A stretch of DNA of 64,000 nt, taken from the NCBI GenBank assembly GCA_951406725.2, contig OX597832.1, forward strand, positions 36,890,001 to 36,954,000, written 5' to 3'. Source of the stretch: Octopus vulgaris (Eukaryota). Below, in pieces: positions 1 to 64,000 of this stretch. Every line of letters begins with the position of its first letter. The first letter of the stretch is position 1. Under the pieces are notes generated by a model that did no database searches, had not been told where the DNA came from, and saw only the letters and a list, made by a program, of their open reading frames with translations. Made by a program: the position numbers and the translations under genes.

Positions 1-44
1 TGCAATGCTTGTGATGAAAATGTAGGGTTTAATGTGTATGCTTA

Positions 45-94
<50 letters not shown>

Positions 95-156
95 AAGAGA
101 GAAAGAGAGGGGTATGTGTATGTTTAGATATACATATACATACCACTCTCTCTCTT

Positions 157-204
<48 letters not shown>

Positions 205-249
205 TAAACAGCTATACTCTCTTCCCTCGTCAGAGCTTCTCATAGCATC

Positions 250-900
250 AAAAAATAGAGACTGAGTTGTTACTGTGTCACAATCTAAGCTGGAGTGTAC
301 GTATGAACAATAAAGTTGACATGGCCTACAGAATGTGCTCCTGGATCCTTAGAACTTTCCAGCCTCGAGATCCTGGTATCATCTTCCTCTTTTCCACATT
401 TGCCAGGTTTCACCTTGAATACTGCAGCCCACTATGGTCTCCCTACACATAACAAAACATTTTGAAAGTTGAAGCTCCCAGAGGTTGATTACAAAAAGAA
501 ATAAAAACAAATGGCACAACAGGCCTTGATTGCTAGGATTACTTATAAAAAAACAAAATATTCAAACTCTCTTCCTCTCCAACACTTCTATGAATGCTTC
601 ATCATTTGTACAATTAGAAAATATTTCATCAGCATTGTCCAAACAGTGATGGTACCAAATTCACAAGTTACCCAAAGAAGGCTAAGGTCCTGTGTTGTAT
701 GCCTTGCACAAAATAAAATTAAGAGCTCGCATCACAAAACATTGGAACACAACTTTTTCTTAAAATTCTTCTGGTCCTGCTTTATTCAGAATTATCCAAA
801 AAGAAATCAAAGAAAAAGATCTTATAACACTCAAATAGTACCTGGAGAAATTCCTCCAAGAAATATTTTAAAAACCCACCAACACCTGGATACATTTCAG
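250..900 (+). mobile_element. Degraded CR1/L2-group LINE 3' fragment (RT C-terminal region)
   Basis: Translation AYRMCSWILRTF...FARFHLEYCSPLWSPY resembles the CR1 ORF2 motif VRPHLEYCxxVWSPY. Stops and frameshifts follow. Confidence 0.75.
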
Positions 901-1311
901 TAAACAACAACACCCTGCTGAAGTTGATTGCAATAGTTCAAAACATGACTGATGGGCTGCTCCTGGTGCTGCTGCTAAGTAATGATCCAGAGAAGTACTC
1001 AATGCAAACTTAATGGTGGAGTTTATTTGGGTTGATCCTGTTACTTGCTGCAACTATTTGTGTGTGTGTGTGTGTAGTTTAAATGTTTTGTGATATAAAT
1101 TGTGTACTTATAAATGATTGGGTAGAGTTAGTGTATTATAAAGTCTCAGAATTTGAGGACTCTGGATGTTTAGGATATCATAATAAATACACACACACAC
1201 ACACACACACCTACATATTAGCAGAATTCAGTTTTGGACAGTGTAAATGCTCTGTCATCTTTGTCATATATATGGAAGGTAAGACACATACAAGTGTATT
1301 TGCCTACCCAC

Positions 1312-1347
<36 letters not shown>

Positions 1348-2659
1348 AGAGAGAGAGATAGATGAGACAGAAATACGAGGTGGTTGTGGCTTTGAAGTTT
1401 TGCTGGCAGTTGTTTGTCTGACAGAAACTACTTCTCTATTGAATCATTTTGTTACCTGTATGTTGTAAGGGGCTAGGAATAACAAATGCTTCAGAAAACT
1501 TGCTCAACCCATACCAGTATATAAAAGAGGACATAAACAAATGAACACATTTAGCATACTTCAGCTGTTAAGCTGAAGCCAGTGGTGTATGCTCAATTAT
1601 ATACAATTTGGTGGAGGGGTTTCTTTTTAATGTAAATCATAGAAAATTGTTTTTTTTTTCACATTTAAATCCCTATAATATCCCATGTAATTAATTCTTT
1701 GGGTTCAGTTATTACTCCAGTAGACAGTTGGATCTTAGTTTTGGTTGGCCATTCGCATTGTATTCACAGCTCTATTGGAATTTCCCGCTGACACAACATT
1801 TGTATGCTGTGAATCAATAAATATATATCTTTTTGTTTGCCCACTTTCTAGTTGCCAACTATAAAGTTTGTTTGAGAACCAGTAACTTTGAATTCTACTG
1901 GCTTCTCTATGTTATTCTGTGTCACTGTAGATGTTGTTGCCTTCCTTTGGCATCACAGTCGAGACTTTGGCCTTTATATTGCAGTGAAGGTGACTGCTTT
2001 CCCTGTTGCACGGTTACAGCAGGTTCTGTTGCTTTTACCATGACAGCAGATGTTTTTGTTACAGTGGATGCTCTATCATAGATGGTGTTGCCATCACTGT
2101 CTTCTTGCCTTGAGTCACATCAGCTTTTTCTTTATAGTGTTCATGATTTATTTGACATTTATCCACTTATCATTGCTACTTAGAATACGAAAATGTTTGT
2201 CTTTGCTAAAATTTCTTATCAGTTGAAATCAATCTGTGTGAAGTGTTTGTGTGTGTATTTATAAGGAATTCAATTTTTATCGCATTCAGTGCTTAGGAAG
2301 CTCCAGCTTCACATTTTCAGGCTGGAGCTTTTGTCTTCCTTCTGATATACGAATGGAAAATAGAAATGTTTAATGTTTCTTATTATAATGACGCAGAATA
2401 ACATTTAGGGTTGATGAAAATGAGCCTTTGTCAATGACACTAGCAATGTAAAAGAAATAAAACCAAGTTAGAACTATATAGTTCAACCCTAAATTGTCTT
2501 ACTGTTTCTTGAGATTTGATTTCGTTTCAAATTTAGCACATTCCATAGTGCCATAAACACTGGACCCTTCCTTTGAAACAAGGCACACACACCTTTAATG
2601 ACCCAGGGCTCATCTTAACTTGGAATATTTCTCTCTTAATTATGGAGCTCCCAATTTCA

Positions 2660-2987
2660 CATCGCTCAGTGGTTAGAATGTTGGGCTCACAATCATGAGG
2701 TAGTGAGTTCGATTCCTGGACCAGGCTGTGTGTTGTGTTATTGAGCAAGACACTTTATTTCACGTCGCTCCAGTTGAATCATCTGTAGAAATGAGTTTCA
2801 ATGTCACTGATGCCAAGCTGTAATGGCTCTTGCCTTTCCCTTGGATAACATCGGTGACATGGAGAGAGGAGAGGCTGGCATGCATGGGTGACTGCTCGTC
2901 TTCCATAAACAATCTTACTTCGACTTGTGCCTTGGAAGGGAACTTTCTAGGTGCAATCCCATGGTCATTCATGGCTGAAGGGGGTCA
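2660..2987 (+). mobile_element. tRNA-derived SINE (family A)
   Basis: A-box-like gctcagtggttag, B-box gagttcgattcc, CORE-like ttgagcaagacactttat. Near-full-length homolog at 29297-29620, inverted 3' end at 11735-11795. Confidence 0.85.
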
Positions 2988-3059
2988 TGCTTTTAACATT
3001 GAGTAGTTGGTCCAAAGTAACCTTTCTGTTACTTATGTTGTATAGAAAATGTGCTCCTC

Positions 3060-3400
3060 TCCAGCTAATCATCATCATTTTCCATTCATTTTCTCATGTT
3101 TGTTCAGAGTAGATGGATCCTCTTTCCCCACAGCATCCTTCCACCAACTTGTGTTCTTTTGACACCTTTTTTGGAAGGTTCCGCATAAGATAATATTTCT
3201 ACCTCATTTCTCAATTTCATTGCCACAGTACCAGCTGCTTGCAGGTGTCCTATACTCCTTGTCTTGCCCTCTTATTACTTCTCTCACCTGAAAGTTCAAG
3301 CTACACCTTAAGGTCCAGTTTCTCTCTGTACTGATATTTCTGTTACACATTCATGGCTTAGGGTCAAGGTTTGTGGGCCACATGTCCCACTTCTTAAGCT
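3060..3400 (-). mobile_element. Probable RTE-type LINE 3' remnant
   Basis: Begins with a catcatcattttcc tail like the other RTE-tail copies. The body is highly degraded. Confidence 0.35.
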
Positions 3401-4319
3401 GGTCTCTTGTCTAACAGTAATGTCTGTTGTGAAGTCACACTCTTAGTGAATTGAAAATAATTTCTGCTATTTGTTGATTCATAGCAACGGTCAGTTTGGC
3501 CACACGGGAAGATAATTTGGACTAATTTTATCACAAGTTAGGCATCTAACTGATTTATGACAGCAGTGACCCATGATTTAATTGTCCAGCCTTTCTCATC
3601 TTCCCATTTTGAACTGTTGCAGTGGATTTCAACCAGTTCTTAAACATGTTCATGTCTTCGGCATCAACACGTGTGAAATTCACATCAACCCATTCCGTGG
3701 GCTTTATTCATTCCGCTGTTGTGTATAATGTATTTTAAATTTTATTCAAACTTTCGGTGCAAAGGTCATACGGTACACTTTTTTTTCTAATGTGATTACC
3801 GTTTATAATGTGTCTTCAACTAAGTTTTTTGAGTTTCTTTTGTGTCTTTCTTGGTTGTTTACAAATAAATTCACACGCTGTCATTATGTTTGCTTCAAGT
3901 TATCTAATTGACAATCACTGTTTCACCTCCAGGTCACTATCAATCACATGCAAAACTGACTTGGAGTTCTTAGGCAGTGCAACCCTTTTTGCATTTAATC
4001 CAGCCATATCTCGTCCAAATACTGTTTTACATTAAAACTAACCAGATCCAAGCCCCTCACTCCTACCCTACAATATCATTCTAAGAACATACAAACATAC
4101 CATTGATAATGTGTTAATTCAAAACTATGTGAATAAACATGCAATACATTTAACGTTCAGCTGAATTACCATCCTGCAGTGTCGTTACTTTTTATGATCT
4201 TAGCAAGGGCGTGGCAGTTTCTGCAGTGAAAGCATTTCCTAACTTTTACAGGTGAATGATTGCTGTTGCTTCACTTGGATCTTAATTTGCTGGTAACCAT
4301 CAGTGGAATGGTCTGAAAC

Positions 4320-4470
4320 ATCATCATCATCGTTTAATGTCTGTTTTCCGTGCTAGCACAGGTTGGATGGTTCGACCAGGGTCTGGGAAGCCAGGGGGCT
4401 GCACCAGGCCCTAGTCTGATCTGGCAGTGTTTCTATAGCTGGATGCCCTTCCTAACGCCAACCACTCCAT
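4320..4470 (-). mobile_element. RTE-LINE/SINE 3' tail repeat
   Basis: catcatcatcgtttaatgtc...gctggatgcccttcctaacgccaacc. Related copies at about 7625, 28520, 37060, 39110, 49150 and 58960 (same orientation) and about 19410 (opposite). Confidence 0.75.
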
Positions 4471-5854
4471 GGGTGTAAAAATTATGAAATTATATCCTAG
4501 TGGTGAGAAGAGATTAATAATTTTAACTCTAATCCAGTTAGCCTATGATGAAAATTGCTTCAGCCACAACAATCTCATTTACCTTTTCAAAGGTACCAGC
4601 ATAACTAGGACTGCATTATCCCGGTGTACTCTACCTTCTGTTAAAGATATAACTTTGAGTGAGGTTTGGCTTAAGTTTCTAGCTGATTAGCTACATAGAG
4701 GAGACTTTCTCATTGGTTCAGTGAAGGAACGGTTGGAAAAGATGGAATACCATCACCTTGTGTATGAGTATAATGAATGTACAAGTATAAAAAAAAAAGA
4801 TACTTAGTACATCTATTAGTTTCTTTGTCCAAAGCTGATGTCTCATCCATTACTACTCAGTTTCTCACTCTCTGCATTTCTTCAAGTGGGAAAATAATGA
4901 ACTCTGTTTCAATGGTTAGAATTGTCAAGATTTGTTAGCTTTGTTGCTAAGAAACTGTTTTTTCTCTTTCTGCTGGAGGTAGAGTATAGGAGAACATTTT
5001 TAGGGAACAAGTAGTGTATGGCAATGAGGGGAGTTCCACGTGGCACACAAAGAGACAAACCTAAAAGGTACCTGCCAGAAGCTTCACAGCATCTGTGAAA
5101 CCTTACCCTTTACTACCAAGAAAGAATTTCAAGATTGTCTTCTTAGTATGCCTATCAGGCTTATCGCGAGGGCTCAAACACAACTGATGTGAGCACAAGA
5201 CCAAAATAAGAAATCGGTGGTCACATCTCTACCATTTCTATTGTTTCTCAATATGGGGTAAGCTCTGTTGACTGCTGCTTTTCTACCAAACTCTAGACCA
5301 TTACATTTGTTATATTTTGGAGAATTCTGCACCCTAATAGAGAGTGAAGACTGTTCAATTAAATTGATGTTAGTGATGGACACAAGATGCCTAATGGTCA
5401 AACAAGCCTAATGGTGGGCTGAGATTCCTAGCATGACATAGTGAATTGCATCTCAATTTTGGTCATTTGAAGAGCATGATCTGTGGATACTGTCTGATAG
5501 TGAGTAACACAAGCTGTGAATATTGTGAGTATATATAAGAGTTGAAGAACTAGTTTGGTGTAATATTTTGTTGAGTATGCAATGTTAAATTTTGGAGTAC
5601 CATTAAATGAGTTATCAATGTTATTGAGAAAGGTTATTTTACAGCAGTTTAAACATTGGAAATGAATGAAGAATGTATGTACACCTGATGGTCAGTGACT
5701 ATAGAGTGTGAAAGACCATTTGATCAAATATAAGGCTATTAAGGCTCCCCCAAGGAGTTTTTACTTGTGTATTGATATCAGTAGATGTAAGCCAATGTTG
5801 TCTCCTCTCATAATGGTTTTTACTTTATTCTGATGTTTTTACATATTTCACACA

Positions 5855-6073
5855 CTAACTCTTTTGATACAAACCTGCCTGAAGTCACTCCTGATATTAC
5901 AATACAAACTTTCTCTTAAAGTGATCTAAATTAAAACTGTCCATCAAAATTTCGCTTTAATTTGTGTTCCAAACACCAGCTTAATAATGACAGTTATTCG
6001 ACTAAATTCATCGTTATTTCCAAAATTAACTAAAACAGTTTATTTCAATAGAAATAAAGTAACAAAGGGATTG
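5855..6073. mobile_element. piggyBac-like MITE (family P2), degraded ends
   Basis: Body aligns by eye with copies at 30692-30880, 36097-36669 and 48519-48726 that end in (TTAA)CCCTTT...AAAGGG(TTAA). Confidence 0.6.
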
Positions 6074-7593
6074 AATATTTTGGCATTCTTATAGAATAGA
6101 GTTGGGAATTGTTTACCACCAAAAAAGAAAAAAAAATCCTAATTTCTTCAGATCTGTATGTTTTAGGCATCAGGGCTTATGAGGCAGAGGGGGGAATTAG
6201 GTGTGGGGCCATCTCACCTCATAACTTTCCAGCTTTGACTTTTCCCTGAAAATCGTTTTTTATGCTTAAAAGGTACAGCCCCAAAGAAATTATGTTCTCA
6301 CTCTGCTGTAGGAATGCCAGTATGTTTTATCAATTATGAATTATTGTTTCAAAAATATGTTAAAGGTGTTTAATTTACAGATCAAGTTTTTAAGTGCAAA
6401 ATATTGAGATAATTAGTTTTTAGTCATTTTAAATGGATTGGTATTGCAACACTTGAGCATATCACATTTCTGATCCTCTACATTTGCTAAATGTAGAAAC
6501 TATATCTTCCTCAAATCACACCTTGCCATCTTGAAAAAAGGAAACGTAAATTGGATAATGTAGTCTTAGATAGGCCTAGGGTTAAGTAATAATCACCTCA
6601 GTCCAACTGTTATAATAAACTATCAATTTAACTTTTCTGCCTTATTGTTGCTTGTCTTAAGATCTCTCAGTAAAAATACCATATAAGGCCAGTATAAGGT
6701 CTTTTTTATTTTATTTTCTTATAAAACTCGTGTAGTTGTGAAGTATGTCTCTGTTGAATTTGTTGATTTACTAAATTAGCCCTTTCTGTCCTCTTATACC
6801 TGCATAGTCAGGTAGGTGCCAGATCTTACTTGTTCAGTTTCCTTTTTACACAGTCTGGTATTCTGGAATTCTCTTCTTGCACATTTTTTTCTGCAGCCTT
6901 TAACTTGCAAATATTCCCAAGGAACATTTGCAAGTTGAAGGCTGCTCGATAGACTCTAGTCACAATCCCTTCCTTCAAACCGAACCAATAAATGAAGAAA
7001 GAAAATAAGAATTTTTTGTGAAAAATATTTGGTAAATGAGGCTTCTTTGAGCCTGCATTGTCAGTTTGACATGAATAAGTATCCCAGAATGAAAGCAAGT
7101 TGAGGAAGTTTAGGCCATAAAAAGAAAAGAACATTAACTTGAAGAATAACAATTGATTTGGAAATGTGCCAAGTGTATGGTGGGATAAGAAGGAACTTCC
7201 TGCTAACCCACTTTATATACACGATGTGTATATCAGCGTTTCTTTAAGTAGCTTCCATTAAAACATTCTGGGATTCTGCAAGATAAGAAGTGTTTGATAA
7301 AATGCAATAATGATTTATTTTATTAAAAAAATAATGTTTTTTTCACCATTATCAAAATAAGTTACTAGCAAATTTATGGAAATTCTACAGGTTTCATTAG
7401 TGAAAGCTGAGAGCTACAGTTGTGATGATGAAGATGACAGCAAATGGCAGGCAAGATGGAGAGGGGGTGGAGTGAGAGGGGGAGTTGTGACAAATGTTGG
7501 TAGAAGTAGTAACAGTGAAAGGTGGGAGAAAAAGTGCAGATGAATCAAAGCAGATGCATAATCATACACTTGTGCCCCCCACCAAGTGCACAC

Positions 7594-7626
<33 letters not shown>

Positions 7627-8060
7627 CATCATCATTTTAATGTCCACTTTTCCATGCTGGCATGGATCAGATAGAATTTGTTGAAGCAGATTTTCTATAG
7701 CTGGATGCTTTTCCTGTCGTCATCTCCCCCACCCTGCCCCCTTTTTCTGGGGCTGAGTACATATTTTGCTGAGGCTGAGGACATTTAGACAGAAGATAAG
7801 AAACTTCCTTTAGCATGACACAAAAGGAAGGTAGGTATGCACTACAATGCCAGTATATACTATTGTGTACTAGGTTTGGGTTCTGTGATTTTTAAAAAAA
7901 TTGGAATTAAGGGTTCCATGACAAAATAATTTTGGTGACTACTGAGTTCCATATAAATGTAGTGCATAAAAACCATCCCTTATGTGCATTTGGATGTAGT
8001 GGTTGTATATATATACACACACTCTACATTATATAAACATAGCATGCACATGTATGTCTA

Positions 8061-8091
<31 letters not shown>

Positions 8092-9744
8092 TCTTTTGTC
8101 CATGTTGTTGTTCTATTATGACAGTATATACCCAAGTCATCATTTCTTTATTTTATTGACAACCAGCAACAAAAACCATCGTCTTAGACTAACAGATCCT
8201 GCTAGGAAACTATTGAGTGATTGAGTTGATTAAAATGCACACTATATATTCACTTGTTTAACAACAAACATCTGAGAATTGATTTATCTATGTCACACAC
8301 ACACACACACACACGTAAACTTATAATTCCTTGGGTTTTTCATTAAGTGTAAATAGCTTCTTGGAATCTGTTCAATTGATGTCTAAAATCTCAAAAGAAT
8401 TGGTCTTTCTTTTGCTTTATTTATTTTTTTTTTGATTTTTAAAAATATATTGTTGATTTCCATAGCAATAGAAATCTGTGGCGTATGACATTAATGGGTC
8501 GTTAAAGTGTTGCTAGTTAGTTGGCTATAGACAGCTTATCGACCGACCACCGCTGCTGATGATGATGGGAGAGTGTGGTGATGGTGATGGTGGCGTGGCT
8601 GCATTCATTTTTTTTTTTTTTTTTAATCAGTTTCTCTGGTCAGATCCCATCCAATCATTTCAGAGTCCTAACTTGTTGATATTGTGGTTAGAATGTGGAG
8701 GAATAGCAACAAAAATAAACAAAGTCCAACTTTGTGGAATAGAAAAGATTTCAGTTCCTATTGTGATGGTAGTTGTTGTTGCTATTATAAAGTATGGACA
8801 ATGCGTATTTGGTTATTTTGTTGTATTTTCATATTCTTAGTTTTATTCCTGAGTCCAAAGAAAGTTGCCAATAAAGGAATCTCACGTTCGCTTGTATCAA
8901 TATCACAGATTGGTTTTATATCTTTAACCCTTTCTACACAAACTTATCTCATATTTTAGCATTCAGATCTCTCAATTTACACTCTGTCTTAAAACTTTCT
9001 ATCACAATTTTGTCTAAGACTCATTCTGTTATGTTCCTTATACTATTAAGATATACCAAGGTGTACGTATTGATAAACTTCATCTTAATATACCATCATA
9101 CAGTTATTCTTTGTTCCATCCCAATTACCATCTTAATATACCAATATATATATTTGGTTTTAGCTATGTTCCAACCAGCTTCTAAATATACCAATTTACA
9201 TATTAGTCTCTTACGTCCTAAACGCCATCTTTGTCCCTAACCATATTTTTAATATTCTAAATATATATCTTTTGTTATTCCAGACACCAAATTCAAAAAG
9301 CTGGTTATTTTATCAAATACCTCCACCTCCACATCTTAATTATTTTAATTGAATTAAAACACACAGACAATATATCCCATTAGAAATATGGGTCTGAAAG
9401 GATCAGTGCTATGTCATCCACAATATTCCATCATTCCTGTGCATCCTCTCTATCAAATTCTTCATGGTTGAATGGTTAAGATGGTGAATCAGTGGTCTGC
9501 ATAAGTACACAAGTACTTAATTATATCATCTCTAACTTTCCACGATTCCTATACATTATTATGTCTATCAAATCATTTGTAGTTGGATGGTCGAGATGCC
9601 GAACTGATAGTCTGTATGGGTACACAAGTACTCACATAGTCTAGTGTAGCCTGTGTAACTGCAACACACACTATCTACTACAACATTTCAGCTTCCCTGG
9701 ATAACCACACTCTCACAATGAGCATCAACTCAAAAGACAACAGG

Positions 9745-9783
<39 letters not shown>

Positions 9784-9786
<3 letters not shown>

Positions 9787-10161
9787 AAAGAAAATGGAGA
9801 TAAGGGAGTTAACAATTATTTACTATTAACAAATTGGTCATCTTCGCTTCTTACAGCTGTTTCAATTAATACTCAGTAATTTAATTACAAATTTGTACAT
9901 CAAATTTGCATTTATGTTACATGAGAATAATTTCAGCAAAGGAAAAAGAAAATGTACCTTCGGATGTTAAATGTGAAATGAATTGATAGGTACATTTTTT
10001 TTTCTCTGATGAAATTATGCTCATGTCACATAAATGCAAATTTAGCATACAAATTTGTAATTAAATTATTGAGTATTAATTGAAACGGTTGTAAGAAGCA
10101 AAGATTACTAAGTTGTTAATAATAAATAATTAACCTCCTAATCTCCATTTTCTTCTTTTAA
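9784..10161. repeat. Long imperfect inverted repeat (about 175-bp arms, about 28-bp spacer), Penelope-like terminal repeat relic
   Basis: ttaaaagaaaatggaga...aaaatgtacct (9784-9959) is the reverse complement, with mismatches, of aggtacatttt...tctccattttcttcttttaa (9988-10161). Abuts a (TA)n tract. Confidence 0.92.
10001..10098 (+). ncRNA. Type I hammerhead ribozyme motif (minimal stem III)
   Basis: Stem I tttct/agaag; CTGATGA 10006-10012; stem II aatta-tgctca / tgagta-t-taatt; GAAA 10082-10085; stem III C-ggtt-G; GUA triplet 10091-10093. Confidence 0.72.
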
Positions 10162-10306
10162 TTGGATACAAACTATATGTATAATATATACCTATTGTTT
10201 TAAGGGAGTTTCATTCCCCAACAATACTAGGGATTGAACCAGTATTTCCTTGGATGCAACCATCCCTTCAGGAGGTTAACACAACCTCTAATTAAATTTA
10301 CGCATA

Positions 10307-11112
10307 CGAGGTCTGATCAATAAGTATCCAGACTGTTGCCATAGTAACGAAGCTAATGCACGCAGAGTGCAGCCACTTGGCACAGATTGACCATGAATTC
10401 TGCTGTGCATGCACACAAAGTTTTAAAGTTTTACTCTCTTCTGTTTACAGCAGTGCTTGGAAGGAAGGTGTGTAGCATGTGATCGTCGCATTGACCATGA
10501 CTGAGAAAGTTGTCATGGCGATACCTGCTCAGAGGCCTACACAAAGTTGCAGGAAGTGTATGGAGAGGAGTGTATGAGCTGCACGCAAGTGTACAAGTGG
10601 TTTAGACGTTTCCAAGATGGCCACAAAAATGTTGATAGTGGTGTACGTTCTGGGAGACTCGCAGCCAGATGTGTGTGCAGCTGTGAGGGGAAATCGTGAA
10701 ATCACCATCTCTGAGTTATTAGAAGATGTGCAGATTAGTTACAGTTCAGTTCATTCCATTATCACTGAAGATTTGGGTATGAGACGCATGTCTGCCAAGT
10801 TTGTACTAAAACTACTTTCAGTTGACCAAAAACACACAAAATCTCTTAGATTGTATCGAGAACAATGAAAACTTTGTGTAGGCCTCTGAATAGGTATCGC
10901 CAAGCTTTTTGGCAATATTTGATGCAGATTCTCTGCTCAACTTTCTCATGATCAATGTGACAATCACATGCTACATACGTTTCTTCCAAGCACTGCTGTA
11001 AACAGTAGAAGTGAGCCAGAATGTTAAGACTTAGTGTGCTAAGCAGCTTCACTCTGCATGCTTTAGCTTCGTTACTATGGCAATAGTCCAGATGCTTATT
11101 GATCAGACCACG
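10307..11112. mobile_element. Non-autonomous mariner element built from two inverted 5' ends
   Basis: TA|cgaggtctgatcaataagt ... gcttattgatcagaccacg|TA. The + strand has transposase N-terminal remnants (EAYTKLQEVYGEECMS..VYKWFRRF..RSGR; EDLGMRRMSAKFVLKLLS). The - strand has a second N-terminus (EKVEQRICIKYCQK). Confidence 0.9.
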
Positions 11113-11148
<36 letters not shown>

Positions 11149-11234
11149 TATTCAAAATGTGACAGCGTGTGTACCGTTGGCGATTTTTTTTTTTTCCCTC
11201 TGTCTTCCCTTCTCTGGATCTTTCCTTCTCCTAA

Positions 11235-11269
11235 GTTTCCAACGAAGAGCTCCGCTCGAAATGTTGAAC
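11235..11269 (+). ncRNA. Decayed minimal hammerhead-like motif within a roughly 200-bp element between (TA)n tracts
   Basis: gttt-CCAACGA-a-gagc(tcc)gctc-GAAA-tg-TT-gaac. Stems I and II pair; the core is mutated. Confidence 0.45.
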
Positions 11270-11360
11270 CCTCCTTCTTTCCTGAGCGTCCAATAATACT
11301 ATATTTGTTCCACGTCCTCGCGTTGTTGTGTTTTTTGTGCTTTCTTGTTTGGATTAACTT

Positions 11361-11396
<36 letters not shown>

Positions 11397-12251
11397 GAAG
11401 GAGGAATATCCAGATTTTCAAAAATATCCAACTTATACAAAAGTAAAACAGTTACATGACTTTTAAATGCCTTTGTAGTGCATCAGTCTCATATTTTTAA
11501 TGTTACATCTCAAAATATCTGTGAGTTGAATCAAACTTTGAAGTGGTGTTGTGTTGCATCCATGATTGGCCTCTTCAGCTTTACTTTCCTCAGTCAGTCA
11601 GATTAATATGTCCCACTCTCGCTTCAGGGTGAACTCCTAGGTTCTGTGAATAGGAATCCTGTGAGGAAACTCTCGAGTAATCCATGATTTTCTTTAAATA
11701 TCAATGGTCTTGTTCCATACTTCTTGGTAGGGGTAAAGGTAAAAGACCCCCTTTGGTTATGAATGACCATGGGATTGCACCTAGAAAGTTCCCCTCATTA
11801 TACTTGGTTACTTTTACTTGCAGAATGAAGGGCAATGTTTGTTTGCTTGTTAGTTTTTCAGTGAGGAATGGGTGTTGTCAATGCAAGTGGCTGAAGAATG
11901 TTATTGGTATTTAACCAGAGAAAACATCAACCATGGAGATATTTGGAACAAAAATGTAGGGTACAAATAAATTAAAACATTTGTTAGCACTGTTTCTCTG
12001 GTAATGTCTGAAACGTGGTTTGAAAAAGTTAAAGTTGTCATCTCTGCCGCTATCACCATCACTACTGTCATCATTGCAATCACCACCATCACCATCGTTT
12101 CTGCCATTGTTAGCAACACCATCATCTTCATCCTCCATTATCACCATAGTTGAAATGTTATACAACATGGTGGAATGTTATATATTCGAGACTATCCCTT
12201 CCTCCCACACATTTCCTTTGTTGTTGTTAGTCAAGTGTTCCAGTTCCGTTC

Positions 12252-12289
<38 letters not shown>

Positions 12290-13069
12290 ATGTTAACCAC
12301 GGTGGGGATTTCCTCACCCGTGTGCCAGCAGCACTTACTGTTTACTACCATTTCTCCGTCTGCAGAAATGACCTTTCTACTAAATTACTCTCACTTCCTA
12401 CCCCAACTTCATTATTTAGCTCTGCCACGCTGCACTTATGTTAGCAAACATAGTGTTTACTACCCGGTGACTATTTTCTCATTTACACACCACTTCCTTC
12501 TCGGCACAAACTCCATCCTCTGTTATATCCACTTATAAATATGTATGTATAAAGAGTCTGTCTGTGTTGCAGCAATCACCACTGCCATTGACAAAAACCT
12601 AGCATTTTACTATGGACTGCCAATGAGTTTTAACAGTCTTTAATTCATATGTCTATCTGTATATGTTGGTTTGTTTGTTTAGTGTCCAGTTTTTCACTCT
12701 AGCATAGGTTGTTGAATTGGGACTTATTTTGAAGAAAGATCTTACTGCCAGATGCTCTTCCTGTCACTAACTTTAACCTGTTTTCCAAGTAAGGGATTTT
12801 TTTTTATTGCATATGTTTTCAGAAGTACACATTGACCTTTCATTATGTAAACATCATCATTATTTAGACTCGGAGTAACAAACTGTAGAATATCATCAAC
12901 GTTCACTGACGATTAGCACATGCAACAGGTTTCTTACACTTTCCTTCTGCAAAATTCACTTAGCCAGAATGCCATGCATGATAACCAGATTAGAAACCAC
13001 TTGACTAGGAAACAAATTTCTTATGCTTTCCAACCGCATGGTTCTAGGTTCACTTACCGGTGGGTGGGC

Positions 13070-13911
13070 AAATTGATTTGCACAGACAGATGAGTTGCTG
13101 CACGACTGAACTGTGATCACAGTGCATCACCCGAAGACTTTAGGCATTGGAAAGTATGTGCAAAGTGGGTATCTTGGCAGTGGACACCAGATTTGAAGGA
13201 GAGAAGGGTAGAAATCTGTCTGCTCTGATCTGCTGGAAATATCTAAAGCCAATAATGACAGGCAATGAGACGAAAAAGTGGGCTTATGTTTATTATTTGG
13301 AAATAAAGGTTTAGTCCATGGAATGGAATCACTCCTATTCTCCAAAGCCAAAGCCTGTGATTAGCACAGAAAATCATGATGACTGTTTTGGGGGTTGATA
13401 AGGGCATTATTCTCTTTGATTTTCTGGAACATAGCTGTGCTGTAACTCGAAAAGCTTAGACAAACCAATAGGAGGAAGAGTCTGAACAAAAACCTGAAAA
13501 TGATCCACATTCACCATGACAATATGTGAACACACACATGTCTTTGGCAAGAAATCCAGTAACTGATCAATGAAGCTGGTCAGTGGATCCATCGTATATA
13601 AGCCTTGATTTGGTGTCCTCCAACTTCTACCTGTTTTGTGCAATGAAGGATGGTCTTTGAAGATAATTTGATGACCATAGACAATGTGAAAGCTGCTGTG
13701 AAGAATTGGGTTCAAGAATGCACGCTTTGAATTTTTTCAAAGAGGATTCATGAATTGGGCTCAAAGATGACATAAAAGGCATGGCTTGTAATGAAGACCA
13801 TGTTGAACACAAAAGAAGAGTTACTCTACCGACATGTGAAATTTGAATGGTCTATGGTCAGTTTATGAAAACATTCTGCCCACTTTTATATTACTTTCAG
13901 TATTACCCTCG
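13070..13911 (+). pseudogene. Degraded mariner transposase with 3' TIR
   Basis: Motif remnants in the correct order: KVCAKWVSWQWT (WVPxxL), IMTGNET (TGDETW), SMEW, KIMMTV..DKGII, HHDN, YISLDLVSSNFYLF (YSPDLAPSDF). Ends attactttcagtattaccctcg. Confidence 0.85.
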
Positions 13912-14289
13912 TGTGTCAAAACAGTTGAAAAAGACCCCCCTCCCGCCCCCCCGGAAACAAAGCATGAATGCGATATATCTGATCACCACTTAAGATGAGT
14001 ACTTCAAATGAGTATGAAGTATTTTGGCATTTTGGAACTTTGTCCTTTTTCAGAAAGAAAAGCAGAAAAATAGAGAATGAGAGTGTGTAGAAATAAAAAT
14101 AATTGGGAGAAGGGCACTGGAAGAAGGGGAAAGGCTAAAAAAGGCAGGTAGAAAATATATCGATGAGAGATAAAGGCAAGAACAACAACAATACTGAGAA
14201 AGAGTGATGGTCTGTGTTTGAAAAAATGAGAGTTAGGAAATCTGAGAAAATAAGTTTGTAGCATATGAGGAGGTGAGATGTATTTTGGG

Positions 14290-15020
14290 TGGGGCCTTTC
14301 TTTACATCCTCTCTTTCTCTGTTTGGTTTCCTCTGCTTGCATTAATGAGTCTTCTCCAGTGCAGCATCTTCTCACCGATTGTGCTCATTTCTCATCTCCT
14401 TCTTGTGATTCAGTTCTTTAAGGTCAGCCTTCGCTACTTCTTACCATGTGTTCCTCAGTCTTTTTTTCCCAACAGGTTCCTTCCACTTGGGACCCTATCA
14501 CTTAGCACTTCTTTACCCATCATCCACACTCATCATATATCTCTACCTCTGCAGTCTACTTTATTCTGCACTGTATCCGATTCTTTTATTTGTATTCAGT
14601 TGTTCAAGTACACTTATCATCATTCATTTAGTAATATCAGTAGAAAGAGAACAAGGAACTTGCTGAGGGCAGTGGAAGGTCTTGTCAATGCCAACCAACT
14701 CTACTTTCTTTGGAGTCTGTTTGATCATATATGTACCACAAAATCCTGCAAACTCATCTGTTTCACTATACCCAACTTCAAATGCCTCAACTGAGAGTCG
14801 TACTACACCACATTTGGCCTTTCTCACTCTCCACAGCAAGTTCACTGTACTCTTTTTACCAATTTCATTAAGTAATACAAGTCCTGGAATCTGTTTGATC
14901 TGCTGTATCCTTGCACCTCGTCTGTATTCAAGGCCCATGTTTTCAACGTTGCCCTTCATATACGTGCATCATAGTCTCCCTTGTGATTGTAGGGAGAATC
15001 TCTTTGTTTGCTAGCAGAGA
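14290..15020 (-). mobile_element. RTE-clade LINE remnants (endonuclease-like piece plus 3' end)
   Basis: The - strand gives GYSETDEFAGFC..MIKQTPKK, resembling the APE region GYGxRN..FC..NT.FKK. A degraded GRPRKTW-like 3' region lies near 14450-14500. Confidence 0.55.
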
Positions 15021-16786
15021 TATTTATTCCATGGGTTCTCTTACTCCTAACATATCCCTGTTTCTGCCATTCTGCTCTTTTATTCTTTTACTTGTTTCAG
15101 TCATCTGACTGCGGCCATACTGGAGCACCGCCTTTATATCTTTTTCGTATTGAAATAATTTAATCTGTACCTGTGTGTGGTTTTTTTTTCTTTTTTCTAA
15201 AGGCTAAACTAGTGGTTAACTCTTACCACACTGTGCTAGTCGCTCCTCTGTCACATCACACCAATGCAAAAGTATCAATTATCTAAGTTTCATTTTTCTG
15301 AATTTCACTTTTTAACAATGTAAACAGGAAGTTGGTTCAGTTTCACTTCAGGCAGTGTGGGAGAGTTTAGTTACTAAGTGATTGGAAAGTGTAAGAGATA
15401 CAAAGAGAGGGAAGGAGAGAGAGAGAGCGTGGGTGTCTGTCTGAAAGAATAGTTTGGATTTCATAATACATTTGGTGAATTTGAAGTACCAAGACTAAAG
15501 AGTATATGTCAGATGATAGATTACTTTAGTGTTCAGAAATGTGGTGCAAAGACACGGCTAAAGGAGAGTTGTTGATCAGTTGAAAAAGATGTCCAAAGTT
15601 CATTTTGTATTGCGGTAATGGAGAGGGAAGTACTACAACCTGTTGCCTCTTTATGCAAACAGCAGATATGTCATCACACTTTCTTGAAGATGGCATGTTA
15701 GCACTGTTGTATGTATGTGTGTGTGTGTGCGCACATGCATAACTGTGTTTCTATGTTTGTACCTATGCGTTTCTTCCATGTGTGTATCTGTGCATATATA
15801 TATGTATATATATATATATACAGATAAGTGAGCTATGTTGTGTGTGTGTGTCTCCACAACAGTTCATTATGTGTGTGTGTGTGTGTGTGCATGTTAGCTA
15901 GCTACTAATTCTTAGAGAAACTAAATCTTCACTCTATTACTACTACTACTACTACCACCACCAGCACCACATTTAACTTGCGTTAGTAGTTACAGTTGCT
16001 TGCTCTACCTTCGAGTCTCTTACCTCATTTACTGTTTTCTATTTAAAGAGTCTATTGCTGACTGAAGTAAATCTAGCCTCCATTCTATCCAACTACACAC
16101 ACACACATCTCCACTGTAATTGCCCAATTTGCTCTGATCCAGTTAAGGTCACATGCACGCACGCACGTGCACACACACACACACACACACACTTGGTAGT
16201 GATTAGCTGGCTTCAGACATTACAGCTAAGGTTATGTCGAAGCAGTTGCCTTATGTAATGTCAGCTGTCTATAAAATCCATTTGTTACCTTTCGGTCTTT
16301 CTATTTCACTTAGAATTGTTGTTGTCATTTGGCCCCTGTTCAGCCCTGATTGAACCAATGACTCGACTCAGCCTTGCTTATTCCTCTGAAATTCTTACAT
16401 AAAAGAATGTAGTTTTATATGCACTGTATATTTTTGCTTTTAGAAGATGATTGGGTATGATTTGAGGAAGATATTGCTGCTATTTCTGTCAAATGAAGTA
16501 GCTACATAGAAGCTTCCTAGTTAGAGTTTTAGAAGAATCGGTTTTCATCATCTTCACTGCTGCTGTTGTCGTCTTTAAATGTGATCCATAATAATTACTC
16601 TCTCTTTCTCTCTCTCTGCTTACTCTCTCTTTCTCTTTATCTCTCCATCTGTTTCTCTACTTCTGTCTTTCTCTTTCACTTTCTCTGTCTCATATTTTCT
16701 CTGATATCAAAAATTAAGCAGTATAACAAAGGGATGTTTCCCCAGTGTTGACCTGTTGTTATTCCCTTCTCTGTCTGTTAACCTTT

Positions 16787-16822
<36 letters not shown>

Positions 16823-17129
16823 TTGCTAACTCCTCATCTCTTCTCTCTCACCACAGTGTCAGTTAACTTATCTTGGATTTGGTTGCTATTATTACTTTCA
16901 ATGAACTGATAAGGTGGGGGTCTTTTGTAATATTATAGTTGTCCATGGTAATTGGATGGGGTGGAGAATGGATAAATACTATCTGGGAACTGATTTGAGT
17001 TATGAAAGTATGAATGGATGCTGTGTGCATACATGCACACGCTCTACGTTTAAAATAACATAATTGTATTAGCTAACTGTTGTTGAAACAAGTATAAAGG
17101 TTGTTGGTGCTTTTAGTAGTAATAATTGT

Positions 17130-18050
17130 TTCTAATTTAGGTACAGGTCCTAAAATTTAAGGGCAGGATTATATCCACTCCCCAGTACTTTTTACTTGAT
17201 TTTATTGACATTGACCTTGGAGCTATGAAAAGCAAAGTTAGCCTCTGTGGGATTTGAACTCAGAACGTAAAGACGGATGAAATGTTACTAAGCATTTTGC
17301 CCAGTGTGCTAACAATTCTGACAGCTCACCACCTTAATAATGGTTTCAAATTTTGGGAGAGGGAGTGAGTCAAATACATAGACTCCAGTGCTCAACTGGT
17401 ACTTATTTTATCGACCCTGAAGGAATGAAAGGCAAAGTCAACCTCAGTAACATTTGAACTCAGAATATAAAGTCAGAAGAAAAGCTGCTACTCATTTTTT
17501 TCCACCAAAGCAATGATTCTGTCTGCTTGGCACTCTTTCTGCCCTAGGTGTCAGGAAGACCCTCGCCAAGAAATGGAAACAGAATTGAAAGATGGTGATA
17601 ATGAAAATAATGATAATAACAATAATTTCTGATTTAGATGCAAGACCTGCAGTTTTCCAGGACAGGATTGGTTGATTGCATCAACCTCAGTACTTGACAT
17701 CTACTTTGTTTTATTGCCCCAGAAGGATGAAAGACAAAGTTGGCTTTGGCCGGACTTGAACTCAGAACTTAAAGAGCTAAAAGAAATACTGCATTTTTAC
17801 CTGATGCACTAACAATCAATCAACCTCTGATAGTAATAATGATGATTTCAAAGCCACACATTCTTAAGGGACATGCATTGAGAATTTAATTGAATATCTA
17901 ATTTAAGCATAACTTGTATGTTGCCAGGAGTACTCTTCTGGTGCAGTGGGATGGAAACAAAGTTGAATCCAGTTGGTTTTCAACTCAAAATTGTAAAGGA
18001 TCATAACTAAATGCTGTTGAGCTTTTTTCAGTTGTCTACAAATTCAATCA
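17130..18050 (-). mobile_element. Head-to-tail cluster of 3-4 decayed SINEs (family C, Meta-domain-like)
   Basis: Repeated tttattgac...gaaaggcaaagt...tttgaactcagaa at about 17200-17265, 17405-17465, 17710-17767 and weakly about 17950-17990, separated by (AAT)-rich tails. Confidence 0.75.
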
Positions 18051-18389
18051 TAGTCTTATTCAGTTATATTATTACTGCCACAAGGGCATCAAAGGGAAAA
18101 CTTCACCTGGACAAATTACAAAAGCTGTTGGGGAGGTTATCATCATCATCATCATCATCATCATCATACGATTTGAAAACAAAAAAAGCATAAAGAACAT
18201 TGAGTGAAATGAAATCATTTCAATGGTGGGAGATTGGTAAATGTTTAAGCCTAACCAAGGAACCCCACGGTTCTCAAATAATGGGAACAGCAGCCACCTA
18301 AGTCCAATCAAAGAACTGCACAGATATCACGGTTCTTTGATTATGAAGGGCAAAAAGTGTCCTTTTCCAGCATAACCTACATTGGATGC

Positions 18390-18447
18390 ATTGCCAATCC
18401 CAGCAAATATTTGATTAATATCAAATATATTTGCTAGGATTGGCAAT
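18390..18447. repeat. 58-nt near-perfect hairpin
   Basis: attgccaatcccagcaaatatttgat / taat / atcaaatatatttgctaggattggcaat. One mismatch and a 2-nt bulge. Confidence 0.9.
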
Positions 18448-19889
18448 TCACTTATTCAGAGATATAATGTGATGGTGTCACCTGATTCGTATATGATACT
18501 GCACATTCTCTTTCATGATGTTTGCAGATTCAAATACAACTGTGGCCTTCTTTCTTTTAAAACTTAACTATTTAGTTGGTCCTGATCAACTAGATATTCC
18601 AACTAAACCTACCTTGTATTTTTGTGCTATGATAGATAATCTTTGCTTTGTTATCTAATTGTATAGTTTTTTTTCTAAAATAGCAGGGTGTGATCAAGAT
18701 GCTCTTTCTAGTTGATTGGGCAACCTTATAGGTGCTGTCTCGTGGGTTTGTTTAGAGTTCAATATATCAAGGAAGATCTTGAATATTACAGTCTTATTCC
18801 TTCTACCACTATTTCCACGGTAAATATGTGAGTCTTCAGGATGTTAAAATGGCTTACTTGCCATTTAGCTTATCAAATACCACCTGAGATCATACTACTA
18901 CTACTACTACTACCACTGCTACTATGATGGCAACGACTACTATTACTACTACTGTCAATATTTACAGGAGAGGCTTAATTAATAGCAACAGGATGGTTTT
19001 TACAGCCAACAAAATAGAATAGTGTGATTCTTTTAGTTTCTGGAACATCTAAATTGTTGAAATAACCATTGTTGTTTGCATTTACCATACAGCTACAGAA
19101 CATGCGCACACGCACACACACACACATACACACACACACACACAATGAATTTTGCTTTACAGCTGCTCATTTCAGATTCAGTCTCATTGTATGGCACAAT
19201 GAGTGAGTGTCTTCTGCTACAACCCTGGGCTGACCAATGCCTTATAAGCACATTTGGTAGGCAGGACACTATACAAAAGCCTCTTGTGCACATGTATATG
19301 CATTTGTGTCTGTGTGAGTGTTTACATTCTGTGCTGAAATCTGGATGTTTCTTGACATTTTCCTGTTGATCAAATTCTTTAGTAGCTATGTGTTTCAAAG
19401 GCAAGTGAAAACAAGTGCTAGCAACAAGAAGGGCATCCAGCTGTAAGGCAAAAACCTCAATAGTATTAGTCTAACCCATGCTAGCATGGAAAAACAGATG
19501 TGAAACAGATGAAAGAATGAATGAATATCACTTCATAATGAGCTGCCTATTAAGTTGGTGACATGTGAAGCATTTGATAACTCTTTATTGTGATATGTTT
19601 ACTTGCTGAATGTTATTATAATTAGGGTCGGCAGTTAATTAGAGTAGAAATTCAGTTTGTAAGGAGGTGCGGGTGAATGTGGTTGTTATACTTATATTTG
19701 TATATTAAAAGGGAAATAGTTTATGTCATTTCAATTTCTATGAAGTCCGATACCATTGTATTCTGACTAATAACGAAGGGTTTTATATAGGCCATTCGGA
19801 TACAACTTCTAATTTATGAGCTGGGTGGCAAAATAGGAAAATGTATCATATTGAGTCCTTTCCCTTTCAAATATTTGTCGGTGTGAGTA

Positions 19890-20130
19890 ATTCAGTGATG
19901 GTGATCTATGTTATACATTTAGTCCTGTGGAGTTTGTACGTTCAAATAAAGATAGAATCTGTTGTGTTTTGAAAATATACTGAGCGGATTTGCTGCTTTT
20001 GTAATAAAGTCTAAATAGGACAAGATTTACCAGCATCATTAATAAAACGCATTGGCTTCAGCTGGAAATCTCATTGCCCAACTTACAGAAGAGCTATAAA
20101 TTATAAAACTCTAACAAGAACCACACTTGA
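19890..20130 (+). mobile_element. Possible highly decayed GIY-YIG (Penelope-like) fragment
   Basis: Frameshifted VIYVI..SCGV.YV resembles VIYxIxCxxCGxxYVG. Otherwise weak. Confidence 0.25.
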
Positions 20131-20229
20131 AACATGAACTGATTGTTCTTAGATGGTCGCAAAGACTCTGAATTATAAGGAGGGAGTGGGTAGTTGTGAG
20201 TTTATACTTTATATTATTATCATTATTAT

Positions 20230-20440
20230 TAGAGCTGACAGAATCGTTAGCACTGCCAGGCAAAATGTTTAGTGATATTTCATCTGGCTTTACGTTCTAA
20301 GGTCAAATTTTACTGAGTTTGATTTGCCCCTCCTCCTTTTGAGGTCAATAAATTAAGTACCATTTGACCACTGTGGTCAATATAATCAACTAACCCTCTC
20401 CTACAAAATTTCAGGCCTTGTGCCTCTTGTAGAAAGGATT
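20230..20440 (+). mobile_element. SINE family C
   Basis: gaatcgttagcac...ggtcaataaattaagtacc...ggccttgtgcc, homologous to 27600-27790. Confidence 0.75.
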
Positions 20441-20699
20441 ATTACTGGTAGAGGTGGGGAGGGTGTGGTATAAAGAACAGCCTAGAGATCTAGCAGAGTT
20501 TGAACACAGAATAGTGAGATGTCAAATGAGTCTCTTTTAATGAATTTGGTCAAAACAAATTGACTACTTTTGAATATGACCGTTGCATTGTCATCACCAT
20601 TTAACATCATTTTCCATGCTGACTTTGGTTGGATAAAGATGGCATTTAAAGTGATCTAAGAAATATGTCAGATTAAAAAAAACCTGTGAAGTTTGAGTG

Positions 20700-21110
20700 T
20701 TAATGTTGAGAAGCTTCTTCTTAAATCCCTAGCTGGCAACTGGAGGGAGATTCTGTCCTCTCAACCAATACACTGCCTCTGGATGACGGACTCTGGTGAC
20801 GTTGCTCCACACTTTCTCATCCATGGCGCTGACCTTAGCATGCTTGAGGTCAAGGTGCTGCAACTTCAGATCTTTCTCAATTGTTATTTCACCCATGTCT
20901 TCTTTGGTGCCCTTGCGCTTGATTCTCCAATGCATCAGTTGCTGCCGCCATTAAAAATTGGTGTGGTAGTCCTCCAGCGCTCACCCTGCAGATGTGGCCG
21001 AACCACTGGAGCCAGAACTACTGGAGTTCGTCTTCAATGGTCTCTTGTCGCTGGTATTGTTTTCAGATGTTGTTTGAGATTTGGTTGCGTAGAGAGGCAC
21101 CCACAGTGAA
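20700..21110 (-). mobile_element. RTE-clade LINE 3' ORF fragment
   Basis: The - strand gives LQWFGHICRV...LPHQFL, then after a frameshift PKKTW, typical of the RTE ORF C-terminus (LRWFGHVxR...GRPKKTW). Confidence 0.75.
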
Positions 21111-22671
21111 TATGGATGGAGGAAACTATAGTGATGTTAGTGACAAAGAACAGAAGGATTGAGAACTCTTGGTACTAAATGACATACACCATTGTTTTTT
21201 TCTATCCATATATATAACAACAGCAGCAGCAGCAGCATAAGTTCATGTTATGAACCTCAGATCAATAATTAAACTAATTTTAGCTTTCAACTAGAATCTA
21301 AAGATTTCTTTGGTTAGTACCTGACTCAGACATCATATTCTTCCTTCCTTTCTCTGCATATCATGCCAATTAAATTTTTTGAATTTCATGTTTTCCCTTT
21401 TTTCTCCTCATTTTGAAATAGGCACCAATTCTATTTAATCTTCTCTTTTCCTATTTACCAAATTGTTCATGAAATTTTTTGCAATTTTCTCAGCCCTTGT
21501 TTTTTTTTTGTTTTTTCTGTTTATTCTCTGAAACCCATTAATTCGTCGACCTCTTCCTTACACAACTCCTTCCTATGAATCATTCACAAATTAAATTCCT
21601 TCTAACTTAACAAAAATTCCAGATAATTTCCTTGTCTAATTATTTGTAACCTCCTCCTCCTCTTCCTCCTCCTTTCTCAATTGCTACGGATACTGCATTT
21701 TATTTGTTTTTATTTACATTTTATTTATGTCTTCTCTAAACTCTTCAGTTCTTCCCTCGTCTGCTACCAAACATTATTCATCATCACTTGCTGTCTAATG
21801 TCTATGTTCCGATGTTGCCATCGTTATCTGTGGAAATTAGGAGGAAATTAAGGAAAATATTTTCTGCTTTGTAGCATTCATTTACCTTATTTATAAAATG
21901 CAACTGCTTGTTATTTCATAACATTCATCTAAATTATTTATAAAAAGTGACATTCTGTTATTTCATGGCTGTCTAAAGTATCTCGGTTACTCCATACTCT
22001 ACAAAAGTTATTTTAAAACTGCTTAATAATCAGAAATATTTTTAAAATGGAACACTCCCACCACCACCACCACACTAAATAAAAACATTCAATTCCCCAC
22101 CCCCTCCATCATGTGATGTAAATTTGATTATTTCAAGTTTCACAATTGAATAATTCTTTGGTTGGTATAACCTTTACAGTTTTAAGATACTGGAGTAAAT
22201 TACCTGCTTACGCAATATATGTGTGATTGCTTGAGAGAGAGAGAGAGAGAGAGAGGTGTACATATGTATGTGTCTTGGAGACTGGTGTGGTTGAGTTGTT
22301 ATGAGGTTTGCTTTGCAATCATGTGGTCTGGTTCCAGATCCTGTGCCCACTGCATCGCATCTTGTTCAAATATCTGTTACTATGGGTTACCAGTGAAATT
22401 AAGTAGTATGAAACCATAGAAACCCTCAGATGGCTTGTGCTTGTATTTCAAAGATCCAACCTTACTGCACTCATTCTACTTAAGAATTACATTTAGAGTA
22501 TATATGTCTGTGGAATACTCAGACACAATAATTCATTAAGTAGGTAATTTAGTTAATGAAGCAACTGGAGTGCTCATTAATAAAACAGATGTAAGATCTG
22601 TGTGTGTGTGTGTGTATGCATCTATGTGTATTATGTTTTATTAAAACATTAAGCCCAACAATATGTGTATC

Positions 22672-22702
<31 letters not shown>

Positions 22703-24148
22703 ATTGTATGTGTATATGTGAATGTATTTGTATATGTCATCATTTTACATCATGGATTGTCATGGTCTGCATCACTTTGCACACACACATCGGTAGAGAT
22801 ACTTTGTTGTGTATAGCTTGTAGTGTGGACTATTTGTTGGTTCTTGTGCTACTCGTACTGGTGTGGAGGACAAAACGTGGCCTTCCTTGTGCACACATCA
22901 TCTGGTTCCTCTTGTATCCAGTCTCACAGCTCATCTGTCATTTGACATTCATGCATATCACAACACATCACAACCAGCAGATTACGTTTGTTTGATTTCT
23001 TTCCAGCCTTCACATATCTTCTACAGCCAGTGTTTGTGTTTTACTACCATGCAACATTGTACTTTGTACATAAATACCATACAATTTGCTCATTCTTTCA
23101 AAGAAAGTGTACCCTCATTGCCTATCTGAGGTTATAGATCCCTTGGATGTTTTCTTCCTATACTGGCTGCTTTGCTTTTGGATCATTTGATTCCACTGCT
23201 TGGTAGGTCCCCAAGATAGTGAAAGCTGTCAACTTGTGAAGATTTGAAAAGATTCATTCCAACAGTGGGTGGAACTGCTTCTCTATTTCATCTGCTACAT
23301 GCAAAATCATTCATCTCTGTCAGTCTGCTTGTGCACTCATAGTTTACATTTGTTAACGTGTGTGTGTGTATTTATAACATGAACTGAAAGTAAAGATATC
23401 ATCAAAAGAATGGTGGTTATTTATACTCTAGTTTAGAATATGATTCAACCTGTTGAGCCCTAACACAGCACCAGCTGAGACGAGAGAGGGTGACAGCTAT
23501 GAAGATTCAGTCACTAACCTTGTTCTATTTTCACTGTAAACATCATTGAAACTTTCTACCCACAGCTCTTGCACCATAGATTATAAATATTTCAATATTC
23601 TAAATGATTGTGTTTACACTAGTGTTAATAAATATACAAGCACACTGATACATACCATTACCACTTAATTTGATTTTACTTTATAGTACTTGATAGTACT
23701 TTAGGTATCATGTTTCGCAAACTTTATTCAACCATTATGTCAAAGCATTCCTTGACTACAGTCTCACAGCATTTTTCCAATATGTGTGTACACACGCATA
23801 TGTGAGTGTGAGTTTGCAGCCATAGACATGTGCTTAATGAGTTCATTTTCAGCTTTGTGGTTCCAGGGTTGGAACCTTCTATTGTTGAATTTGATCAGTG
23901 TCTTGAGTGGCAGATAGTAGAATATATATTAACCATTTGTATATACGTGTTTCCATTTATAAAAGTGTGTATGTGTGTTCATATATATATATTGGTGTGT
24001 ATATATGTGCATATGACTGTGTGTTTGTGTGTATGTATATTTCATTTTGATCAAGTCAGTCTTGCTTGTTGGGGCACAGGGTCTTCAGACCACACGCAAC
24101 CAAGTATGCATACAAAAAAATATACAAAGGCACACACACACATGTACA

Positions 24149-24190
<42 letters not shown>

Positions 24191-24247
24191 CAAGCACATA
24201 CTTGGTTAACATGTGGCAATATTTCTTCCTTCATATATATATATATA

Positions 24248-24538
24248 TTGATAGAAATGGCAAGACAACAAAAGAATGAGAAAGACCTTGATATTGTTTA
24301 AATAGAGGAATTTATCTGTAAATATAATATGTGACAAAGCTAGCATTTTTTCTCGATGGCCCAATAACTGTAGAAATGCCGGCATGGGTTTCAGCCCTGA
24401 CATCCGAAACTCAGAACTTTATCATGGCTACCGAATAATTGTCACAAATTATATTTACAGGTAATATGTGATAATTATTCGGTAGCCATGATAAAACTCG
24501 GAGTTTCGAATAATTGTCACATATTATATTTACAGATA
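24248..24538 (+). mobile_element. Penelope-like terminal repeat relic with hammerhead-like motif and nested inversions
   Basis: ataa-CTGTAGA(24368-24374)...GAAA(24406-24409)...ttat. 24405-24446 is inverted at 24467-24508. 24313-24336 is inverted at 24515-24538 and partly at 24440-24460. Confidence 0.6.
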
Positions 24539-24539
24539 T

Positions 24540-25034
24540 ATATGCAAAATTTAGGTTCGTCAAAATGTGTTTGTGACATATTTCAACTGCTAAAAGGCAA
24601 ATACACTGCAGTTACCATGGAGAAAGTATCTCTGTTATGGTAAAAGGTGTGAAAACACCCCGTTTGTTCAGTGTTGCCATCTATCAAGCATCCCAGACAT
24701 TGATGCTTATTGACTCTTGTCAATGGGATGTACCTAAGAGAGGCAACTCTGAACAAACTTATAAAGCAGCAGCTTTATGTAAAATTCAGTCAACACGTTT
24801 AGCTGATTTCCAGTAGTAGATTGCCCAGGTGAGGGAAATAACAAAATGTTAGTGCTATTGATAGGAGTCAATAAACTCTGGGATTCCTGATAGATGGCGA
24901 CACTGAACAAACCTCGTGTTTTCATACCCTTTACCATAAGAGAGATATTTTCACCATGGTAACTGTAGTGTGTTTACCTGTTAGCAGATGAAATATGTCA
25001 TGATCATATTTTAACTAACCTAAGTTTTGCTTAT
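24540..25034. mobile_element. Foldback/MITE-like element with imperfect TIRs of about 185 bp
   Basis: gcaaaatttaggtt...gactcttgtcaat pairs with attgataggagtcaata...aacctaagttttgc. Unique core of about 130 bp, no ORF. Confidence 0.85.
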
Positions 25035-27599
25035 GCCTAAACACTGCTTAGCGATAACATTTCATTTTATTTTTATATATATATATCAGTTATTGCCATA
25101 ATCCTGGTAATATCTGATATCTCCTTACCATGACTTCTATATTTAAGTCTGTAGAGAGATGAAAATAGATTTTTTTGTTCTTTCTTTGCTAGAATATGAA
25201 GACACTGCAATTAAGAGATGTCAGTGAAGTCAATCCATCAATATATGAATTGTAGGAAGACCATAAAGTTGAAAGGATTCTCCTAAATTACCAGACTTGC
25301 ACTCTTTGTTTTTATGTCACTACAATATATCAACTAGCACCTTTAAGATTAACTGTGACTGGTGTCGCCCCCTGTTTGTGATCGCCAACAGTTGATGTCA
25401 ATAGTGAAGATATCAATGTTAAGACTCTTGTTGCTCTCCTCCTGAATTCCTTAAGTTTCTTTCTTACATAAAGACAACAACTGCATGTGTTGCAGCATTT
25501 AAGGCTTACTGTGAGCATCTCTCTCTTTCTCTCTCTCTCTATCTATCTCGTGTGTGTGTGTGTGTAGGTGAAATAGACATCAGAGATGCTTTACCCCATG
25601 AAGAAACTGCAGGGGCTGTTCAGAGGTTTTGCAAGCTCTTCTTATATATATTAACCCTTGGACACTCAGCTGTTTGGTAGTCGTAAAGGTTCATTGTGGC
25701 ATATGGTATCTTGGCACTTTTAGACTTGATGGAACCCATCTTTATCCAGGCTTGACCATAGCTAATTTCCTTCAGAAAGAGTGTAAGAAAGAAAAGACTT
25801 GATTCGAGTGGTGGATTAGCATTTATTCCCAAAACAAGGACGGGCAAAATGACCACGGTAGAATTTAAACTCTGAATGCAGAAAATGAGCAATTATCACA
25901 AACCAATCAATCCAGTCTTCTAACAACCCTGCCATAACGAGGTTTTGTGTTTCCCTCCACTGCAGAGCACACTGGACAAATATCTTCTGCCATTGTGTCA
26001 GGTCAACCCAAGCTGTGAATGAAATTAGGTGGCCAGAAACCGTATGTTAGCCTACCAGATGAATTTTAACTACAATTCAAATGACTGCTTCTTGCACCCT
26101 ATTACACCTCTTGATTACATGCCTATGGGACACTCTGCTGCTTATATTATAAGTCAATGAATAGGTTGCACTATGCATTACTAAGAAGGGATGATTTCTC
26201 TTTATACCTCACAAGAGAAAATATATACACTGGTACAACTGTGTGTTCAACATTGGTTAATGGCACTGTGTTGTAGAGGTCATTTGGTTGCAACTCACTG
26301 CTGGTCCATCAGATAAGTGACCAGACCATTCCAGTCCTGGTGTCCTTGTCTTTTATTCAAACATGGTGTATTGTTAGCTATATTCTCATACATCTTTATT
26401 CTTTTCAAACCAATAATGTAATATGAGGATGCTGCTGCTACTATCTCTAGCAGGTTGAGTGACCACATTGAAACTCCCTCATTAGCTTCTTTGCCATTTG
26501 TAAGAAGACATAGAAATAAGGTGAACCAACACTAAATTCTTTAGCCATATTGTCATAAGGATCCAGCATCAGTTTAATTCCTCGACAAATATAAAAATGT
26601 ATGTCATGCTTTTAAAAATAAACAATTCATTTTACTCTAATGTTTTATTAAACTAATTATGGATTTCAAAATATTTTTATGGATACACTTAGAATAATTT
26701 ATGATGTACTTTGTAACTGCTTGCAATGTTGGTTAAATTATATCCAGATGTTGAGTGATTTACAAGGAGCAATATCTGATGACCTGCTGGTGGTAGAAAA
26801 ACATTGTCCATGCCTGCAGTAGAGGTTATGATTGGAGAATTTAGTTACTGCTTCTAACAAATCAAGTAATTGTGTAGAAGCTGGTTATTGATATTGAAGG
26901 GGTTGGATTGGTAGAAGAGTTGTATCGTATTTAGCTATGCCTCTTCACGCTGCAAAATACTTGGGGTCACTTCAATCAAGTGGGCCCTTCACTTTTAAAT
27001 TTACGGTTTTGTTCCAGTGTAGAAAGTGTTGTTGTTGCTTGGTACATGGAGTATTTCTTCCTGAATTACTTGATTTTTTTTGTTTTACACTTACAAAGGG
27101 CTTCAGGATATTTAAATGTCCACCCAGTTACATGAGAAAAAAAAAAGATTCATCCTTAACCATTTTATTGTGTACATATGTTTTCGAAAAAAATCTTTTT
27201 TGCTTTGTTTAGTAGTTCAATGTGTCTATCTGCGTCGTAGTTAGAGGAAGTGTTAGCCACAATGGAGATAGCTGTGAATACATCCTCCTTCTCAAAATGT
27301 CTTGTGACCACACAAACAGATTTTCAAAAAATGACAGGCACAGTTACAAAGACAATGCTAAATGACAATAGCAACTGATCTTTTGCTTGTATTGTGACAT
27401 GGAATAACTACACACAAAATGAAAAGAGAACTTCTTGTTCAAAGAATTTAGGCCAGGAAAGGGCAAAGTGGAAAGAGACATTTCTCTGCTTTACAAAAAT
27501 GGGAGTATTTTTATTTGTCCTTGAAAGGGTAGTTTGAGGGAACCTGGCCAATATGTGGCAGAATGTATGGTCCCTCAATATGGCCAGGGTATATAGAAG

Positions 27600-27790
27600 T
27601 ATGTGCTTATCGTCTGCCGTTATGTTCTGAGTTCAAATTCCACCGAGGTCGACTTTGCCTTTCATCCTTTCGGGGTTGATAAATTAAGTACCAGTTACGC
27701 ACTGGGGTCGATATAATCGACTTAATCTGTTTGTCTGTCCTTGTTTGTCCGCTCTGTGTTTAGCCCCTTGTGGGTAGTAAAGCAATAGGT
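27600..27790 (+). mobile_element. SINE family C (Meta-domain-like), well preserved
   Basis: B-box gagttcaaattcc followed by gtcgactttgcctttcatcctttcggggttgataaattaagtacc. CpGs are retained. Lies about 110 bp upstream of the PDZ3 exon. Confidence 0.8.
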
Positions 27791-27899
27791 ATCAACTACC
27801 CCTTCTCTGTGTCTGGATCTGAAACCATTATTATTGTTGTTGTTATTGTTGTTGCTGCTGTTTTACTAATTTCTCCATCCCTTCTTCTTATAATTTCAG

Positions 27900-28056
27900 A
27901 GAACCAAGAAGAATAGTTCTAAACAAAGGCTCGACTGGTCTAGGATTCAATATTGTTGGTGGTGAAGATGGAGAAGGGATTTTTGTTTCATTCATTTTGG
28001 CAGGGGGACCTGCCGATCTCAGTGGAGAGCTTCGACGAGGTGACCAAATACATTCG
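27900..28056 (+). CDS. dlg1: Discs large (Dlg) MAGUK internal exon, N-terminal part of PDZ3
   Basis: Acceptor tttcag at 27894-27899, donor gtaagt at 28057. One nt plus 52 codons: [52 protein letters not shown], the GLGF-containing PDZ3 of Dlg/PSD-95/SAP97. Confidence 0.97.
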
Positions 28057-29296
28057 GTAAGTTTCCTATGCTCCTCCTTCTTCTAATACAGCTCACATGT
28101 CTCTTGTTATCCATAAGTGTTTTGTCACTGGTTTCCTGTAGTGTTAAGTGGATGTGAGATAAATCTTCACCTGGATAACACAGCACAGAAAACTTTGTCC
28201 TGTGGAAGAAAGTAAATCCTGGAACTGCAAAATAACGAGCTACTCCTCGATCTTCCACGTAGCACTTCAGCTATACACATACAGTCCGGTGAACTACACC
28301 ACCTACTTCTAGCTATAGTACCAAGTTACAGCGAGGTGAACTCAGTGAAGTCAACCTAGCAGTTAAATACCTGGGCCTATGGCACAAAACAATACCTCTG
28401 ATATAGGAACCACTGACTTTCAGGTTCGTTGTCTGCTGCATTATATTTGTTCACTTCTCTGCAGTACTTTCAAGTAATTCTAAATTTTTATCATGAGCCG
28501 AATCACAAGTACATCAAGTGATTCATCATCAATATTTAAAGTCTGTTTACAATGCTGGCATGGGTTGGATGGCTTGACACAAGCTGGCAACACCGGGTTC
28601 CATGGTCTGTTTTGGCTTGGTTTCTATGGCTGGATGCCTTTCCTAATGCCAACCACTTCACAGAGTGTACTGGGTGTATTTTTTTTACATGACACCAGCA
28701 CCCACACCAATGCTTTTTAAGTGGTACCTTGGTTGTAGTGGGTGCGTCTTCTCGAGTACAATCCATTGATTCATGTTCCCATAAATCTATGTTAACAACA
28801 GGTTGCTTGTTATACTCCCTATATTACAGTACTCCTCCTACTCTCACACTTATCATTTCTGTCTTCATTCTTCAGTCATTTTTCATTTGCACATGCACGC
28901 ATGCACACATACATTCACAACTCTGAAGTGGGGGGGGGGGCTATTCACAACTTCTAACTAGCTTTTATGTTAACCACATAACCCAAAATTACATCCCAAA
29001 AGTTGAGTTCAACTTCAGGGTCAGAAAATGCTTCCAGCCCTGTATATTGTCACCATATACAAGATTTTAAGGTGCAGTTGTGCAAGTTAGGTTGATTCTA
29101 GATTTGAAACAGCTGAATCAAGACATCAGTTGAATTACACAACAGAATTATTTCGTGTCTTACTTATAATTATTACATTATAGGTATTTTCATGTGGTCT
29201 TTACATTATTCTATATCAGTTTACTTTGGGGGAGGACAGCTTTTTGCATGTTTATTCCTTTCTATTGAAATGTATGTTTCTACTTCTATACTCTGT

Positions 29297-29620
29297 GAAG
29301 GTTCGTGGCTTAGTGGTTAGAGTGTTGGGCTTACAATCATGAGGTTGTGAGTTTGATTCCTGGACCAGGTTATGTGTTGTGTTCTTGAGCAAGACACTTT
29401 ATTTCATGTTGCTCCAGTTGGCTCAGCTGTGGAAATGAGTTGTCATGTCACTGGTGCTAAACTATTGCTTTCCTCTTGGATAACATCAGTGGCATGGAGA
29501 CTGGTATGCATTAGTGACCGCTGGCCTCCCACAAACAGCCTTTCCTGGACTTGTGCCTTGGAGGGGAACTTTTTGGGGGCAATCACATGGTCATTTGGGA
29601 CCAAAGGAGGGTCTTTTTCT
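29297..29620 (+). mobile_element. tRNA-derived SINE (family A)
   Basis: Collinear with 2660-2987, with A and B boxes tggcttagtggttag and gagtttgattcc. Confidence 0.85.
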
Positions 29621-30691
29621 TTACTTCTTCCATACTCTCTGCTAGAAATAAGTCAAGTTTCCTTCAAATCACATTCTTTTGTCTTAAAGTAGGAAGAATG
29701 TATTGGATGATGGTAGTTTTCAATGTATTTCATCTGAGACGAAGAAACACATTGCAATGATCAGAGCTAGAATAACGTTTGATCATAGCTCTGTTCAGTC
29801 AGGACTGACCTAGGGCTAAACAACAGCAGCAGATAATTTGGTAATGAAGACAATCAGCGTCAAGGTGGACGAAGACTGAAGTAGTTTAATGACTGGTGTC
29901 ATTTGATTGTTATTTATGAAGCAAGACAACCGCTGGGTCAACCTGCTTTTGGTAATAAATAACTGTTTAATGCTTCGGGGGGGGGGGGGGGTGAGGGAGA
30001 AGTGCAGGGGTAGGTAGAGTCAGCTGACTCAATCCTTGTATGTTACTGCATAAGGGAACTTCTCAGCCCACAGCCAGGCTGTGGATGTTTTTAATGGAAT
30101 GTTATTGTTGATTGAGGTGATATTGTTGTTTAGTGCCTTGTCAGCTCTGATTGACCAAATATGCTTCAGTCGTGATCGTTTCATTGCTTTACATAAGCAA
30201 GACTACGTTGTCCAACGTGTCCTTCCTTTTTAAGAGTGTAGGTTATGCTGCCAGGGAGGTTTTATCTGGTTTTTTTCTAGCAGATCAAGTGCCCATGTAA
30301 GACTTCCTTCGTTGGCCCGAGGACTGTTTGATCAACCTTTGACAACAAACAAACAACAGAGCCCATCCTATCAGGATTTGAATGCAAACATTAAGTTATT
30401 TGGAGTTAACATGAAGGGAAATATAATCAGTTACTGATAATTAGTCAATTAACTGTTAATTATCAACTCTTCAGAGACAAAATAGTAAGCATAGTTTGGT
30501 TGGACTGAAAGTAGAAAATCTGAGGCAGCAAACTTAGATAAATTCTCTGCTGCACCAAAACAAGAATTTCCTGTTGTCGTTCTGCTAACCACACACTCCT
30601 ACCATTTCTTTCTGTCTTTCAGCTGCCAACTCCACAACGCTATGTCCTCTTATTCATTTGGCCACTATTAATGACCATCATCGTCATCACC

Positions 30692-30880
30692 AACCCTTTT
30701 ATTACTCTATTTCTATCAAAACACATTGATTTGGAAATAATGAAGAATTTACACTGGTGTTTGGGCTATAAATTAAAATGAAATCTTAAAAGGTGGTTTT
30801 AAATGAGATCACTTAAAACCTCCAAATTTTTAGCATAGATCCAAGAACAGTCTCCGGTGGGTTGGTATCAAAAAGGTTAA
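30692..30880. mobile_element. piggyBac-like MITE (family P2)
   Basis: aaccctttt ... ggtatcaaaaaggttaa termini. Confidence 0.65.
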
Positions 30881-32639
30881 AACTGGTGGAATAACAGTAA
30901 CACAATGGATTACAATATTCAGTTAGATTCTGTGCTGCTTTATTCTCACTTTTCAATAGAATGAAAGGCCACATCAGCTGCCACTTCTCCGCATATTTCT
31001 GGTCATGTCTCCAAGTTTCATCTTGGCAATTTTTTTAGTGCTCACACCATCTCTGTGCTGCTGGGAGATATACCTGTGATATGTTTGCGATTCCATTTTA
31101 AACAAGTCATTTACTTGTGATCAATATGGTGACAAACAGTTCACCTGTGATAACCTGTTCTAGTTTTGTTTTTTTTATTCTTGGTTTTTCCAATGTTAGG
31201 TATGCTTTGGATAGATTTGTAATGTTTCATCGCATGACACATCTCTATTTAATGTCTCTCATTTATATGTTTTTATCTTCACATCTAACCTGGCTACTTC
31301 TTTACAACTCTCCCTTCATCAATCTCTCCATGGATACCTTCCACTATCTTCTAGATTTGTTTGTATGCTGCAGAGAGTGTAGCTTTGCTAAACCTGAAAT
31401 AGTCACACATTATATTTAGGCAAATATAATTACTGTTAGCTAGTTCTATCCTTTCAAGTACAAACCCCCATCTAACATAAAATAGAAATGTTATTTATAG
31501 CTGAGCTGGCACCAATACCTCTACCAAACAGACAAAATAATGACTCCCCAGCTGTTTGAGGGAGGTCAACACTGTGACTTTTACACCCAAAAATCTAACA
31601 TGTTAACCACCCCATTGTCACACCTCTGTTTCAATTAACTGTTATTTGAGCAAGTTTCTTGTATATTGATTTGGTATTGATCTCCTTATCTAGCTATGAT
31701 AACCTAATCGATGAACCTACAAATCACTCTCTCTCTCTCTCTCACAAACTCTATTTAGTAGAAGTAGCAACATTAACTTTTCTTCATGCTGCTGCTACTG
31801 TTGTGGTTAGTTGTAAATCTGTTTCTTGTAATGTAGGGCTGAGAAACGGTAGGTTTATTGAACTATTCCTTGCTATTTTGCATCATCTCTACTTCCTCTC
31901 ACTTGCTGTCACAACAAATCAGAGAATGGAATCACTACAATAGATCAATATCTTCAACAATCAAAATCTTCTCAATTCAATTGATATTGTAAAAATATTT
32001 TTATAAAGTATCATTATTCTACTTGCTTAAATTCTTCAAACATTTGCACAAAAGAGGAATTAAATTTTTTTCACACCAATTGCTGTGAGCTTTAAGGTAT
32101 TGATCAAACTAACCCTACTGCAACCCTTGCACCTCTTTTCTTTTGTTTCTTTACTCGACATGACCTCAGTCTGTTTGGTCCTACAAATTTTTTATGATGA
32201 AATCGCTTTGCAAATGAGATTTATGAAGGGGCTCAGCTGTTGAGAGGAGAGAATGTTTAATATTTCTATAATTTAATAAGGGTTTGAACTGAAGCAAATG
32301 TAGTGTAGATAGAAATAATTTTTAAAATATTTTTATCTCTACAGATGAGGTTTGTGGCCTGGAGAAAAAAATGTTATACAACTTAAACATTTATTGAATT
32401 AAATATATAAATTACAAAACTGAAGACCACGTTCTGTCAGCTGATATAACAAGTCAATGGTAAATTCTGATAATCAATTATCAAGTCATTGGCAACATTT
32501 ATATATATATATATATGGAGGTGATGACAAGTGACCAAAACTTGTAGTGTTTTGCTGCTTCAGAAGACATTTCAAGCTAAGTGAAATCATAGTCATGGCC
32601 CATGACGGCGACATGTCAAAGACACCCAGTACACTCTGT

Positions 32640-32810
32640 AGAGTTGTTGGTGTCTTTTACAGAATTATTTTTACCAGCTGAGTGGACTGGAACAACATGA
32701 ATTGAGGTGCTTTGCTCAAGAACACAATGCACTGCCCAGTTTAGGAATCAAAATCACAATCTTACGATCATGCAGCCAACACCCTAACCACTAAGCCATC
32801 TGCCTCCTCT
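32640..32810 (-). mobile_element. tRNA-derived SINE 5' part
   Basis: ttgctcaagaacacaa...ccctaaccactaagcca is the reverse complement of the family A head. Confidence 0.75.
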
Positions 32811-33109
32811 TGGTAATGAACCAAATTTCCTAACCGCATAACCATGTCTGCATTTTCACCAAAATGTGAGACTGCTAGATATATTGTTTTTAGTGGTTCC
32901 ATCTTGGTGTTTGTGCCTCCCATAACCTTTAGCCACTCCTTAAGGGTTTCTGTTTATGTATGTTGAGGGACAATGCACATTTTCAATTCCAAATCACTTT
33001 TTCTTGATCTCATTAAGAAAAGAAATTGGATTTTTTTTTTAGAATATAATTTGTCTTATGTGCAGACAAATATAATTATGATAATAACATTAATAATGAT
33101 TTTTTTTTA

Positions 33110-33470
33110 CTTATGTTATGAATCTAAGAATTTGGGAAAAAGGATTGGTTGTCTTTATTGGCTCTCAATGTTTTGAGTGGTGCTTTATTTTATTGTCCCT
33201 TGAAGAATGAAAGGCAGAGCTAACTTCAGTGTGATTTGAACTCAGAAAGTTATGTGCTTAAACAAATACCACAAGGTATTTGAGCTTCAACAGTTTAGTC
33301 TTTACCCATTTCGTCTATCTTCAGAGTTCAAATTTCCCTCTAGATCAACATTGCTTTTCATCCTTTTGGGATCAATAAAATAAGCACCAGTTGAGCTCTG
33401 GGGGGTGTTGTGATCAACTTACTCACTCCCCCGACATTACTGGCCTTGTGCCAAAATTTGAAACCATCAT
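33110..33470. mobile_element. Adjacent inverted pair of SINE family C fragments
   Basis: A - copy (gaatgaaaggcagag...tttgaactcagaa, about 33205-33247) is followed by a + copy (cagagttcaaat...ttttcatccttt, about 33322-33370). Confidence 0.7.
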
Positions 33471-36096
33471 TATTGTTGTTATGATTATTATTAATAATAA
33501 TAATAATAATAATAATAATGATGATGTTGATAATTTTTTTTGTTGCCAGAATGATGGATGAGTAGGAAGCAATTCCTAGACAGATAAAGGATTTACATCA
33601 GAAAATTAAATAAATGTAAAGGGAAGTATAAATGTATCTGGTGTAGAAATACTGTATGATGCCAATAACCCAGTTGGCCTGATAGAGGAGTGTCAACTTG
33701 TCCTTGGGCTTCAGATGCCATTCTCATACTTTTTGAATGATGTCTTTTATAAAGTCACCTGACTAATTAACTGAGAATTTTTGGACAGAAGCCAGGCACA
33801 TTATTAAAAAAATCATGAGGAAAAATAGAAATGGAACAGGAAATGCTGTGCCCCAAATTTAGTGAATACTTGCTATTCTGGGTATTTCTCTTCTCACGCT
33901 CTGTGTGTCTGTATGCATGGGTATCTCCCTGCCAATTTTCATTTGTGTGTGCATGCGTAATTTTTTTTTTTTTTTAATTGGGGGTACTAAAGCAATTTTG
34001 TCAAGGACAAGAATTTGAATAAAAATGACTCAAGTGTACCTGGGATGGGTAAGTAAAAGTACCATGAACTGGAATATCAGAACCGTTTAAATCTGGTGCT
34101 TTGGTGGCATGTGGCCTAGTGGTTAGGGTGTTGGGCTCATGATTACAGGATTGTAGATTCAGTTCCTAGTCCAGGTGGTTTGTTGTGACCTTGAGCAAGG
34201 CACTTCATTTCACAGTGCTTTAGTCTACTCCACTAAAATACATAACCAGCTCAGTGCCGGTGCAGCTCTCTTTCTCTTTAGCAATCATATATTTGGTGTC
34301 CTCCTGGGCCAAGGGTGGAACACACTGTCACTGCCTGTCTGCGACAACAGACACACCTAAAACAATTAGTGAAAGCAAAGTACATGCTACCAAATCATGC
34401 TCACTTGTGAGCGATAGGCTTCGGTTTTTAATTGTTGTTGTTGGTGCTACTGACGATGTTGTGAAGCTTAATGAAATGTAGGAATTTTGCGTAGTTAATG
34501 TGGTGATGTAGGTAGCACAGATATCGATTGTACAGTGTGTGGTAGGTAATAACATGGATAGATCCAGTGTGTGTGTGTGTGTGTGTGGTAGGTAGCACAG
34601 GTATTGTAGAGTGACAGATTACTATATTGCATGAGCGGTCTTACAGTCGGAGTGCTGACTGATTCTTGGAGTGGGAGGTGCTTTGTACTAAGTGGAGCTA
34701 GCAGATGGTGTTGCTCATCCATTTACTGTCAGTTCTTTTGATACCAAACTACTGAATTCCTCTTTTCTCTGCTTGTTTCTTTGACACAGATCTACCATAT
34801 CTTAATTTCACAAACTTTTTTGTTAAGATTCTGCTCAATACATCAGCTTTATATTGAGGAAAAAAAAAAGTTACTTTTCTATGCAAATTCTTCATTATTT
34901 ACAAAACTAATTAAAACACACTCTGTTACTCTCATGCTTTAGTATTACCCATTATTATCCATCACTCAGTCTCTCTCATCAGCTAACATGGTAGTTGCCA
35001 TCACCAACTCTCTTCTGTTATTGTCTCCTTCACCAAACTCTCTCACTCAGCCTCACTCGTCTTCTATTCATTCTCTCGATCATGTTGCCTTGATTGAATG
35101 GTGGTGAGGGCATTCAGTCTTGCAACCTCAGCTGTGTTGATGCCCCAAATAAGCTGCAGCCAGTACACTCTGTAAAATACTTAAGGAATGAGTAGAGACA
35201 ACATAGAGAAGAGGATAACTTAGGGTTACAGAGCACTAGATAAGGTCTGTAGTAAGTAGGATTACGGAGAAACTGTATCAGAAATAGTATGTACAAACAA
35301 GACTTGGCCCTCTTGCTCATTTAGGACAGTAACTCCATGTAGAAGCTGCTTCAGATCATGATGACCTGCAGAACCCATGCTGGCATGGAAAGTGGACATA
35401 AAAATGATTAATACGCTGGTGGTAGCAGTGGCAGCAGGTTGTGTATTTCATTGAAACTGTGGTCGTAAAAGGTTTAAGGCAAATTTATTATCTTTGAGAA
35501 GCGATATTCAAAACAGGCTTGTGTGCACACACACACACACACTCTCTTTCTTCTCTCCCCATCTCTCTCTTTCTCTTTCTCTCTCTCCTCCACCTCTTTC
35601 TCTGCAAATAGTATAACATTAGACATTTATAAATACCAATTTGAGATTGAAAAGGGAACAATAAATCCACTCATGGAATTTATTCTTTGTTTGCCAAGCA
35701 ACCATTGTGTGTGTTTGTGGAGTAATGTATACATGTGTGTGTGTCATATATAGCGTGTGTGTACATGTGTATGTGTGTATGTTTGAATTACGTTTACGCT
35801 TGTATATGTGTGTGGGTGTGTTTGGACACAGGTAGACCTATTGTGTTTGTTTTGTGAGGACTTGGATTAAATTACAATGCATGGAATTGTGGGCAAGTTT
35901 CTCTCCCAGAATCAGGTCATTGCTCCTTGCCTTGTGAGCAAAATGCGGGTAGAGAGAAACTGTATGGAACCGTGTTGGGTCTACTTTACTTGTGATTCAA
36001 AGGTCCATCTTTGTTGCTCCACACTGGGCACAACCTGATCCCTCCTTAAGCCACACACGTTTGAGAAATACCCTGTCATACTGCCAAATCATATGA

Positions 36097-36390
36097 TTAA
36101 CCCTTTAGATACCAGTCCACCTAAGACTGTCCTTGGTTCTGTGATACAAACTTCTTGTTTTACAGTTTGCACATTAATTTATGTCCCAAACACCATCTTA
36201 ATAATGACTAAGTTATTTTATTAAAACTTACATAAGAGCGGCTGTGTGGTAAGTAGCTTGCTTACGAACCACATGGTTCCAGGTTCAGTCCCACTGTGTA
36301 GCACCTTGGGCAAGTATCTTCTACTATAGCCTCAGGCCAATCAAAGCCTTGTGAGTGGATATGGTAGACGGAAACTGAAAGAAGCTCGTC

Positions 36391-36443
<53 letters not shown>

Positions 36444-36669
36444 TGTGTGTGTGTGTGTGTCTGTGTTGACAAGCGATGCTGGGGTGTTTCTGTCCCTGTA
36501 ACTTAGCAGTTCAGCAAAAGGGACCAATAGAATAAGTCCTGGGATCGATTTGCTCGACTAAAGGCGGTGCTCCAGCATGGCCACAGTCAAATGACTGAAG
36601 CAAGTAAAAGAGTATTTTAAAAAACAAAGGCAGTGTATTTCAGCAGATACATGGTAACAAAAGGGTTAA
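36097..36669. mobile_element. piggyBac-like MITE (TTAA flanks) interrupted by a SINE
   Basis: TTAA|ccctttagatacc ... gtaacaaaaggg|TTAA. The MITE body breaks at about 36233 and resumes at about 36615. Confidence 0.75.
36234..36614 (+). mobile_element. tRNA-derived SINE (family B) with internal (TA)n(TG)n
   Basis: ggctgtgtggtaag...ggttcagtccc...ccttgggcaagt...ggcggtgctccagcatggcc...aagtaaaagagta. Inverted copies at 50820-51140 and 62420-62765. Confidence 0.88.
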
Positions 36670-38923
36670 AGACTCCACAATTTAAGAAAAGGACTCCTTC
36701 ATATTTAAGGTGTAGAATGTATCTTAAGAACAGGTACAAAGGCTAAACAAATTTGCAGCTCACATGGGTTAGAGAGTTTGTTGAGGCAGATTTTCTGTGA
36801 CAGAACTCCTTCCCTATTTCCAGCCTTTACCAGTTTCTGAACTAGGTTATATTTTCTCATGGCCAGACATGCTTTCACACAAAATTTGGAAACATTGCCA
36901 GGAATTATAGAAGACCCTTGTGCAAGGTACCACACAGTGGGACTGAACTTGAAAACATGATCAGGAAGTGAACGTTTGAGAAACACATCCATTTCTACAC
37001 CTCTCTCTCTTTCTCTAAACACACACACACATGCACGTACATACATATATCATGCTCATCACCATCAGTGTCCATGTTCCATGCTGGCATGGGTTGTATG
37101 GTTTTTACAGTTGGCTGCCCTTTCTTATGCCAACGACATTACACAGTGGACTGAGTGCTTCTTAGCCTGGCACCAACAGCGGCAAACTCCTCTGTTTGAC
37201 ATAGTTTTTATGGCTGGGTGCTCTTCCTAAAACCAATCACTTCACAGTAAATTGAGTGATTTTTACTTAGCACCAGCACTGGCAAGGTCTGCTTAGACAT
37301 GGTTTTTATGGTTGGATGCCCCTACACACACATGTATTTGTGTGTGTGCATTAGAGCAAGACTAAATAGCATTCCTTTAAAGTCAATAAAATAAATGTTT
37401 GTTGTATACCGAGGAATGCACAAGTTCACCTGGTCCTACATATTTCTGCTAATCTGAGTGAGTGAACTCACCTAACAATACCTTCATTTCATGCATTTGT
37501 GTCATTGTGTGTGAATGAAGTCTCAAAATATTGTGACAACCATGTCACACTTTCTGCTCTCATTTACTTTTCTATCATTATCAACTTTATTTACATCACT
37601 TTGGGGAAAGATATGAATGCCTCGACTTCCCATTCACTTTTTCGTTTTTAACCTGAAATCTTCATCTGGAGACAAACACCTCAGCTTCTACTTTTGGTTT
37701 CTGTCTTCAGTTATTTCACTTCATAGAATCAAAATGGACTTAAGTCCACCACTGAATTGTATATTCTTCGACCAATTATTACTTTTCTTCTCCTTAATGA
37801 AAACATATTGACATTCTAAAGGTTTAGGACTTCTGTTTTGTACAGGTCTTAAATATTTTCTCTGTCATATCTGGAAATACTGATCTATTTATAGCGTTTT
37901 AATGAGCTTCATAAAGTGCTAGAGTAATTTTTAAAATATCAGATATGGGGAAAAATTCACTTATTCAGCAACCCTCTGGTTTTAGTTCCAGCCAATTGTA
38001 GATGATGTAGACTTTTTGTTCTCTACGGCAAGAGTCTAAGGATGGTATATATACCAGTAATATACTGCAGATAACATGATTAACTGTACTCACCCATCCT
38101 AAACAGAAATAATTGGCTTTGTGTTAAGACTCATCTCTTTTATTCTAGTTTACAAAGAAGAAAATTGAAATTATGCTCACCAAATTGATGGAGGAGTGTG
38201 GGTGCCGTAGGATTGCTGCTTTCATTAAATTTCAATTAATTTAAATCTTGTATGCTTTAATTTTGGTTTTAATCTCATCCTAATTAGTTATTTTCTTGAT
38301 TTTTCCCTTTTGACCCAAATTTTTGCCAGTAGTAACAAGATATATGGATGTGTGTCTGGGTATGTGTGTGTGTGCATGTATTTAGATATGTGTATGTGGA
38401 TGTTTCTTGCTGTGTGTGCATGCAAGCACTATTTCTGTCACAAAGTTTTTGAGGTATTTTACGAAAATGTTTGTCTTGACTAACTAGATGATGAACGCAT
38501 GAGGAGTTAATTATGTATTTAGGGTAAGTACATATGTAAGTTAGCAGGGCTGGCTATAAATAAAGTTAATCCCCAAATTTAGTTTGAGTTATATATGGTT
38601 ATGTGTATAAGGTGACTGTGGGTGAATGTGTGGGTGTTGTCCCTTTTCTTGTATATATGTTAATGTATATGTAAATGACATGTAGCAAATATATTTTCAT
38701 ATGTGCCTACATGCATGTGTATCTGTACATATATACAGGGTTTGAACAAAATAATGGAAATACTTAGCATCAAAGCATCATAATTTTGAAATATCTATAA
38801 AACCATCAAAAACTTGTTCATTTTTATGTTTTTTGATTTATTATTAGTGTTTTGCTAAAATTGCTATTTCTTTACAGATATCTTCAGAAAAAGATAATTA
38901 AAATGACAGATCCTTCGAACTTT

Positions 38924-38954
<31 letters not shown>

Positions 38955-39818
38955 GGGTTCTTTTTCAGTTTCCATGTATTAAATCCACTCAGAAAGCTTT
39001 AGTCACCTTTGGTAGAAGACACTTGCCCATTGGGACTGAACCTGAAACCACATGGTTGTGAAGCAAACTTCTTAACCATACAGCTATGCTCTAGTGTGTG
39101 TGTGTATAATCATCATTTAACATCCATTTTCCATGCTGGCATGGGTTGGATGGTTTTACAGGAGCTAGTAAACCAGAAGCTAGCACCAGGCTTCACTGTC
39201 CATTTTTGCATGGTTTTTATAATTCTAACACCAACCACCTTGCAGAATGGACAATAGGTGTGTGTGTGTGTGTATTACAAGTATGTGTTTGTGTGTGAGA
39301 GCAATAAAATGCATTTGAAAGGTAATGTGTGAATGATTTATTTTTGAATGAAACCTGAAAGAAAATTACTATATTGGATACTTATCTCTCTTATTTATAA
39401 TTTAGTGAAAGGAAATTGACAGGGGGATAATACTTTGTTTCATTGTAACAATAACTCCTTCATCCCCCCCCCAGTCCACATCCATTTGTCATTTCAGTCC
39501 TCCCACTACTACTGTGACTACTTACAAAATCACATTGTAAATTATTTTATGTGTGTGTGTATAAAGTTTATTAGCATCATATTAACTTATATATATTCAG
39601 GAATTATAAACTATAGCCACCTATGCTAACAATTTCTTATATGTTGTGTTGGTATATGCATGAATGCATCTTAACAATTATATATGCTTTAATGTATGTC
39701 AATATAAACATAAATTACTTGTGTGTGTATATTAAATATATTTTGTTAATATATATACATACATACAAATATAAATTATATTATGTATAATAAACATTTC
39801 TTATGCGTTTAATATATA

Positions 39819-40489
39819 CAGCGTGCAGTGAATAAATTGTCATCTAAATTATGCAAAAATGAAAATAACACTGGCATCTCATTTTAACAGATATATTTAC
39901 CAAATTTACATTGAAATATCTTGAAATACTGAAGAGTAAATTTATTCAATAAACTCATCCATTGGCTTCAACCATGGTGTCCAAACAACTTCAGAATCTC
40001 CTGCAACTCTTCTGGACGGTCTCTTTGTTTAAGTTGGTGAATGCTGCCATGATCCTTGCCTCCAGCTCATCCTTGGTGTTACAAGGAGTTTTGTTGGTCT
40101 CTCAGTGGAGTTAGGTGGCCAGATGTTAGGGTGATGTGGTCGCAGAAATTGTCTGACAGCCACGACTGGGTTCTCCTGCTTGTGTGGCATGGTGCAAAGT
40201 CCTGCTGCCAGATATAGTGTCTTCCAGCAGCCACCCTGTTGACCCAGGAGAGCACTACCGCCTCCAGGCATTTGATGTAAGCCTCCATATTGAGTCTGAG
40301 GCCATGTGGGAAGATGAATGGAGGCATAACATTGCCATCTGGCAGAGTGAATTGCATCATGATGCTGTTTTTCTCACAGGCAGTGCCCAACTGACCCTAC
40401 CATAATGTGTAGTCGACAATCAGAAATAAGCAATGCACATGCATGAAATGCAAAATATAAACTGGCAACAATTTACCCATCGCACCCTC
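39819..40489 (-). mobile_element. Internally deleted Tc1/mariner-superfamily (maT/DD37D-like) transposon
   Basis: TA|cagcgtgcagtgaataaattgt ... acaatttacccatcgcaccctc|TA. The - strand gives VMPPFIF..YIKCL..WQQDFAPCHTSRRTQSWL and WPPNS. Confidence 0.88.
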
Positions 40490-41029
40490 TATATTCAAAA
40501 CTTTCATTTGTATATTAAGCATTTTCTTTCTTTCATTCACACCCTATTGTATCCAATCATCATCTTCATCTTCATTTTACAGCTACCTTTTCACACTGGT
40601 ACAGAATGGAAAGGTTGTTAAGGCCTAAGTTATTTCTTAATATGCATCTCATCAATAGATTGGCAGGATACAGATTCAACAGGTCTGTGCATCTGTGTGC
40701 ATGAGCGCACACTGCTCACTTTGGCACCGCCTCACCATTATAATAGGCATCATACACTCAAGTCTGTTCTACATGATAATTACTGGGGCTGTTTTTTACT
40801 ATTTATTATTGACTGATTTAAAAAAACGATGCTGAAACTCAATTTCTCCTGCTTTTTACATCTTGGAGTTCGTTAAGACTATTGCCAAAAACAGTTGCTT
40901 TTGGAATTTTGATGAAGTCTGGACTGACCGCTCAGACACAAGAGATGCTCTGTTATTGAATGTTGAATCTGATCACATATGCGTTTGTGTATTTGTGTTT
41001 TTATGCATGTATATACATATATAACCATC

Positions 41030-41345
41030 CTCACCTGGCCCAAATATATTGTTTTACGTCCAAACTGACCAGATCCAGCCTCTCACACCTAACCTACCAT
41101 GTCATCCTAAAAATAAAACAATTACATTTAACCCTTTAGCATTCAGATTATTCTGTAAAATGCAATGTTTATTAATTCACATAGTTTTGAATTAATCTTG
41201 CATTATCTTGTAACCAAGAGATTTCAATGATGTGGTTGTTTATTTTTACTACGACAATGTAGGATAGATATCAAAGGCCAGGTTTGGCTGGTTTTAACAT
41301 AAAACTGGTAGAATATTTGGGCCGGATTCGGCTGATTTAAACGTT
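41030..41345. mobile_element. piggyBac-like MITE (family P1) preceded by an inverted partial copy
   Basis: TTAA|ccctttagcattcagat at 41128. 41035-41125 is an opposite-orientation piece of the same family, also seen at 3980-4150 and 59437-59664. Confidence 0.7.
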
Positions 41346-41840
41346 TCTATGGCTGGATGCCTTTCCTAACATCATCTACTCTACAGGGTGTACTGGGTAC
41401 TTTTTATGTAGCAGCTTCGTTTTAGGATCTCAATTCTGTTACAGTTGGTGGGTCTTCTTGAGTACAGCCAAGCGCTACATATCTTGGTCCTCTGTCATCT
41501 CCTTCATAAGATTCAGCATTTTGCGATTGACCTTCAATACTCCATCCATGTCTTCCTGGGTCTCCCTCGTCCACGACCACCCTCCATTATATACTACCTG
41601 GTCTTTGTTGAAACAGTTTATTTCATCACTACTTAACATTCAATAGTTCCAGGTTGATACCATGCTGTTCTTTCAGGGCTTTTTATCTTACATCATTTTG
41701 TTTCATTCAAAATTATCGTCTCTGTTTCTTTGTAATGTTGGATTGTTCTTTCACGTGATTTCAATGTCTTCAATAAACCAAAGTTATTTTACTTCTTATT
41801 TGTTAAAATTCAAAATACAACCATCAGCCATGTGCACATT

Positions 41841-41844
<4 letters not shown>

Positions 41845-41875
<31 letters not shown>
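41845..41875 (+). repeat. (TC)n microsatellite forming the polypyrimidine tract of a Dlg exon
   Basis: Uninterrupted TC repeat directly abutting the AG at 41876-41877. Confidence 0.95.
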
Positions 41876-41876
<1 letters not shown>

Positions 41877-41877
41877 G

Positions 41878-41980
41878 GTAAATGGCATTGATCTACGATG
41901 GGCTACCCATGAAGAGGCTGCAGCAGCCCTCAAGGGTGCAGGTGACACTGTAGAAATTGTAGCTCAATACAAACCTGATG
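41878..41980 (+). CDS. dlg1: Dlg internal exon, C-terminal part of PDZ3
   Basis: (TC)n-tag acceptor ends 41877, donor gtaaga at 41981. Phase 0 start matches the previous exon. [34 protein letters not shown] plus 1 nt. Confidence 0.97.
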
Positions 41981-42569
41981 GTAAGAATTTTAAGTTTTCT
42001 TTTAAACAAATCTTTTTTTCTCTCTCTATCTTTGTCCTATTGCATGTATTTCCCTGTTAGTTTATCTCTCTTCTGGTTGAATCCCCTTTCATATTGAAAG
42101 TTTAGGATTATTCAAAGGATTATTAAGAAGAATATTATAACAAAAGGATAGAAATTTATGAATACTTTTGAGTATATACCAAACTTTTACCACAATAGAG
42201 GCAGGAAAAGAAATTATCCAGAAATAGTTTAATATTTATACATATTGTACACTTAAATACTAACTCATCGGATGGTATCTGTGAATATTGATTAATTGGT
42301 ATATACTGGTATTAATAAAGGAGTGTTAAGGTAAAAGAGCATGCTAATTATATATTAATAAAATTATAATCTAAGCAGTATTTTTTTTATAAATAGTGAA
42401 TATACCAGTATAGTTTTATATAAGCTAAGTATGAATTTATAGAGATACAAAAATTAGATTAATTTTATAAATAAATTTAAAAAAAAAAATAATCAAGTAG
42501 ACCAGAACACCATAGAAAAGGAAATAAAATGGCTTAATTACTAATACTATGGTAAAGTATATGAAGCTT

Positions 42570-42790
42570 ATTGTGGTCGCAGAAATTGTCTGCACCCTGA
42601 CACACTCTGCTTGTGTGGCATGGTGCAGAGTCCTGTTGCCAGACATAGGGTCTTCCAGCAGCCACTCTGTTGACTGAGGACAGCACTACCTCCTCCAGGC
42701 ACTTGATGTTGGCTTCATGTTGAGTCTTAGGCCATGTGGGAAGATGAATGGAGGCATAACATTGCCGTCTCTAGTGATCACATCAAACAC
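42570..42790 (-). mobile_element. Second fragment of the maT-like transposase
   Basis: Collinear with 40135-40340 (tgtggtcgcagaaattgtctg...gaatggaggcataacattgcc). Confidence 0.85.
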
Positions 42791-43288
42791 CAGGTTTGGG
42801 AAGCAAGCATCTTATCCACACAACCATGCCTGTGCCTATTTAGTAAATATATTTAAACATTTGACCCTATGAAGTGAGTTCTGTTTTAGATGTTTTCACT
42901 ATATAAAATGTATATATTTTTAAACTCTTACATTATGCTACACATTTTTATATACTCTCTTTCAAACACAAATTTGTCCGTGTATCAGTTTAAGCAATGG
43001 GACATTTTACATCTGCATGTGTGTCCACACACACATATTTATATCATATTTTATTTTGATAACTTGTGCTTAGTTTTCTTCTAAATTTCAATATATTTTC
43101 AATCTCCGTTTCCTAATTTCTGGTATTAAAACTTATTCTGGATTATGTACTTTAAAGTACTCTGACACTGTTTCATGTGAGTTAGAACATTTTAAAGTTC
43201 ACAACCAACTCTCACCCTGATAATCTACTTTACTCACATCAATAACTCATTCCTTAAACATACATAATGCATCCTTACATCTGCTCAT

Positions 43289-43352
<64 letters not shown>

Positions 43353-44656
43353 ATTCACTTTTTCTTTCCCTCCCCCCTCACTCTCCCGACACACACACAC
43401 ACACATTGTTTCATTAATATGGTTGACTTTTCAACTGATTAAATCTGACATGAAATCTTTCTTCTGTTGTGCTTCTTTCTTTCTGTCCCTCTCTAGTTTC
43501 CATTGGAAACTTAAATCACAAACAATATTTAGAATGTGAAGGCATCTTTGGTACCACCCATCATTGCTGCCATTCTTCAGTACACAGCAGTCACTCTTGT
43601 TGAATCAACACTTCCTATTTAAATAACTGCAGAGGGTGTTGTACCACAGCAATAGACCGACTGTTGTTGACCTAGCAATGGTGTGTGTGTTGTAGATTGA
43701 CCCAACTGCTAAGTCTTCCTTGACAATCCTTCTGCCGGTGTATGATAATTGGTGACAGTAGAAATAATATGAGTGGTTATATGTAAACCAAGTTCATCTT
43801 CCTAAGGACTGTTCTGGTCAATATTTCAGCAGAAATCTGTGAAGTTAGGATATTCACACCTTCCAATAGCTGCATTTATCATCCATTACACTCCACCATC
43901 TTTTGTCTATAAACAGTAACACTTGTCATCACTGATTCCATCACACTGTTACACTCCGCTATAACCCCTTCAGCAGATGTGGCCTGTTTGATCATAAGAT
44001 AGGTAGAATGTTTGGGCCTCATATGGTCGGGTTTACACGCCGGAGGGTTAAACCTCGCATTTCTCCCTTTGTTACACATACCACTCTCTACACACCTGAG
44101 ATACTGATTACATTTCATGTTATTTATCTAGCCCTTCCCCATACTGTGACAAGATAGGATAAGATGACATTCAAGTAAGTAACCTCACCTGGCTTTCTCT
44201 AGGCTCAACCATTTGTGTTGGAATCTATGTATGTGTTGGGGTGTGTATTTACAAACACACATTGTCTCTGGTTTCCTGTCTCACTGTTTCAAGTTTTAAT
44301 CTTATAGTAGTTAGTTTTGGTTTTTTCATAAGAGATTTCTGTAAAATAAATACCAGCAATCTACAGTTACTGTGTGTATTGTTGTTTTAGCCTAGGTATG
44401 TCACATCCTTGTCTGCTGTAAGTGGTGACCGAAAGGGGCATCTGCAGGCCATAAAACACTCTCATACAAAAGTCATCCAACTCATGTCAATAAGGAAAAG
44501 TGGAATGCAATACTGATGATTATGCTGTACCAGTAATATATCCAGGGCTAAATCAATAAAAATTGATCTTATACATTGTAGAAACACAATATTAGAACAA
44601 TTACAATGATGTCTTGGTCAAAACAAAGCAATTTCTATTTAGTTTTCTTGCTAGAG

Positions 44657-44886
44657 CCGTGTTTCTCAATCATTTTTACCTGTGGACCTCTTTGATTCCT
44701 ATTTTACTCAGCTGGACCCTCCTAGCCATCCAATGTTTAAAAAAGTCATATTTTGATAATTATATATTATTAGGAATTGTATTAAAGAAAAATGTCTATA
44801 TTTTGTGTGTTGTATAAATATAACCAATTTATTGTGGATAAATTTTAACAACAAAATCTTATATGGACCCCAGTTGAGAACCACTG
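44657..44886. mobile_element. hAT (Charlie-like) MITE
   Basis: ccgtgtttctcaa ... ttgagaaccactg TIRs. The 8-bp flanks tgctagag / agttagaa resemble a decayed TSD. Confidence 0.75.
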
Positions 44887-45339
44887 AGTTAGAAAGTGTC
44901 AAGGATTAGATTTAAGAAAGTTTGGCAGCTGTTTCTAGCAGGTTCACTGATCACTTAGAGACTCCTCCACAATGATCATTATTGTTTCGTTTTTAAAGGG
45001 AATGCATCTATATACACACACGTATATCTCTATAAATATGTGTATATGCATAATTGTGTATGCCTGTGTATGTGTGTGTTTATATATCTATAAGTGAGTC
45101 TATATTTTTCTGTTGAGGTTTCCGTAGTACAAGGCCTTGGTGTTTACCTCTCTGTGTTTACGTGTGCACAGACATATTTTATGTATTTGGAGTAGATTCA
45201 GATAGGGAATTCCTGGAATGTTTAGCACATCTTAAACTATTCCACTAATTGATATAATCTGCAGAATATACTGTATTGTATTTACTGGAGAATTTCAGTA
45301 TTTCTAGCTTTCTGCATAAACAGATTGTTAGAGTCAAAG

Positions 45340-45890
45340 TGTATCACTGATAACTAGTATTAACTAGGACACAGTCCCAGTGTATAGCTCAGTATACCGA
45401 TGACTATCAGTGAAAGCTAGAACCCTTAGTCAGGGCATATAGCTCAGTATGCCAATAACTGTAGATATTAGCTAGGACCAATAGTTAGGGTGTATAGCTC
45501 AGTGCACCAGTAACTGTAGGTATGAACTAGGATTATAGTCAGGATGCATAGCTCAATATACCAATAAACTATTGGTGAAAGCTAGAATCATTAGTCAGGG
45601 TATACAGCTCAGTACACCAATAAACGATAAGTATAAACTCGGATTGTAGCTAGGATGTGCCACTCAGTATACAACTAGGACCTATAATGAGGCTGTATAT
45701 AACTAAGTATACCAATAACTGTAAGTGAACTACAATCTGTACTCAAGAGATGTAGTCAAGTACAGTAATGACAATATGAACTAAAATTTATCATCCGTGT
45801 GTATAATTCAGTCTACTAATAGCTATGTCAATGAGCACATATAATAAGGATGTATAATTCAGTACATTAATGACTGTAGGTGTGAACAAA
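45340..45890. repeat. Diverged minisatellite, about 55-bp unit, about 10 copies
   Basis: A tagctcagt-like anchor occurs at 45385, 45440, 45495, 45549, 45605, 45660, 45700, 45753, 45804 and 45855. Confidence 0.9.
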
Positions 45891-48518
45891 TTTCAATAGT
45901 CATGGGATGTATAGAGCTCATTCTCTCTTTCAAAGTTTGGTACCAATATTGGCCTTGCAAAAAATTTTTTAAATATACTTGTGTTATTGTACCTTTGCAA
46001 AGTCTGCTGAAATTCTCTTTCGTTATTCTTATTTACACTAATACCTACAACATCTTCTTCACATACCACCGAGGAGGCCTCTCCATGGTTGCACAACCTG
46101 TTAGAAAGAGCAGCCAAATCTTATTCAAATTGTACCCTAGCATCTTTAGAAAGGAAGAGACATTGGATCCTGTAGACTGGGGACACTGCCTGAACTAAAG
46201 AATAGTCACTGCTGCTCCTCTACTGTTTATATATCTGCTCATTTAGAAGCTCACTTGAGTTTAAAAACCTGGTCTTCATCCCTTTAATAGTCCTCCTCAT
46301 AAATGGCATTGGTTTTACTCTCTGCCATTTTAGTCAGATCTGTAGTCTTGATATGTCTCGTATGAAGCTGCTACAATGCTTGCCTCACCTGACAGTCCTT
46401 TTCATTCACTCACCTGTTGCTAATCATATTGTTTGTCTTGTAAGTGCAATAGTTAAGTAGTCTGTATTGGCACTTAACCATGCAATGGAGCTACAAGCTT
46501 CTTCCCCAAGTTCATTCTGGTAAGGTAAAGGATACCACTAGCCAGTCCATTGGGATGATGGTCACACATTACCTTGAAAGTAGTGGTGGTTGTGCTGGTC
46601 GGTTTAATAGACTGTGACTGACTTATTCTATTTAGTAAATACCCCACCCCCCAATTAGGGAGAGGTTTTAACTGTGTAGCCATCAAAGTTTATGCTGCTA
46701 GAAGGAGAGTTTCTACAGAACTGCTCAACCTCATAGAAGTGGTAACTAAATCTCTCAAGTTCACATGCATCATCTTTAAAACTAGAAGGACATATGTCAA
46801 ATAATGTAGTCTTAGTTAAAGACTGGGTAGTCATGTCTGGAATATTTTTTTGACTAGAGGTTTGCTAACTCAGGTCTGGTTGACCTGGGGCTAAACAACA
46901 ACAGCAAGTACCAGAGGCTAACTGAACATAGGCAGCCAAAGCCTACACCTACATACACCCACACACATACACCTACACATTAATATGCATGAACGAGCGC
47001 ACACACACATGCAGCCTCTCCTTCCCCACCCACCCACCCACACACAGTATTATAAGCAACACTACAGCCATTTCACTGTCTGCTCGTAACAGCTGTTCAC
47101 TTTTCACTGCAGCTAATCTGATTTATCTTGTCTTTTCTTCAATACCCATTATTGTTGTAATCCAGTTTAATCGCTACCATTATATCATTAATCCTAATTA
47201 ACTTTTTGGTTTTTCATAAATTCATCTATCATAATTGATACAATCACATTTTAGTCATGAAATAGCAGCATTCCATTACTCCCACCCACACACACCCTCA
47301 CCCACCCATCCTTCACTTTTGTCTTTTTATTTGTAGGTTTGTCTGTCTGTGTGGATGGGTAGGTGGGACAGTGGTTTGATTTCATTCCTTACGTCCCTTC
47401 CTCCAGACCAATTCAATATAAATATGAAAAATAAATAAATTCCTAACTATACAAAGCCTCATTCACTTATGGAATTTGCCCAGCATACCAACAGAATTTA
47501 GAACGATAATGCTCATATCTAGTTTGTGTGTGTGTGTGTGAAACATCTTCGGTTTTTTTTAATATTTGTATTATTATTATTATTATTATTACAGAGTACA
47601 TTACCACACTGGTTTTCCGTCTTCTGCCTCTACAATTTTGGCATCTTTGTGTGTGTTTGAGCAAAAAAAAATTAGTATAAAGAGTAGATGAGAATTGAAC
47701 CCACATATTCTACTCTAGTGTTATATTATTAACAACATTATTCTGCTTCTAACTTGTGGCTTCCTCTCTGTATTTTATTTCTTGTATTCTTACGTTACAT
47801 CTTTCAATTTTATATTGGAGAAGGTAGCATATCAGTCTGTAATCTATTGGAACTCTTTTGTGGTAGACAGTTTGTGACTGTGGAATTGGTATTGTTAATC
47901 TTGGATCTTCGTGTTCCGTTGCCGGGGACGGCGGCGTTAAGTTGATTAGTATGTGTACAGGTGAACTAACAACTGAGCATCAATTCGTGCCACTGGAGTC
48001 AATGACCCAAATGTATATTTAGAATATTTAGTGAAACAGCAAAACCAGAGATTTCAGATTAATGGATTGGACTTGAACCTGTACACTTGAATTAGATCTT
48101 CTGGTGAGTGTAAGTTGTATTACATCAGTTTGTGTCTAATCCATTTACTTCTTACTGGTAAATCGATACTGCTTCTCCATAAGCTGCTCTGATCAACATT
48201 GATCAACATTGAATGTTAACTGCCATAACAAACCGAACCTTCACAAAGCGTTCATCAAGCGCAAGGCATCATTTACAATTCATTAATCTCAGATCTTATC
48301 TTTATTAAACTAATGTTTCAGCTATCTTTTTTTTTTTTTGTCTTAAAAACATTCTTAGATATTAAACCTGAGAAATGCAAGAAGTTGTTATTGTCAAAAA
48401 TTCTCAAAACTTGAGTGAGTTTTTACTCAATAGCTTCCTTATGAGAACCATATCTGGTCATAAAGTTACAGGTTCATATTCAGTTATCAGTGCTGTGTAC
48501 TTGTCTTTAAGGAGAAAC

Positions 48519-48726
48519 TTAAGCCTTTTGTTTCCATATTTCTCTTAAAATAGACTGCTTGTATTTCAATAAATCTGGAAAATAAAGAATAATTAATGAA
48601 ATAGCTCTGTCTTGGTGTTTGGAACATAACCTGAAATTTTGATAAAAGGTTTGATCTCTTTAAAAGAGAAAGTTTATATCCGAGAACTAGGAGCTATCTG
48701 AAGTTTGTTGGTATCAAAAGGGTTAA
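48519..48726. mobile_element. piggyBac-like MITE (family P2)
   Basis: TTAA|gccttttg ... ggtatcaaaaggg|TTAA. Confidence 0.7.
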
Positions 48727-50084
48727 TAGTGTCTCTTGGCTTAGTCAAGCTTGCTGTAAATATATAGCATGCATTCAGTAGGGTGTGGAGACACTGCAGA
48801 ATGAAATACAGATTTTAACAGAATGAGGGCCTCTAACTGGATCTTTATTGAAGACATTCTAAGACAGGTGTCTTGACAATTTCCTGCTCTGAAAAAATAT
48901 TGGGCCATTGAATATTCCATGAAATAAATCAGTACTCATGTTAATTGACTTACATTAAGTTGTTACAAGATAATAGAGAGACAGATGGATAAATAGATAT
49001 AGACATGCATGTATGAATGTTGTAACAATGCAAGAGAGTCAACTAAAATGTTTGTGTTTGTGTGTCTGTATAATTGTATGTATCTGTGTGTAGGTATGTA
49101 TTTATGTCTATGTGCAAGTGCAGATATGTATGTGTGTGTGTGCCTGCATCATAATCACCTTTTTAATGTCCACTATTCCACGCATGCATGAGTCAGGTGG
49201 AACCTTTTTGGGGGGGGCGATTTTCTACAGCCAGATGCCCTTCCTGTCACCAACCCTCACGTTTCCAAGCCAAGTAATATTTCCCCATGGCAAGTTCTCA
49301 TAGATTATTGAAAACTAATGACATTGCTTATTTGACTGGCTCACATTTACAACTACCGCATGGATGTCAAGACAAAGAGAGAGACAAACATACTCTCACT
49401 CATCCCCTCCATATATGTATGCATGTGCATATGTATGCATCTGTATTTGTGTGTATATATGCATGTGTGTGTGTGTGTGTGGTGTACATGAGAAGTTATG
49501 GGTTAGTGAAGCAACAGATAGACACAGTAAGCACCCCACCCCACGCCCTCCTACAGCCTGTAACTGCAGAGGTGTCTATGGTGGTGGTGGTGGTGAAGCA
49601 AAAGACCGAAACAGAATCTGATCGCATAAAGCAGTGTCTATCATTAGATATCATGTTCTTCTAGAACATTTCTGATTACAATAAATGTGAAAAATAACCT
49701 GAAAGTATCCAGTAATTACTGACAGATTCTGTTCTAGGAATCAATAAATGAACTATGCTAATAAATAGACAATTACATCAGTGAAAGTATATTTAATGAT
49801 TGGAAAATGAAATGAATCATGTAGAGTTAATTTTTAAAATTTTGTTTTTCTTTTTGAGTTGTGGTCTGTAATTAATTTTGGTTATGTGTAAGGGCAGTGG
49901 ATGGTGGAGTAACTGGTAGCAGAATGGTTGTGGTGAGCTGAAGACTCATTAGGGTGACAGACAACACAGTGATGGTGAACAGAAGAATTGGTAGAGTGAC
50001 AGTGGTGGATGCTGCTGTACAGGCTAAATGCTGGATGGTATAGTTGCTTGTGGGTTGGATAATGGTCTTAACCTTGCAGCAGTT

Positions 50085-50350
50085 GGGCTGCAAACCCAGG
50101 TGTCACTGCCTGCGGAGGAGAGAAAAGTCAATAAATACAATGGCCTGGCTGACCAGTTGCTGTCAGTTTGTGCCAATCACTGTTGAGATGTCATCTGGTG
50201 TTCCAGAACCCCATACGACTGCTTTCCTCCACAAAACAGAGATAATGGCAGTCCATCGGAGAAACAAGCCTCACAAGGTGGAATGGCTGCTGCAGGGAGT
50301 GTCCCTGGCTATTCTCTGCAGCTATGCCATTGTGGTCATTACCATGGGTA
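50085..50350 (+). mobile_element. Restriction-like endonuclease C-terminus of a CRE-like non-LTR retrotransposon
   Basis: AEERKVNKYNGL, then a frameshift, then FVPITVEMSSGV..PHTTAFL...WLLQGVSLAILCSYA. Resembles AExxKxxKY..FVPxAVETxG..LxQRISxAIxRGNA. Confidence 0.7.
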
Positions 50351-50819
50351 TTGCTGACCACACCATTTGTTCTGGGATATGTGGACCATCACCCCCCCCC
50401 CACATCTGCCATTATCTGTTGCTTTACTCCACCATCATCAATTTTTCCCCTTTTCTCTTTTTTCCTTCCTGTTTGTTAAGTATCTATCCAACTAACTAAT
50501 TGATCGTTTGTTTTATCTGCTGGTTATACAAATAGTCAATTAGTTACTTGCTTAGATATTTAACCAATTGTCTAAAATAAAAAAGTGGAATTGAACCTGT
50601 GCATGCATTATTATTATTGGCATAATGACCCTCCCAAGACACAACAATAAATATATAAATAATATATATGCATGTGTGTGTGTGTTAGAATAATCCCCAA
50701 ACCAATTACTGATATTCCGAATGCATTTAATACACCTGTTTCAAGTGGTAACATAACATCTTGTTACATAATTACCTCCTCTTCAATTCTTCCAAGATAA
50801 AATACTACCATATACTTTT

Positions 50820-51140
50820 ATTCTTTTATTTGTTTGTCATTTGACTGCGGCCATGCTGGAGTACCACATTTAGTCAAGCAAATCAACCCCAGGACTTATT
50901 CTTTGTAAGCCTTGTACTTATTCTATTGGTCTCTTTTGCTGAACTGCTAAGTTATGGGGGTGTAAATACATCGGCATTGGTTGTCAAGCAATGTTGGGGT
51001 GGGGGGAACAAACATATACATATATATAACAGGCTTCTTTCAGTTTCCGCCTACCAAATCCACTCTTCCAAAGTGCCACACAGTGGGACTGAACCCGGAA
51101 CCATGTGATTGGTAAGCAAGCTACTTACCACACAGCCAGG
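50820..51140 (-). mobile_element. SINE family B
   Basis: Reverse complement of 36234-36614 (catttgactgcggccatgctggag...agcaagctacttaccacacagcc). Confidence 0.88.
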
Positions 51141-51868
51141 ATATATACACACACAAACATATACACAGATATTCAAAACAGTTGTATGAATATACACACT
51201 AACACCAGCCGTGTGAATACTCAACAGAATAACAACCGAAATTGGAATATTAATCAAATAATAACCAGAAAAATTGGATATTAAGGAGATTGTAATAGTG
51301 GTTGTGGTGGTGGTGGTTGTGGTGGTGGTGGTGGTTGTGGTGGTAATGGCTGCAGTGGCCTTTTATATGTTTGTGGTTGGAGCAGCGATGGTGTCTCTAA
51401 GTGTTGTGGAGATAGTGGTTGTCCAAACATGGCGGAGAAATATATTGGATAATGGTGACTTCTGGATGATATACGAGATGTAGCCTCACAGAAGAGGAGT
51501 GAGGTGTGAGGGAGTGAGTGAGTGAGTGTGCATGTGTTGGAGAGAGAGAGGGGGAGAGCATCTGAAAGTAAAGACATGTGACAGATGTACACTGTGTAGA
51601 TATGTGTTCGTCTGTGGATATGTCTGAAGCTCTGTGTGTGTGTGTGTGTGTGTGCGCGTGTGTGTGTGCGCAGGTGAGTGCACAGAATGGGTGGAGATGG
51701 TGTTCACCTGGAGTGGAGCAGTCATCCATGTCTGAAGATAGAGTAAAAGCCCAGCTGAATCACAGCTGGTTGTCTATAGAGGATGGATCAATGAATTCTA
51801 AAGATAGACAGATACAGCAAGCACCATAACCCCACGTCCTGCTGCAGCCTGTAACTGCAGAGGTGTTT

Positions 51869-51907
51869 TATGGTGGTGGTGGTGGTGGTGGTGGTGGTGG
51901 TGGTGGT
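51869..51907. repeat. (TGG)n microsatellite, representative of dozens of (TA)n, (CA)n, (CT)n, (AAT)n and (CAT)n tracts in the window
   Basis: Directly visible. Other long tracts at about 9748-9782, 24151-24188, 33487-33518, 36394-36460 and 43290-43348. Confidence 0.95.
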
Positions 51908-52179
51908 TGCGGCAAAAGGAGGAAGGTGGACAGGGAAAGTGGTGCTGGACAGGTGGAGAAGTAAAAAGCTGCACAATTGATGGAGGAGGAGGAGAGAGAA
52001 AGAGAGAAAACAGAAACTGTGAGAGAGGAGGAACAGAGAAAACAAAAGGGGCAGGGCAGCGGGGGGGGGGATAATGTTTCAAATGCCATTTAGTTAAATT
52101 GGTTGATTCAGTGTAAATAGTTAATAAAATATGTAGACAGCAAGGGTTGAAGAATGAAAGCTACTACAACACAGGAGCA

Positions 52180-52218
<39 letters not shown>

Positions 52219-52905
52219 AAGTCAGACTACAATGGAACCTACAATACAATTAGTCACTAGTCAATACAGAATTGCACTTGTTAACTCAGTTGTTTTGCAG
52301 TTGGTTGGTTGTTTGGTTGGCTACAATGGGCTGCTGCATTCCAAATAAAAGACTAAAAGACCAATTTTTCAGATAACTGTAGATAGGTACCATGGAGAAG
52401 TACAGTTCCCCACCGGTCAGAAAGAAGAGGTCCACAACAAGAAAGCCTCTACAGAGTTATTCCACCTACTAGAAACAGCAGCCAAATCTTTCTCAGAAGG
52501 ATATAGTGGATAATGTAGCTTTGGACAAATCAAAAAGAGTACAACAAGCATATATGTATGTGTAGCTCTTGCTGAAGAAAGAAACAGTGCTTTTGACCTT
52601 TGGAGTGTTTGCTCTGCACCAAGTTGGCCAGACAATCTCTTGACACTTTCACCAGCAGAAGGGTTCACTGGACAACGGCAAATAACTATATTGGTTTTGT
52701 ATTTGGTTTGCAAGATTCTCAATGTGAATTAGTGGGTTGAAACAAATTTTGTTGTGTCTTGGGAGGGTCATTACACCAATAACAACACCTGCACAGGTAC
52801 ATTTCTACTTCTTTCATGTTGCCAATATGCATCAGCAAAGCATAAAAGAAAATATGAGAGAATGAGATGACAAAGGAAAAAAATTATTACCTTATTAACT
52901 TCATT

Positions 52906-52988
52906 AGCTTACAGTTATTTCTGCTATAAGATGCAGTCAGATCCATAGTTGAGTGACTGAGTGACAACTTGCAGCTTTGTCAGGGCTT
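52906..52988 (-). ncRNA. Decayed hammerhead-like motif
   Basis: - strand: agcc-CTGACAA-a-gctgcaag...cttatagc-a-GAAA-t-aact-GTA-agct. Same layout and flank style as the 9784-10161 element. Confidence 0.45.
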
Positions 52989-55194
52989 CAATCAAAAGAC
53001 AAATAGTGCTGGCAAAATTTGCATTCTCTAAATTGCATAACATCTTTGCAAGAACTTTAGTTAGGTCACACTTGTTGCAATGGAATCAATCACCAAAGTT
53101 CTGTGGATTTAAAGTGAACTTTTAATTACATACATAGAGGCCAGTTGTGCTCTCTAGTGCAATTAGTTCAACTTTTAACACATGTCTATATATAGGTTAA
53201 AAGTTCAACTATATATGATGTTAATAATAATCTCACACACACACACACACACACACACACCAGTCATCTTACCCATTTCCATCAGTTGAAGTTTGAAATT
53301 CAGTTCATAAAACAAATTCTTATATTTGTAAATCAGTTCTTGGTTGTTATTGTTGTGTGTGTGTGCAATTTCGTGTTTTGTTTTTGAAACTTTATACTTT
53401 TATCATCATCAGTAAAACTATCTTTCATTTAAAATTTTCCTCTTTACTCTTTATTTCTATTCACCTCTTCCCCCTTCTTCTCCCCCCCACCCTTCAACTC
53501 CTTCAAAACGACGTAGATTCTAATGGCATTTCTGAAAAATGTTCAAAATCAATTTTTAAGAACGTCAGTATTATTATTTATCATTATTTAAAGTCAGAGT
53601 CGAAATCATCATTATTAATGTAGTGTTTTAAATGTCTTGTTAATGAACATAGTCCATTGTTTGAGGCAAGTGTCACAACAACAACAACAATAACAACAAC
53701 ATAGCAACATCTACTCTATTTCTGCTCCAGGAATATTCTACCTCGCTTCACTCACTCCTCATTTATTAATTAGCTCAATGAAAGAAGAAAAAATAAACTG
53801 ATGTAGTTTCTCTTTCTGGTTTTTCCCTTCTATATTTTTTGCATGTATGTTCACTTTTGTGCTTGTGTGTGTGTATAATGTTTGAATGCTTCTTGCATAT
53901 GTATGTGTACGAGTATGTTTATGATGTGTGTCTGTATAGTTTTGTTTCTATGTATAATTTTGCATTTGAGTGGTTTTGTGTGGGTGTAGTTGCATGTATG
54001 CGGTTATCTGCATGTCTGTGTAAATGTTGGTGTGTGTACGCCATGATTTGTGATTCTGTGTTTGTGTTGGTGTATGTCTAGTGATGTGGTATCGCTCTGC
54101 ATTATCTGTTAAGATGGTTTCAAGACATTTGAAATTCCAAAACAATTGGCCAAGTGATGCTATCAAAAAAGAAAGAAAAGAATCCTCAAATTCTTTCCTT
54201 CCTTTCTCTGACATTTTGCTGCAGCTTTTCAATTTACGAAATTACTTCTGTTTCATTTAGTTAGCTTTACTGTTGTGAACTTTGCTTCATAATTTGTATA
54301 ATTTGTCGAACATTAATTAAACAAGGCAATATTGTTAGTTCTATTAATTCTCTCTTTGATGTCCTCCTTCGTTTACCTCACTAATCTTTCACATCAACTG
54401 TTCGTAAATTCATTTTCTGTTCATTTTTCCCCCATCATAATTAGTAGAATCCCTAATTACCAAATATTTGTTTGATGGGGACCAAACTCTTCATTCTAGA
54501 TCATTGTCCTAGCTTCAAGTTATCTGGTTCCTGAAATCAAAATACATTAGCTCTGACTAATAGAGTAGAGTGAATTCTACCACCTCGGCATTCGAGTGAC
54601 ACAAACACAAAGTTGTGGTGATGCTGTTGTAAAGGGTTTTAACACGGGTTTGAATGACACAATCAGTTGCATTTGTGGTACCCAGTTGCACTATAACAGA
54701 TGTAAGTAATGTGACACAAGTTAGAATTCCTATTTTTACTTCTTACCATTAATGGAATTATTTGACAATTAACTGCCAAACGAAGTTTGTTTATTGATTT
54801 GATTTCGTTTAAAATTCTATGCTCTGTTTGGTTTTGGCATATAAACACCAGGGAGTTCTGCAACTGATCTCTATATTGTCTCAGAGAACTAGCTAACCAA
54901 AATATATCTCACTGTACGACAGGACCGCTTCAATAGGACATTCACCCTGCTTCACCGATGTTAGGTTCCTATTGCAAACAAGAAAGAGAGTTTGTCTGGG
55001 AATGAACATTGACTTCACATCTCTTCTTCTCCTTCCATTACACCAAGTCAAGTCTGTTATTACATCATGTAATGTATTTTCTGCTTTTGATGGAATCTTA
55101 TGAAGCCAATATTGGAAGCTAGGTTTCTCAGTGATGTTGCTGTTTCTTTGTGTGTGTGTCCATATATACATATGTGGATATGTGTGTGTGTATA

Positions 55195-55240
<46 letters not shown>

Positions 55241-55401
55241 TATCAATGTATTTATGCATGCGTGTGTGTTTATGAATCTGTGATGCTAGATTCCTAAAGT
55301 GAAGTTGTGCTGAAACTGATATTGTTGTATTTCCGGATGGTCTTTTTTCTTTCTTTTTTGCCAAATAAACACACACACACTGTATATTCGTTCTTCACTT
55401 G

Positions 55402-55633
55402 TTTATTACTGTTCTTATAACTCGTGTCTATTGTCCTGAAATCTTTCATCACACATCTGTGACCTCTTCAGCAACACTTTCCGTCTTTGTGTTTGCTCTT
55501 GCGCTGCTTATTCCATTCTGTTAAGCAGAGCAAGAGCACAAGTGAAGACAGAAAGTATCGCTGAGAGGGTCACAGATGTGTGATGAAAGATTTCCAGGCA
55601 ATGGACATGAGTTAGAATAAGAACAGTAATAAA
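55402..55633. repeat. Inverted repeat (about 110-bp arms, 11-nt loop) containing a hammerhead-like motif in each arm
   Basis: tttattactgttctta...ctgctta / taagcag...taagaacagtaataaa. The - strand reads CTGAAGA-g-gtcaca(gatg)tgtgat-GAAA-gatttc. The + strand copy has CTGAGAG. Confidence 0.88.
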
Positions 55634-58600
55634 GGAGTAGAGAAGAAATATATCATGCATGTGGTTATCTTGTGAAAAAAAGTCTCCCAAAATACAAAGC
55701 ATGTGTGTGTGTGTGTATATATATAAACGGTGTGGCCATGCCAAAGTTTATTGCAAAGTCCCCTCCTGGAGGATCATTGCCTTTGCATAGTCTAACAAGA
55801 TATCAGATCCTTAACCCTCGTTTTATTATGGAAGGAACTGTGTGAGAGTTTGCTGAAATCTATGAAGTGACATTCTTTCTAAGAAATATATTTAAGCACA
55901 TGCATTAAGCTTCTGTTTTTCAGGGCAACATAATTTTAGATAACAATTGCTGGCCTTAACAAGTATTTTTTATAATCTAGAGGTCATAAATAACTTTGAT
56001 GTCAATGTCTGTTGTTGTTGTTGAGTGGAGCCACAAATTCCAGTGAAAGCTTACTAAGAAAAATAGTAATGCTCACACACCCATCTCCACCCATTAAATC
56101 AGGTTAAGAGTGGCTGGTTTAAATGAAGTCACACAAGCCAGTAAAGCCCCCATCACTCCTATTCCAAGGGACACTTAATAGCAGGACTCTAAACTCCACA
56201 CTATCAATTAAAAAAAAAAAAAGGTCCTGTTCCTACCACATCCTGTAGTGTTAAGTTACTTCATCTCTGTGCTATTCCAAACATACAGTATTACAACCAA
56301 CATTTTTCTTTATTCTATCGCTTCAACCAGTTGTGACTATTTCTACTGAATCCATCTGAGGTAACATTGATGAATCTATTGAAAGGTTTGTCTAACTAAT
56401 AATTCTTATGTGGATTAATCATTACCAACACTGATTAATTATTACCACCACCAGTTTCCTTATAGTCTGGATTTTCCATATTTACTAAAATATCTTAATG
56501 AATATTTTAACAGCTGTAAAAGTATATTGATGACTTTGCAGCTAAACTTTGGATTTTAATGGATTTTTAAATTCAGGAGACATTATCCTATTCCATCATC
56601 TACTTTTCTCTATTGTTATATTCTTCACATAAATAACACTCTGTATTCTTACTTCCCACTAAATGTATATCTCCCTAGCTCCCACTACATTTCTCACTAT
56701 AAACACACTGTCTTGGTTTCCACAGTAGGGTCCCTGTCTCCCCATTTTCCATCCCTTCTATTGTTATACCCTATAATTATCATCATAACTATCTTGACTG
56801 TAAACCACTCCCAGTACCATGTATTTTGAGCGCCACCTACCCTTTTACTAATACAGTTACTAATACATTACTTTACATACCTCTTGGCAGGTAACCCCAC
56901 ACAATGTGTGTGTGTGTGTACATGTAACATATATCGCTGTGACCTCATGACCTTGTTTTTTTACATAACATCAGTTTTGTTGTTATGTCATGTCTACCAC
57001 ACCTAATTTTCTCCTAGTTTCCAAAACTCACAAGCTTAACTTGCTAGAAATAGCAGCAAATTCACACTCAAATCCCACCCTGTTGTCTTGAAGATACATT
57101 GAAGAATTTATTCCTAGACATCCTTAAAAAGACAAGACAGTCATGGCTGGAATAGCATTCGTTGTGGTCTGCTTGATCAGCTGAGGTTCACTTGGTGCTA
57201 AATGACGTCAGCCAAGATAGACGAGTGCTTGAAGATACTTTTCAGAAGAATGAAGGTACCTGAACATTCTTACCGTAGGAACAATTTACTTTTTGTCTCC
57301 TTAATATTATTTATTGAAACTGGTGTTGCACTGGTATATAGGCCCTCCTCTATCATACGGTAGAAACTGGTGTTATGTACAGTGCTCCTACAATCCACTG
57401 TTTTCACATCATAGGAACTAGTTCTACTAGCCGATAGACCAATCTGCATGTTTATAAAAGAGTCAACTTTTCTCAGATTTCTGTATCACTCATTTACCAA
57501 ATGAATGCCACAACATCTCATAGGTGTCCCATTCTTTAAGGATCAGCTAAGCTGTATATATCTGTGACACCTTTCTAACATGTCATCAGCATTATCATCA
57601 ATGCCGCCAACTGTGCTTCATTTACCTGTGTCCAGCCCCTGATGTGAAACAAAATCACTACCTTGTTGGTGGTGTTGTTGTTCTTGTTAACGTACCGTCA
57701 CACAATACTTTCATGGCATGACACATTTACTGTGACAGTGTCAATATTTCACTTACACTAGTCAGGTATGTAATATTATTCTCTCTCTCTCTCTCTCACA
57801 CACATGTATATTCATACAGATGTAAGATAAACTTACAAGCATGTAATTTAAGTCAAAATTAATTTTTATCCTCCCCATGGAAAGTCTAAACCGTGGTTAA
57901 AACCTGTTTTGTTTTTACTTCCATGACCAGAAACAGCCGTATCTCTGAGTTTCAGTGTTTTTATTGCTTCATCAGTCAGTTGTAATTGCTTCCCAATTAA
58001 ATAATTGTCAATGCCAAGTAATACTATTATTATATGCTAAAATACAAGTAACAATGATTAGGTGACTGTCATTGAATGTTTGATTTACTTTTAACATTAC
58101 CGCTGCCACCACATCCAATCCATACCACGACCATCGCACAAAGATAAAGCTTTTGAAACTTATTCTTACAATGACAACTTTATTTCATTATTTCTTGCTT
58201 TTCTGATTTCTTTGAACATTTGTTTCTTTTCTTTTTCTGTCTGATCTCTTGGCTATTCACCTAATTCCTTGCCCCCCCCCCCCCAATGCTGAGTTAGATG
58301 CATGTGTGTGTGTGTGTGTGTGTGACTAGGTTTGTTGAATCATAGTAGTATGTAATTGTGTGTACTCACTGCAGGCCAAAACCATCAGAAATAAGTTGTT
58401 GACCCCATGTCCGTTCAGGATGAACTAACCACAAATGTGTGCAGGTGTGTAGGTTGGTGATGTGTTTGTAGTTTTAAGGTGAGGTTTATGTATCTCACAC
58501 TTGTTGTGAGTAGTTGTTCTGATGTTTGTGTTATGGTCAGTCTGTATAAATGCACCGATGTGTCGAGGAGTGTGTGTGGTTTGCTATGGTAGGGTGAGTG

Positions 58601-58649
58601 TGCGGGAATGGAGTGCAGTGTGGTAACGAGCAGGTATGTTGTCATGATC

Positions 58650-58852
58650 ACACTATTCGTTCCCATAGGGACAGAGCAGCCAAGACAGAAGATGAGGCAG
58701 TGTTCTTTTTGATAGTAAGAAACGGAAAAACTGAGGGATGGGGAAAACCATGTGCAGCTTACTACTGACTTGAAGTGGTCCTCTACTGATGATGTGATGT
58801 TGTTTAGGCTGAAGTCAGATAAATGTTCAGTGTAGTGATCCTCTAACCTATG
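58650..58852 (-). mobile_element. Penelope-like element GIY-YIG endonuclease C-terminal fragment
   Basis: RLEDHYTEHLSDFSLNN..VEDHFKS...KEHCLIFCLGCSVPMGTNS resembles RLxxRFxEH...VxxHF...ExxxIxxLxxxxPxGLN of PLE GIY-YIG domains. Confidence 0.7.
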
Positions 58853-59436
58853 GTTATATTTTGTTTTTGTTTTTTCCAAAACTATGTGACCACAGAATTG
58901 ACATTAACGGCAGTAACTAACATTTCTAGTGATGTGTATGTATGTGTGTGTGTGTGTCATCATCATTATTTAACATCCATTCTTTACCTGCTTGCATGGG
59001 TCAGACAGAGTTTGTTGAGGCTGGATGCCCTTCCTGTTTCCAAGTAAGGTGATGTTTCCCATGACCAGGCATGTTTCATAGGAGAATGGAAGTGAAGGAC
59101 ACAGCTTGCATGACAATAACAATCTTCTGTAACTATCACGTGAAGCAAAGGAAGACAGTTACACACATACACACACGCTTCTGTTAGTTTCTATCTACCA
59201 AATCCACTCATAAGGCTTCGGTTGTGTTAGCCCTGTAGTAGAAGTCTAACATAATGTTGGCCAACTATGAGACAAATTCCAAAGAAAATGCGTCTTTATG
59301 TGCCAGGTGAAAATGGCTCAAATGAAACCCAGCATTCCAACATGTAAAAGCCATCAAAATTAAGAACTTGTTGTTAATGATGTTAAGGACAGTGATTTGC
59401 AGGAACAGAAAGTCTGTTTTGAGCTGATCCCATTGT

Positions 59437-59664
59437 TGAACTCTTTAGCATTTAATCCAGCCATATCCAGCTCAAATATTCTACCTGTTTTATGTTAAAA
59501 CTGGCCAGATCCAACCTCTTGTACCTATCCTACAATGTCATTCTAAAAATATACAAACACACCATTGAAATCTCAAAGCTATGAGATATTGCATGATCGA
59601 TTCAAAACAATGTGAATGAATAAGAATTCCATTTGACAAAGAAATCTGAATGCTAAAGGGTTAA
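59437..59664. mobile_element. piggyBac-like MITE (family P1), full length
   Basis: tgaa|ctctttagcatt ... aatgctaaaggg|TTAA. Confidence 0.8.
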
Positions 59665-60329
59665 TGTTTTTATAATGAATTATGAAAGTCTGTTTCAATG
59701 GATAGAAATGGTCAATTTGCAAAACTCTGCTGACCAGTGGACCTTATTCTGAGTCATTTTGAACACATCAGGAAACCACTCTGTGTGTGTGTGTGTGTGC
59801 ATGCACACACCTCTCTCTCATGGGCCATTGTCATCATAATTCAGTGATGACAGACTTGGGAATATTTCATCCTCCTCTCTCTGCTATTGCTTGATTCACA
59901 AGGGACACTTAACATGCTAGAATTAGCAGCCATATCGCATTCCACTGGCATAATTATGTTTCTTTTAAAGTGTAGGTTCAATTGCTGATTGTATATTGTC
60001 GGCTGATAGTATCTTATTACATTTGTTTGTGACAATTGACTCTTCTCACTTGTATTGTCTTCTTCCTAATATGGGAGAACGAACCCCTCCCCCCTCCATT
60101 CACCTTCTCAAGCTTTTCTTCTGTTAAAGGTAATCCTCTAAGAGAATTAAGACACAATTGTATCCAAAGACCTGGTTTTCAGCAATACCACAGTGATGAC
60201 AATAACAGCAACACTTTAATATCATTGTCCTAGCTTTTGTGTTCACTAAACATGCAATTATTTGAGATGTGTTTATTGTAACGTTCACTGTTTGTTCATG
60301 TCAACTCATTCTTTCCATTGTTTTTGCAG

Positions 60330-60432
60330 AATACAATCGGTTTGAAACAAAAATTCAAGATTTACGGGAACAAATCATGAACACAAGTACTGGCAGTTTA
60401 CGAACAACACAGAAACGAACTCTTTATGTCAG
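60330..60432 (+). CDS. dlg1: Dlg internal exon, PDZ3 alpha3 helix and linker into SH3
   Basis: Acceptor tttttgcag ends 60329, donor gtaagg at 60433. Phase 1 joins G|AA: [34 protein letters not shown](R), matching the Dlg-family EYSRFEAKIHDLREQ...KRSLYVR segment. Confidence 0.97.
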
Positions 60433-60654
60433 GTAAGGAAAGAAGGGAGGTGGTCATTAAGCTCTGCAGTAATTGTGGGAGCTGTAGTTTTGTGATCCTT
60501 TCTACCAATTCGTATGGGAGTCTAACAATTCCCTATCTGAAAGTTTTGGTTTACTTCTAGAGTTCTGTTTCGACGAGGAGGTTTTTCCCTCTTTCTCAAA
60601 GGCTGTCATTACTTTCAAGACAGTACTTCTTGATACACCATACATACATACACA

Positions 60655-60854
60655 CAGTAATTCCCCGACTATTGCGGGTGTTACATTCCAGAAACTTCCA
60701 CGATAGTCGAAAATCCACGAAGTAGAAACAATACTGTACTGTCTATTTTTCTTTCTAATTTGTATATACTTATTTTATTACAAATGCAAAACAATACCAC
60801 GGAGGAATCGACGTAAGCTTAAATAATAAACTGCAGAATGGCGAGGGATTATTG
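60655..60854. mobile_element. pogo/Tigger-like MITE
   Basis: cagtaattccccgactat ... atggcgagggattattg|TA TIRs, 200 bp. Confidence 0.75.
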
Positions 60855-62419
60855 TATATTTACCCACACATCGAAATCTTGTGCTTCAAGTTGAACCTAA
60901 CCTTACTGTAAAATCTGTTGGTTAAAAGGAACATATTCAAAAGCAGATTCTGGAGTTGTCTCTCACAAATCTTCAAGCATTGAGTACTTTTGTATAGTTT
61001 TTTTTTTTTTTGTTTACTTTTTTTTAAAAACCTTGTTACAAGACTTGTCCAGAGCAATTGACCAGAAATTGATTCACCTTTTGAAGGTAGAGATGCAATT
61101 TTTTTTCCCCTCTTAAAGGATGCATTCCTACTTTTATATTTCCCCCAAACCTCACCCAAAAAGAAGTCCCGCATCCTTATTGATTATCTGTTTGAGAAGT
61201 TACGGAATACAAATCATGTCATCAACACTGATTATGAAGCAAAATAAAGGCTTTTAATTTGTTTTGATGGGTGAGATCAATGTCATTTTGACATTAAATC
61301 TTTCTGTAGGGTAACACCACTGCATGGGACTCGGGGCATCAGTGAGTCAGTCCTTAAATGCACAATACCACAAGAATCCTACTAAATTTATTGACATTCA
61401 TTTCAAAGGAGGTGAACCACTCTAATGCAAGGGAGGAAACTCTAATCTCTTCTGTCCTTCATTTTTGCTGTATTTATACCCTTTTTTTCTTTTTAGCTAG
61501 GATGCCTTCTGGTATTTGCTCCATCCCTCACAGTCCAAGCTCAAATCCCACCACTCAGCCTATCATCTTTTCGAGGTTAATAAATCTTTGGACACTGGAT
61601 TTGTTACATTTGGATCTGTTAGTGTATTGGGCACAGTGCTTTGCAAATTTCCACTCTGGCCCTTTGTGTCCTGATAGTAACATCTGTGCTGACCAGTGCA
61701 CAGCTGTATTGGCCCAAGTCAGTGGCCCTTTCCTTGGATAACATCAGCAGCATGGTGTGGGGGGGAGGACTGGTTATCCATGGGAAACCACCAGTCTCCT
61801 TCTTCTTCAGAAATTATCCTGACCTGCACACGCGTGTGCTGATGAATGACCGACTTTGACTTTGACCCCCTAGATTGCACAGACAAAGAGATCCATCAAA
61901 TCCCCAAATCATCACATGACAGCTGGCTTTTATTGCTTTTAGCTGCTTCACTGGTGATGTTGGAGATGTTCAAGTGAGCTGGAGTTTTAGAGTTACACTT
62001 TACATTGCAAATCTTGTGAAAGCTGACTGAAGACCACCTCTTTTTTTTTTGTTGGAACTTGCTAGCACATTTCTCTACTCTTTCCATTCTTCTTAATGAG
62101 ATCTTGTGCATTTGGAGTGACTATAAAAGCTTTCCCCCAAATCCATGGCAATACTCCATGAATGCATATAGATCCATCATCCTCACATCCATTCTCCGTG
62201 CTACCTTGGGCTACACAACATTTGCTGGGGCAGGTTTCTATGACTGGTGAGTTCAACTTATTACCGAGACTCTGACCGGTTTTCAAAGTGAGATATTTTC
62301 ATTCCACTGGCCCTCACATTACAAACCAATGGATCACTGAACCTGCAGGAATTTTATTTACTGGAGAGTGTAAACAGTGTCCATACCTTTATCTTTTTCC
62401 TTTTTTTTCCCCCATCTTT

Positions 62420-62765
62420 TTACTTGTTTCACTCATTAGATGGCAGCCGTGCTGCGGCACCACTTTGAAGAATTTTTAGTTGAATAAATTGATCCCAATA
62501 CTTATATTTTAAGGCCTGGTTCTTATTCTATTGCCCTCTTTTGCTTACCTGCTCAGTTACAGGGATGTAAACACCCCAACACCACTTGCCAAGCAGTGGT
62601 GGGGGATAAAGGCGTGCACACACACACACATATATATACACAATACACTTCTTTCAGTTTCCATCTACCAAATCCACTCTCAAGTGGATTTGGTTGGCCT
62701 GTGGCTATAGTAGAAGACACTTGCCCAAGGTGTGAGGCAGTGGGACTGAACCCGGAACCACATGC
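62420..62765 (-). mobile_element. SINE family B
   Basis: tttacttgtttcactcatt...agaagacacttgcccaagg...gggactgaacccggaaccacatg. Confidence 0.85.
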
Positions 62766-62865
62766 CTGGTCAATTTGTGTTAATGAGGACACAAGGAAAT
62801 AACATTCCTAAACACGCACACGTATATTAACTCACATGACATGTATATGTGTGTGTATGTATATA

Positions 62866-62907
<42 letters not shown>

Positions 62908-63049
62908 AAAGGCTTTCTCTGTTTCATTCTAACCACTTTTATTTTTAAACCATTGTTCTGTTCTAGGTGCCATGTAGTAGGACTATACTTGAAGCCATGC
63001 ACTTGTGAAATGCACTTCATGACCTATCATGCCATTGTCCATATATAGT

Positions 63050-63385
63050 GAAGGCATGTGGTTTAGTGGTTAGGGGTAATCAGCTTACAATCGTAAGGTC
63101 ATAAGTTCAATTCCCAACGGCACACTGTGTCCTTGAGCAAGACGCTTTATTTCACTTTATTGCTCTAGTCCACTCAGCTGGCAAAAAATTAATTGAACCT
63201 GTCTTTCAAAAGGGCCAACCGTGTCAGATTCTGTGTGTCATGCTGAATCTCCCCAAGAACTATGTTAAGGGTATGCATGTCTGTGGAGTGCTCAGCCACT
63301 TGCACGTTAATTTCATGAGCAAGCTGTTCTGTTGATCAGATCAACTGGAACTCACATCCTCATAAACTGACAGAGCACCAGTTTC
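63050..63385 (+). mobile_element. tRNA-derived SINE (A-type head, different 3' part)
   Basis: gtggtttagtggttagg...agttcaattccc...tccttgagcaagacgctttatttcac. The 3' part is shared with about 22420-22560 and related to 34105-34260. Confidence 0.8.
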
Positions 63386-64000
63386 CGGCAGGGAGTTTTT
63401 GTACATATATATAGGGTTATGTATAACTATGTATACAAATGTATGTGTGTAAGATTATCTCAATAATATATGAAGTTGAGTGTAACATTGAATGTAAACG
63501 ACAAGCTTGTGAGATTGAAAGGCAGAGGCATCTAAACATAAAATGCATGTTTTTAATAAGTGTGAACGCAAAGTGGGGAAACATGAGTCATTAAAGAAAG
63601 CAAGATGTTTATTAATAATATTATTGCTGTAAAATTGATAACAGTTTCTCTGTGAAAAAGAAAGGGTGTACAGAAAAGGGGAAGAGAAAGGATTCAGAGA
63701 TGGATTACAGGACTGTCGTTCTATCAAATAAACTTTAACAGATACTGATCCCGCCCTCTCCTCATCCTTTTAAAATCTAATTGAAACTCACAAAAGCGCA
63801 TGCCAACAAAACAAGCCAACCACAATATCCTCGCTGCCACAATCAGCCACCATTTTCATCTGCTGCTTGCTATCACTTAGAAATATATTTTTATCTTATT
63901 TGTTTACTTGCATGTCAAACGAGTGTGAGTGTGGCGCATCAAGTGGGAGGAGGCTTATATTTCAGTGATGACTCAACTTTTCTTTACTGCATCAGTTTGA

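What the first reader, a model, noticed from the sequence alone, without database searches (positions are those of the whole stretch)
9784..10161. Ribozyme locked by its own upstream antisense copy: a 175-bp hairpin that is a candidate ADAR substrate
Seen: the intact hammerhead is preceded by a full inverted copy whose own core is broken (UUGCUGA in place of CUGAUGA on the - strand). The antisense arm is transcribed first, so a + strand transcript would bury the ribozyme in long dsRNA. Established: coleoid neural transcripts are heavily A-to-I edited on long duplexes. Inference: the inversion may be what makes a sense-strand intronic ribozyme tolerable, and editing of this A-U-rich duplex could unmask it, giving an editing-gated cleavage switch. 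Inverted termini are also a normal product of Penelope insertion, so the arrangement may be neutral.
Basis: partly seen in the sequence, partly recalled or inferred. Interest (0 to 1): 0.72.

Follow-up and report, generated by a model that had tools for sequence, protein, structure and literature searches.

The report
Penelope-type retroelement's routine head-to-head insertion
The hairpin and the hammerhead-shaped sequence are real, but they belong to one of many copies of a small mobile element that often lands as a back-to-back pair, and a near-identical copy sits unpaired in another intron of the same gene, so the "lock" is likely an insertion by-product rather than an editing-controlled switch.

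Summary
In detail: a ~177-bp-arm hairpin (z -21), a hammerhead core on +, and a broken core on -. The locus is one insertion of a ~587-bp non-coding, microsatellite-targeting repeat family with Penelope-like (PLE) architecture. Of 97 sampled insertions, 42 are head-to-head pairs and none is tail-to-tail; 34 of the 42 have one long and one short arm, as here. In such a pair an antisense arm comes first whichever strand is read. The host is a Dlg1-like gene. A second sense-strand intronic copy 407 kb upstream has the same core, helix II, helix III and cut site, and no antisense partner, so the lock is not needed. The ribozyme has a 2-bp helix III, and both copies carry a loop change that removes most predicted dimer pairing. 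Even with every left-arm A made unpairable, the hairpin stays 22 kcal/mol ahead of the ribozyme fold, and five core As lie in the duplex. Editing is plausible but generic (27 long inverted repeats in this gene) and could not be tested. Residual interest: a long-helix-II hammerhead that Rfam misses, and a strongly non-random long/short arm pairing.

The parts
9747..9782 (.). (TA)n microsatellite, left flank and likely target site
   Evidence: sequence; 96 of 118 arm 3' ends in the family are followed by such a tract vs 21% background
9784..9975 (-). Short arm: inverted, 5'-truncated copy of the family (family positions ~244-443), no tail
9933..9939 (-). Broken hammerhead core of the left arm (UUGCUGA)
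9975..9994 (+). Head-to-head junction; right arm starts near family position 222 and lacks ~21 nt, with a 4-nt microhomology at the gap
   Evidence: read by eye from the alignments
9988..10300 (+). Long arm: family positions ~260-581 including the ~135-bp tail; 97.4% identical to the solo copy L002
9995..10104 (+). Type I hammerhead motif: helix I (9995-10005 with 10094-10104), core 10006-10012, long helix II 10013-10081, GAAA 10082-10085, 2-bp helix III with tetraloop 10085-10092, predicted cut after 10093
   Evidence: activity not tested
10305..11114 (.). Separate element with terminal inverted repeats inserted in the right-hand TA tract (mariner-like by recalled resemblance only)
   Evidence: inverted repeats I2 and I3; loose ends at 10304; no Pfam hit in the one ORF tested
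27913..28059 (+). Downstream PDZ exon of the Dlg1-like host gene (third PDZ by order)
   Evidence: Pfam PF00595 E 3e-11; domain order

Best explanation
This is one head-to-head insertion of a ~587-bp non-coding repeat family, likely a non-autonomous Penelope-like retroelement, in an intron of a Dlg1-like gene, and the hairpin is likely a neutral by-product of how the element inserts. Shown: family membership, pair geometry, long/short arm asymmetry, microsatellite flanks, intronic sense position, unpaired twin. Inferred mechanism: a PLE reverse transcriptase/GIY-YIG protein supplied in trans cuts a (TA)n target; both target ends prime reverse transcription, one at a distal start (~575-587) and one at an internal start (~430-460); the two 5'-truncated cDNAs join head to head by microhomology. 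The copies then decay. The right arm and the twin 407 kb upstream were later homogenised, likely by gene conversion. The ribozyme served the element, is likely weak alone (2-bp helix III, dimer- or protein-assisted type) and is predicted to be further impaired here. A + transcript would fold into the hairpin and may be edited like any long intronic duplex, with no switch function.
For: Family: 1223 first-look candidates, 53 scored matches; 587-bp majority sequence, copies ~90% identical to it. 97 insertions: 42 divergent pairs, 0 convergent, 47 solo, 8 same-strand pieces; 34 of 42 pairs long+short, 1 long+long, 3 short+short, 4 unclassed; P=8e-5 against independent ends after dropping 2 local duplicates. 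A young coding element in the same genome (784-aa ORF, RVT_1 plus C-terminal GIY-YIG) shows the same geometry: 18 divergent pairs and no convergent pair within 6 kb among 150 listed hits (counted by eye; junctions). Literature: inverted 5'-truncated copies, a tail at one end only and (TA)n targets are standard PLE features (PMC8557442, passages); opposite-strand minimal-hammerhead pairs 100-700 bp apart, and no detectable monomer activity in the motif tested (PMC4209133, parts 1-2 of 4); two RT start sites, uncut RNA as main substrate, no cleavage without protein (PMC11167929, passages and end of main text). Twin: L002 lies between the first coding exon and the L27 exon on +, 97.4% over 313 bp, identical from helix I to the 3' strand of helix I apart from the poly-U tract, no upstream antisense piece covering the ribozyme in the gene and no long inverted repeat at it. 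Loop-III octamer self-duplex -9.7 (family) vs -1.8 kcal/mol (window and twin). Core substitution 26 of 592 vs 40 expected, permutation p=0.065. No A>G excess in paired arms: 2.35% vs T>C 2.91%.
Against: No autonomous partner was found: the coding family shares only weak AT-rich similarity (68% over 75 nt, E 5e-4) and no canonical core was found in the two copies scanned, so PLE assignment rests on architecture. The tail (~135 bp) is longer than the 30-40 bp reported. The sample is top-ranked hits of four searches, not random. Core positions are somewhat more conserved than background (Poisson p=0.012, permutation p=0.065). A 2-bp helix III does not guarantee inactivity: an axolotl motif of that kind cut 22% in 1 h as a monomer and a coral monomer cut at ~0.8/min (PMC7229834, passages). 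Retrozymes are depleted from Xenopus introns (10.64898/2026.07.22.740005, part 1 and passages), so selection against intronic hammerheads exists somewhere. The twin is a single control and lies in an intron used by L27-containing isoforms only.
Confidence: 0.86

Rival explanations
1. Passive lock: the ribozyme is active enough to harm the host pre-mRNA, and paired insertions survive in introns because the earlier-made antisense arm captures it during transcription. No editing gate.
For: With the left arm the ribozyme fold is ~83 kcal/mol behind the hairpin. Intronic depletion of retrozymes in Xenopus (10.64898/2026.07.22.740005, passages). Some 2-bp helix III motifs cut as monomers (PMC7229834, passages).
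Against: Unpaired sense twin in the same gene. Intact cores are as common in unpaired as in paired arms, 14 of 22 vs 15 of 25 (host context of those copies unknown). Copies that begin at the cut site are not clearly enriched: 5-6 among 28 rows vs 3 among 45 rows at a control site 9 nt downstream (by eye; total copy denominators only estimated).
Confidence: 0.08
2. Editing-gated switch: ADAR editing opens the duplex, the hammerhead refolds and cuts the Dlg1-like pre-mRNA.
For: Long, short-looped duplex with 134 adenosines. Palindromic repeats and lizard Penelope elements are heavily hyper-edited, and octopus shows one of the two strongest signals (PMC5625713, passages).
Against: Making 50% of left-arm As unpairable leaves a 47-56 kcal/mol gap, 100% leaves 22; modelled as A>G the gap does not shrink. 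Five core As lie in the duplex; if edited independently at 25% only 24% of molecules keep all five. The hairpin is one of 27 long inverted repeats in this gene. The twin needs no gate.
Confidence: 0.02
3. The family is a TA-targeting DNA transposon (MITE or foldback) and the hammerhead-like letters are incidental.
For: No ORF and no partner found; full-length copies have fixed ends in TA tracts with a ~7-nt inverted match (by eye).
Against: Ragged 5' starts, two fixed 3' ends and inversion junctions fit reverse transcription. The motif matched 0 of 20,000 control sequences, and all 28 descriptor hits in the fetched loci were family copies.
Confidence: 0.04

Closest known systems
Endonuclease-positive Penelope-like elements with pLTR hammerheads, microsatellite-targeting types such as Neptune (PMC8557442, PMC4209133)
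   Same: Type I hammerhead with tiny, palindromic helix III upstream of the 3' end; 5' truncation; inverted 5'-truncated copy; tail at one end only; microsatellite targets.
   Different: No ORF; tail ~135 bp rather than 30-40 bp; 69 nt between the core halves and an A-U rather than G-C first pair in helix II; no parent found.
Poseidon element of Anolis (PAc; PMC11167929)
   Same: Two 3' end points consistent with two RT start sites; AT-rich targets; most copies run through the cut site uncut.
   Different: PAc is autonomous, its ORF starts in stem II, and its start sites are closer together. No biochemistry here.
Non-LTR retrozymes (PMC7229834; 10.64898/2026.07.22.740005)
   Same: Small, non-coding, AT-rich, type I hammerhead, proposed PLE-derived.
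   Different: Retrozymes are head-to-tail tandem repeats that give circular RNAs; 0 of 97 insertions here was seen as a whole-unit tandem (same-strand pieces were broken or interrupted copies).
Hyper-edited palindromic repeats, e.g. Xenopus Harbinger and lizard Penelope (PMC5625713)
   Same: A single insertion folds into a long duplex with a short loop.
   Different: Editing not shown here.

Membership tests
Penelope-like element (non-autonomous) | RT + GIY-YIG ORF in the element or a partner sharing its 3' end | tested here: inconclusive
   No ORF in the family; nothing shared upstream of position 1 except microsatellite and other repeats; one coding PLE family tested shares only weak similarity. 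About 15,000 other endonuclease candidates were not examined.
Penelope-like element (non-autonomous) | Inverted 5'-truncated copy adjacent at the 5' end | tested here: met
   42 of 97 insertions divergent, 0 convergent
Penelope-like element (non-autonomous) | Optional tail at one end only | tested here: met
   34 of 42 pairs long+short; length ~135 bp, longer than published
Penelope-like element (non-autonomous) | Microsatellite/AT-rich target | tested here: met
   96 of 118 arm ends vs 21% background
Penelope-like element (non-autonomous) | Partial head-to-tail tandems forming pLTRs | tested here: inconclusive
   None recognised in the 3-kb loci; not searched for separately
Type I hammerhead ribozyme | Conserved core CUGANGA, GAAA, UH | tested here: met
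Type I hammerhead ribozyme | Helices I and II form around the core | tested here: met
   Both helices are largely in the MFE of the isolated arm; the full fold is 4.3 kcal/mol above MFE
Type I hammerhead ribozyme | Stable helix III as monomer or dimer | tested here: inconclusive
   2 bp as monomer; dimer octamer -9.7 in the family majority, -1.8 kcal/mol at this locus
Type I hammerhead ribozyme | G10.1-C11.1 pair and match to Rfam hammerhead models | tested here: not met
   A-U first pair; no hammerhead family at E<=10
Type I hammerhead ribozyme | Self-cleavage | not testable with these tools
   Indirect only: cut-site starts not clearly enriched
Non-LTR retrozyme | Head-to-tail tandem units each with a hammerhead | tested here: not met
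ADAR hyper-edited repeat | Long intramolecular duplex in a transcribed region | tested here: met
   spliced contigs over the gene's L27 exon in 4 of 4 runs guessed to be RNA
ADAR hyper-edited repeat | A-to-G mismatches in RNA reads | not testable with these tools
   Only assembled contigs were available and the element is multicopy

The most novel reading that the evidence does not exclude
The family's long-helix-II hammerhead cuts host pre-mRNA unless masked, and the two-ended insertion mechanism builds a strand-symmetric self-lock that lets paired copies persist in introns; at this Dlg1-like locus editing or unwinding releases the lock as a regulated cut, and the unpaired twin is tolerated only through its own local misfolding.
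Probability: 0.04. Interest if true: 0.75.

Novelty: new member of a known kind. Interest (0 to 1): 0.2.

Why it matters
As it stands it is a tidy example of known PLE biology. Two side results have modest value. The long+short arm rule (32 long+short vs 1 long+long after dropping duplicates) is genomic support for one complex priming both target ends at two different RNA sites, a step left open by the in vitro PLE work. The hammerhead variant is missed by Rfam, so similar families may be under-counted. If the switch idea were true it would link RNA editing to ribozyme control of a synaptic scaffold gene, but the evidence points away from it.

Tried and rejected
Rfam at gathering score and at E<=10: no hammerhead family; the miRNA-type hits reflect the hairpin. 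RNA evidence: no RNA holder listed for the element; laying three large runs and one guessed-RNA run gave multicopy contigs that cannot show editing. Search for a parent: 30 loci found with the 5' part showed no shared coding extension; 30 endonuclease loci and 12 longer stretches gave a coding PLE family that is not clearly the partner. A hammerhead-like string in L196 lay outside that element, was single-copy among fetched loci and failed the descriptor, so it was dropped. First-coding-exon search by motif in 90 kb failed; solved with contig loose ends. Editing signature in retrotransposed copies: none, T>C is at or above A>G. Cut-site starts: 3 of the 100 listed rows of 157 hits start within 2 nt of the cut and 9 start within the 20 nt shown, 8 of them in the last 8 positions (by eye, post hoc); the control did not show enrichment. 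A genome-wide sense/antisense test was not done for lack of gene annotation. Paper searches for octopus+Penelope+hammerhead, ribozyme switch+ADAR and cephalopod editing+inverted repeats+intron listed no description of this family or of a natural editing-gated ribozyme; only listings were seen, subscription papers and Repbase/Dfam were not searchable, and no supplements were read (PMC8557442's supplementary consensus file may hold relatives). The search of earlier findings returned nothing.

Full report
Observation. The two arms and the hairpin are there: 87% complementary over 137 ungapped bases, 83% overall, -186 kcal/mol with z -21. The + arm carries CUGAUGA (10006), GAAA (10082) and a GUA triplet ending at 10093; the - arm has UUGCUGA. 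The motif is more than chance: 0 of 20,000 Markov controls, and two hits in 552 kb, both family copies. Rfam does not recognise it. The apex is bridged by contigs in two runs with different organism labels.

Host context. The only L27_1 match in G000 lies at C19:36.512 Mb on +. Contigs from four guessed-RNA runs cover that exon, and one gave the end of the upstream exon, which maps to 36.410 Mb. PDZ-type exons follow at 36.769, 36.811 and 36.918 Mb. I call this a Dlg1-like gene from the domain order (my knowledge); that all exons form one transcript is inferred.

What it is. The right arm found 1223 first-look candidates. Loci from four searches (30 each, overlapping, top-ranked rather than random) plus L204 define a 587-bp non-coding family. 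Among 97 insertions there are 42 head-to-head pairs, no tail-to-tail pair, 47 solo copies and 8 same-strand pieces. 3' ends cluster at ~430-460 and ~573-587; 5' ends are ragged, with a cluster at 211-226 and another at the element start. In 34 of 42 pairs one arm is short and one long; after dropping two local duplicates, 32 vs 1 long+long gives P=8e-5 against independent choice. 96 of 118 arm ends run into a microsatellite, against 21% background. The window locus has exactly this form. A young RT + GIY-YIG element in the same genome shows the same head-to-head geometry but is not shown to be the partner. Published PLE features match: inverted 5'-truncated copy, one-sided tail, microsatellite bias (PMC8557442, passages); opposite-strand hammerhead pairs and weak, dimer-dependent activity (PMC4209133, parts 1-2 of 4); two RT start sites, uncut template, protein-assisted cleavage (PMC11167929, passages and second part of main text).

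Is the lock needed? L002 (36.493 Mb) lies in the intron between the first coding exon and the L27 exon, on the sense strand. It is 97.4% identical to the right arm over 313 bp and identical across core, helix II, helix III and cut site. No antisense piece covering the ribozyme lies upstream of it in the gene, and no long inverted repeat covers it. The two share 17 substitutions and 2 deletions that the left arm lacks, and a diagnostic 15-mer occurs at these two places and one other, at about the control rate. Flanks are unrelated and their 5' parts differ, so I infer gene conversion; a local retro-duplication is not excluded. Broken cores are common: where both arms of a pair cover the core, 11 of 20 have both intact, 6 one, 3 none (part of this sample was found with the core pattern). 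Core positions mutate at 4.4% vs 6.8% expected, permutation p=0.065, a weak hint of constraint during the family's spread.

Is the ribozyme active? Untested. Helix III is 2 bp with a tetraloop. The family majority can self-pair as a dimer (-9.7 kcal/mol for the octamer); the window and twin share a loop change that leaves -1.8. Against over-reading this, some 2-bp helix III motifs do cut as monomers (PMC7229834, passages). About 97 of 100 listed copies extend upstream past the cut site, and starts at the cut site (5-6) are not clearly more frequent than at a control site (3). Cut RNA could simply be a poor template, so this is indirect.

Could editing unmask it? With both arms the ribozyme fold is 83 kcal/mol behind. 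Blocking 10, 25, 50, 75 and 100% of the 70 left-arm As leaves about 77, 72, 50, 29 and 22; A>G modelling leaves 76-90. This spares the right arm, which is generous: A6, A9, A13, A14 and A15.1 are all in the duplex. Editing itself is plausible (PMC5625713, passages) but generic, since this is one of 27 inverted repeats of 100 bp or more within ~3 kb in the gene. No read data could test it. Retrotransposed copies show no A>G excess.

Verdict. Real feature, ordinary cause: a new non-autonomous member of a known kind by architecture, with the parent not found. Neutral by-product 0.86, passive lock 0.08, DNA-transposon reading 0.04, editing-gated switch 0.02. The better-supported small novelties are the long+short arm rule and a long-helix-II hammerhead that standard models miss.

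Noticed in passing
L202:2671-5022 (G000:C7:103.97 Mb) and ~100 similar hits: A young coding Penelope-like family with intact 784-aa RT + GIY-YIG frames, copies 95-100% identical, TA-flanked, often in head-to-head pairs; no canonical hammerhead core found in the two copies scanned.
   Followed up: partly
L002:1473-1810 vs window 9988-10300: Two copies 407 kb apart in one gene share 17 substitutions and 2 deletions up to the element's 3' end but not flanks; likely ectopic gene conversion, direction unknown.
   Followed up: partly
family positions 211-226: Strong cluster of 5' starts and inversion junctions at a short self-complementary stretch just after a pyrimidine-rich region ending in AG; could be a transcription start, a 3' splice site or a fold-back point.
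   Followed up: no
family positions 360-367: 8 of 9 visible 5' junctions in a 20-nt view fall in helix III or at the cut site; post hoc and not confirmed by the control.
   Followed up: partly
window 10305-11114: Element with 92-nt terminal and 64-nt internal inverted repeats inserted in the TA tract right of the finding; very high depth; mariner-like by recalled resemblance.
   Followed up: no
G000:C19:36769891-36770190 and 36869490-36869951: Near-perfect palindromes (99% over ~150-bp arms; 93.5% over ~230-bp arms) in introns of the same gene, the first ~0.6 kb after the first PDZ exon; better dsRNA candidates than the finding.
   Followed up: no
L061:1500 (L27 exon): Contigs in X18 and X21 show two different sequences joined upstream of the L27 exon, suggesting alternative upstream exons; only one was mapped.
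   Followed up: partly
G000:C19:36774307-36774757 and 36415114-36415164: An old (72%) antisense family copy and a tail-only antisense fragment in the same gene.
   Followed up: no
window 9449-9517 and 9564-9632: Two 69-nt direct repeats, 74% alike, 115 bp apart, just left of the insertion.
   Followed up: no
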